NCBI GenBank assembly: GCA_965655095.1
Contig: OZ296652.1
Coordinates: 96,658,001-96,722,000, forward strand
DNA: 64,000 nucleotides
Direction: 5' to 3'
Origin: Haplodiscus bocki
Lineage: Eukaryota
Shown: piece by piece, positions 1-64,000 of the stretch
How positions within the stretch are numbered: the stretch's first letter is position 1
Layout of the letters: each line of letters opens with the position of its first letter
Notes under the pieces: generated by a model
Told to the model about the DNA's origin: nothing
Seen by the model: the letters and a program-made list of their open reading frames with translations, nothing else
Database searches by the model: none
Position numbers and translations under genes: made by a program

Positions 1-741
1 TTTAGTATAAGACTCGGTAACATGGGTTACGCAGTCGACCGACACAGTTTCTTTAGGGTCCTTTATTCATCAGCGATGGAAACCCAAAAACCAATCAAGC
101 CGGGCATTACAAACAGTGATGTTACATGTAATTTATTTTTATAGGCAATGAGGTTAGGAAAGTTATTTATATGAAATTGGGTTAAGTTAAAGTTAATTAG
201 GTAAAGTTAATAGGATTAAGTTAGTGAGGTTAAAATTTCAAGCTGAGGTAAGAAGCCAAAACCAGTTTTTAATTCAGCAGCTTTTCAGTTGAACTTAAAC
301 GCTTGTACCGCGGTGACGCTGCCAATGGCGTTAAATCTCCAATTTTCTTCTTTTTCCAACCAAAACAATAGCCTATCGGATTTTCAGAGGAGTAATTTAG
401 TAAGAAAGGGGTGAAATAAATTAACCAGAGAAATTCCTCGAACTAATTGGTTAACTGAACTAGCTACTAACGGATACCATTGTTGACTCGTGATGCCGGG
501 TAATTGGATGCTCCTGTAGTTGTTCGAAGTTTCGAGATTCGTTTTGAAAAAGTTTTTCTCAGCGAGATTGGTCTTAGAAGGATTTCGAAGGAATCGAGAT
601 TGGTTAATGGCCAAAACAACTTTTGATATTAACTTCGAACTTTTTCTGCAGGAGTCGAGAAGAATTTTGCCAAGACAATTTTTGAACTTGTAATAAAGGT
701 TTTTTTGAGTTCGAGTTCAGATGAGATTCTAGTTGAAGAAA

Positions 742-3700
742 AAATTTGAGGAACAGAAGGGAGATGGTGGTGGCGAAAATTGAGGAATTCAAAAAAAAAG
801 GAGAGGCTCTAGTCCGTTAAGCGGGAAAACACGAGTTGTGTTGATATCGTGGCGTAAATGGTTTTCAACAATAACACCATACTGCCTTTTCATGTTACCA
901 ATGACGGAGCGGCACGCACCAAGCATGGTGATAAAAACTGGAGCCAGTAGAGAAATGACAGTCCGTGGAAAACTATAATTTACCATAAAGTTGGAATTGT
1001 TGAATCCCAATTATCAGTTTGTATCACCAGCTTTTTTTATATCCATCTTGCCCCTTGTGCTGTTCCCGTCATCACTTGAGAAACTAGTTAATATTTTATG
1101 TTTAGCCTTACTCGTAATGCGACAACAGTAGATCCCACCAAACAGAATCCTGGCAGTTAACGTTTGTACCCGAAATGCTGTGATGGCACCCACTCACAGG
1201 CACTACCCGCACCGCACCACCATCTTATAAAAACCCAATAGCTCATTTATTGAACATTTTGACACTTTCCTTCATCTACTTGATCGCAAGTTTTCAGAAG
1301 TTGAAAGAACATTTCCGCTAGAAGTGGAATGGAATCGGATACAAGTTCCTGCTTACAATATTACTCACGGAAACTAGTAACTAATCACCATTGAAAACGC
1401 AGATTTTTAAAAAACCATGAACGGACTCTGGAAGTTATAGCGAGTTTAGAATATTAGTTTCATTGTAACAAGATGGCTGCTACGAAACTATACTCAAAAG
1501 ATTTGAGATCGGTTCTGTCTGTGTACCGATGAACAAAATCTTCTGCGAAACTGACAGCTGGTTCAAACGACGTCAATTTTTGCGGATGATAGCTTTCCGG
1601 AGTCGCTTGAGACTACTTAATACCCAATATACCAATGATGCTTATGGGAAGTCGAACAACTCAAACACCAACACCTAGACCAGTAAAATTCTCAGCAAGG
1701 ACCGATAGTGCTGCATCCGCTCCAGAAAAAATCATTGACGAAGACGCTTGCGAGCCTGCAGAATATTGGAAAACCATTTTTGCTCACAACTTCTGGAGGA
1801 AATTTGATTTTTTAGTTTATTGGAGCTTTTTGGAAACAGATAAAAGTCCTTCAGGAACAATTGCTGCTCAGCACACCAAATGATATTTGCACACATAAGC
1901 ATCAAGAAATGATAACATCCAACAACGTCGGCAAGTGCACAGAAATAAACCTCTACTCTCCAACCAGGCAACCAATACTAAGAGAAACAATGAAGTAATA
2001 CCTAGTACGTTGACACACTCAACAGGACCGAAAAATGTGTAACATATTAGCGAACTGTCACTAATAGTGTTAAAGTAACAATAAAGGTACACTATTAGAT
2101 TGAACTAGTCTATATTCTTTTTAACTGGGCTTTTCCTTCCAGTAATGCTTGCTCCTCGAGATCAATTTTTCACCTTAGCCAGTGAACCCTTTGTTAAACC
2201 TCATGGTGAGATCTCAAAATTCTATCCCTATACCACATGTAGAAACTGGAACAGACATCGATGGACAGATTTACATGAGGATACTCTTTCAGGTTCCCAC
2301 AACCGAGAAACCACCTGTCCTTCTGCTCCTTCGTGTTCAACTCACCAGTCTTATGAAAAATAAAAAAATGAGCAACTACGAGTACGCAGGAAGCCAATAC
2401 CATCGACACAAGGTCTGTTTTCAACCGATGTTTTCCAACAAATGTGAAATGTTTTCGAAATTTGAGGAACAGAAAGGACATGGTGGTGGCGAAAATTGAG
2501 GAATTCAAAATAAGGAGAGGCTCTAGTCCGTTAAGCGGGAAAACACGAGTTGTGTTGATATCGTGGCGTAAATGGTTTTCAACAATAACACGATACTGCC
2601 TTTTCATGGTACCAATGAGGGAACGGCACGCACCAAGCATGGTGATAAAAGCTGGAGCCAGTAGGGAAATGGCAGTCCGTGGAAAACTATAATTTCCCAC
2701 AAAATTGGAATTGTTGAATCCCAATTATCAATTATCTATCACCAGCTTTTTTTACATCCATCTTGCCATTTGTGCTGTTGCCGTCATCACTTGAAAAATT
2801 AGTTAATATTTCTATGTTTAGCCTTACTCGTAATGCGACAACAGTAGATCCCACCAAACAGAATCCTGGCAGTTAACGTTTGTACCCGAAATGCTGTAAT
2901 GGCACCCACTCACAGGCACTACCCGCACCGCACCACCATCTTATAAAAACCCAATAGCTCATTTATTGAACATTTTGACACTTTCCTTCATCTACTTGAT
3001 CGCAAGTTTTCAGAAGTTGAAAGAACATTTCCGCTGGAAGTGGAATGGAATCGGATACAAGTTCCTGCTTACAATATTACTCACGGAAACTAGTAACTAA
3101 TCACCATTGAAAACGCAGATTTTTAAAAAACCATGAACGGACTCTGGAAGTTATAGCGAGTTTAGAATATTAGTTTCATTGTAACAAGATGGCTGCTACG
3201 AAACTATACTCAAAAGATTTGAGATCGGTTCTGTCTGTGTACCGATGAACAAAATCTTCTGCGAAACTGACAGCTGGTTCAAACGACGTCAATTTTTGCG
3301 GATGATAGCTTTCCGGAGTCGCTCGAGACTACTTAATACCCAATATACCAATGATGCTTATGGGAAGTCGAACAACTCAAACACCAACACCTAGACCAGT
3401 AAAATTCTCAGCAAGGACCGATAGTGCTGCATCCGCTCCAGAAAAAAATCATTGACGAAGACGCTTGCGAGCCTGCAGAATATTGGAAAACCATTTTTGC
3501 TCACAACTTCTGGAGGAAATTTGATTTTTTAGTTTATTGGAGCTTTTTGGAAACAGATAAAAGTCCTTCAGGAACAATTGCTGCTCAGCACACCAAATGA
3601 TATTTGCACACATAAGCATCAAGAAATGATAACATCCAACAACGTCGGCAAGTGCACAGAAATAAACCTCTACTCTCCAACCAGGCAACCAATACTAAGA

Positions 3701-6700
3701 GAAACAATGAAGTAATACCTAGTACGTTGACACACTCAACAGGACCGAAAAATGTGTAACATATTAGCGAACTGTCACTAATAGTGTTAAAGTAACAATA
3801 AAGGTACACTATTAGATTGAACTAGTCTATATTCTTTTTAACTGGGCTTTTCCTTCCAGTAATGCTTGCTCCTCGAGATCAATTTTTCACCTTAGCCAGT
3901 GAACCCTTTGTTAAACCTCATGGTGAGATCTCAAAATTCTATCCCTATACCACATGTAGAAACTGGAACAGACATCGATGGACAGATTTACATGAGGATA
4001 CTCTTTCAGGTTCCCACAACCGAGAAACCACCTGTCCTTCTGCTCCTTCGTGTTCAACTCACCAGTCTTATGAAAAATAAAAAAATGAGCAACTACGAGT
4101 ACGCAGGAAGCCAATACCATCGACACAAGGTCTGTTTTCAACCGATGTTTTCCAACAAATGTGAAATGTTTTCGAAATTTGAGGAACAGAAAGGACATGG
4201 TGGTGGCGAAAATTGAGGAATTCAAAATAAGGAGAGGCTCTAGTCCGTTAAGCGGGAAAACACGAGTTGTGTTGATATCGTGGCGTAAATGGTTTTCAAC
4301 AATAACACGATACTGCCTTTTCATGGTACCAATGAGGGAACGGCACGCACCAAGCATGGTGATAAAAGCTGGAGCCAGTAGGGAAATGGCAGTCCGTGGA
4401 AAACTATAATTTCCCACAAAATTGGAATTGTTGAATCCCAATTATCAATTATCTATCACCAGCTTTTTTTACATCCATCTTGCCATTTGTGCTGTTGCCG
4501 TCATCACTTGAAAAATTAGTTAATATTTCTATGTTTAGCCTTACTCGTAATGCGACAACAGTAGATCCCACCAAACAGAATCCTGGCAGTTAACGTTTGT
4601 ACCCGAAATGCTGTAATGGCACCCACTCACAGGCACTACCCGCACCGCACCACCATCTTATAAAAACCCAATAGCTCATTTATTGAACATTTTGACACTT
4701 TCCTTCATCTACTTGATCGCAAGTTTTCAGAAGTTGAAAGAACATTTCCGCTGGAAGTGGAATGGAATCGGATACAAGTTCCTGCTTACAATATTACTCA
4801 CGGAAACTAGTAACTAATCACCATTGAAAACGCAGATTTTTAAAAAACCATGAACGGACTCTGGAAGTTATAGCGAGTTTAGAATATTAGTTTCATTGTA
4901 ACAAGATGGCTGCTACGAAACTATACTCAAAAGATTTGAGATCGGTTCTGTCTGTGTACCGATGAACAAAATCTTCTGCGAAACTGACAGCTGGTTCAAA
5001 CGACGTCAATTTTTGCGGATGATAGCTTTCCGGAGTCGCTCGAGACTACTTAATACCCAATATACCAATGATGCTTATGGGAAGTCGAACAACTCAAACA
5101 CCAACACCTAGACCAGTAAAATTCTCAGCAAGGACCGATAGTGCTGCATCCGCTCCAGAAAAAAATCATTGACGAAGACGCTTGCGAGCCTGCAGAATAT
5201 TGGAAAACCATTTTTGCTCACAACTTCTGGAGGAAATTTGATTTTTTAGTTTATTGGAGCTTTTTGGAAACAGATAAAAGTCCTTCAGGAACAATTGCTG
5301 CTCAGCACACCAAATGATATTTGCACACATAAGCATCAAGAAATGATAACATCCAACAACGTCGGCAAGTGCACAGAAATAAACCTCTACTCTCCAACCA
5401 GGCAACCAATACTAAGAGAAACAATGAAGTAATACCTAGTACGTTGACACACTCAACAGGACCGAAAAATGTGTAACATATTAGCGAACTGTCACTAATA
5501 GTGTTAAAGTAACAATAAAGGTACACTATTAGATTGAACTAGTCTATATTCTTTTTAACTGGGCTTTTCCTTCCAGTAATGCTTGCTCCTCGAGATCAAT
5601 TTTTCACCTTAGCCAGTGAACCCTTTGTTAAACCTCATGGTGAGATCTCAAAATTCTATCCCTATACCACATGTAGAAACTGGAACAGACATCGATGGAC
5701 AGATTTACATGAGGATACTCTTTCAGGTTCCCACAACCGAGAAACCACCTGTCCTTCTGCTCCTTCGTGTTCAACTCACCAGTCTTATGAAAAATAAAAA
5801 AATGAGCAACTACGAGTACGCAGGAAGCCAATACCATCGACACAAGGTCTGTTTTCAACCGATGTTTTCCAACAAATGTGAAATGTTTTCGAAATTTGAG
5901 GAACAGAAAGGACATGGTGGTGGCGAAAATTGAGGAATTCAAAATAAGGAGAGGCTCTAGTCCGTTAAGCGGGAAAACACGAGTTGTGTTGATATCGTGG
6001 CGTAAATGGTTTTCAACAATAACACGATACTGCCTTTTCATGGTACCAATGAGGGAACGGCACGCACCAAGCATGGTGATAAAAGCTGGAGCCAGTAGGG
6101 AAATGGCAGTCCGTGGAAAACTATAATTTCCCACAAAATTGGAATTGTTGAATCCCAATTATCAATTATCTATCACCAGCTTTTTTTACATCCATCTTGC
6201 CATTTGTGCTGTTGCCGTCATCACTTGAAAAATTAGTTAATATTTCTATGTTTAGCCTTACTCGTAATGCGACAACAGTAGATCCCACCAAACAGAATCC
6301 TGGCAGTTAACGTTTGTACCCGAAATGCTGTAATGGCACCCACTCACAGGCACTACCCGCACCGCACCACCATCTTATAAAAACCCAATAGCTCATTTAT
6401 TGAACATTTTGACACTTTCCTTCATCTACTTGATCGCAAGTTTTCAGAAGTTGAAAGAACATTTCCGCTAGAAGTGGAATGGAATCGGATACAAGTTCCT
6501 GCTTACAATATTACTCACGGAAACTAGTAACTAATCACCATTGAAAACGCAGATTTTTAAAAAACCATGAACGGACTCTGGAAGTTATAGCGAGTTTAGA
6601 ATATTAGTTTCATTGTAACAAGATGGCTGCTACGAAACTATACTCAAAAGATTTGAGATCGGTTCTGTCTGTGTACCGATGAACAAAATCTTCTGCGAAA

Positions 6701-7593
6701 CTGACAGCTGGTTCAAACGACGTCAATTTTTGCGGATGATAGCTTTCCGGAGTCGCTCGAGACTACTTAATACCCAATATACCAATGATGCTTATGGGAA
6801 GTCGAACAACTCAAACACCAACACCTAGACCAGTAAAATTCTCAGCAAGGACCGATAGTGCTGCATCCGCTCCAGAAAAAAATCATTGACGAAGACGCTT
6901 GCGAGCCTGCAGAATATTGGAAAACCATTTTTGCTCACAACTTCTGGAGGAAATTTGATTTTTTAGTTTATTGGAGCTTTTTGGAAACAGATAAAAGTCC
7001 TTCAGGAACAATTGCTGCTCAGCACACCAAATGATATTTGCACACATAAGCATCAAGAAATGATAACATCCAACAACGTCGGCAAGTGCACAGAAATAAA
7101 CCTCTACTCTCCAACCAGGCAACCAATACTAAGAGAAACAATGAAGTAATACCTAGTACGTTGACACACTCAACAGGACCGAAAAATGTGTAACATATTA
7201 GCGAACTGTCACTAATAGTGTTAAAGTAACAATAAAGGTACACTATTAGATTGAACTAGTCTATATTCTTTTTAACTGGGCTTTTCCTTCCAGTAATGCT
7301 TGCTCCTCGAGATCAATTTTTCACCTTAGCCAGTGAACCCTTTGTTAAACCTCATGGTGAGATCTCAAAATTCTATCCCTATACCACATGTAGAAACTGG
7401 AACAGACATCGATGGACAGATTTACATGAGGATACTCTTTCAGGTTCCCACAACCGAGAAACCACTTGTCCTTCTGCTCCTTCGTGTTCAACTCACCAGT
7501 CTTATGAAAAATAAAAAAAATGAGCAACTACGAGTACGCAGGAAGCCAATACCATCGACACAAGGTCTGTTTTCAACCGATGTTTTCCAACAA
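742..7593. repeat. Tandem array of four ~1.70-kb units (period 1717 bp): 742-2441, 2458-4158, 4175-5875, 5892-7593
   Basis: Identical ORFs recur at a 1717-bp offset (1732/3449/5166/6883; 2194/3911/5628). All three junctions read ...ttttccaacaa-atgtgaaatgttttcg-aaatttgaggaacag... Unique sequence resumes after ttttccaacaa at 7593. Confidence 0.97.
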
Positions 7594-10500
7594 TTCTCGG
7601 CAAATGAGATTATTTTGAAACTTGTAAAAACTTGCCAGCAACCATTCGACAAACACCTGGCGTTACTCAATGTAATGTTCAATGAAGCTGGACATTTTGA
7701 TACATTTTTTTATTCTGCTGCACGAACGCTCCTTATCTTTTTTTAACAATAAACAACTCCTTTTACGACACTACCGTAACAACAAAAAATCCGAGCTAGC
7801 ATTGGTATGACAGTTCAAGTTTTCCTAAAATTAGGTCTGAAGCCCTTTTCTTCTTGTTAACTCTAAATTACCAACGTTTGCTTGTCACCCTTGTATGCAA
7901 GTACAAACAACATGCCATCCAATTTGGAGATGAACAATGCCGTGAGACCAGAAACTTTCGTACCAAAGGTCCAGGAGCTGTGGTTGGTTTCCACAACCGC
8001 TGCAACTTTAACTGTTCACTTTCCCCGCAATGGATCAATAACCGACTATACTGCCCAAATGTCGGGCATTTTTGATGAATCACAAACACATTGAAACATT
8101 TCCGACATCCTAAAGGTCTTCATCGCCCTCATCGAGGCAATTCCATTAGGCATACAAGGAAACTTAGTGCAAGTTTGGAAAGTGCTATCTTGGTATATCT
8201 CCACCCCATGACAAGACAATATGCAATATGTTTCCTAGTTTTAACCCAATTCGCACACATGGCCTGGTTGTAACAAAACTTCAAGGAAAAAAATTCTGAC
8301 CCATGAAGCTTCTAGAAAGGAACATTACTTTCCGAACGGCCATACGGTGCTATCCTACTCTCTGATTGTGATTTACAACCCTCTGACTTTTCTTGACACC
8401 GCCGTTTGAGCTGAGAAAACACAAGTTTCTTACCGTGGACCTAAAAGGATGCTTTGAGGAGCCGAAACCGTCTTCAAGGACTTAAGTGGGATTCATGAGC
8501 TCTATTCCGTCAATGGAGTGGCCAAATTGTCCATTATCGATCTACTCGAAACTTTTAGCCAAGATTGAATAACATGTTATCTAGCAATTCCAAAATCAGC
8601 GCAAATATAGTACCAACAAATTTTTACTGAAAGTGACTTTTGAATGCATTAAATTCCAATACACCCTTCCCAACGTCACTTGCTATGCACTGTACAAAAA
8701 TTATTAGAACTTCCAACCACAATAGAATTGCTTTGCCATGACTAGTTCAAAAACGAACAACTGTTGTGAACGGAACTGCTGAAAAAAAACATCAAAAATA
8801 ACCCCGCATCACAATCACAAGCTGTTTTTAGTACCAACTCGGCCTCTTTTAAGGCCCAGTGAGCTCGTTCAGCTGCGTACAGGGGGTGTTGTTTATTGAA
8901 CAACCTGTCAGGTATATTTGCTATTGTTCGCTCCAACTAAGATTGCTAAGCGGCGTGCGCGGCCATACGCATACCTTATCGTGTAAGAAAGTTTCAAAAG
9001 CTTGCACTGTTATTAGTTTTGTAAATTTGCCTCGCTATCCCGCGCGGAAAAACTTGTGAGCAAAAAAAGGCTACAAAATAAGAGATGAATTGGTAGGTGA
9101 ATATACAGAAATGGCAGTCAGTCTTATAAATGTAACTGTCCATAAGATAGGATTAATTGTCGGAAGGGTGAAACTGTAAGGGGAGAAATTTGATAAATCC
9201 AAGTTATTTAAAACCAGCAGCAATCTTTCCAGTTGAACCTCGAAAATTGGTACATACCATTATTAATTTCATCTATTCTTGAAATTTTTTCCAAAATGGC
9301 CGCCAACAACTATTCTCCTCAATCTCCTCTTTTCAACGACCAGGTGCCCATTAGTCCGAGATTGAGAATTGAAACTCCTTTAGGCCTCTCAGAGCATATA
9401 CCTCAGCAAAAAATGACACATTCACCAGTAGCTCCCAATGAAGACAACGATAAATTTCATGGTCTGTAATTTTGAGTGGACGTCGAAGCGTTGAATGAGT
9501 GGGCCACAGTTACCAGTTTTATGAAAAGAGCATCGGATTTGTTTGTCAGGAGCCAGAACTTGCAGATAACTTTAAGTTGTTTCTGATAATTTTGTATGGC
9601 TCTGACTGGGAAAAAAAGGTTCTAATTTACCAAACCATGATAATCGATAATCGAACAGTTATACGCACTGATTACTGGATATAGTCAGCTGATCAGTCGG
9701 CTGAAACGGGTTTGGTTAGACCAGCTTGATGCCTGGACTCCCAGTCAGTTTCGGGCTCAAATTAAAGGGCTCGCAGTGTCCGGAGGATTTATTCAACTCA
9801 AGTAAACCTTCGGGTATTAAAGTAGGTGGCACGGGATTAACCTGCGTGACATTTATATTCTGCTTTGGTGCCAGTGCTGGGTTAAAGTAAGATGAAAATT
9901 GAACAAGAATAAATACTTCACAAAAATTCTACTACATAAAAAGTATAGATTATGTTCATCCAATTTTGCAAAAGTTTCAATTATTGAAGATGGTGATCGA
10001 TATTATCAATTTACGAAACTTTCGAAAAAAAATGGAAATATTTACCAATTTTCAGAACTAGGTTTAGGTACGTTTTTATTGGCTTTTCGGCTGGGACGAA
10101 TGATTACATTCGTATTTGCTAGCTCAGGCTTTGCTTTGCTTTTTTTAGTTTTATGTTCTACTGTTCATATTTTGGTTCATTTTTATCTAAGAGTCAAATA
10201 ACATGCCATGAAAGCAGTCGACCGAATCAAGATTCATAGGTCTTCTTTTCGTCAAGCGTGAACCGGTGACGAGGAATTTACATGCATTTTATATTTAGGA
10301 TTAATTTGTTTTTTTAGCCTTTCATTGAAACCCGAGTAACCTGCCATAGCAAAGCAACTGGGCAAAGATCTTTAAAGTCCTCGTCTTTCCAACCGTGAAT
10401 AAAACTTCCAAATATTTTGGAGGGGTTGAATTATTGCAGGTTTTGTCTACTGCTTAGGTATAGTTTGCTGTAAGTGGCAACCTGGTGATATTTTTTTAGT

Positions 10501-10719
10501 CCTTTAACTCGAACCTGGCAGTTCCTTCGCCATTCATCGAACAGGATTACATAGGGGGAAATGACTAGTGAAATTAAATCTACTATAGGAAAGCAAGTTT
10601 GTAACTGAAAAATACCGGAACTGAGTTGGGATATTTGTGTTTTAGCTGCAGGGTGAAGTTTCATTGGGTAATTCAGAAAAGATGATGCTGATGATATAAT
10701 TTCGGCTAATACATAATTC

Positions 10720-13490
10720 GGAGTTGTTTTAGAATAATTCACAAAGGGAACGGTTTCTGCATTTTTATCTTTTATCTTTTACCTTCCTACTTTGGTTGTC
10801 TTGCTGGCTCCTGGAACAAAAATTGCGTAATTTCAAGAGCAAGGACGTTCTGAGCAATAAAAGGGAAGAGAAAAAGAAATTATCAAATATTCAGATTACA
10901 AAGGCGAAAAAAAATGCGTTCAAGTGAATTGACTTGCAAATAGACGTCTCTGGGGATGAGTCACGATTACAGTAAGCAAGGGAAGAGGGAATTGAAATAT
11001 AACGGCAATCTGATTCTGAAAGTCTATTCACTTGCAGTTGCTTTTACAAACTTAATTTTTTAACAAATTCTAGCAAAGTTCACAGTATCTAGCATTTAAT
11101 TTCCAAATTAATAGTCGTTTCAGTTATCCAGAATCTTCAAAAAAAAACTGAGAAAAGGAAAGACCGCATTGTATAAAAAAAATCATTCACAAAATTTAAT
11201 AAAGATTTAAGACATCTTAGAAAAGGAAAAGGACATAGGCATTTATGAACAATATAGTCACGACATTGGTTGTTTTACAGTTTTTGACTAGGGTCTAATG
11301 AGTGATATTCACTTCTTCTAACGCCGCTTTCTTTGTGGTTTTTCTGAAGTTTTCAGTTTTTTTCAAAATATTTGTTATATGCAATTTGTATCGTTTAGTC
11401 TACCCTCAGTAACTGGCAAATCGCCGTCGACCGGTTGAAAAAATTTAGTTTCTCCCCAAATTGCGAAAATGTGAATTAACCTCCGGACTTGTTGGCGGAG
11501 ATTAGGATCTTTCAAGTCTTATCGAAGACTCAGGTCAAAACTCGCTTCTAGCGGCAACCTGGTAATCTTCTCTAACTCCCTTCTTCTCCAACCGAGACTA
11601 ATGTCTAGCGGATTTCACGGGAGGAATTCATAAAAAAAGCATCAGGATCGACCAAAGAGATGTACTCATTCTGGACTAGGAAACTTTTTGACTGACGGAT
11701 ATTGTTGGAATCGTGTGATCTGCGTGTTGTTCTGAAAGTTTCTTCTTATAAATATGACTTGCAATAGAATCGAAGAGCGACTTTTAAGTTAGAACAAGAA
11801 ATGGATTTGCTTAGAATATTTGTAAAAAAGGACGGTTCCTGCGTATTTTGTCCGTATCTTGGAATCTAGAATGAATACTAATTGACCACGGCAGCAGACA
11901 AGGTGAGACTCAGTCTATGTGACGCCAATCTCTTTCGAGAACCTCGTGAGGGTGGTGCAGATTAAGATTCACTCTTGCTTCAGAACCAAAACTCGTCCAC
12001 GGAATCCGCACTCGCTAATACCGAGGCTAGCGTTTGTGGACACCATTTAGCGTCAGGTGGCAAGAATATGGAATAAGTAAGCAAAGAAGAGGGAATTTTT
12101 GTAAGACATGATACGGACTTGCTTTAGAATAATTTACAAAGGGGCGGTTTCTGCATATTTGTCTTTTATCTTTTATCTTCCTACTTTCGTTGCCTTGCTG
12201 GCTCCGAGAACAAAGGTTGCGTAAGTTCAACAGCAAGGACTTTATGAGCAATAAACGGCAAATAGAAAAAAAAATTATCAAATATTCAAACTACAAGGGC
12301 AAGCAGAATGCGATCAAGTGAATTGACTTGCAGATAGACCTCTCTGGGAGCTGAGTCACGATTACACTAGGGTAGGGAAGGGGGAAATGAAAAATAACGG
12401 CAGTCTGATTCTGAAAATCTCCTCACTTGCAATTGCTCTTACAAATTTAATTTCTTAGCAAATTCTAGCAAAGTTCATAGTATCCAGCATTTAATTTAGA
12501 AAGAAATAGTCGTTTGAGTTATCAAGAATCTTCACAAAATAATCTGAGAAAAGAAAAGATCGCATTGTATAAAAAAAATCATTCACAAAATTTAATAAAG
12601 ATTTAAGACATCTTAGAAAAGGAAAAGGACATAGGCATTTATGAACAATATAGTCACGACATTGGTTGTTTTACAGTTTTTGACTAGGGTCTAATGAGTG
12701 ATATTCACTTCTTCTAACGCCGCTTTCTTTGTGGTTTTTCTGAAGTTTTCAGTTTTTTCCAAAATATATGTTATATGCAATTTGTATCGTTTAATCTACC
12801 CTCAGTAACTGGCAAATCGCCGTCGACCGGTTGAAAAATTTTAGTTTTCCCCAAATTGCCAAAACGTGAATTAACCTCCGGACTTGTTGGCGGGGATTAG
12901 GATCTTTCAAGTTTTATCGAAGACTCAGGTAAAAACTCGATTCTAACGGCCACCTGGTAATTTTATCTAAGTCCCTTCTTCTCCAACCAAGAGTATTGTC
13001 TAGCGGATCTCAAGAGAGGATTTCATAAAAAAGCATCAGGATCAACCAGATAGATGTACTCATTCTGGACTAGGAAACTTTTTGACTAACGGATAATGTT
13101 GACGGAGTCGGTTGATCTGCATGTTGTTCTGAAATTTTCTTTTCATAAATCTGACTTGCAATAGAATCGAATAAGGAATTTTAAATTAGAACAAGAAATG
13201 GAAATATTCAGAATGTTTGTAATGAAGGACGGTCTTTGCGAATTCAGTCCTTATCTAGGTATCTGGAATGAATTCTATTTTACCACGGCAGCAGACAAGG
13301 TGAGACTCAGTCTATGTGACGCCAATCTCTTTCGAGAACCTCGTGAGGGTGGTGCAGTTTAAGAATAACTCTTGCTTCAGAACCAAAATTCGTCCACGGA
13401 ATCCGCACTCGCTAATACCGAAGTTAGCGTTAGTGGACACCGTTTACACTCCAGTGGCAAGAGTATGGAACAAGTAAGCAAAGGAGAAGG
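10720..13490. repeat. Tandem duplication, two ~1.39-kb copies (~10720-12110 and ~12115-13490)
   Basis: gacatcttagaaaaggaaaaggacatagg occurs at 11211 and 12608; accacggcagcagacaaggtgagactcag occurs at ~11885 and ~13282. Identical tracts alternate with visibly diverged tracts. Confidence 0.93.
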
Positions 13491-13492
13491 AG

Positions 13493-13655
13493 TTTTGGCT
13501 GAGACACAATTTGGAATTGTCTTAGAATTTTTTCCATCAGATGCGTCCGAATTTTGGCCAAGGCACAATTTGGAATTGTCTCAGAATAATTTCGATGCGA
13601 TGCATTTGAATTTTGGCTCAGACAGAAAATTTGGAATTGTCTTTTAATAATTTCG
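13493..13655. repeat. Three degenerate ~59-61-bp tandem repeats with core aatttggaattgtct
   Basis: The core starts at about 13507, 13566 and 13627. The flanking ttttggc and gatgc motifs also recur. Confidence 0.85.
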
Positions 13656-13760
13656 CTTGCTCCAAACGAAGGGAAGAACTGGTAAGGTTGGAAGGGAAGG
13701 GAAGTTAGGAGTTAAGGGTAAGAGTTTCTCCTCGGGTAAAGCAAGTGAGCGGGAGAGAGC

Positions 13761-13850
13761 AACTGAAATCTATGGCTGAGCGCTGGGTATTTATACCCCG
13801 TCTGGTCACGTGACCACGTCACGTGACCAAGTATGTGTCATGTAGCCAAT
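13761..13850 (-). promoter_or_regulatory. Putative Pol II core promoter: TATA box + initiator + two GTCACGTGAC E-boxes + CCAAT
   Basis: Minus strand TATAAATA (13795-13788) lies 31 nt upstream of the A of TCAGTT (13766-13761, A at 13764). There is a perfect 14-bp palindrome TGGTCACGTGACCA (13803-13816), a second GTCACGTGAC (13818-13827) and CCAAT (13846-13850). Confidence 0.6.
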
Positions 13851-14504
13851 TCGAAAATCCTGCTAGGCTGGGCTAATTAGAATTTTTGTATCTGTAAAAT
13901 TAAATTTTGAAATTGCAATTTCAACCTGATAAATCGAGCTGTCAGTCGATTTTTATCTTGCCGCTGTATCGTCGGCCAATATTTATTCACAAACTTTCGT
14001 ATCGATTTTATAGCCAATTTGTCCAACTCATCTTTTCTCCACTTCCTGCCTGCCAGGGCCCTTTGTTTGTTTCGTCCAAACGTGTTTCGGAAGTTCAACC
14101 AGCCAGCTGCGTAAGTCAAATATTAATTCCTTCGTAATTTCATAAATTTCGTCAAGTTTAAATAGCAAATAAACAAACTGCACTAATCACATTGAGTATT
14201 TATCAGAGAAATATTAATTCTCGTACTTTCATTTACCGCCGAAAGTTTGTAAGGTTAGTTTTACCTTTTCCTTAAGTTCAGATTATAAAGTAGCGTCTTT
14301 TCTAAGATTTGAGCGTTTTCTGTAACGCGATAGTACAAGGACTGGTTTATTTGGTTGATACTGCATGACTTGTCCTCAACGTGTTGTATAACTGAGCAGA
14401 ATAGGATCTCATTGTTTTCAATCATCCATCAAGTTCCAAAGTTCATGAATTGAACCTCCTTTCTTGTCACCCGGAAGTCTGTTGAAAAACACATAGATTT
14501 CCAC

Positions 14505-15325
14505 AGCTGCACCTGTGTAGCAGAAAAATTAGTCAACTATCCAAAAATCAAACCTTCTACACTAAAAACTTCGAGAACTCACAAAAATACTACCTCTAAG
14601 AGTTCAGGAACAACACGCTGGTTCGCAACTTCCACTCAGTGCTCATACAATGAATGTTAATCAACGCTGCAGCATCTCAAAGCAAAACCCGAGCTACCAT
14701 CAGGAAAATTTAGGCGACAGGGTTGAAGAAATGCAGACTACATTAAACACTTCACCTAATTATGAAAAATTCTTGAGCAATCTTCTAGAAGGTGAAACAA
14801 AATTGACTGGTTTCACAACCCAACTGTTTCATCTTCTTTAGCCCAAGAGACATTTAGAAGTGGACATCAGTCTCTGAATAGCCTCTCGGTGCTATCCTAC
14901 ATTCTGATTGTTAGTTCCAACCCTTTTACAGCACTTGAATCCGCTTTATGGGCTGAGATACTACAATTTTTTTACCGTGGACTTTACAGGGTGCAAAAAG
15001 GAAAAAAACGTTTGCAATGACTCAAATGTTGAAAAAACTGAGGTGTAAACCCCTGAACTTGTGTAGCAGAAGAAATACTTCAACATCCAAAAAATAAACC
15101 CAATACTCAAAAGTGTTTGAGACATCAAAGGATCTAAAATCCCGGAGTTCAGGAAACACTCGATGTTCCGTCGATTTCACTCTCAAGACTCGTCCAATGA
15201 ATGTTATTCAACACTAAAAATCTCAAAACGAAAACTGCGCCGCCATTGAATGAAAAGCAAGAAGGATGAAGAAATGCAAACTACAAAAAATTCACAAATT
15301 TTCCAAACTTTCTTGAACAATCTTG
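14505..15325. repeat. Old, diverged ~545-bp-period duplication; intervening part is also homologous to 8310-8450
   Basis: tgtgtagcagaa...ccaaaaa...gagttcaggaa...caatgaatgtt...gaagaaatgca recurs at ~14514 and ~15060. cggtgctatccta...ctgattgt...gctgaga...ttaccgtggac is shared by 8345-8440 and 14887-14982. Confidence 0.7.
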
Positions 15326-17485
15326 ATTGCATTGGTCCGATTGAGGGATGAAAGGAAATTGGAAGGAATCATGGCGCAATTGTTCTTCCATCAAGCTCTT
15401 TTTACCGTAAAATTAGCTTAAAATGCTACAAGCCTCACTCTAGACATCACTGATGAGATGCGGATGCTAATGAGGGACTGCTGTTGTCGCCTTGAAATTA
15501 AAATCAGCCAAGATTAGCAATGGCGAATATCAAGGGTGCGTGACGAACAAATTAATAACAACTTAAATTCTGGCGTTTCATATTTTGTTCATGACGACTT
15601 TGTTGCTGATGATGAAAACACTACGCTAGACTCTGATGAAAAACTTGACTAATGGCAACTATTGCATAAAGCGTAAACTTGAAACACATCTCTGCCCGGG
15701 CAATGATTTCCAGATTTCGACCGTCTGATCTTCCCAGGAAACTGTCTGCAGACCTTTGCCCTCAATCTTTCTTTTCTTTTATCATCTTGTGAAACGACCC
15801 TTATCAAACTTCCGTTACGCCTATTCCTATAATATTCTTTCATAACTAAGCCATTTTGAGAATAACTACTGTTTCTTATTTTTAGCACTAAAAGTTCCTT
15901 AGGAATCTATAGCTTTTTTGGTTCTGACTTTTGATACATTAGAGAATGAACAAAAATCAAGATAAACGGTTTGACCAAATGGTTTCGACTCTTCTTCCCG
16001 CCAGCGGGAAAAGATGTTTGATGCGATCCTCCGAAAGAAGGAGAAACTCTAAATATGCAAGTCAAATTTTTTCTCTAGTACACTTAAATTCTTACAAACG
16101 CGGTTTTTCAAAATTGTACGTGAAAGCGCTGGTTTGAAAAAGCTGTTGCAAATTTGGGTAATGCTCAATGGAAGTGACTTTTGGACTTTGACGGTTCCTC
16201 ACCAGTACGTCAACGTCTGCAAGGTCCCCTCAACGGAAAATACAAAAGTTTTGCTCCGTGGAGAGTTCAACACACCTAATTAGTGGTCTGACCAGACTGC
16301 CGTTACGAAAACGTTCAATACCGATAAAACACCGTACACTGTGGAATTAACGGTGCCTAACGAATCCTTTCAACTGGAAATGTCCGACAACCCTAAATGT
16401 CTTGTGAATTTTCTGTAATGGCTCAATTTTTCAAATTTCTGTCCAAAAAATCTTTTTGTGGTGCGTCCGACGGGCGCTTACCTGTACGCTGAGATTACAG
16501 GAAGCATGTTCCTCAACGACGAGAGACGTAAGTAAAAACTTTTTGGAAATGTCCAATAGCAAACATAGAAATTTAGTTAAACGATCCCATTGACGAAAAC
16601 TAGCTAACAAAACCACAGTTTTCAATATCAGTGTTTGCTGTTGAGAGACCGGCCTGTTGATGACCTGACGCTACGGACATAGCAAACAAAATTCTGAAGG
16701 CAATCAGTTTGCAGCATCGTGGTGGTAAATATCCTCAGACTTGTAGACTTGCTTAAACACTAATTCAACGCAAATGGTTGCATACCATCTCACGTTGCTT
16801 TCAGTTACTGTTACTCGTTTTAACTCATATATAGACATATTAATCTTAATATAGTAATAATCAACTGCAGACTTTCCGGTGCCTTCACAAACTAGCAACA
16901 AGAGATCTTTGTCCAACATTCATGCCCGGCCTTGATGGCTATATCACGAAGCATACTGAAAGAAATGTACTTAGTTGTGACTAGCTAAAAACAGTGATTT
17001 CTTTTTCAAACTGAAACTTAGCACCTCAATAAAAAATCCATTTATTGATACAAGAGCACTTACCAGTTGGTTCGTTGGAAGTTTGAAGATGTAGTTGTTG
17101 CAGGTGACCAGAAACTGCTCCCCCGTCTATTCGTTAAAACGGTATGCAAATTGCGACGTTTGTGATTGGCAGACCGTGCATGGGATTGTGTTTACATCAG
17201 AGAGTGTGTTGATTGGTTGGTAGATTTCAATTTGCTTTTTCCTTGATGAGGTGTTTCTGATGCTCAGTGCATGGTTTGAAGAAATTTGTGAGATCTCGCA
17301 TTAGCGGATCCAGTATTTCTGCCATAAATCAGTTTCCTTTTATCTAATTGCAACTTGGTATTTGGGAATGGTTAGGGAGTTGCCTCTTTCAAATCAAACA
17401 AATGACTTGTCTTGAGTCTGATTTTTTATAAAAGGAACCGTTTTAGGACGAATACGTCGTTCTTTCTTTCGTGCTTTGGGATTTT

Positions 17486-18000
17486 AGTAGTAGAGAGGTG
17501 AAAAGACCATGTGGGAGGGATGGTTGAAGACCCTATGTAATCAGAGAGACTGTAAAGAGCCAACCTGAGCCGAGAGCTCAGAAGAGTCTTCAATCTTCAC
17601 AGAAACCACTGGGGTGTTTTTGGGTTGACGTAATTCTCAATTCCGGTTAGCTTATGAAGTTTTGGGGTGTTTCGTTCTCAAATCTGATTGGTTGTCGACA
17701 ACTTTTCAGTTTCGGGTGATGTTTGATTGGGTTTGCTGATCAGTTAAAATAGAAATAAGGCAATGTAATATTATAGGCTATAGTGTTTTGCAGGGTATAA
17801 AGATATTGAGTCGGCTGTAATGACTCTTTTTTGCAATCGCGAAGCCTTCTTGAAAAAAGATTTTGAATTAGATTTCTCGCAGGCCTGCCCGGAAGGATGA
17901 CAATTACGCGCGCGTTCAAGAATGACGCTTTTGGGTCGTGTATGAGCCGTGAGCCTAATAATTAAGTCTGCGGACAATGTTGTGACTTAATGTTGTGAAG
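17486..18000 (+). repeat. Polinton left terminal inverted repeat
   Basis: Aligns with the reverse complement of ~33385-33896. For 17879-17998 vs 33508-33389 I count 73/120 ungapped identities by hand; gttttgcagggtataaagatattgagtcgg pairs with gttttgcaatgtatgaagatatggagtcgg. Confidence 0.85.
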
Positions 18001-18095
18001 AAAAGTGATTTAAGATTTGAAAAATTTAAATGGAGAGTACGAATATTAAACCAAACAATGTTTAACCTGCACAATTACATCGAAAGATGTACCCA

Positions 18096-18490
18096 TTACA
18101 TGTCGATGACTTTAAATGGGAAAACATAAACATCGTCAACTGCAATAATTTCTTCCTGCTGGAGCCTGAACAGGTGAAAAGAAGAATAGATTGTGTAGAA
18201 ACAGCAAACACTCGCTGCGGACTGTAGTTGTTCTTGTTCTGGAACCATCTGATTTTTGGTGCTTCGTAAGGAAACTGTACTTGTAATCTCAAGAATTGTC
18301 ATCAGAAAACAACAATCTGTGACGAATGTTTGCAGTCATTATCCATCACTCACTCTGTATTTTGGTGTGCTGCGTATTTATACGGACAAAGTTCTCATTG
18401 ACATGATTTGGAACGTAACTTGAAGGGACTCAACCCAATTACCAAAAATCGAGTCGCTGTATACGGTTCAGTCTTTGCTGGAACGGAACG
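18096..18490 (-). pseudogene. Polinton adenain-type cysteine protease relic
   Basis: ORF 18096-18302 gives QLQSAASVCCFYTIYSSFHLF (Q-x5-CG-F-like catalytic Cys region). Upstream, INTQH...SE*WIM matches a decayed IN...GEHW His motif. It lies directly downstream of the MCP. Confidence 0.7.
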
Positions 18491-18499
18491 TTAAACTCT

Positions 18500-19790
18500 T
18501 TAAATAATTTTTCCTACAACACCAATTTGTTAACTGCAACTGAAGACTGTCGTTCATCCAATTCAATGAATATGGTAACCAGTTGCTAAAAAAAGAGTGA
18601 GCTTTAAGACCAGTCCCATTGGTTGTCCATTAAGCTCTGGGTATGGAAAACACTGGTAGCAAAATGCATTGAAGTCAAGTCAAATACTACTACATAATGG
18701 TTTTTGAATTCATCAATGGGAAAGGAGTGGATATCGTCAAGAAAACTCAATGTTTTCCTTGATGTAACATACCGGCAACATTTCTCAGCAGCATCAAAGT
18801 TCGCAGTCTGTTGATTTCCTTTGAGATTTCTATTTTGTCTGATGTCAAAGTGTTGATCCCGGAACGGATTTTTACTGTATGATCCTGTGAATGGTAAGTT
18901 TGTATTCATTGCAATCACAATACGACGAACTGAAGCGTTGCTAGTGAATTTTACTGATTGAACTGGTTTTGGCTGGCAGGAACAAAATAATTTTATGATA
19001 GAGCCTCCAAATAGTTGAATTCTACAAGATTTTGAACAAGCACGTTCAATTTTTTTTCTGATAATCATCGTCAGGAGCAATACCTCGAGCGTAAAACGAT
19101 CAATACACAATTCCAAGACTACCTTTGGGGTTGTCGCTAATAATGTAAAAAATATGCCTCGCTCTGAGAAGTCATAGGCTAAATTTTTTTATTGGATAAA
19201 GCATTTTAGAATTGGAGAGGAAAATCAACTCCAAAGTGACTATGCAACTTGAAGCTATCGGGTTTACCTAGCCTTTTCAACATCCTTCTGAAAAAAAGTT
19301 CAGAGAAAAGTGCTTCAGTATGTTCATCCGATCATTCCTGGTACTCAAACCATTGCAAGTGAAAAATCTGCTTGTATTCGAAAAAGGTTCTTTGGAGGCT
19401 TTTGCATAATTTGTGGAATACAACCCATTAGAGTCGTAATTTTGCCGGTTTTTGATGTACACCTGAATAACTGAAAACAAATTTGGTCAATCATTTTTTT
19501 TTACATGAGCAATCAGAAATACTCGAGCGTTTTCCTCCGTTTCCTTGTCTATTCCAACTTCTTTTAATTCTTTCTGATTTTTTGTCTTTTCCTTGATATT
19601 GTAACCTTCCTAATTAAGATTTTTGAGAAATTTCGGTTTGATGTCCCAAAGGTTTGTCTCAAAGGAACATAATGGTTCCGATACATTAGAAATTCAAATT
19701 CTATTCAGTTTTCATTGAATATAGTAGAAGAATAATCTTCTTGTCGTGGGATGACAACACATAATTAACTGCAGGGAAAATGCATCCCAA
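18500..19790 (-). pseudogene. Polinton major capsid protein (double jelly-roll) relic
   Basis: ORF 18604-19116 has VRRIVIAMNTNLPFTGSYSKNPF..HFDI and HYVVVFDLT (the AFxG-x4-NPF and FDLT motifs). ORF 19277-19480 has FSVIQVYIKNRQNYDSNGLY. Frameshifts lie between the fragments. Confidence 0.8.
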
Positions 19791-19899
19791 TTTTTCCAGG
19801 AACTGCAACAAAGGTTGGCAAGAAAAATTTTTTGACATGATTAGTGAGAAATGTCTACAAAATTCTCTCTATGCGAGTGACTGGTTTGTTTTGCAGTTT

Positions 19900-20250
19900 A
19901 GCAGGTTCTGTTGGAATGACCCTAATTGCATGCCTTCCGTCCGTAAAATTTCTTCCACCCATGGTTCGTTTCGGCTCAATGGTAACGAGAACCATTTGTT
20001 TTCTGCGAGTTTGGGTTCTTACACAGTCTACTGCTGTCTTAATTCTACTTCTACTACTGATAACGTCCGTAAATTCGGTCACGGAAAAGTCGAAAGAAGT
20101 GAACACCCACACGTTATGCAACCGGAACAACATGTTTACGCAAAAATGGAACTGCGTGTCTACCAAGGGCTTGTGCAAATGCACTAAACCCACTTCAACG
20201 CTGTTGACCGTTACTTCTGTAGAATGGAAAGACCATTTGTCGTAAAGCAA
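19900..20250 (-). pseudogene. Small basic Polinton virion core-like protein relic (between minor and major capsid genes)
   Basis: Fragments SGFSAFAQALGR (GxGFG-like) and EFTDVISSRSRIKTAVDCVRTQTRRKQM. Its position matches the usual Polinton capsid cassette. Confidence 0.5.
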
Positions 20251-20279
20251 CGAAAATGTAGTAACATTTTCCCTCGGAA

Positions 20280-21040
20280 TGAGGAATTATTTTGAAGGCT
20301 TTTCTGACTATCACAACAAATTGGAAGATACCGACAGATACAAAGGCTGTCTTTGCCACTGCTCCTGCCTTTAAAATCGACCTGTAAAGTATGTTAAAGC
20401 TTTCAAAGAGGTGTTTCGTGATTCAGTAAATTTCATATAGTTTTTTACTGTCCAGTACTTATGTTGCCCCGGGCTTTTGGTTTTGAAATAAAAAAAAACA
20501 ACGCAGCAATGGAATTTTTTTGTCGCCAGCAAAACTGCCCTCAAAAAGTTCTGCGTATATCATGAAAGCGTGCATGCCGACAATGTTGTCGGAAGATTCT
20601 GGTGTTTTACCTATCAACATCACCCCAAAATTCATCCCAACAATAAATCGGAAAAAGTCCTTGTCCCTCCCAAAAAAACAGTTCCGGATCTTCCTTTTGC
20701 AAAGTATGTCTCAACTTGTCCATTATTGGACACTCTCCGACTATGCTACAACTTTTGCTGCAATTAGGTCTCCCGAAAGGGTGTCATCAAATTTTCAACA
20801 TTAGCCATAATGCATAAGTAAAGACAAGGTTCCGAGTCGTAAAGCCTCGACATTTTTGAAGTTTTTCAGTCAAAACACATGAATTTCCTCTCAGAAACTA
20901 CCAAAAATGCAACCTCCCATTGCCCCTCTAGGTTTAGTTGCTCCGGCCAAAAGTTTCCAAAGCAACTGAACGGTTTTTTAGAAAAATGTTTTGCCCGTGC
21001 ATGTAAAACCAACTGCTTTGAAAATGGTTCCAATCTCAAA
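20280..21040 (-). pseudogene. Polinton minor capsid (penton) relic
   Basis: ORF 20866-21096 contains FSCFGNFWPEQLNLEGQWEVAF, the F-x-N-x-LP-x2-L-x-L-x-G-x-WEVA N-terminal motif of Polinton pentons. Confidence 0.8.
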
Positions 21041-21049
21041 CGGGTTTGA

Positions 21050-21900
21050 TTAAATTCTTTGATAAAAATCAGTACGTATAATATCTTCTTGTTCATATTT
21101 TATTGGGTATGTTGGGGGTTTTCTGGGGAAAAAGCAACAATTTCAGACATTTCTGTGTATACTGTTGTTTGAAGCCTGTCCTGAAAATGAGCAAGACTTG
21201 CAGATGCGAACTTTGCCTCGAAACTAGACTTGGGTGTTCTTAAATCACGTAGAAAAATGCCGCACACAATGCAGGAAAAGTTTGATTTCTTTACTTTTTC
21301 TGGAATCAAGTCAATCGAGAAATTCCTTCCATTCTTCAGGTTGTGACAAACTAGGCCATGTTGTGAACGTAGTTGTAACCATACTCTTCCATGTAACGGT
21401 GAAAGACTTTTTTTCAGGAATCGAATTGTCTAGTCAGCAAATGCAGCCTTAACCTCACACAAGGTAAAGTAAGTTTCCCTTCTCAGGTTTGCAAAACTTT
21501 TCGAACTCTCCATCAAACTCTTAGCCATTGTCGATCCAATTCGCAAAAACTCTCCCGTTATTTTTTTTGTTGAACCAGAATTGAAAACGCTCGAACAGTT
21601 TCTCTGGCTTCCTTTGTGGTCATTCTTTTTGCAACGACGTTTTTACCAAACAAATTTGGAAGACTTATTGGAAACTTCTAGCAGTTGTTTTTTTCAATAA
21701 TTCATCAATATAAACAGATCCACACACCAAATTAACGTTTTGAATCTAGCAAATGCCTTCAATCTTATAAAGATACGTGTGGCGGTAGTACCTTTTATTC
21801 ATGAAGGTTTTGAAAGCAGTTTTAGTTTCACTAAAGTGCGCACAGACCCATAGGGATCATCATCCTTGGCGCCTGTGCGTACATTAACTGCAGGTTCTGA
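21050..21900 (-). pseudogene. Polinton retroviral-like (RVE) integrase relic
   Basis: Manual translation gives AFARFKTLIWCVDL (~21756-21715), WIDNG*EFDGEFEKFC (~21540-21490) and RKPPTYPIKYEQEDII (~21125-21080). Multiple stops and frameshifts. Confidence 0.8.
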
Positions 21901-22599
21901 CGTTTGTCTTTTGAATTGAACCCAGATTGTTCTTTTCCAGATGATGATTCAGAACCAAAGTTGGCGAAATGACGCCAGTGTCAAGTGGAGTGAGGCGAAT
22001 GTCTGGAACAACTGCAGTTTTTTGAAGCAGTTGTTGAGCGAAGTTTGACTGTAAAACTCCAATTTATGCATCATCGAAAGACTTGATTGTAAATTTCAAA
22101 GTCTAAGACGAAGACAGGACAAAAACGTGTTTACTTTTCAGTCCAGTATGGCAAAAAAACTTTACTTATAACCCTTTTGCGCAAATCATTGTGAAACGGG
22201 ACCCTTTTCCGGGTTTGATATTTCACATGTTTTCGCTTCGTAATTGACTGCGCAGTCAAATTCTTTTTGCACACAGAAACAAGGAAGAGAACATTTTGCT
22301 GCACATGAAAAAAATTCGGTCTTGACGAGAAGAGCATTGTTTTGAATGTTTTAAAGAGCGTAAGAAATGCCATAACGTATCTCTATTGCTACGATGTTGC
22401 GTTTTAAGTGAAAGCAGTCGAGAATTTTTTTACTACAATTTGCCATGTAATGCCTTTCCATGCTCTACAGATTTCGTCTGAGCAGTTTCACTATGCTTCC
22501 GCCAAAAAACTGGCTGAACTTTTTGGACAAGCCTTAAAAAATGATCTTAATGGTGGCATTAAAAAAACGGGAGAACTTGGAGTGTGAAAAATTTTTGTT

Positions 22600-23200
22600 T
22601 GTTCATAGTCTAAAAACTTTAACTGCTTCAACCTTCGAGGACATAGAATTTTGAGGGAATGGATCGGTTTTTTCTACAGAAACTTAGTTGATTGTTTGTT
22701 CGTGGCGGCAAATCAATTGAAAGAACCACATGTTTTGGTACTAGTCAACTGGTTCCTTTCAGGAAACCAACTGTGCACTTAGCATAACGACCTGTATCAC
22801 ATCCACCGAAGGTTTAAAAAATGCGTGAATTTTGGAGCTCAACGTCCCAACTTAATTTACTTTGTCGCAGCAACTTCTGTTCAAGGTAGATGATGCTCAT
22901 CCCACGATCTGCTCTTGCCATGGCAGTATCAGAGAAAACTTTTGATTTGAAAAATTCTTCCCTGGAAGTCATCAAAGGTTAAAAAGTACTTTGTACCGTT
23001 GTTTCTTTAGGAAGTGATAAGATCAAACCTTACACCTTGAACAATTTCGAGCTTGTCTTTTCTTGCATAACATCGCGGTATTGCCGGGACTGTTGAATGA
23101 AAGAAGAAAATTTTGCAAAATTTCCACTTTTAAACCGTTTGTAATGAAGTCACAGTTTCCGATCTAAGACGGTCCAGGCAAAAATATGAAGACCCCAATA
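22600..23200 (-). pseudogene. Polinton A32-like packaging ATPase relic
   Basis: Manual translation gives VFIFLPGPS*SG (decayed Walker A, ~23190-23155), NNGTKYFLTFDD (Walker B, ~23000-22968) and RGMSIIYLEQKLLRQSKLSWDVELQN (~22905-22828). Confidence 0.75.
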
Positions 23201-26200
23201 ACTGTAGAAACTAACTTGTCCTTACTTCAGCGAGATTAGGTTGATTTTTCGTGCAGTACAAGAATGTCTTACCCAAGCAGTTTGTTTTTCACAAGTATTT
23301 GGAAGATGACTTCTCCAAAGGCAAGTTAAGACAGTCAAAAAAATGAAAAAAAGTATAGACAAAGAGACAATCACAGACTGTGACAGAATTGTCCCAAACA
23401 AGACCACGATTTGTTTCTTGATCATTGTCATCATTTTATTCTGCTTGATGAGTAGTCTAGCTTGTAGACTGAATTTCTCGAAAAATTTTCTTGAAAAAAG
23501 TAAGTCATTGGAAAATAGTTTTTTGCGTAGACACAAACGAAAAACTCCACGAAACAAAACCTGCAATTAGAAGTGATGCATTGTGAATGCATGAAATCTT
23601 CTTGAATTTGTTCTGCTCAGAGAAGTGTTGTTTTGTGTCAGAATGGGAAACTGGGACAACTCCACAAATCAACAATTGCTTTAGGATCAACAAGACTTGA
23701 ATTTCGCGGGAACCCTGATCATCCAATTATTCCCCACGTAAATTCCACAATTACTGAAAAACTGAATACCCTCGCTTTTCTTTGTTGAACTCAGCCTTTA
23801 TTTTTTCAAGAAGAATGAGAGCTCACTGTTATCCCGATTTGATTTTCAATGTCCCACAAAGAACCGTGCATTTTTTTGTACGGTAAATTGTTTGTTGTGT
23901 GGATTTGTGCTTGTTTGGAGGACCAACTGAGTGTCCCTGAACTTTCCACCAGTGAAAATTTCCAATTGTTTTGCAATGTTACTATGTGATATCCCAATCT
24001 CTACTACAATGCAAGTAATATGGCTTCAAGTGTTGACAGAATTGGATAAGGAAGGCAGGAAGCGTTTAACGTATAGACTAGTTCACAAGTGCACAGTAGT
24101 GTAGTCACATAATCAAGCAAACAAGAAAGGAGGCCTTTTCGAATCCTGGAACAATAACCAGGTCCTTCGGCGCTGTTTAGGGACACTATGTCGCTAGCAC
24201 ATGTAGGGTTGCTTGTAGGCTAATTACTGAGCAAAAGCAAAACACAGAGTTGAAGTTCGAGTCTCCATAACCAAACAATCCATCGAATTGAAATAATTGG
24301 TTGTTCCCAGGCAAAAAAATCCTATCGTTTCAACGGGAACATGCGCTTTGAAAATTACTTCTGATGACAATGTTGTGTTAAATGGTATTTTTTGGTCCCA
24401 AGTAGTAGCGGTGATTGCTCATCAGAACCACAACGTGCATTGTTGATGAGTTTTTTTTCAATTATGAAGTTTTTCCAATATTTAAAATTCATCGTCTGAA
24501 ACGGATGTCAATCTAAGTCATTAGCTACACTTGTGTTGCCAAAAGCATTTGGTTTTCCATCAGTTCCAGATAGATGTCGTTATCTTTGCGGTTCACATTG
24601 TTTTGGTAACACCACATGACAAGATTTGAATTGTCTTTATCAATCTTGAGATTTACATAAACTTTTAACTATTGTATTTTGTTCCTTTTAGACGGAAAAT
24701 TTCACGTACATGATCAGTTAAATCAATGTTTGGTAATTGTTGCACTTTAACTACAGTTGAAGCACGTTTTCTGCGACAAGCTCCTGGAGTCATTAACAAA
24801 TCATGGTAACATCCCGAATTGGACTTCGGTTTCAGAAGACAGTTTCTGATACTTCCGGTTTTGAAACTCAATCCGACTTCTTTAGCGAGAAATATGATCA
24901 AAAGTAAACAGTTCCAATTACTTCCACGAAACATTACAAATGGGTTGATGGATAACAATTTTAATTTACACCGAATTCGTTACATCGAGTGAATAAACAA
25001 ATCCATCAAGTATATACGTCACGCAGACGATTTGCTGAAACTCGCCATTTCTTTTTTTCTGGCAAAAACTCGGACTTGAGCAAAAAATGTCTGTGGTTTG
25101 TCCTCATGGTACCAGAGCAGAGTCACCAAAACTTTGTTTTTGACTGATCCATTACTTCAGCAATCTTGTGAGCCAGCTCGAGTTTTTATCTAAATCCTTG
25201 GATAATGGCGGACTCTGCACGGCAGTCAAGAAGTGCTCTCGGCTATGGTTTCCTGCTGCGACAACCAGCTGACTTTGTAGTCTCATTTTTTGGTTGAACT
25301 CTGCCGCTCCCATTGTTAGATGTTGTACCAGTCAGAAAAACATGTCATCACTTTCCCTGAAGCTTGAGTTTAATTTCCCAGAATTTTTTGTTGCTTGCGA
25401 CCCAAGAAAGACGCCTAAATCTCTCTCGGTTCTTACAAAAGTCCGAAAAGTTGGTGCAAGTTAGCCTGTCCAAGCAAGCAGTAAGGTTGGTTAGACATGA
25501 GTTTTGGTTGTTGGGATAGCACACTGGTAGGTAAAAAAGTGATTTGGTTTTGAAAACGAAACTTGAAGACTAAAATAGGAGCCGCTTATCACTGCTTATG
25601 AACGCATTTCATTTATTTATTTGGTATTCGCCAAATGATTTGCCCATATAGGAAGACTCTTTTCCTGTCCTTGAAACGACTTATATCCGCAAAAGAAACT
25701 TTTTTCCGATTTGGCATATTCTTACAGAAAAATGTAATACTTTGTTCTCCAGATGCAATTGTTCTCAAAGCAGCTCTAACAATCACCTTGCTGGTGGTTT
25801 GATGCAAGCTAATCCCATCACCTACGCGAAAGTCTCAGAAAAAAAACGCTTATTTCTGGAAATATATAGGGTGGGTACACATTGAGCATAGGGAACAGCA
25901 TCGCCCACCAAGACAACGAACCGTACGTTTTAACCGCTTGAAGACAACACATTTTACAGACAAGAGACTCTCAAGAACTGCGACAGAAACTGGAGTCTTT
26001 CTGTTTCAACTACAAACAAGTGTCTACACACAATCTTCAGAAATAAGTTCAGTGACAAAATTGCCGTCAAGAGTGGACAGGTGTTTGATAGTAGACACAA
26101 AGCAGTTTATTCTAACCAACCAAAGAAACGACTGCACAAATTGCTGAGCATTGCAGTAATAAGAATTTTTAGGAACAAGTGTACACTGCAAATTTTGAGC

Positions 26201-29069
26201 ATTTTACAGCAGGGAAAGTCAACGTGAACGAGAGTGGTTCAGTGTTTGACGAAAAAAACCGATCTTGTTAGAAAAAAACAAGTATGAAGTTAACTGAATG
26301 ACTTTTTGAAATGTTTTTCAGATGTTAATGGTAACTGTCGTAACAATTTGGTACTTTTTAAAACTAAACTTTATTAAACTTGAATTTTATTGCCTCGAAA
26401 GAATTGGAAAAGACTTTCGGTACAGCAAAACCAATTACCACTGCTGCCGGTAAAACTACGTTTAACAAGAACAAAGCAATTAACAATGAAAAACCACCAA
26501 TCGTCAAGCAAACACATGTCACACGCTCATATACTAAAAACATATTTACACATGCCATTGTTACTTTGTTTGGTTAAGGCACAATTTTGATCCGTTAGCG
26601 AAAAGTTGAAAGGAAAAACAAAGTAAAAGTCCTAAATTGAATCAATTTTTTCCCAACGCGTCTTATTTTGAGTGAAAAGCTTCACGACGCATCATTGCTT
26701 GAATGATTTTTTTCGCAACCTGTCAGGTTTCAAAATGTAGTATAATCGAATTTCCAAAAGGCGAGTTTTTTTAACTTCACCACATGTTCTTTTCATGATG
26801 TACTCCTCCATGCCAACGTGAGAAACTACAAGGTAAATTGCCTTTGTAGTCTAAATCTTAACGATCACCTTTCAGACAACAGTTCCAGTATTCATCTCAC
26901 ACGGACTCTGGTTTTTGATTCCGTGTTTGGTGTCGCACTTTTTTCCTTTCTTCAACTGGTATTAGCGAGAAAAAGCTACAACTAAAAAACGAATGGAAAA
27001 GAAACACCAATTTTTTTGTCTGACAAATTTCCGAGGGGCTGTTGTGAATGTTTATGACAAAACGGTACGTTATGATCTGAAGTTTTTTTTATAATTTCAC
27101 ATTAATGATGAAAACAGGAATCAATCAAACAATTTTCTATGAACATAACCGGGAATGTTTTTCTTTTTCGTTCGAAAAGAAATTCTTCTCAGCAATCTGG
27201 AAGGCTCATAGGGTTTTCAGAGATTGGATTTATTCCCGTAGTGGTTTTTTTCCTAGTTTATCTCGTAGTCAACGTGAATTGGGTTTCCAACAACTGAACT
27301 AAATTCAAAGCCATCAAGCGTCGTTGTGGAATCGCAAGTCTCAATTCTACCAAGTGTGTTTGGTTGGGAAAAGACAACCATGTTCAAGTCATAGTACTTT
27401 CAGTAAAACTCTCTATGTTCCAGGTCAGAGACTTGAAATCTTCTTGTGTCTATCTTTTGCGCGTCCACACTTGAGAATACTTCCTCCCAACTCTCCAAAG
27501 TTCCTCGCTGGTTGCGAGTTATCTAAACCTCCGCTGGTAAGTACTGCCACAGAAATCGTATTCGAGACGTTTCTAAGACCATCGGCCATTTCCTCAAGCA
27601 AAAGAAGAGAGGCACGGTTATGCTGGAAATGGATTAATCTCAGTCTTTTTGAGGGAATGTTTGGATTTGACTGTTAGGGATTGGCGAAGAAGTTTTTTTT
27701 AGGAAATGAGATGGTTCTTCCTTTTTAAAGCAGTGACTCGTTTTGTCCACCAGACAACGTTTATCGTCTCCTTCAAACAAAGTATTTGCAGTCTTCAGTT
27801 TCTTGAATGGAATATTCAATACTTGGCTTCACGCTGTGCATTGTAAACAAAAGTAACAGTTTTTATCATTTTCATTCCATGTAACTTAGACACTTTTTTT
27901 CCGGCATATCACCTGCCATGACAATAGGCGTCTCCAATAACGTCTCTAAATGATAATTACACCTCTTCAAAGACATAAGTCATTTGGTCACACGACAAAA
28001 GAAGAAAATCGTTCGATTTTCAAAAAGAACAGTTTGCATATGCACTGTGGACGAACATTGTGGGACGTTTTTAGCTGCTTCTGTCGAGAGCTTTAAAGAC
28101 ATTTTCGTGCACCCAAAATTTGCCGGAACACATATTTTTCAAGCAATACACGTTCCTATAAAAGGTAACAAAGCCATTGTCATAGCAACGGAAAATTTTT
28201 AATGTTGTTTACATCATAGTTGTTCTGAATTATTTCATACTCGTATTCAATTCATTGTCAGTTTTTGAACCGGTGGTGAGTTTGGCAGTGATTAAAATGA
28301 TGATTCATGTGAACACAAAACGACTACGTTGTTGTACAAATTTTCAATTGAGAAGATACAGAAAATGTTGGTTTCAAAACGTAACGATGAATGAATTTGT
28401 CTGTTTGAATCTTCAATGATATCCTCATAGGAATGATAAAAAAAATTGTCCGTTGGTTTTGTAGATCGAATCTTGTTTTTAGAATTCGATAGTTGAATCT
28501 CTAAAGACTTGTTCGCTAGAACGGAAACGCTGAGGAAAAGGCAAAAGCTTTCACCCAAGTTCTTTTTTGGAAACACTTACTCCTTCTTGGAGGATAAAAC
28601 ACTGTTTCTTTTATATCACAAAATTGAAACGCGTCAATTGTGGATTTTTTTTAGTTTGAGCCTTTGAAAACTGGTGCTGGTCTACGCTGGGAGTGGGAAC
28701 TGTAAAAGTTGTTGTGATAACAAAAGATCTTGTTGTTTCGAGCCCTAATTGCTTCCAGTTTCGCTCCGTAAAACAAACAATTTTCACAAAAAGGGATTTC
28801 GTTGTTTGACAGACATAAACTGCTATTAGTCATCAATTTTTGCAGAAGGACTTCATCGGATGTCTAATGGCAAAAAAGGGTGAGGTTGCTAAAGAATATA
28901 TATTTTCGGTGTTGGCAATCCTTTTTATCCGACCAATTGAACTTATAAATCTCTTGATGAGTAACACCTATAATGTTTAACTTGTTGCCATTTCCGCTTT
29001 TGCTTCGCTACAGTCAAGTTGCAACAAGATTTGCGTTTAAAATTGTTCTGGTTAATCCCATTTAATGAA

Positions 29070-32000
29070 TTTCCGTCCTTCAATCGTAGCAAAAACGTCT
29101 CTTGCGAAATAAATGGAACGCAAGCCACAGAGTTTAATCCTGCTCGCCAAAACAGAGTTGTTCTACTGAGACATTGTAATTTACCCAAAATCTCATTTTG
29201 TCCGCAAAGTCCCAAAATGTTTTCTAAACCATAGTTGTAAGGAGCACAGAGCTCCTAAACGTGACATTGCACTCAAATGTAAACAATTTTGTGAAGCTTT
29301 TCCAGGCATTTACGCTTCACGACAACCTACGAACAGTCAATGTGAGTTCCCTATCAAAACTGCAATAGTTGATCTGGAGAACCTTGTCAAAAAATTGATC
29401 ATACGAATCCTAAGGAGGAGCTGCGTTCATATGAAGGTTTCCTTGTACATTAAAGATTTAAACAAGCTAGACACTAAAATTTCATTTTTGCAAAAGAAAA
29501 CCTCAACGCAACAAAAGTTCATGAGAAGTGGGGACGTTTTTTTAACAACTCGGCGCGAGCGAAAGTGAAACTCGCTGTAGGGTTATTTTTGAAGATTAAA
29601 GAAGATGAATGATTCATACCTTCTGCGCACAGAAAAACATAATCCTGCTGCATCGATGGTGACTTGTATGCTCCAAAGACAGAATCAGGAAGCTGAAGCA
29701 TCTTGTCATAAAAACTGACGTCATCGAGTCGTGTGGACGACAAAGGGTGAACACCATGAGGAGACTTCAAGTGTAGACAAACTTACATTTAGTTATCCTT
29801 TTGCTGAAAGGCGGACCAGTGACTTGCAGGTACGCCGTTTTGCCAAAACCGCTAAAATAAATTATACACTCAACTGTTTTGCGATTTGGGAAAACATCGG
29901 TCTGCCATATAACCACAATTTGTACCCTTTCTGTTCAATTGCTCTCAATCTGAACAGACACCAAAAAATGGAAGAGGAGAGTTCAGAATGTTCTCAATTT
30001 GTTCATTGAAAAAATGAATGAACTCGATCGAAGTGAGTTTGGTGGAGTCCACACTAACCATATTCTGGTGTTCGAGGATATGCTAACACTCAACATTGTA
30101 CTATAAGATACAGATGTTTTGAATGGGAATTTCAAGAGAAAGCTTTCTAGAACGAGTTTGCAGAAAGATGATTTTGTTGTGGGAATATTGAAACACAGCA
30201 GCTATGTAAGTTATATGAGCCACAATCTTGCAGTCTTCCACTCTTTCTTTGCCCTGATTGTGACACCTCTTTTACAGGCCATTCACTTTGAAGCCAAAAA
30301 CGGCCGGATGCAGTGAACGAGTTAAAAATTTCTTTCTCACGATTTTATATCAAAAGCAAGCAATCTCTTTCAACAAAATGGGTTCTTTTGAAAATGAACC
30401 AACAAACGAGCATACTTTGATCAAAAAATTGGCTTTAGTTGTCCCTGAACCGTTTCCGTGCAAGAAAAAGGTTTCAATGACGCAAACACAACAAAAAGGC
30501 CAAGGAAAACTCACCAATCTTGGTTTTCAGTCCATCAAATATTGTTAAAGAACCCATTTTCCTTTGCAAATCTGATCCCAATCACGTTGTTGCACTTTTC
30601 ATTGGACTACATAAAATGTTAGATACTGAAAAAAAAAACAAAACTGAAGAAATTGTTCCTCGATCTCCAGACAAGAAGAAAGCTTCCGATTGGGAACATC
30701 TTGGATAAACTCAACCTACGCCATGGCCCACACAAGCAAGCCAACCAAGATGGTTCTGGGAAAAAAACATGTGCTTCCATTTAGTTCCTACAGATACAAG
30801 AAAATCATTTAAACGGCCCACAGGAGCACTTGGAACGTTATTGCAATGTTTTGTACTTCTTTTGTCATAAACAAGACCCAATCTCCATAACAAAAGAGAT
30901 ATTGAACTTGATGTTAAGAAAAATGCATATTAATACCTTTCTTTTCAATTTTGATGACATTCAACCGTTGGACATTTTATATTTCCCTGCCAGAGCATTA
31001 GGTCTTGATTCCTTCCTGGAAGCAAATAAAACTTCGGAAGCCAAAACTTTTTTCTGGTACCAATGCTTCGATAACCCCGACAAAATGTACAACGAGAACT
31101 TTTTCGATATGACGCCTTCAACAAAAAAGTCCCTCTCCAAGCAGAGAACAATGACTATGTTGCTCTCTGGGCTGGTTGAAGGACCACAGAACAGGCCGTG
31201 CTCAAATTGAAACTATCGAGGACAACATCTCCTGAGATTGACAACTAACAAAACCTCAAAAAAGATGGAGGCTGGACCAAATGAACTCGTTCAACAAATT
31301 TTTACGCTGGAATAGTAATCAAAAAGTTGTTCCAACTATGGAAGCTTTTTCAAGAAAGACTGCCTTTTGTCGCAACAAAGATATTGACACATTAAAGCTT
31401 GGCAGTACATTACTAAACTTGGCCATTATTTGTCTACATAAATCCAGAGACACAAATTACTAACTATCCACCGAAGGAGACGACAAATTTCTGGAAAAAA
31501 ATTGGTAGGATGTTTTTGCTGGTCTAGTTCTCGTTCTTACTTGCAAAGCAAAAGGTAATCGAATAATTCTACGAAAATTAACGAAGTTTTGCAAATCTAC
31601 GGTCGGGATTGATACTAGCCATTTCTACCCCAACTCGTTGTATCAACCTATGCCGAACTGTTCTTGTTCACCCTGGTATATCAGTTCAAAGACGAGTAAA
31701 ACGAACTTCGACTAAACAAGACTGGTAATTTTGAAATACTGGTCATGTCATATTTTCAACAAAGAAGGCCAGGCTAAGAAATTGATAGATTTTATGAGCA
31801 AGCAGAGAAAAGAAACGTGACTATTTCAGTGTTAATGGGTTTTGATCACACACTGATTCATTGTGTTCGGAGCGATGGCTTGCTTCTATCACTTTTATTG
31901 CCGTCGAGAAGTAAGTCCATCCCTCTTTGAACAAATTTTGGAACGTGGAAGTAACAAAGGATAGTCCAATGAATTGCGAGGAAAGTAAATAGAGGATCAA

Positions 32001-33290
32001 CGCTTCAGTGTCCTTGAAACAGAGACCACGAAGGGTGGAGATTGTACAAAACAACCAGTAACTTTAAACAACATGTCCGAGAAAACGTCCCTCACAGACG
32101 ATCACTTGAAGCTGAACAACTTTAAGAGGCAACGAAAAACGGAAAAGTGATTAGGTACGTTCAAATTGACTTTGGAGTACCTCAATGTTTTCGCGCCAAT
32201 AATACTAACTGCCCGAAATACTTAATAAAACACTTGCGTCAGCCCGGGTGAAATAAGTGACTTAAAAAACTTTTGTGGAAGTCGAAGGAAGAATGTCCCG
32301 TCCACGGAGACTGGTAATTTGGAGCTTCAAGTTACAAAAGTTACAATTAAAGTTCCCTTTCTCTTTCTGTTTTGAACTCAGTCTTGTTTTGACGAAAAAA
32401 CGCCGCTTTGGTGCGTACAATCAGAATAGTATTTCAACAGTTTTGTACAGTAACCAGTAGACGCAAGAGATTAAGTTGAAGAAAATCGTTCTTGAAGTTT
32501 CAGGGCAGAGATGATGAAGCTTTTGCCAGAAGATACGAGGCTACCAAACTGTGGATTGCAGCCAACACAGAGTGACGAAATACGTCACCAACAAAATGCA
32601 GCTGTCAATAGTGAACTGTTCTGCAGAATAGATTACATAAACAGGGCTCTATTAGAAGTTGAACTCGCCAAAGCACAACTTGGACAAAGAGAGCCAAAGA
32701 TTGTCTTCGTCTTCTTCTTCTTTCTTCTCTGTGCAAAGCGGCGATTTTTGGAAAACCACAAACCACAACCAAAGTTGATGTCGCAAACATTTTCAAGTTT
32801 TTGGTATGGTACTCATGTTCTCTGTAACTTACTTTCGCCAAAATGGAACTGGAAGGTTGTTTCCTACCGGAAATGATAAAAGAGTGATAGTGCTCGCGGT
32901 AAAAGTTTGGCATTGATAGTTTCACTGCTGATGCAGGCAACAGTTTCAAGGAAGAATTCGTGCAAAACACATGAAATAAGTCGACCTAGATCCTGGTCTT
33001 TTCAAAAACAAATTCAATGGTACAAAATTATCACGTTACAGTAGCAAAACGTACTGTTGCTATGATGCTATGCTAACTCGCACAAGGTTAAAATCAGTGA
33101 AGAAGGTCTCAAAAATAGTGCACGAAAACAGAGATGCGATGGACCACTGGATAAATTTCGCCACGTCCCGGACAAAAAATTGACTTTTACGCCAACCAGA
33201 GGAATTTTCCGACCAAACAATCACTACATTGCTACATACGAACAAATCCAGAGAATTATTTCCTTTTCTTCCCACTTTGTAAACCTATCA
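29070..33290 (+). pseudogene. Polinton protein-primed family B DNA polymerase relic
   Basis: Collinear fragments: LERYCNVL; DIQPLDILYF..LDSFLEANKTSEAKTFFWYQCFD (30830-31210); VGIDTSHFYPNSLYQPMP (decayed DxxSLYP, ~31600-31655); MMKLL (~32511); PGLFK...SKTYCC (~32992-33060). N-terminal Cys/His-finger-like remnants at ~29070-29345. Many stops and frameshifts. Confidence 0.85.
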
Positions 33291-33384
33291 ATTCGTTAAA
33301 CTATCAATTTTTCAAGTTACTATTGTCTTAAGTTTGTTAATTTTAAAACACCCTGAATAACATTATCTAACTTTAAATCAAAGC

Positions 33385-33896
33385 TTTTACACAACAATGA
33401 GTCACAACAGTATTCGCAGGCCTAATATTCAAAAGCACAGGTAGTACATTATCCGCAGGCGTCATAAGTAACGGCGATGATAATAAATAAGTGCCTGGGC
33501 GGGCTTGCAATGAGAAATTAGTTCAAAAAATCTAACGAAACCTCACAGTGCCGAAAATCAGTGAATAAACCCGACTCCATATCTTCATACATTGCAAAAC
33601 TTAGAAGCATGTTTCAAATTATTGAGGCTTTCCTACCTCTATACAATACCAAACATACTCGGATTTGACACAAGACAGCAAAACTGGGAGCAGTCAATCA
33701 GAGTCGAGCAGGAGAATTCCCAAAACTGCATCCGCCAACCAGAGTCCAGCATTGCGTTACCATAAGCGTCCGAGAGCTCTGGGTTGCGGATGGAAAACCT
33801 TCTCGGCTTTTGGTTCAAGTCGGTTCGCTATAGACTATCCTAATAGACTAGGTCTTCAAACCGCGTCCCATTTTTTCTGCACACCTCTCTGCTGCT
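33385..33896 (-). repeat. Polinton right terminal inverted repeat
   Basis: The reverse complement begins AGCAGCAGAGAGGTG and stays collinear with 17486-18000. Confidence 0.85.
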
Positions 33897-36800
33897 GACT
33901 TTGCCAGTTACTAGTGTTGCATAAACTCTTGGGAGCTGAGTATTTACGGCCGAAAAATCATTATCAGGATTTTTTGAATTGCTTATTGCTTTAACTTTTT
34001 TGCTCACCTCCAAGTATCTAACTACCGGCATTTAGAAGTTGCTTGTAGATGGCTCGACGACCGTATACTGCAGTTTTCTGATCTTTCTGGTAATTATGTT
34101 TTTTCAAACTAGAACATGGGAATGATCTGTTTTTGAATGGCACAGTTGTAGGTTTTGATGACAAAGTAACAGTTGAGGCCCGTCTTCGGCTAAGAAAACT
34201 ATAAACAGTTCAGTTCATCCTTTCTCTACAGTATCTTTGACTGTGATATCATCCCGCTCCAGTTACTGTCAACTTGTTTCTTACAACTTCGTTGATTTCA
34301 AAAAAAAACGTTCCTCGCTGAGTCGTTGTTTTTGCCACTGTTTTGAATCGGTGGGAAAACGTCTTTAACTACAATAACTTTCGATCCTGAAACACCCGTC
34401 TTTCGTGTCTCCCATTTCTTTGCCACCTTGCAGGACACACTTACGAGCGTGTTGGAGTTCCATTAGCATGGTGGTGTCGTCAGGATTTTGATAGTGTTTA
34501 CATACTCTGTCGGTAACATTATCAGTTACAGAGCTCAAAATTTTTAAGGGGCATAGAAACCTCATTGCCGTGGAAGCTCTAATTTATCATTTTTAACTTG
34601 TAACTTAATCTAGTAAGTCAGGTTTTGAGAATTATTTGTGCATTAGTACGGCGAAGTTTGTGACAACCTCCGACTTAGCCGACCCAATATTGCCCAAAAT
34701 TATGTCTACGCTTTCCGAAATTTTATGTCAATCACCTCCGAATGAAGGGGTTGTTTTGGGGATTCCTCTATTTGATGTTAGCGAAATTTTTGAAAGGTTC
34801 ATGAGGAGCTGGCCCCTCACGAAAACGGTTCAGTGCATGAACAAGGTAGTTCTATTCGTTTACTTTTTAAACGATTGTTGGTTTCAATAACTATCCTACT
34901 GACGCTTTCGAGGAGGAGCGGTCTTTTTAAGCGTCTAATAACGGGCCTTCGGTTCAGAATTTGGTGGCACTATAACTCTGCCCTCTTCCCTTAGCCAATT
35001 CTACTGCCAACGAATTTGTTGAAAAGAACAGCCAATAGGAGTTGGAGTCTGGGATCAATGTGAACCAACTGTTAAGGTTGAAAGACGTCGTTTCATAAGA
35101 TGCCAGTTTTTTTTTATTTTGTCTATAGTCTTTCTTGACATCACGTCCTGTAACAGGGTATTACAGTTTAACCAGGCTTTATATTCCCTTGTTCATGCAT
35201 TAGCTTCCTCATAATTTTCACTATACCCTTGTTCACCATAACAAATAGTTGTTTTCAGAATTTCAGTCTCTTCCACCGAGGGAGAAGATAAATGTTTCAG
35301 TATCTGGGGAGCGCTTAAGTCAATTTTGTTCCAATCGACAAAGGAAGCCCGACACTTCTACTGGAACAAAGGACTAGCTGATCAATTCCGTAGGCCTAAA
35401 ATTTTATTTATCCATTGGTTGAAAAAAAATATTCTATTCAAGGTGGAATTTCTCCTCTGTCCCGTTGTAACCTGCAAGGTTTTGGGCATAGGCGGTGAAA
35501 TGTACGTAGTCTGTCTCAAAAATGAAAAACTGACCCTATGACGGAATTGAAAAAAATAAGCCAAAGTATATCAAGACAACACAAGTGGCAATAGCTTCGG
35601 GCTCGACACTTGAGTCTCTCGTAGTAACTGACTGCTCCTGTTGACAAACATGGGAAAACCTGGATGTGAATCCATCCACTTCTATGTAAGATACCTCTCT
35701 CAATAGACGAACTTGACTAATATCACTGCTATCGGCAAGCCATCCATATTATCATTCAAAAAAATGCTTGCGACGAGCTGGTGTGAGCCATGGCTATCGA
35801 ACAGAAACTACCTGTGATCTGACAAAAATGACTTTAACTTTCACAAATAGGATAATTTGCAGTAGGCAAAAAATCTTATTATTACAGCGTTGTCTCCGTT
35901 GAGACGTAGGAGTCTGAAAAGTGAAAAACACAAAAATTAACCTTGCTTTCCACAATGGTTCCCTTGAAGTTCCAACTTTTTCGTGCTTCTTCTGTGAACA
36001 GCTCGCTGGGGAAAAGGATATGATAAAGAAACAGGATGAACACTAGGTTACTGTGGAATAAAACAAGATGACTTGAGATAAGATTAGATAAGATAAGATA
36101 GGCTAAAACATGTTAAGCAAAGATAACATAAGATAAAATACGAAAAGATAAGGTCAGATAAGATAAGATAAAATAACAATTTTTTGAAACCGTTCAATCA
36201 AGACAAGATAAAAAAGATAAGATAAAACAATATAGGAAAAGACAGAAACGGAAAAGTTAAGATATGATAACATTAAAGAAGTAGGAATCTTTAGGATAGG
36301 ATAAATTAAAATGATATAAGATAGGACAGTGTGATGAAAGAGAAAATAAGATAACATGAGATAAGGCAAGATAAGAGAACGGGAAATAAGATAAGATACA
36401 ATGAGATGAGATGAACTAAGATAACGTTAGATAGGATCAGATAAGATACAATCAGATCAGGAAAGATAAAATGGGATCAGCTAAAATAGGACTAAACAAT
36501 TTGAACAAACACAGAGTATAAGAAGAGACAGTAAAAGACAAGCTAAGATAAATAAGAGGAAGTATTCAACGAAAATATAGGACAAAATAAGATAGGAAAA
36601 ACTCAGATAACGTAAGATAAAATACGTCAACTTCCGATAAAATAGAAAAAAAAGTAGGATGAGATAAACGAATTAAGATACGACAAGAGCAGATATTATA
36701 AGATAAGGCAAGATTAGCTGAAATAAGAAAAGATGAGATATGCTAAGATAGGAAAAGATGTTATAAGATGAGATGAGATAAAACAGGCCAAAATGAGATA

Positions 36801-39135
36801 CGATAGGATAAATCATTTTAGGAAAAGGTAAGACAAACTGATATATAATAAGTTGAGATGTGATTAGAGAAGAGATTATAAAAGGTAGCATAAAAAAAAC
36901 GAAGAAAAGTTAAGTTATGATAGGACGAAATGATCTAATAAACGATAAGATGAAGTATTCTAAGATAGGATAAGATAAAATGAAACACTATAAGGGAGGA
37001 TGGGGCAAGGTTTTTTAGGATGAGATAAGACAAGGGAAGATAAGATAGGATTGGATAAAGAAAGATCTTATGGCAAAAACAAGGATAAGGTAGGAAAGGA
37101 TAAGATACGGTAACATAGGATTGGATAAGATAAAGTTCAGACGATAAGATGAAATAGGATGAGATAAGATAAAATAAAGTAAGTTGTGATATGATGAGAT
37201 TGGATTGGCTGAGAGAGGATAAGCTAAGTTAAGTTAACATAGGATGAAATAGAAGGAGAAAAAATAAAAGAAGATGAGCTAAGATAGAATAGATTAAAAT
37301 AACAAAGTGTAAAATAAAAAACAAACGTTTTGATGTGATAAGATGAGATAATACAAAAAAAGTTGACATAAAATACGAGAAACCAATTCACGATAAGCTA
37401 GGATAAGTTGAGATTGAAAGGCGATGAGAAAAAGAATGACACAAATAAGGTAAGATATGGTGCGATATGAAGAGATGAGGTGAGTCGAGATGACAAAACA
37501 AAGGTTACGAAAAGAAAAAACAAGATGAGAAAAGATTGGATAAGATAAAGTATGATGCGACGAGAAAAGTTAGACATAAAAGATAAGATAGGATAAGATA
37601 AGTTGTGAGACAACAAGCTAAGTGAAGACAGGATAAGATGAAAGAGGATGAGAAAAGATAATTGAAGATAAGCTATGATAAGATAAGTTAGGATAAGGAA
37701 AAAATAGGATAAGTTTATTGGAATATGTTAAGATTGGATCAGAGGTGATATGTTAAGGTAAGCCAAGTTAAGATGACGTAGGATAAAATAGGATGCGAAA
37801 AAATCAAAAGGACACCAGAAGCTTAGTTATGATGTCATAAGAAAAGACAAGATAAAATGAGAGAAGAAAAATTTAGATATGGTTTGTTCAGACAAGATGT
37901 TTTTGGAAAAAATGTTACACAATAAGGTGAAAACTGCTAAACTAAGATAAAATAAGATAAGATAAGATGAGATGAGATCAGATAAAAAAACTTTTCGGAA
38001 AAAATGAGAATTTAATATAGGCTAAGATAAGTTGAAATAATACAGGAGAAGAAAGAGAAACTGTAAGGTAGATGAGTCTAAACATTAAACCATAAAATAA
38101 GAAGAGATGAGGAGGATAAGTTTATATGAGACAAACTTTTCTAGGAAAAGATAAAACCGGGACAGTTAGAATATGATAACGTAAAATGATTCGACAATCG
38201 ATGGGACACGAAAAGCGGAGACAGCTTGAAATAAGATGAAAAAAGATACGATAAAAAATATGAGATAGGACAAAGAAAGCTACGATAAGAAAAAACACGA
38301 CTAGGACTCAGACACAATGATAAGATTAAGTAACGAAAATTGAGAGATGGTGAGTTGATGCAAGATAAAAGGAGACTACACAAGATGAAAATTGATTTCA
38401 AAAATAGGCTAAGGTGAGAAAAGAAAACATAGCATGACATAACGTAGTATGATAGAAGACGACACTTATTTTGCAAAAATAAGATAAAACAAGTTAAGAT
38501 GACGTTGTTTTGGATGAGATAAGATAGGATAGGTTGGAACACGACAGAAAAAAGTATGAGAGAAGAAAAAAGCTAAGCTAAGAACAATTAGGTCGACATG
38601 GGACGAGAGAAAAAAAAGTAACAAAAAAGTGTATGACAGGGTAAGTTAAAGTAAGATAGGAAAAGTTTTTTGTAAGAAAAGATGAGGTATGATGTTTTCC
38701 GAAATGATAAGAAAGACTGATTGAAAAGAAGTAGGAAAAAGTAACTTAGGACAGGATAAGATAGGATAAATTGAGCTGTTTAAGCAGAAGCTCAGATGAA
38801 GTAGTAAAAGATAAAAGAAGAAATGATAAGATAGGATACTATATGTTAAAACGAAAAAAGCTAAGAAAAACTAAGATTAGATGAGATACGAATAGTAATG
38901 AGAAGCTGTGATAGGATGAACTCTGATAAGGTCACACAAGATTTAATGAGATAAGATAAGAAAAGACAAGAAAAGATAAAAGAAGGTAATTTAGGATGAG
39001 ATGAGATAAGAAAGGATATTAAAAAATAGGTAAGTTATGACTGGTAAAAATCTAGAAGGAAAACTATACAGTCGGTTGCGCTAAGATGAAATCAGGTGAG
39101 AGAAGTTGAGAGATGACAATATAAAAATTTAAACT
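33694..39135. repeat. Copy 1 of a ~5.45-kb tandem segmental duplication (TIR tip + ~2.1-kb flank + GATAA tract)
   Basis: 33694-34095 matches 39155-39558, and 34096-39135 matches 43381-48425 (ORF pairs 34365/43653, 35326/44614, 37398/46678). Confidence 0.95.
36010..39135 (+). repeat. Degenerate (GATAA)n pentamer satellite, purine-rich on + strand
   Basis: Continuous gataa/gatag/gatga variants over ~3.1 kb. Confidence 0.95.
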
Positions 39136-39721
39136 TTTTTGAATCTGAGTCGAGCCAATCAGAGTCGAGCAGGAGATTTCCCAAAACGGTATCCGCCAGC
39201 CAGAGTCCAGCATTGCGTTGCCAAAAGCGCCCGAGAGCTCTGGGTTGCGGAAGGAAAACCTTCTCGGCTTTTGGTTCAAGTCGGTTCGCTAGAGACCATC
39301 CTAATAGTCTAGGTCTTCAAACCGCCTCCCATTTTCTCTGCACACCTCTCTACTGCTGATTTTGCCAGTTACAAGTGTTGCATAAACTCTTCGGAGCTGA
39401 GTATTTACGGCCGAAAAATCATTATCAGGATTTTTTGAATTGTTTATTGCTTTAACTTGTTTGATCACCTCCAAGTATCTAACTACCGGCATTTAGAAGT
39501 CGCTTGTAGGTGGCTCGATGACCGTATACCGCAGTTTTGTGATCTTTCTCGTATTTATTGTTGTTATGATTGTTGTGATAAAAGCCTAATTCTTGTGATA
39601 AACTTGTTAAATAGTTTGAGATGTTATGTGTGAGCTGACCGTGGAGTAACTGGAGTGAATGTGGATATCACATCTCGGCTAATTAACTACAATTGCCCAT
39701 TTCAATATACATTGTCGGAAC

Positions 39722-40504
39722 ATGGCGACAGCTGGCTCCCGTAGCCGCCTAAACTCTACATCTTCGGCGAAGGAATACAAAAACAATTGCGGCATATGTA
39801 ATGAAAAGGTGAACAAGGGTATTGCCTGTGACAAGTGCAATGTCTGGTTTCATGTGCCCTGTGTCAACCTAACATCAGACCAACTATCAGTCCTGGAATC
39901 ACTCAAGATCACCTGTTTGTACTGTGACTCTTGTTAAGAAACACGAGCGGAATCCTTCGAGCTCAAGGAAAAAATCTGCTCCATACAGGAATCTCTCAAC
40001 GATCTTATAAACACACTGCATAAAAGCAGTGATCCCAAAATTGACATTCAAAAGGAAAGTTTATGTCGAGCCGATAATCATCGATACCAAGCAAAAATGG
40101 TGTTTGTACCTGAAAACAACTTGAGATTTTCAAATGATCGGAAACTTCGCGACAAAAAAATTATAGAGGTTATTGCTACTGAACTAAACCTTCATAACGT
40201 ACAAGTCGCTGACTGCCACCGTAATGGTAAGTTTAATAATTCGAAACCCCGGCCTGTCAGTGCAACTTTTTCATCCATTTGGGACGCTACACGAATGGTC
40301 AGCAAAAGCATTGAAAAAAAGCTATTCCAAGAAAAACGTATTCTAGTCCTAGCCCAGCTCTCACCAAGCGACCAAGAAATTGAGAGATCCCTTCTTGCCA
40401 AGAGATATACCGTTATCAATGATGGAACCAATGAAACACGTATCAAGATTCGTAACCTCAAACTCTACATTGATGGAAAAGAAAGTGCGCATAACGACAA
40501 TTGA
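39722..40504 (+). pseudogene. LINE ORF1 (N-terminal PHD finger, C-terminal RRM-like region), disrupted
   Basis: CGIC..CDKCNVWFHVPC..CDSC is a C4HC3 PHD pattern (39722-39937, premature TAA). DCHRNGKFNNSKPRPV...IRNLKLYIDG (40097-40504) is typical of LINE ORF1. Confidence 0.85.
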
Positions 40505-43302
40505 CTAGTACAACCGCTCAAAATTGATATTTGACTGTACAATGTGCGCAGCTTGTGTTCCTTTGAAAAACAAGTTAAACTTGCTAATCGACTAGCACTT
40601 CTTCATGCCGATGCTGCCTGTCTCACTGAAACCTGGCTTAACTCTTCAATCGGCGACTCCAATATTTTTTCAAGTAGTTATTCGACCTCGGCTAGGGTTG
40701 ACAGAGCGACTGGTGAACATGGGGGAAGACTTATCCTTACCAAGAAAACTAAATACACTGACCAGATTGATTCCACTGTAGATTTTGGTTGCGCCACGAA
40801 AATACACACCTGCTGCCAGGACCTGTTGCTTAGCTGCATCTATAACCCCCCCTTTCCAGTAAATTCCGTAGCGCGGTCATCGATATCATCAATTTTCTCT
40901 CACATGTGATTAACCAGAACAGCAACCTACCCACTGTTATTTGCGGCGACTTCAACATGTCCGTTGTAAATTGGGATACATACCATAGCCATTCATCAGA
41001 CTCAGTTTAAATATTAAACTTTCTCAACAATCATGGGTTTGAACAATTAGTTACACTGCCAACGCATATTAATGGTAATACTCTTGATCTAATATTTGTC
41101 AACTTCTCTACTTGCCTTACTTCTGAAGTTGGCACCGCCATTACTGATTTTTCTGATCACTTTCTGATCAGTTTTCAGTGCTATTTTGACAATAAAAAGA
41201 CACATCTGTCCAATTGCAACCCCAAAGTCCACATGCCACCAAATTTTATTCTTATCTTCAACTGAAACTTGCCTCGTCGCTTTTCTCTGTTCTTTCTCCC
41301 ATTACCAGTGAAAACTATGCTAATGACTGGCTTGAAAACTTTGCTCAGTTTCTATCATTGTATTACCGAAAGAAGCGCCAAAAACGTCAAAATGACCCTT
41401 TCTATTATTCTTCCCACACCATGCACCTGCTAAATGTCCTCAACACTGCCAAACGACGCTGTGAGAAATATCCCTCGGCCTCAAACTTGTGGAAAATGAG
41501 CGCGATTGCTCGCGACGTCAATATTTTTATCAAACTTGACACCGCTGTTTTTGTGGACTCCTTCACGAAACGTAATAGTGGACTAAACGGCTGCTTCAAA
41601 CAACAAAAAAGACCCAAAACCTCGAACGTACCAAACGTCATGATCCACAACGACGTGAAACTTCAGCAAAATTTTGACATCGCTGAAGCCCTCAAGGCTT
41701 TTTTGCCAGTGTCTTCAACCACAATAGGTCAGCGTTCAGTGACTTCAGTGATAATGAGATTAATACTGTACAAACTACACAAAATGATGTTTTTGGTGCG
41801 TTGTATTTGTCTACTCCTGGAAAGGGTCACGACGGATTCAGTGGTGACTTCCTGAAAACATGCTGTTCCGAATTTAGCTTTCATGTGTACAAGCTATTTC
41901 AAAGTATTCTACATAGTGGTATCTACCCTGAATAATGGAAAATCGCGAAAATCACCCCCGTTTTCAAACCCGGTAAAAAGCAGGATGTAACATGTTATCG
42001 GCCCATTAGTCTACTTTCCAAACTCACTCACTCGTTTGAAAGGGTAATTTTTAAGAAATTGTACAAGTTCATTGCCCCAAAACTGTCCACTCGGCAATTT
42101 TGTTTTCTAAAGGGCCGAAGCACCATCACACAACTCCTACTCTTTCTCACTGAGGCTTACTACGCGAACGAGAAGAACAATGAGCTGCATGCGTTCTATC
42201 TAGACTTTGCAAAGGCCTTCGACACAGTGCCCCACCATCTAATCCTTTCGAAACTCAGACAATTTGAAATTGGAAGTAATTTGCTCAAACTTATCCACAG
42301 CTACCTGATCGGACGAAAACAATTTGTTGAAAAAAATGGGACCAGCTCTACTCTCCGTGTCACTATCAGTGGGGTTCCACAAGGCTCTATCTTGGGTCCC
42401 CTACTCTTCCTCGTTTTCATAGATAATTTGCCTAACAGCTGCTCTGAGTCCCTCTTGTTCCTTTTTGCTGATGACTGCAAATCGATCAGCTCGGACATCC
42501 CTGCCCTAGAGCGGAACTTCCGCAGCTGTTTTCGTTGGGCACAGGAAAACCTTTTGACCTTCAATTTAAGCAAAACAAACTTTATCGCTTCTGGTAAAAG
42601 TTCTCCAGGACTATCGCTAAATATCGAAAATACTGCTATCCCTGCTTCCAATACTGTCAAAGACATGGGTCTTACTATCAGCTCTAACCTTTCCTGGTCA
42701 AGCCATATCGAACTCAAAGTTAAATCTGCGTTTTCAATCTTCTACAACCTCAAGAAGTCAATGCCGCCCAACACCCAGTAGCACACGAAAATCTTTTTGT
42801 TTAAATCCTACATTCTACAGTTTTATACGCCTCTGAAATTTGGTGCCCAAGCAAGACAGATTTGACACGTCTAGAACTTTTTCAATCTCGTGTGTTAAAA
42901 TGGGCCTGCCCTGGATCCAACTATAAAGAACGCTTATCGAAAGCTAAAATGCTGCCCATATCGTTGGAAATACAGCTCCGATCGCTTATTTTCTTGAACA
43001 GACTACTAAAAGGATTTCACAGCAATTTTCCTATTTTATCACATATGTATTTCACGATCCCAAATTCTGGTGCATACAACACCCGGTTATCTGAAAAGCC
43101 TATGTTCCATCTGCCGAAAGTCAAGAAGACACGAACGACCCACGATTTCTTCTACCGAGTGCCAAAACTTGTGAACTACTTCCATGCAAACACGAATCTG
43201 GATATATTCAAAAACCCCGCTAGTTTCAAATATACTGCTGCGGCCGAGTTCAACAAATTATTTTTGTTAAATATCTGTAACCTCGAGCAGCTGTACTTGT
43301 AA
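40505..43302 (+). pseudogene. LINE ORF2 (AP endonuclease + reverse transcriptase), disrupted
   Basis: APE motifs YNVRSL, CLTETWL, CIYNPP, ICGDFN, NTLDLIF, SDHF. RT motifs YRPISLL, LDFAKAFD, GVPQGSILGPLLF, FADD, KDMG. Several stops and frameshifts. Confidence 0.93.
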
Positions 43303-43347
43303 TTTTTAATTTCCCACTTACATTGCCTTCATAGCAATTCAAGTCTT

Positions 43348-43380
<33 letters not shown>

Positions 43381-45294
43381 TATGTTTTTTTTTCAAACTA
43401 GAACATGGGAATGATCTGATTTTGAATGGTACAGTTGTAGGTTTTGATGACAAAGTAACAGTTGAGGCCCGTCCTCGGCTAAGAAAACTGTAAACAGTTC
43501 AGTTCATCCTTTCTCTACAGTATCTTTGACTGTGATATCATCCCGCTCCAGTTACTGTCAACTTGTTTTTTACAAATTCGTTGATTTCAAAAAAAACGTT
43601 CCTCGCTGAGTCGTTGTTTTTGCCACTGTTTTGAATCGGTGGGAAAACGTCTTTAACTACAATAACTTTCGATCCTGAAACACCCGTCTTTCGTGTCTCC
43701 CATTTCTTTGCCACCTTGCAGGACACACTTACGAGCGTGTTGGAGTTCCATTAGCATGGTGGTGTCGTCAGGATTTTGATAGTGTTTACATACTCTGTCG
43801 GTAACATTATCAGTTACAGAGCTCAAAATTTTTAAGGGGCATAGAAACCTCATTGCCGTGGAAGCTCTAATTTATCATTTTTAACTTGTAACTTAATCTA
43901 GTAAGTCAGGTTTTGAGAATTATTTGTGCATTAGTACGGCGAAGTTTGTGACAACCTCCGACTTAGCCGACCCAATATTGCCCAAAATTATGTCTACGCT
44001 TTCCGAAATTTTATGTCAATCACCTCCGAATGAAGGGGTTGTTTTGGGGATTCCTCTATTTGATGTTAGCGAAATTTTTGAAAGGTTCATGAGGAGCTGG
44101 CCCCTCACGAAAACGGTTCAGTACATGAACAAGGTAGTTCTATTCGTTTACTTTTTAAGCGATTGTTGGTTTCAATAACTATCCTACTGACGCTTTCGAG
44201 GAGGAGCGGTCTTTTTAAGCGTCTAATAACGGGCCTTCGGTTCAGAATTTGGTGGCACTATAACTCTGCCCTCTTCCCTTAGCCAATTCTACTGCCAACG
44301 AATTTGTTGAAAAGAACAGCCAATAGGAGTTGGAGTCTGGGATCAATGTGAACCAACTGTTAAGGTTGAAAGACGTCGTTTCATAAGATGCCAGTTTTTT
44401 TTTATTTTGTCTATAGTCTTTCTTGACATCACGTCCTGTAACAGGGTATTACAGTTTAACCAGGCTTTATATTCCCTTGTTCATGCATTAGCTTCCTCAT
44501 AATTTTCACTATACCCTTGTTCACCATAACAAATAGTTGTTTTCAGAATTTCAGTCTCTTCCACCGAGGGAGAAGATAAATGTTTCAGTATCTGGGGAGC
44601 GCTTAAGTCAATTTTGTTCCAATCGACAAAGGAAGCCCGACACTTCTACTGGAACAAAGGACTAGCTGATCAATTCCGTAGGCCTAAAATTTTATTTATC
44701 CATTGGTTGAAAAAAAATATTCTATTCAAGGTGGAATTTCTCCTCTGTCCCGTTGTAACCTGCAAGGTTTTGGGCATAGGCGGTGAAATGTACGTAGTCT
44801 GTCTCAAAAATGAAAAACTGACCCTATGACGGAATTGAAAAAAATAAGCCAAAGTATATCAAGACAACACAAGTGGCAATAGCTTCGGGCTCGACACTTG
44901 AGTCTCTCGTAGTAACTGACTGCTCCTGTTGACAAACATGGGAAAACCTGGATGTGAATCCATCCACTTCTATGTAAGATACCTCTCTCAATAGACGAAC
45001 TTGACTAATATCACTGCTATCGGCAAGCCATCCATATTACCATTCAAAAAAATGCTTGCGACGAGCTGGTGTGAGTCATGGCTATCGAACAGAAACTACC
45101 TGTGATCTGACAAAAATGACTTTAAATATTACAAATAGGATAATTTGCAGTAGGCAAAATATCTTGTTACAGCGTTGTCTCCGTTGAGACGTAGGAATCT
45201 GAAAAGTGAAAAACACAAAAATTAACATTGCTTTCCACAATGGTTCCCTTGAAGTTCCAACTTTTTCGTGCTTCTTCTGTGAACAGCTCGCTGG

Positions 45295-48200
45295 GGAAAA
45301 GGATATGATAAAAAAACAGGATGAACACTAGGTTACTGTGGAATAAAACAAGATGATTTGAGATAAGATTAGATAAGATAAGATAGGCTAAAACAAGTTA
45401 AACAAAGATAACATAAAATACGAAAAGATAAGGTCAGATAAGATAAGATAAAATAACAATTTTTTGAAACAGTTCAATCAAGATAAGATAAAAAAGATAA
45501 GATAAAACGATATAGGAAAAGATAGAATCGGAAAAGTTAAGATATGATAACATTGAAGAAGTAGGAAACTTTAGGATAGGATAAATTAAAATGATATAAG
45601 ATAGGACAGTATGATGAGAGATAAAATAAGATATCATGAGATAAGGCAAGATAAGAGAACGGGAAATAAGATAAGATACAATGAGATGAGATGAACTAAG
45701 ATAACGTTAGATAGGATCAGATAAGATACAATCCGATCAGGAAAGATAAAATGGGATCAGCTAAAATAGGACTAAACAATTTGAACAAACACAGAGTATA
45801 AGAAGAGACAGTAAAAGACAAGCTAAGATAAATAAGAGGAAGTATTCAACGAAAATATAGGACAAAATAAGATAGGAAAAACTCAGATAACGTAAGATAA
45901 AATACGTCAACTTCCGATAAAATAGAAAAAAAAGTAGGATGAGATAAACGAATTAAGATACGACAAGAGCAGATATTATAAGATAAGGCAAGATTAGCTG
46001 AAATAAGAAAAGATGAGATATGCTAAGATAGGAAAAGATGTTATAAGATGAGATGAGATAAAACAGGCCAAAATGAGATACGATAGGATAAATCATTTTA
46101 GGAAAAGGTAAGACAAACTGATATATAATAAGTTGAGATGTGATTAGAGAAGAGATTATAAAAGGTAGCATAAAAAAAACGAAGAAAAGTTAAGTTATGA
46201 TAGGACGAAATGATCTAATAAACGATAAGATGAAGTATTCTAAGATAGGATAAGATAAAATGAAACACTATAAGGGAGGATGGGGCAAGGTTTTTTAGGA
46301 TGAGATAAGACAAGGGAAGATAAGATAGGATTGGATAAAGAAAGATCTTATGGCAAAAACAAGGATAAGGTAGGAAAGGATAAGATACGGTAACATAGGA
46401 TTGGATAAGATAAAGTTCAGACGATAAGATGAAATAGGATGAGATAAGATAAAATAAAGTAAGTTGTGATATGATGAGATTGGATTGGCTGAGAGAGGAT
46501 AAGCTAAGTTAAGTTAACATAGGATGAAATAGAAGGAGAAAAAATAAAAGAAGATGAGCTAAGATAGAATAGATTAAAATAACAAAGTGTAAAATAAAAA
46601 ACAAACGTTTTGATGTGATAAGATGAGATAATACAAAAAAAGTTGACATAAAATACGAGAAACCAATTCACGATAAGCTAGGATAAGTTGAGATTGAAAG
46701 GCGATGAGAAAAAGAATGACACAAATAAGGTAAGATATGGTGCGATATGAAGAGATGAGGTGAGTCGAGATGACAAAACAAAGGTTACGAAAAGAAAAAA
46801 CAAGATGAGAAAAGATTGGATAAGATAAAGTATGATGCGACGAGAAAAGTTAGACATAAAAGATAAGATAGGATAAGATAAGTTGTGAGACAACAAGCTA
46901 AGTGAAGACAGGATAAGATGAAAGAGGATGAGAAAAGATAATTGAAGATAAGCTATGATAAGATAAGTTAGGATAAGGAAAAAATAGGATAAGTTTATTG
47001 GAATATGTTAAGATTGGATCAGAGGTGATATGTTAAGGTAAGCCAAGTTAAGATGACGTAGGATAAAATAGGATGCGAAAAAATCAAAAGGACACCAGAA
47101 GCTTAGTTATGATGTCATAAAAAAAGACAAGATAAAATGAGAGAAGAAAAATTTAGATATGGCTTGTTCAGACAAGATGTTTTTGGAAAAAATGTTACAC
47201 AATAAGGTGAAATCTGCTAAACTAAGATAAAATAAGATAAGATAAGATAAGATGAGATGAGATAAGTTAAAAAAACTTTTCGGAAAAAATGAGAATTTAA
47301 TATAGGCTAAGATAAGTTGAAATAATACAGGAGAAGAAAGAGAAACTGTAAGGTAGATGAGTCTAAACATTAAACCATAAAATAAGAAGAGATGAGGAGG
47401 ATAAGTTTATATGAGACAAACTTTTTTAGGAAAAGATAAAACCGGGACAGTTAGAATATGATAACGTAAAATGATTCGACAATCGATGAGACACGAAAAG
47501 CGGAGACAGCTTGAAATAAGATGAAAAAAGATACGATAAAAAATATGAGATAGGACAAAGAAAGCTACGATAAGAAAAGACACGACTAGGACTCAGACAC
47601 AATGATAAGATTAAGTAACGAAAATTGAGAGATGGTGAGTTGATGCAAGATAAAAGGAGACTACACAAGATGAAAATTGATTTCAAAAATAGGCTAAGGT
47701 GAGAAAAGAAAACATAGCATGACATAACGTAGTATGATAGAAGACGACACTTATTTTGCAAAAATAAGATAAAACAAGTTGAGATGACGTTTTTTTGGAT
47801 GAGATAAGATAGGATAGGTTGGAACACGACAGAAAAAAGTATGAGAGAAGAAAAAAGCTAAGCTACGAACAATTAGGTCGACATGAAACGAGAGAAAAAA
47901 AAGTAACAAAAAAGTGTATGACAGGGTAAGTTAAGGTAAGATAGGAAAAGTTTTTTGTAAGAGAAAAGGAGGTAAGATATTTCCCGAAATGATAAGTGAA
48001 GACTAATCGAAAAGAAATAGGGAAAAGTAACTTAGGACAGGATAACATAGGATAAAATGAGCTGTTTTAGCAGAAGCTAAGATGAAGTTGTAAAAGATAA
48101 AACAAGAAATGATAAGATAGGATACGATATGTTAAAACGAAATAGGATAAGAAAAACTAAGATTAGATGAGATACGAGTAGTAATGAGAAGCTGTGATAG

Positions 48201-48505
48201 GATGAACTCTGAGATGGTCGCACAAGATAAGATGAGATAAGATAAGAAAAGACAAGAAAGATAAAAGAAGGTAATTTAAGATGAGATAAGATAAGAATGG
48301 ATATTAAAAAAAAATAGGGTAAGATAGGACTGGTAAGAATCTAGAAGGAAAACTATAAAGTCGGTTGCGCTAAAATGAAATCAGGTGAGAGAAGTTGAGA
48401 GATGATAACATAAAAAATTTAAACTACGATAACCTAAGATAAAGTAACAGAGGATAATATAATGTTAGAGAAGATGAGGTGAGACAAAATAAGACAAGAC
48501 CAGAT
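45295..48505 (+). repeat. Degenerate (GATAA)n satellite, duplicate copy (resumes at 52781-52850 after the Gypsy element)
   Basis: Matches 36010-39135 variant for variant. cagataagatcgaataagataag resumes directly after the 3' LTR. Confidence 0.95.
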
Positions 48506-48675
48506 TGTGGTGATTTCATATTTTATTAAACTCTGCTCCTATAGCCTTTTCACCACTTTATTATGTTACCTTTATTACATACTTCATAACCTGCTTTGTT
48601 TCAGTTGCTTGAAATGATGTACAATACAAACTCGATCTACTGTCTGTTTTGCTCAGTTTAAGTTAGGTCACGACA
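48506..48675 (+). repeat. 5' LTR (170 bp)
   Basis: TGTGGTGA...TCACGACA imperfect terminal inverted repeat. Contains Inr-like TCAGTT (48601-48606) and poly(A)-signal variant AATACA (48623-48628). Confidence 0.98.
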
Positions 48676-48677
48676 AT

Positions 48678-48689
48678 TTTCAAGCAACT
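48678..48689 (+). promoter_or_regulatory. Self-complementary primer-binding site (TTTCAAGCAACT)
   Basis: Starts 2 nt after the 5' LTR, lacks the TGG of tRNA-type PBSs, and is the exact reverse complement of LTR 48603-48614 (AGTTGCTTGAAA). Confidence 0.8.
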
Positions 48690-48849
48690 ATACATTTTGC
48701 TGTTGCTTGTCCAAGGAATCTTCCTGCACTGTTGACAAAGCGTTTTCCTCATTCAAAGGATAATGTATTGCCTGACGGACTTTATAAGGTATATTGCTCG
48801 AACGCGGTTATAAAAAAGATACATATTTGGGTGGCACAACTGAATCACT

Positions 48850-51800
48850 ATGGCAGACCCTGCCCCTTCCGCCAAATTCAATTTACATGCTCCAGTATTC
48901 GATGGCGGCGATGCTGAAAGCTTTAATCTATGGTTGTCTCAGTTTCAGAGATATATAAGCGTTACAAAGCCAGCCGAAGACGACAAACTCGATCTGTTTC
49001 TTCTCTGTGCTGGTAATAAGGCTGCTCAGTATTACAATGAAGTAACTTGGCCAGAACTTACCCAAGCCGAAAAAGATGCTGGTGTAACAGAGTTTTCACG
49101 TGCTGTTACCTTCATCACCAACAAATTTGTGTCTGGCAAAAATATTCTGTCTGAAAGAATAAAATTGTATTCGGCCAAACAACGACCGAACCAATCGCTA
49201 ACGGATTTTTTATCTGAACTGCGTCAGATTGCTAGTTATTGCAATTTCCCTACTGCCTTTGCTGACGAAGCTTTGCGTGATGCATTTTGCCAGGGACTTG
49301 CGTCTGATGGCTTGAAAAGGGCTGTATGCCGTGCTTTTGCTACTGCGACAGCTAACAACGTCGCATTTACACTAACAAATGCAGTCAGTGCCGCAGAAGT
49401 TGAAGAATCTGCTTTACAAAGTTCTAGCCAGGCTGAGACATCTATATCCGTTGCAGCACAAAAGGTAAACTCACGAAAGAATCGTGGAAACACTGGAAAT
49501 GAATCCAGCAGGACTAACAATCCCTGACACAAAAATGGTAAAACCGTCCGTTGTCACTGGTGTGGATCTGCTGATTTACACGGTAAAAAAGAATGTCCCG
49601 CCAAAGACAAAATTTGCACTAAATGTGGCCGTACTGGACACTTTGCTAAGGTTTGTCTATCAAAGTCCAAGGTATCTGCAAATAAAGTCGACTCTGACAG
49701 TGATTTTGATTTTGTGGCGGGCGCTTATGGCTCTAAATATAGCGTACGCCAATTTACAGACGTCAGAATTAACGGACGCAACCAAAGCTTCCTTATTGAC
49801 TCTGGTAGTGACATCACGGTAATCACTGAGAAGGTCGCACATCACTTAAATTTACACTACACGCGGATACAAGCCACTGCTAAATGTATTTCTTCCAATA
49901 AAATATCCCTGAAGGGTATTACAGACGTTACACTTTCTTTTTCGGGCGTGAAACTAAAGGAAACTGTTCATATTGCCGAACAACTGTGCGATCCTGCTAT
50001 AATGGGCACAAACGTTTTTTCAAAATTCAAATCAGTTACGATCAATTACGGCGGTAGCAATCCTAAAATTACAATTGCGTGTCAGAAAGTTGCCACTGAC
50101 AATTTACATTTTGGTTTTATTGACGTAGAACCTTTTGCTATTATTGTCTTGGAGCCAAACGCTACGCCAATTCGATGCCCATCAAGAATCAGATCCAGAG
50201 AGGATAATGAATTTATTCGCAAAGAAGTTACCAAATTGCTTAAACAAGGAATTATCGAACCCTCCAGCTCGCCCTGGCGTTCTCAAGTTGTTGTTGCTAA
50301 AAATAAGGATAAGAAACGAATGTGTATCGATTTTGCTTCCACAGTCAACAGATATACAGTTCCGGATGCGTATCCTATTCCAGTTATTGAAAATTTGCTC
50401 CAGAAAGTCAGTAAATGGAAATTTTACTCCTATATTGACCTCCAGTCTGCGTATCATCAGCTCCGTCTGAAAGATGACGAGAAACACCTCACTGCCTTCG
50501 AAGCTAACGGTCGTTTATACCAGTTTCGCAGATTACCATTTGGTGTGACCAATGGTGTTGCTGCATTTCAAAGAGCTATTGATATGTTGATTGAAGACTT
50601 GGAAGGCGTTGCTGCCAATATCGACGACGTCGTGGTCGGCGGCGAAACTCAAAAGGAGCATGATGAAGCTCTAGATAAATTTATGAGAGTCGCCGAGAAA
50701 CGTGGATTGATAATCAACCGAAAAAAAGCAAATTCAATACAACTGAATTGCATTTTTTAGGCCACGTCTTTAAATCAGGTAAAATGTACCCTGAAAAGGA
50801 ACGTATGGCACCATTGCTTGATTATCCTATTCCGAAGGCCAAAAAGGAATTGGATCGATTCGTTGGCCTAGCTGTATACTACTCAAAATGGATACCCTCC
50901 TTTGCTGCGGTAACAGAACCCTTATTCGCAGCTAAATTAAAGCCTACCTTTCCTCTAAATGCTAAAGCTTGTGAATCAATTAGAAATATCAAACAATTGG
51001 TGTCTGAATCAGCTCTATGGATTCCCGACCGCCATAAACCGTTTCGGTTAGAAACTGATGCTTCTGGCACTGCTATTGGTGGTGTTTTGTCGCAAGACGA
51101 CCGCCCTGTCGCTTTTGTTTCTCACAAATTGAGTGAACAAGAAATAAACTGGCCAGCAGTTGAGAAAGAAGCTTTTGCCATTGTTTGGTGCATTGACAGG
51201 CTCAAACACTTTTTAGTTGGTTCAAATTTTACGATTATAACGGACCAGAAAGGTGTTGCATACCTCCTTGATGGCAGACCGAAATCAGCTATCAAAAATA
51301 ATAAGTTATCACGATGGCGCCTTTCTCTTGCAGAATACAAATTCGACGTGCAATATCGTCCTGGAAGTCAAAATTCCGTTGCCGACGCGATGAGCAGAAT
51401 TGCCAACTTGTCTACCGACGATTTAGATAAACCATATATCTGTACAGAAATTGACACTGTTCTGGAACAAGCACACGACAAAATGGGACACCCCGGAATT
51501 GCACGCACGTGTGAATATTTACAGCGTCACTGTTACATTCCAAAGCTCAAAGACAAAGTAACGAAATATATTTCAAATTGTCGGATTTGTCTCGCGTTGA
51601 AACCAAAATTTTATTCCCCTCCGAAAGTGCCTTTGATAACATCAAAGACTCCATGGGAAAGATTATCGATAGATTTTGTAGGCCCCAAGCCTACAACAAG
51701 ATCTGGTTATACTTGTTTCCTAACTGTTGTTGACGAATTCAGCAGATTCCCTTTTGCTATTCCTATGAAAGATGCCAAAACATGCAACGTTATCACTGCG

Positions 51801-52634
51801 TTAACCAATATTTTTACGTTATTTGGCCCTCCTTTATCTATTCACAGTGATCGAGGTGCTCAGTTTGAAAGCCACGAGTTTAACCTGTTTCTTGGTCGCT
51901 GGAACGTGAGAAAGTCACGCACCACTCCGTACAACCCCGCTGGTAACGGACAATGCGAGCGAACCAATGGAACAATTTGGAGAACTGTAAAACTCCGACT
52001 GAAACAGCTGAACAAGAGCTTAGATCAATGGGATGAAGAATTGAATATGGCTCTAATCAATATCCGTACGTTAGCATGTCGTACAATTAATAATGAAAGC
52101 CCTCATAATCGCTTGTTTGCCTTTACGAGACGAACAGCTCTCAAAAACGGCGATTTACAAGATCATTATCTTGCTGACGTACCTGAATGGATGAGCCCTG
52201 CCTCGCCTGTTTACGTTAAGAACTTTGTCCGCAATCGTAAAGACGACCCACTGGTCAACAAAGCTCGGATAGTGAAAGTAATTAGCCCACAACATGCCCT
52301 GGTTTCATACCCTCAAACAAATCGGGTTGATACGGTTGCTACAAAATATATCGCCAAATCGGTGGACCAGCCAGTAACGAGTCAGGAACCTCAGGCGGAT
52401 GTCCCTTTAAACGATGAATACGACGAGGGTACATCGGAATTACCTCTCGTTGATCCAGGCCATATATCTGATACCAATACGGTCGAACATGACCAGCATG
52501 CTGCTTCACCGCCGTCCTTTGTACACGAAACAACTGACTCCAAACAATCGGCGACCGCTGGTTGCGCACTACGAAGAAGCACCCGCAGAAGAACTCAAAA
52601 ACGGGGAGAATGTGGTGATTTCATATTTTATTAA
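48850..52634 (+). pseudogene. Gypsy gag-pol polyprotein (single ancestral ORF; one in-frame stop and one frameshift in this copy)
   Basis: Gag starts at 48850; TGA at 49525-49527 is followed in frame by two Zn knuckles (CHWC-x5-H-x4-C; CTKC-x4-H-x4-C). Protease LIDSGS; RT LPFG...NIDD; -1 nt in the A-run at 50721-50727; RNase H TDAS/EKEA/TDQ; integrase HHCC + IDF/SDRG/CERTN. Confidence 0.95.
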
Positions 52635-52780
52635 ACTCTGCTCTTATAGCCTTTTCACCACTTTATTATGTTACATTTATTACATACTTCATAACCTGCT
52701 TTGTTTCAGTTGCTTGAAATGATGTACAATACAAACTCGATCTACTGTCTGTTTTGCTCAGTTTAAGTTAGGTCACGACA
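52611..52780 (+). repeat. 3' LTR (170 bp)
   Basis: 168/170 identical to the 5' LTR; preceded by a polypurine tract. Confidence 0.98.
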
Positions 52781-53299
52781 CAGATAAGATCGAATAAGAT
52801 AAGATCAGCTGAGATGAGCTAAAATGGGACATGATGAAACAAAATTGAACAATCAGGACTTTTTTCAATTGTGGTAAAATTTAAGAATCGTTAGTGCCAA
52901 CAGGTGTGCTCGGCGCCAGAAAAGCAGCTTCCTCCAGGCGTGCGCCCTTTAGATTTCACAGCCCAGCGGGCAAGAAAAGATGCTCGGATAACACTATCAG
53001 AACTCCTACGTGAAAAGTGTTCCTGGTCTTTCGAAACTTTTTGCCGAGTCATCAGTCTCTCGGAAAATATACAAACTTGTTAACTTCGAATGTGTTTTTA
53101 TCCTCCAGATCATAGAATAATCCCTTGCTCATTAACATTTTAGCACAGGCCACCTTGGCCAAACAACTTAAGGTTAGGTGTGTCTCGTGCCTTTCTTGTC
53201 TTTCTAATAAGACGCAGTGTAACGAGTTTTGTTATCTCGTTACTTTTGAGTTCTTCAGAATACATTGACCTAGAGTTTCCAAAAATTCAGGCAACAATG

Positions 53300-56200
53300 T
53301 TTTTTTTTTCAATACAATTCCAAATTTTTTAACTGCACATGTGAACTTCAGTCACACAGAACATTTGGAGAAAAACGTTCACTTACATTGTCTCTGGGTT
53401 TTCTGAAAACGAATCTTCCAGTAGAATCTCAATTTGAAAAGAAAGTCAAATTAAATAATCAAAATTTATCTAGTTATTATTCTGCTGGAAAACCATCTGC
53501 GAATTTCAATACTTCTTCAAAGTTGCATTGTCTTCTTCAGATTTTCCTAACTACTTGAGCTCCGATTTTGTTTCTGTGAGTAACAAATTGCTGTCAGAAA
53601 GTCACTGCTGTACGTTCTTGACGTCTAACAAAAAGCGTTTGTAATCAGAAACAAACAAAAAAGTATATATTTGTAACATTGATAAAGTTATAGAAGTCAA
53701 AACTTACTAAATTGAAGCGAAGAGCGTTTTCGTCTACAGAAAAGACAAAGACTATCGTGGTAAAACACCGCTGTTGTTTTCGTTGATTTTTGCGTAAACT
53801 CCTCAACTGACAAATTGTTAAACAAATTGTTAAATCGCTGCAAAACAATTCAAATGGAAATCTAGTTCACAAAACGTTTCCGAAGATTCTCATCGGAACA
53901 AGTGACTACTCTATAACTCTGACAGTTTTCTCCGGAATCATTTATGAACAACGGTGATACTTTTGCTTTCCTGTAGCAGTGCAGGAATTTCTCAGTTTTG
54001 GATGAAGCAGTGACGGTTGCTGATAAATTGGTTTCTAGACACTGGGATCTTTACTTCAGCAACTTTAACTCAAGTTCAATCACGTCCCGTGGCTTTGTGG
54101 TTTTTTGGAGCCAACTACAATTCGACAATCCATTCCTCTCTCTGAGAAGAACGAAATCAAAACACTTATGAATTTAATCTGAAGATTTGGACAATATGAA
54201 AGGTCATCAGTCGAATGAACAGTACCAAAAAATTTAAAACGATTTCACCGTTCTTTTCATTGTCGTCGAGTGTCAGATCTTAATCCTGTTTTCAGGAAAG
54301 TGACTTCCGTTGCCTATATGTTCCCTGTTATGTTATGTTGTTCTTCCCATTGAAAACGTTGCTTCAAACCAAAAAAAAATCGTTTGAAAGTCCTACCTTA
54401 TTATACTGTCAAGTCTGTACCGCGACGAAGATAGCCACTTTTTTCGCATAGCTTTATTCAGAAACAATTTCTTGTGCTTGTTTAGTAGCCAAAACAACCC
54501 CATGCCATTTTCACTAGCTTTTTGAACTTCTTACTCATGGTAATATTTTCTCAATGGCTGACAGAGTGAGTGTATCGAATTGTCCAAAGCACTTGTCAGA
54601 TCAAGTTGCTGTTCCTGTTTCGAACAATCAAACTCGCTAAGCTATCTTTTCGATCTTAGTCTTTATTTCGGAAATCAACGACTTTTTCATGTCTGATCTC
54701 TCTGAAAGTGCAATCATTTTGAATTGTGATAACTCTGGTACAGAGTGGCCTGTTAATTTTACAGCACACCATATTATCATTTTTCAATACAAATCATACG
54801 GTCTATCAAACTGTTTTGCGTCGAAACCTGAAGATACAGACTGTTAATACTATGTCGTTTTTTGGAAGCAGCTTTCGTTTCACCTGAAAAGTATAAATTA
54901 AACGAAGAATCAGAAATTTCGTTTCAGCAGTGTCAAATTCAAAAGCGAAGCCTACTCTGCAATCAGAACGTGAGCTTTAGGTAAGGTCACAATACAAAGA
55001 TTCTTACTTGAGTTGACACTGACAATTGATATTTTGAGAAAGTTCGTTTAGCCAACCTTGTTTTGCAGCAAGTGCTGCTCAAAAAAATTTTGCTTTCCAG
55101 CATAAAAAGGTACCTTTGGAAGTGAAAAGTTGGTCTTTATCATTGAGACGGTTTTTTTGCAACTCAAGCTGTAGTCCTATTTTGGTGAGGTATAAGATCG
55201 TGACATAGAGACGTTTTATGATATACTGACGCACTGCCGGAAAAAAGATCCTGCAGATGTTAAAAGGTTTGATTCACGAAGTCATTGTTTTCAGACACAT
55301 GTCAGTCACAGCAGTATTGTTATCATCAAGAGTGGGAGGTTTATTCGATTGAAAAGATTTTCCGATATTGTATAGAATATTTTGCTTTTTATTGAGTATG
55401 CAGCCCTTTTGACAAAACAACTTCTTTCTTGTAAGTTCATCAACAACGTCATCGTCTCCTGTGGGAAACAGATCAATCAGAGGATGCTTACTTTTTCAAA
55501 TTGGGATGGAGCTTCTATATGCTGATGGGGTTAATTAAAAAGTAAACAGTCTCTTTTCTTGGGAGGTTGTATTGAAGGGAGGTACCGCTGCGAACATTGC
55601 GTAAACTTGACGAGGTTGCATCGGTGTCAACCGGCGACGAGAAAGGCGAAAAAAGACGTGGTGAACCATACGGAAAATGTAATCATACTGACGATGACTG
55701 GATTTAACGTGCTTTTTGTGATGGTTGGTATCACAAAGTTTGCCTTGGGCTACCCCTGCAGCTCATATCGCAAATGTCGGAAGCTCTTGCTAAGTATCTC
55801 CTATTTAGGGAAAAATCTTGCTTCGAAAAGTTAAATACTTTTGAGGCTCCGCGTAAAATCATTCACGACACCATAGAAGATTGCCTTAGATGAAATGAAG
55901 GTTCGTGATTTATCTGAAACAAAGTGGGAAATCGAATATGAAGTGTATTTCTTGAAACGATTTCGGCTCCACCCCTTTAAACAGGTTCCTGAGCTGAAAA
56001 GAGAAAATTCTAACAACAAGATGATAGCGACAATTTTACTACATCAACGGGATTTATACCCCAATAAAACCAAGCTCGGGTGATTTTTCAAAAAATGCAA
56101 CGGCCACGAATCTTCGAAGGGTGAAAAAAAGGTGAGTCAAAAACTGGAACTTCGGAAAATACAAAGAAAAAAGATGTTGCGAGGCCTGCATCGAATAAAC

Positions 56201-59200
56201 ATGCGGTTGTTGGAAGCGACTCGAAAAAGTCTAATTAGCTTGCCTTTGTCTTTTCTGTGAAAAGTAGAGCAGTCACATCCTCTCAGTCCGCAATGTATCA
56301 ATTGATGACTCTCAATGGTTTTTTGTTATTGTGTTTTCAATTAAGAAAGAACTGACATTGAGGATCCTTCTCTTTATTCTCAAATTGTCGTTATTCCTAG
56401 TTTTAGGTTGAATGAAAAAGCAGGTGAATGGCTGAAAACTCTGAAAGAAACGTTTTTCTTACGATAACCAAACTTAAATTCACCGAGGCTCTGCTTCTGT
56501 ACTGCAAGATATTTCAAAAAAGCTTTGGAATTTTTTTGGCAGTCTTAGTCTAAGAGACTTGAATCGTCATCGTAACAGAGGAAAAGTGCTGAAAGTTGTT
56601 GACGATAACTTTGCCATAATTCAATTTTTCCTGCATTATATTCGTTTGTTTCAAGACCTCGAATCTATTCCAATGCTGGAGGAATTTGACATTTCTTCTG
56701 GCAAAAGGTAAAACCTATAATTTTTTTATTCCAAATGTGTTACTGACTTTGAACTTGATCTAAGCTCCTTGAACTTGTTAAACTACCAGGTGATTGTTAT
56801 TGTTCATTACACGCCATCCGCTGCCCTTGTACATACCTCTTCGACGGGTATGAGTTTGGATTAATTTTCATCTGAAACTCTATGATGTTCTGTAGGTTTC
56901 GATATGCACGCTAACTAAAAGTACGCAAGTTTGATCTTTTTCGAATTTCCGGGTGGCGTTGGATTATTTTACTCTCTTGACCTGCCTACAGAAAAGGCAA
57001 CATTTTCAACTGGAATATAGCAGCTGAGGGTTTGCATAAATATGCAGTGGATATCGTTATTACTGATCGTATATGGTTGAACATCTTTTAATCTGTTGTA
57101 AACATCTTTCAATCCCTAACGAATCATGTCCTCAATAAATCTAAAAGATCCGATCTAACCTCTTGCCCTTGAAAACAAAAAAACATTGTGTGAAAAATAT
57201 GATGGGGGTTGTAAACCCACTGCAATTTTTTCTGAAACCCCGATTCTTAAGGTTGATCAAAAATCTTCCGTCCAAAAAACATTTTCTTCAGAAAAATAAC
57301 TGTACTTTTCATGACTCTGAACTAGCGAAATTCAAAATGAAAAGACGCCATTGCGGAAAACTTTTAACAAAAACCGGCTCCAACATTGCTTGAATGCTTA
57401 ATCATCAGAGTACTAAGAAAAAATTCGTCCAGAAGCCAAAAATCCTTCTGGATCGTAATTTTGCCTATGGTTATACCAACAAAACCGTTGTCTCTTGAAT
57501 CGAATCTTTTCCTCCCTCGGGCAGTAAAACAAGCTTTACCTTTTCTTCTTGCTAGAACTGGAAAAGCTAGTTTTTTCAATAATTACTTTATCTCCAATAA
57601 AAATAAAAATGTTTCCAACGTCCCTGCAATTGTTGCTGAAGTTGCACTGCCACGAAAAGATGCCTCTTCAGAAAAATTGCATCTGCTTATCGTAAAATAT
57701 TTGTTGTTCATCATGTTCTTGGTGTCTATTGCGTCCCAGATTGGCTGGGTTTTGCCCTCGTTTTTTTGGAGAAGCTTTTTTCTTCCCTAGAGCACTCCAT
57801 CTATTTCTTCTAGTATTGAGCGGACCTCCTTTTTTTAAATGTTTTTTTTTGATATTTTCATGGGGGGTGTCGTTCTGAAAATCTTCAAAACCGGTGATAA
57901 AGACTGTTCTTCAAGATATCAACTTTTTACCAACCTTCATTTTGCTTGAAAAAATTTGGTTGTTTTGAAGAGTAATTGTTTTACAGTTTCAAATCATCCT
58001 CGAAAATAGCGTATAATCGATCAAAATCTATCTCGCAAAAAAACTTTCACCTCAGGAAAGGTTTTGTTGCAAATAACCTCCAAGTTTTTTTTTCGTGCAG
58101 ACAGGAGAGATTGATTTTTCTGCTCATCTCCCATGAACTTTCCGCTGTTTTGGACACAGTTGATTAAAAAGTCTTGCTGAACATCTTTTACAAAATTGGG
58201 CGGAATGACTTTGTTCTTACTTTCTTGCGTTCCATTTTGAAAAACCACAAATATTAGATGTTTGATGGCTGTTTCCCGACCGAAGTCTGGTTCCAAAAAT
58301 TTTTCAAGAGGGATCGATAGTTACGAATTCAATTCGTTTTGTAATTTTTACCTCCCCAGAGCCTTTGAAAGATTGCTTCCTGGATGGTCTTTATGATAAT
58401 TGACTGAAATACTAGTTTAGTTGCGAATATGTTGTTGCACAAAGAGTTCGCGGGAAAATATTAGGCATGCTACGCTCCCGAAACTCAGAGTAGAAATTTT
58501 CAAAACGCATTGTGTGTCTGTGAAGATCCTGCAAATCCATTTTCCTGGAGTATTGCCTGGGATATGTACAAAACAAAGGTGACAAGTAGTTTTGAAGAGG
58601 TAGACAATGTTATCAAAAACAATTTGAAGTATCGTACTTTGTTATGTGTGCAACCTGTCATTATCACTCGGAGCTTGTTTTGTCTGTTAGAAAACATGTG
58701 TCCTTTTGACTAACATAATTGTTATTCTTGACTTCACAGACCAGTGACCTGACTATTTTAACTAATTAAAACACGGCTTGAATCATTTATTGTTGAACAA
58801 ATTACAGTCATACAGTCAGTTCAGATTGAAGGGACTGCATTGATTTCACAGTGGGAAAATTTCAATTAGACTAGTTTTGCATCGGGAATTACATTGGTTT
58901 TGTATTCGGGGTAAGAATGACATATCAACTTAGGGTTTTTGGGGAAACAATTTTTGTCAGTGCGAGACAAATACTGCAGTAAAACTTCAGACGACCGCCT
59001 GGCTTGAAACATTCTGTGAAACCTACTAACAATCATTTTCGTGGAAGCTGCTCATGAGTGGTTGGTCCGAAGCTGTGAAAGTCTGGCTAAAGTTCGACGC
59101 AGTGCATCACTTGATATCTTCAAGTTCTTATAATTAAAATTTCTTTGATGCATACAGGGACAAGATCCCTTTGATTAAAAAGCTTAAACATAGCATCAAA

Positions 59201-59400
59201 GTGGACCATCCAACGCTCAAGCAGTCTGTCTCTGAGCACCCTGAAAACAAAGACCTCTGTTGAGTTTTTGTCACGATATGTTTTCTATCGATAACACAGT
59301 TTTTCATTGTTTTTCCTCCTAAAGTTTCAAAATTAAGCTCCGTTATGTGTTTGTTACGTTCTCGTTTTGCAGATTGGTGAAAAAGATTTAAAGTGTTTCC
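53300..59400 (-). mobile_element. Probable second, much more eroded Polinton relic (INT, penton, core-like, ATPase, MCP traces)
   Basis: Faint motifs by manual translation: integrase-like RTDK and KTSLIENF (~58965-58855); penton-like NIFP..FATKL..GSGEVKIT (~58462-58340); ATPase-like CYDDD and VNLSLVIVRKTF (~56580-56445); MCP-like VDENALRFNLVSFDFYNFINVTNIYFFV (ORF 53645-53848). No termini found. Confidence 0.45.
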
Positions 59401-59699
59401 CCTTATGTCAAGGAATTTCTTTGCAAATCCTTTTTTACTTGCGGCGGTTGCAGTTTGCTGAACTTATACCCCGATTTGAGCTAGAGAGATTTGAAGGTCC
59501 ATTCCCGATCAAACTCTTTACGCGACCATTTGAATACAGCCGGTCGGCCAATTTTGGAAATATTTTCATCATTTCTCTAGCGTAACTTTCATTGACCGTT
59601 AGTACAATATATGTTGCAAAGAGGAAATGAACAATATCAGTTTTTTTGGAAGCAATTTTTGTTGCAGAATGTTTTTCTCCGGAAGTTAAATTTTATAGA

Positions 59700-60650
59700 G
59701 TTTGTTGTAGAATACAGTTTTTTGTAGGTTGTTCCATTGATAAGATTTCCATGTTATATAAAGGGGTTCAATGTACGTTTCTTCTTAAGTAACCAAAAAA
59801 GCACGTGTGACATTTTGAAGCAATATCGACAGTAAAAAGATCTGAGGCGAGAATTTTTGACAGCTTCAAATGTCTGTCACCAGTCACACATAAATGTTTC
59901 ACATGTTTGGATTCCAGAAATTTTTTCCGACAAAGAAAAAGTACTTGATTTGAATGTGGCTATTTTTGTCTTGATACAGTAAAAAAAATTACTTGTTGCA
60001 AACAAGTGGTAATGTAATTTCATTCAAAAAGCAGGAAGAATTCTTAGATTGGTACAAAAGTTAGTATCATCTCCAAAAAGTGAAGTATGTTGCGTCGACA
60101 TTTGTTCGGCAGATCATTAATGTTCAAAATGATAAAAAAGGACAAAATAATGACCCTTGTGGAGCCGCAAATACAATGGCAGCCCAACAACAGAGGGCAC
60201 CTAAATTTTCACAATATGATACTGGTTTGAGAGGTATGAGCAGAATTAGTCGAGGGCAAATCCTCTAATGCCGTATTAGTTTATTTTCAACCAAAATTGT
60301 TCGTGGTCTATTGTATCAAATGCTTCTTTAACGTCGAAAAAATGCAACAACACACCCTTCTTTTCGCAAATCGTAGTGTTTCAGTTATATCAACAAGAGC
60401 ATCAGTGGTCGAAACATTAGGTTGAAACCCGAACTGCTTATTTAAAAAGTTTTTTGGATCCTCTTGAGAATCTCTGGATACGCTAATTTAAAATTCTTTC
60501 AATTGTTTTACACACAGAGATCGGAGAACAGGGTACAAACATTTATTTTTCAACCTTTTGTTTCACTTCAAAAATATATTCTTGTGTTTTTGTAGCCGTT
60601 TCACCTCAGCTTGGGAAAACGCCACGGCAAAAAGAATTTTCATTCAAGAC
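59700..60650 (-). pseudogene. Ancient LINE reverse transcriptase relic
   Basis: Minus-strand fragments GVFPS (~60620), KQFGFQPNVSTTDALVDITE..FDVKEAFDTIDH (~60440-60300), YGIRGFALD, APQGSLF..NINDLP (~60165-60107) and FGDDTN (~60076-60059). Confidence 0.8.
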
Positions 60651-62404
60651 CAGCAATGGTGGATCAAAAGAATGTGCCCAAATTTTCAATTGAAATTTCT
60701 TCGATTCTGTTTGCATTTCCAATAACAAAGTTTTTTTCAGAATGTCAAATTCTACAGCAATGCAGCATGGCAAGAAAACTGATCTTTCATTATTGGCAAT
60801 GCTCGCAGTAAAAGTTCCTTGAGACAATGATTGGACAGATTTTTGACTTTAAACACCTCTGGTAAAAATGAATACTAAAAGATTCAGCACAATCATGTTC
60901 ATTTCTCATCGAAACACCTGCATTGTGTTTCAAATATTGACTAGCAGTTGATGTTTATCATCCACTTAGTTGTTTGAAAATCGAACGTTTATTGTTAGAA
61001 AGAACTGTCAATTTGTCAAAAAAAAGCAGCTTCAACTCTAGTGGAACATCATAATTAACTTTGTTTCTCAAGTTACCGTATATATTCAATCCAGGTTCCT
61101 TCGGAAGAGTGACTGATACTGGATAAAGACTTTTTCCCATTTTGAGTCATTTTCTGATAAAGTAATCAAACCAAGAACAACTTTTTTCCTTATCTTTTGT
61201 TCCGGAGTAGTTTCTTTGCTCATCAGTTGTTTGTATGATGGTTTTTACTAAATGATTCACAGCGTCGTTATTACAATCAGCCCAGAACAATGAAAGCAAC
61301 TTTTATTCAAGGTTTTTCAAGAAAAATACTTTTTCCCGGCGGGGTAACAGCGAAACGGAAAATCTTATCTGTTTTTCAGAAGGTTTTTCTAATTGGGCAG
61401 GTTACAAGACGTGTAATCGCAATGGTTGATGATTTCAAAAACTACATTTCCACTATCGAAGTTTGGCAAACTTTCGCCGTGTTTTACAAGAGCAACTAGA
61501 GTTTTTTAACTTTTAGCTTTACGAGTTGGCCTGTTTAGCATTTGTGTACATCTATTGTGCGTTAAAAATAAACAATATAAGTTTCGACTAATTCAGATCT
61601 TGGCGGAAGATTAATGTTGAAATCTATAACCATTATATGTAAGCAAATGATTTTTTGGAAAATTTGAAGGTATTCAACAAATTGCAGTAGAAAGTCTCCG
61701 TTTGAAATTCGAGGAGACCGTTATTCACAGTTCAACAAAATCTTTTAATCACCGAAACTTTGAATAGTCAATTTATGGAAGGTGCTGTACGCTTGTCCAA
61801 TGGTCTGGAGAGCAATTTTTTGTTGAATTTACATAGCAACTCTATAACTTTTTTTGGGAATACCAGAAATATTTAGCTTGTAGTCTGTCAATTTAAAATG
61901 CTCGAAAGCTTGATTTCTAGGGAGCCTTGTTTCGGAAAGGCATATTGTTTGGTTGGGATTGGAAAAGATCTTTTATGTGCCATAACATACCAAAATTGTT
62001 ACATGAGTGAACGAATCTTTCTGAATGAAAAAAAGTTTCAGAAACACTTTCAACAGTTTCTTTCGAAGAGGTACTCTCAACTGTTTATACCTTGTGGGGT
62101 CCATTTATAAGGAAACCAACCACAGAATCATCAAACCACGACTTGTCTTGTTCATATACTTTGAAAAATTGTCAAAAACTTGTTTACTCTCATCATTTAT
62201 AAAATTAATCACTTTTTCATCCGCAGAAATATCATTTTGACTTGCAATTTTTGTCTGAAGAAAAAGAGTATTTTACCCCGGTTTGGTGTATTTTCGTCAA
62301 ATATGTGTTTTCATTTCAAACCACAGTCAATTTTTTTTCTTGGCCATTATTTGTTTCGTTTGGAGACTCACAGTTTTTACAATGATGGTTTTCAGCTTTG
62401 GTTT

Positions 62405-62886
62405 TCAACTCAGTAGTCTGTGACACAAGCTGATGTCCTCCTTCGCAATAGCAACTTCTGTTTTTTGTGCAACATCAACCACCTTCCGATTGACATCCTC
62501 GCCAGACTCTTCAGTTACACCAGAAGTCCTCAGAATGTCTCGTCCATATTGTTCAAAAGCACACTTGGAATGTCCACTTGAGAGATTTATCCTGATACAT
62601 CGCTCTCTGGAGGTCCACTCATGGTTTTTGTTGCACAAAAGAAACCGGACAGAAATGGCCTTGATTCGAATTTCTTGTGAATGTTCGTTGGAAGCCATAC
62701 TTGGGCCCAGACTGGGCAAGGCTTGCGGTCATCGCCCTTACCATCACACTTCGACAGGTGCATTTTGCCATCCTCGGTATCAGATTCGTTTGAGACAGAG
62801 GCATTCTTCTGCTTACCAGGCATTTTATTATCTGAATCTTTAGTAATTTTATCAACAATAAGTCGAGTGAAAAGGCACCTCTTCAT
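62405..62886 (-). pseudogene. LINE ORF1 fragment (CR1/L2-type RRM region)
   Basis: EQYGRDILRTSGVTEESGEDVNRKVVDVAQKTEVAIAKEDISLCHRL matches the EQYSRRxNLRIxGVPE...DIxxxHRL pattern of LINE ORF1p. Frameshifted upstream and truncated at ~62405. Confidence 0.75.
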
Positions 62887-64000
62887 TCTATGAACGCTTT
62901 GATTCCTAAAGAAGCTTGAACTTCACTCTACACTGATGCCATTTGCTGCTGGCTTTACAACGCAGTAACCTGCTAATCGAATGACTTGTTCGTTAGTGTC
63001 CTCAATCAGGTGGTGTCCTTGCATCGCGCAGAAAAATTATCGACTTCCAAAGCGCACTAAAGTACCAGACTCCATCTCCGCGAAAATTAATTAGTTAACT
63101 ATGGGGAAGTTCCTCTTTTCGGCTCCTAATATAGTTTTGAATTTTTGGGCGTTCTGAATGTTCGGGGCAATGGGAAGTCACCGTTCAAGTACCCATCGTC
63201 GAGTCCCACATATATCACATTGTCCCGCTTCCCCTATTGCTCGTTTGCTTCTGGTTTCATTTTCTGTTGCCATTGCTCAGGTGGCCTGCTGCTGATGCCG
63301 ATATTCTTCGGGGGGCTGACAAACTGCACAGGAACGACGGAGTCAAAAAGTAACTCTGTGTGCGTTCCGTAGGTCCGATTCTGGCCCACACGATGCACCC
63401 ATTTTCAGACGTACATTCATTATTGTGATTGCTCCCCTTCTCTTCCGGTGTTTGATGCTCGTTTGTTTTACTACTGGTAGTCAAGCCTGCACAAAATGAA
63501 ACTATCCAAATTTATCACAACAATTAACAAGATATGAGAGCTTTGTTTTAATGTGAAGCTTAGCTTTGTGCGAATATAATTGATAAGTTTGTCCTTTTGT
63601 TCAATCCAGTCTCGGAATGAGTTGTTTCGCGAAAATTTTGGTTTTTGGACTTAACTTCCCAATAATATCGATAAGGTAAGTAATTGCAGAAGTTGTTTCT
63701 AAGTTTGATCTTTTTTTCAGAAATGAATCTGTCCAAATGCACTGGCCCTGAAAAACTTCAAATTTGCAAGGCGTACTATTACTCTGGATACTTCTTATTA
63801 CCAATTTTGTGGCTAGTTAACGTCATTTGGTTTTCTAGAGAAGTTTTCAAAGAAAGCTACCCGGAGCAAAGATTGATCCGACAATATATTCTCCGTTCGT
63901 TTCTTGGAGCACTGTTTTGGATTGTCGTTTTAGCTATATGGATTAGTGTTTTTCAAACTCAAAGGATTTCTTGGGGAGCTGCAGGAGATGCCCTATCAGT

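What the first reader, a model, noticed from the sequence alone, without database searches (positions are those of the whole stretch)
48506..48710. tRNA-independent, self-priming Gypsy retrotransposon: PBS is complementary to the element's own predicted mRNA 5' end
Seen: the 12 nt at the PBS position (48678-48689, TTTCAAGCAACT, 2 nt after the LTR) have no TGG, so they cannot pair with a tRNA CCA end. They are perfectly complementary to LTR 48603-48614. The pairing stops exactly at the A of an initiator-like TCA(+1)GTT, with an AT-rich element ~30 nt upstream. Known: S. pombe Tf1 primes by folding its first 11 nt onto the PBS and cleaving them with RNase H, and this has been proposed for Tf1/sushi-type chromoviruses. 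Inference: this compact element (170-bp LTRs, double Zn-knuckle Gag, no chromodomain, animal-type host) uses the same mechanism in a non-chromovirus lineage. Self-primer Gypsy families may already be catalogued in animals, so lineage-level novelty needs checking.
Basis: partly seen in the sequence, partly recalled or inferred. Interest (0 to 1): 0.8.

Follow-up and report, generated by a model that had tools for sequence, protein, structure and literature searches.

The report
Self-priming Gypsy retrotransposon clade in animals
A small jumping gene in this animal genome, and about twenty related families in sea anemone, snail, mussel and stingray DNA, carry no tRNA primer site; the site instead pairs with a stretch of the element's own terminal repeat, so they most likely start copying themselves with a piece of their own RNA, as the yeast element Tf1 does.

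Summary
Window 48506-52780 is a 4275-bp Ty3/Gypsy element with 170-bp LTRs, a CAGAT target duplication and a polypurine tract. The 12 nt at the primer-binding position (48678-48689) are the exact reverse complement of LTR 48603-48614. No interior window of the element matches the LTR this well. An empty-site allele in public reads shows the insertion is recent.

Relatives give the decisive evidence. Every analysable relative (about 20 families, 31-61% Pol identity) has a different sequence at the primer-binding position, and each pairs with its own LTR. These include Nematostella, Biomphalaria, Mytilus and Hypanus. None has a TGG-type tRNA site. Close copies show compensatory double changes.

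Tf1-like self-priming is therefore well supported, though not shown biochemically.

- The start of the RNA at 48603 is untested. In the relative with the clearest promoter, the primer lies about 45 nt inside the RNA.
- "Non-chromovirus" rests only on the absence of a chromodomain. No reference phylogeny could be run.

One new point: in most families the primer ends in the poly(A) signal hexamer. The window copy itself is defective.

The parts
48501..48505 (+). target-site duplication CAGAT (left copy)
   Evidence: Same 5 nt at 52781-52785. An empty-site contig joins 48500 to 52781 with 5 shared letters.
48506..48675 (+). 5' LTR (170 bp, TGTGG...CGACA)
   Evidence: Direct repeat with 52611-52780, 2 mismatches.
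48571..48579 (+). AT-rich TATA-like element TTTATTACA, -32 to -24 from 48603
   Evidence: Sequence. Function is inferred only.
48601..48606 (+). initiator-like TCAGTT (A at 48603)
   Evidence: Sequence. Not conserved at the primer start in most relatives.
48603..48614 (+). predicted self-primer AGTTGCTTGAAA inside the LTR
   Evidence: Exact complement of 48678-48689. Invariant in 29 of 30 copies. Equivalent segments are found in about 20 related families.
48623..48628 (+). candidate poly(A) signal variant AATACA, 9 nt after the primer
   Evidence: Motif scan. In 13-14 of 18 relatives the canonical hexamer forms the last 6 nt of the primer.
48676..48677 (+). 2-nt spacer AT between LTR and PBS
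   Evidence: Sequence. Relatives have 1-2 nt spacers.
48678..48689 (+). primer-binding site TTTCAAGCAACT (self-complementary type, no TGG)
48702..48709 (+). second copy of the primer core GTTGCTTG, able to pair locally with the PBS
   Evidence: Sequence. Present in all copies; not seen in relatives.
48850..49527 (+). gag (capsid part), ended in this copy by an in-frame stop at 49525-49527
   Evidence: ORF list and Pfam Retrotrans_gag, weak. 27 other copies read a sense codon at that place.
49528..50760 (+). same frame continues: nucleocapsid knuckles, aspartic protease, RT up to the catalytic motif
   Evidence: Translation; Pfam gag-asp_proteas and RVT_1; zf-CCHC.
50748..52634 (+). RT thumb, RNase H and integrase (H2C2 plus rve core), in another frame because of a frameshift near 50720-50760; no chromodomain
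   Evidence: Pfam. Best solved relative is Ty3. Family contigs differ from this copy at the frameshift.
52597..52610 (+). polypurine tract AAAAACGGGGAGAA
   Evidence: Lies directly upstream of the 3' LTR.
52611..52780 (+). 3' LTR
52781..52785 (+). target-site duplication CAGAT (right copy)

Best explanation
The element is a compact Ty3/Gypsy LTR retrotransposon (gag, protease, RT, RNase H, integrase; no chromodomain). It most likely starts minus-strand DNA synthesis without a tRNA. In the genomic RNA, a 12-nt stretch of the LTR (48603-48614) folds back onto the site 2 nt downstream of the 5' LTR (48678-48689), closing the R-U5 region into a panhandle. By analogy with Tf1, the element's RNase H is inferred to cut the RNA at the 3' end of the paired stretch. 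The resulting 3'-OH is then extended through the spacer and U5. Plus-strand strong-stop synthesis later copies the RNA primer back into DNA, so the PBS is rewritten from the primer in each cycle. This explains the perfect pairing and the compensatory changes. The arrangement is not peculiar to this family: it is shared by a large, animal-wide group of compact chromodomain-less Gypsy elements. In most of them the 3' end of the primer is the poly(A) signal hexamer, so the same duplex would also hide the 5' copy of that signal. Shown here: the complementarity, its position, its covariation across families, the absence of a tRNA-type PBS, and the recent mobility of the family. Inferred: the cleavage, the priming itself, the transcription start (48603 is plausible for this family but unproven) and the masking of the poly(A) signal.
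For: - Exact 12-nt complement at the canonical PBS position. 0 of 3855 interior windows match the LTR as well.
- The same architecture, each time with a different sequence, is seen in every analysable relative. These are L031-33, L081, L083, L085 (Nematostella), L086, L087 (Biomphalaria), L088 (Mytilus), L089 (Hypanus) and about 12 metagenome families. Duplexes are 11-17 nt and start 1-2 nt after the LTR's CA. Own-interior controls gave 0 hits in about 3600-4400 windows each.
- Duplex positions 4-13 each show 3-4 different Watson-Crick pair types across families.
- Compensatory double changes occur between close copies: L094 against L102/L154 (97% identical) and L096 against L104.
- No TGG within the PBS in ours or in 7 of the first 8 families.
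- Outside the element the 12-mer occurs at chance frequency in the genome (217 against 212 for the reversed control). None of 47 sampled sites, including all 17 with a T-loop-like motif within 30 nt, is a tRNA gene.
- The MFE and centroid folds contain the primer:PBS stem in ours and in 7 relatives.
- The family is young and mobile: at least 40 copies at 95-100% identity, and an empty-site allele at this locus.
- The Tf1 mechanism is taken from PMC7175516; Tj1 from PMC4600332.
Against: - No RNA data exist for the host, so the transcription start, the poly(A) site and any cleaved primer are unobserved.
- The folding energy of the leader is not exceptional (z = -1.26).
- An initiator at the primer start is not conserved. 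In Hypanus the predicted start lies about 45 nt upstream, so the 'first nucleotides of the mRNA' feature of Tf1 may not hold.
- Host tRNAs were excluded only by pattern and sampling, not against a full tRNA set. Mitochondrial tRNAs and other small RNAs were not examined.
- One family (L084) has only a 9-nt match (p = 0.02).
- The duplex overlaps the poly(A) signal in most families, so part of its conservation could serve RNA processing rather than priming.
Confidence: 0.75

Rival explanations
1. The LTR:PBS duplex is only an RNA-structure device. It would hide the 5' copy of the poly(A) signal, or serve packaging or a switch between translation and reverse transcription. The true primer would then be some other, unidentified RNA.
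For: In 13-14 of 18 families the last 6 nt of the paired LTR segment are AATAAA, ATTAAA or AGTAAA. In several compact relatives the gag ATG abuts the paired site. In Hypanus the segment is internal to the predicted RNA.
Against: The paired site always begins 1-2 nt after the LTR end, which is where a primer's 3'-OH must sit to regenerate U5. No other PBS candidate lies next to U5 in any family. In this window's family the paired segment does not contain a canonical poly(A) hexamer. Compensatory double changes between 97%-identical copies are easier to explain if the primer is copied into the PBS than by two independent selected mutations. The two functions do not exclude each other.
Confidence: 0.12
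2. Priming by a host tRNA fragment or another host small RNA that happens to share the 12-mer, as a copia-type internal or half-tRNA primer would.
For: The CTTGAAA part of the primer resembles an anticodon loop of a tRNA-Ser(UGA) type (own reasoning). A complete host tRNA set, mitochondrial included, was not available.
Against: The genome-wide frequency of the 12-mer outside the element equals the reversed control. No tRNA gene was found at 47 sampled sites, including all 17 with a nearby T-loop-like motif. None of the 40 hits with the motif 30-60 nt away looks like a tRNA. A host primer would not explain why about 20 families each carry a different PBS that matches its own LTR.
Confidence: 0.03
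3. Chance complementarity with no function.
For: The sequences are AT-rich, and the leader's folding energy is unremarkable.
Against: Analytic expectation is about 1e-5. There were no equal matches in the interior controls of ten elements. The feature recurs in every related family, with covariation.
Confidence: 0.01

Closest known systems
Tf1/Tf2 of Schizosaccharomyces pombe and Tj1 of S. japonicus (self-primed Ty3/Gypsy elements)
   Same: No tRNA PBS. [quoted passage not shown] The family-level gag-pol reading frame appears to be single. In Tf1 the first 11 nt pair with the PBS and RNase H cuts between nt 11 and 12 (PMC7175516). Tj1 was assigned to the mechanism on the same kind of sequence evidence (PMC4600332).
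   Different: Here there is no chromodomain, the hosts are animals, the LTRs are much shorter and the elements are about 4-4.7 kb. The primer is adjacent to or overlaps the poly(A) signal. It is not shown to be the RNA's first nucleotides, and in Hypanus it probably is not. No biochemical evidence exists.
Vertebrate Tf1/sushi chromoviruses, Tcn1-like chromoviruses and plant TAR (copia) elements, all predicted self-primers
   Same: Self-priming is predicted from LTR/PBS complementarity across whole lineages (PMC6317226; PMC4600332 citing Butler et al. 2001).
   Different: Those Gypsy lineages are chromoviruses. In this group no chromodomain was found in the element or the four relatives scanned at E<=10, nor in the precomputed Pfam lists of the 120 nearest homologues. 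The LTR end motifs also differ from the published Sushi motifs (PMC3601003, Table 3). Kinship to Tf1/sushi by RT phylogeny was not tested.
Mag-lineage / C-clade animal Gypsy elements such as Steamer and mosquito Mag-like families
   Same: Compact size of 4.5-5 kb, LTRs of about 150-220 bp, a single gag-pol ORF and a wide distribution in invertebrates and fishes. Atlas neighbours of this Pol are labelled 'K02A2.6-like', a label that PMC8905726 links to the C-clade.
   Different: Steamer and its relatives have a 12-nt tRNA-Leu PBS (TGGTGTCAGAAG) directly after the LTR (PMC8905726). Mosquito Mag-like families use tRNA-Leu or tRNA-Ser (PMC3286476). None of the elements analysed here has such a site. 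Membership was not tested by phylogeny.
Retroviral 5' poly(A)-signal occlusion by RNA structure (HIV-1 poly(A) hairpin; from my own knowledge, not checked here)
   Same: A poly(A) hexamer present in both LTR-derived ends of the RNA would be base-paired only at the 5' end, because only there does a partner sequence follow.
   Different: Here the partner is the PBS itself, so priming and masking would share one duplex. This is inferred, not shown.

Membership tests
Ty3/Gypsy (Metaviridae) LTR retrotransposon | LTRs with TG..CA ends, 4-6-bp target duplication, and a PPT before the 3' LTR | tested here: met
   An empty-site allele confirms the limits.
Ty3/Gypsy (Metaviridae) LTR retrotransposon | Domain order protease, RT, RNase H, integrase, with closest solved relatives in Ty3 | tested here: met
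   Pfam. Ty3 is the best PDB match for both Pol pieces.
Self-primed (Tf1-type) retroelements | No PBS complementary to a tRNA 3' end | tested here: met
   No TGG in 48676-48695. No tRNA gene at the sampled 12-mer sites. The full host tRNA set was not examined.
Self-primed (Tf1-type) retroelements | The PBS is complementary to a sequence of the element's own 5' LTR | tested here: met
   12/12 nt, with the controls. About 20 related families show the same.
Self-primed (Tf1-type) retroelements | The complementary stretch is the very 5' end of the mRNA | not testable with these tools
   No RNA runs exist for the host. The TATA-like and Inr spacing fits 48603 in this family, L033 and L083, but not in Hypanus and others.
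Self-primed (Tf1-type) retroelements | RNase H cleavage of the RNA duplex creates the primer, and the primer sequence is inherited by the PBS | tested here: inconclusive
   Cleavage is not testable here. Inheritance is consistent with the compensatory changes between 97%-identical copies and between L096 and L104.
Tf1/sushi chromovirus lineage | Chromodomain at the integrase C-terminus | tested here: not met
   No Chromo hit at E<=10 in the last 228 residues or in four relatives. None appears in the precomputed Pfam lists of the 120 homologues.
Tf1/sushi chromovirus lineage | RT/RH/IN phylogeny places the element with Tf1, sushi-ichi and their relatives | not testable with these tools
   No named reference sequences could be obtained. 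Indirect evidence only: named neighbours are labelled '17.6' or 'K02A2.6-like', not 'Tf2'.
Mag lineage (A/B/C clades) | Phylogenetic placement with Mag, SURL, Jule and Steamer | not tested
   Only the size, the single ORF and the 'K02A2.6-like' label point this way (PMC8905726).
Mag lineage (A/B/C clades) | tRNA-Leu or tRNA-Ser PBS, as reported for Steamer and mosquito Mag-like elements | tested here: not met
   No such PBS in any analysed element. The Steamer PBS word occurs in L117-L122 but not next to an LTR.

The most novel reading that the evidence does not exclude
A phylum-spanning clade of compact, chromodomain-less animal Gypsy elements (cnidarian, gastropod, bivalve, elasmobranch and this host) has given up tRNA priming altogether. 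It uses a self-primer whose 3' end is the poly(A) signal. One duplex with the PBS would then both prime reverse transcription and silence the 5' poly(A) site. This would be either an independent invention of Tf1-type priming or evidence that self-priming is older and far more widespread in Metaviridae than the Tf1/sushi group. Such elements would be invisible to tRNA-based PBS annotation and immune to 3'-tRF-type silencing.
Probability: 0.35. Interest if true: 0.7.

Novelty: new variant of a known kind. Interest (0 to 1): 0.6.

Why it matters
tRNA priming is treated as a hallmark of LTR retroelements. Annotation pipelines such as LTRdigest-style PBS calls, and the PBS step used in PMC13524379, look only for tRNA 3' ends. 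Self-priming is documented experimentally only for Tf1. In the literature I could search, it is predicted for chromoviruses of fungi, vertebrates and mosses and for one plant copia lineage.

If a large animal-wide Gypsy clade is self-primed, three things follow:
- Many 'PBS-less' animal elements are explained.
- Host defences that target the tRNA PBS (3'-tRFs) would not see these elements.
- The overlap of primer and poly(A) signal gives a testable link between RNA 3'-end processing and the start of reverse transcription.

The mechanism itself is not new, so this extends a known principle rather than founding a new one.

Tried and rejected
- RNA evidence: the look-up of sequencing runs found no RNA run for the host. 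The four runs laid are genomic contigs and cannot show a start or an end of an RNA.
- tRNA search: ARAGORN found no tRNA in the window or at 47 genomic 12-mer sites. After no more DNA could be taken from the host genome, so a full tRNA catalogue and the pol region of other copies could not be examined.
- Thermodynamics: the folding z-score of the leader is only -1.26, so energy alone is no argument.
- Clade naming: PDB and Atlas searches only confirm Ty3/Gypsy. LTR end motifs compared with PMC3601003 Table 3 gave mixed signals: the 5' TGTGGTG fits the CsRn1 motif, the 3' end fits none, and the Gag has CCHC knuckles rather than the CsRn1 type (own knowledge). I therefore did not file the element under any named clade.
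- Steamer PBS: the word TGGTGTCAGA occurs in L117-L122, but not beside an LTR and without LTR repeats, so it is not a tRNA-primed control.
- Apparent exceptions: L135 looked like an exception until the element was seen to lie on the other strand. L098, L104-L106 and L101 needed boundary corrections because the repeats touch contig ends or run into a following PBS.
- Readthrough idea: I considered that the gag stop might be a programmed readthrough site as in Tj1 (PMC4600332). I rejected this because the stop is private to this copy.
- Papers: the original Tf1 papers, Butler et al. 2001 and the SURL and Jule papers are not held.

Full report
**What is in the window**

The region 48506-52780 is a complete LTR retrotransposon of 4275 bp.
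- The two LTRs (48506-48675 and 52611-52780) are 170 bp long, differ at 2 positions, and begin TGTGG and end CGACA.
- They are flanked by a 5-bp target duplication, CAGAT (48501-05 and 52781-85).
- A polypurine tract, AAAAACGGGGAGAA, lies directly before the 3' LTR.
- Between the LTRs lie gag (weak Retrotrans_gag hit), a nucleocapsid with two knuckles, an aspartic protease, RT, RNase H and an integrase with H2C2 and rve domains. One knuckle is canonical CCHC and the other is CX2CX5HX4C.
- The best solved relatives of both Pol pieces are Ty3 proteins.
- No chromodomain is detectable even at E<=10.

This particular copy is broken. It has an in-frame stop in gag at 49525-27 and a frameshift in RT near 50720-50760. 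Twenty-seven other copies have a sense codon at the gag position. The multi-copy contigs of public runs differ from this copy at both places. Both defects are therefore private to this copy.

**The observation**

The 12 nt at 48678-48689, two bases after the LTR, are TTTCAAGCAACT. They are the exact reverse complement of 48603-48614 inside the LTR. The pairing ends sharply on both sides.

The expectation for such a match at a fixed place against a 170-nt LTR is about 1e-5. None of 3855 20-nt windows from the element's own interior matches the LTR by more than 10 nt. There is no TGG, so the 3' CCA end of a tRNA cannot pair here.

**The family in this genome**

The host genome is 1.5 Gb. It holds at least 40 places with the LTR plus leader at 95-100% identity, out of 104 candidates. 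In 28 of 30 sampled copies both 12-mers are unchanged. One copy has a single change in the primer. This uniformity reflects shared descent and is not covariation.

Genomic contigs of three public runs join 48500 directly to 52781, with 5 shared letters, at the depth of the unique flanks. This is the empty site. The insertion is therefore polymorphic, and the family has been mobile recently.

**Excluding a tRNA**

- Outside the element's own contexts, the 12-mer occurs 217 times in the genome, against 212 for the reversed control.
- Seventeen occurrences are followed within 30 nt by a T-loop-like GTTCRA. None of these, nor 30 other sampled sites, is a tRNA gene by ARAGORN.
- Of the 40 occurrences with the motif 30-60 nt away, most belong to an unrelated repeat and none looks like a tRNA.

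The exclusion is incomplete. After no further host DNA could be fetched, so a full tRNA set, including mitochondrial tRNAs, was not screened.

**The decisive evidence: relatives**

A protein search with the RNase H-integrase ORF gave 413 homologues. The 120 best are 36-61% identical, and none has a chromodomain in its precomputed Pfam list. I fetched DNA around 12 of them and around 80 further matches in JGI metagenome contigs.

Wherever LTRs could be delimited, the site 1-2 nt after the LTR's CA is complementary to a segment inside that element's own LTR. The sequence differs from family to family.

| Locus | Source | LTR segment that pairs with the PBS |
|---|---|---|
| Window | this host | AGTTGCTTGAAA |
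| L031/L033 | ENA sample | GTTCGTGCCAGTAA |
| L081 | ENA sample | TTTGTGTAAAA |
| L083 | ENA sample | AGATAATGAATAAAA |
| L085 | Nematostella vectensis | TATGTTGAGTAAA |
| L087 | Biomphalaria glabrata | TAATTTTGTCGAATAAA |
| L088 | Mytilus edulis | GATTTAAGTTGATAAA |
| L089 | Hypanus sabinus | CTTCCAGTCAATAAAA |
| L102 | metagenome set | CAAGTTGATTAAA |
| L096 | metagenome set | TTTAGCTAGTTAAA |
| L100 | metagenome set | TAAGCTGTTAAAA |

Others are listed.

- For ten elements, the own-interior control gave 0 equal matches in about 3600-4400 windows.
- Only L084 is weak (9 nt, p = 0.02).
- No analysable element had a TGG-type PBS.
- An apparent exception, L135, lies on the other strand and conforms.
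- On a FastTree of the 120 homologues, these families fall in all three major parts: the 19-row clade that holds the window element, a separate 8-row clade, and the 91-row remainder. The trait therefore spans the whole sampled neighbourhood.

**Covariation**

When the duplexes are aligned from the primer's 3' end, positions 4-13 each show three or four different Watson-Crick pair types across 20 representatives. On average 11.2 of 12 positions are paired within a family, against 6.5 when the primer of one family is set against the PBS of another.

Two pairs of close relatives show compensatory double changes.
- L094 differs from L102/L154 (97% identical over the region) by G to T in the primer and C to A in the PBS.
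- L096 and L104 differ by C to T in the primer and G to A in the PBS.

Under self-priming this is expected without any second mutation. The RNA primer is copied into the plus-strand strong stop and so rewrites the PBS. This step follows from the general scheme of reverse transcription and was not tested here.

**How it most likely works**

The Tf1 mechanism, as summarised in PMC7175516, is this: the first 11 nt of the RNA pair with the PBS, and RNase H cuts between nt 11 and 12 to make the primer. Tj1 was assigned to the same mechanism on the same kind of sequence evidence as used here (PMC4600332).

For the window element, the MFE and centroid folds of 48603-48712 both contain the 12-bp stem closing R-U5. 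The same holds for seven relatives. I therefore take Tf1-like self-priming as the best explanation, with confidence about 0.75.

The pairing, its position and its covariation are shown. The cleavage and the priming itself are inferred.

(a) The claim that the primer is the first 12 nt of the mRNA is untested, because no RNA run exists for the host.
- A TATA-like element at about -30 from the primer start is seen in this family, in L033 (TATATAA at -30) and in L083 (-29). These cases make 48603 a reasonable guess.
- Most relatives have neither a TATA box nor an initiator at that place.
- The Hypanus LTR has the clearest core promoter: TATAAA at 72 and TCA(+1)GTC with its A at 106. It puts the primer at about +45 to +60.
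- Self-priming does not require the primer to be at the extreme 5' end. After the cut, the upstream part is copied only from the 3' LTR, as U3 is.

(b) In 13-14 of 18 families the last six nucleotides of the primer are AATAAA, ATTAAA or AGTAAA, usually followed by GCC.
- In the window family the primer ends in TTGAAA, and a variant AATACA follows 9 nt later.
- The duplex would therefore sequester the 5' poly(A) signal while leaving the 3' copy free.
- This second function is my inference. It is also the basis of the main rival reading, in which the duplex is structure only and the primer is something else.
- I rate that rival at about 0.12, because the paired site always sits exactly where a primer must end and because no other PBS candidate exists.

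(c) 'Non-chromovirus' is supported by the absence of a chromodomain and by neighbours being labelled '17.6' or 'K02A2.6-like' rather than 'Tf2'.
- PMC8905726 links the K02A2.6-like label to the Mag C-clade.
- Steamer, a C-clade element, has a tRNA-Leu PBS, and mosquito Mag-like elements use tRNA-Leu or tRNA-Ser (PMC3286476).
- Without named reference sequences I could not place the clade. I leave it unnamed.

**Novelty**

In the library I could search, self-priming is described or predicted for these groups:
- Tf1, Tf2 and Tj1, and fungal relatives (PMC6934838, PMC4600332, PMC7175516);
- the vertebrate Tf1/sushi group (cited in PMC4600332 and PMC6317226);
- Tcn1-like chromoviruses and plant TAR copia elements (PMC6317226).

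No paper combined self-priming with cnidarian, mollusc or echinoderm elements. A recent metazoan survey looked only for tRNA PBSs (PMC13524379).

Key older papers (Lin and Levin 1997; Butler et al. 2001; the SURL and Jule papers) were not available, so prior description cannot be ruled out. I rate the finding a new variant of a known kind. The mechanism is known. What appears new is a chromodomain-less, animal-wide lineage and the primer's overlap with the poly(A) signal.

**Verdict**

The self-priming interpretation is well supported by comparative evidence. The transcription start and the lineage claim remain open. Interest 0.6.

Noticed in passing
window 48500/52781 (empty site): Genomic contigs of three public runs join the two flanks directly, with 5 shared letters, at single-copy depth. 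This insertion is therefore absent from the individual sequenced in those runs and is polymorphic.
   Followed up: partly
window 48702-48709: The primer core GTTGCTTG recurs 12 nt downstream of the PBS in all copies. It could form a local 8-bp hairpin with the PBS that competes with the long-range duplex. It was not seen in relatives. Its function, if any, is unknown.
   Followed up: partly
host genome, e.g. G000:C1:22583904-22583956, C9:1168802-1168854: A second dispersed repeat with about 25 listed copies carries the same 12-mer, followed by AGTTTATTATTAATTGCACTGTGAG... It is not tRNA-like. It could be another LTR family or a non-autonomous derivative that shares the primer. The DNA could not be fetched.
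   Followed up: no
window 45343-48500 and 52786-52860: The element sits inside a long degenerate (GATAA/GATAAGAT)n-like array that continues on both sides of the insertion.
   Followed up: no
L100:4153-4174, L094:4144-4162, L155:2752-2772: In the most compact relatives the gag ATG lies at or within the 3' end of the paired PBS. The duplex could therefore also govern access to the start codon.
   Followed up: no
L081:1-7490: This metagenome contig is a 4186-bp unit repeated head to tail at 100% identity (internal region plus one LTR). It may be an assembly collapse of a multi-copy element, a tandem pair sharing an LTR, or a 1-LTR circle.
   Followed up: no
L088:6684-8752: The Mytilus edulis relative has identical LTRs and TSD TCTAT. 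It carries an internal duplication of about 666 bp that lengthens it to 6.1 kb.
   Followed up: no
I did not examine it.
   Followed up: no
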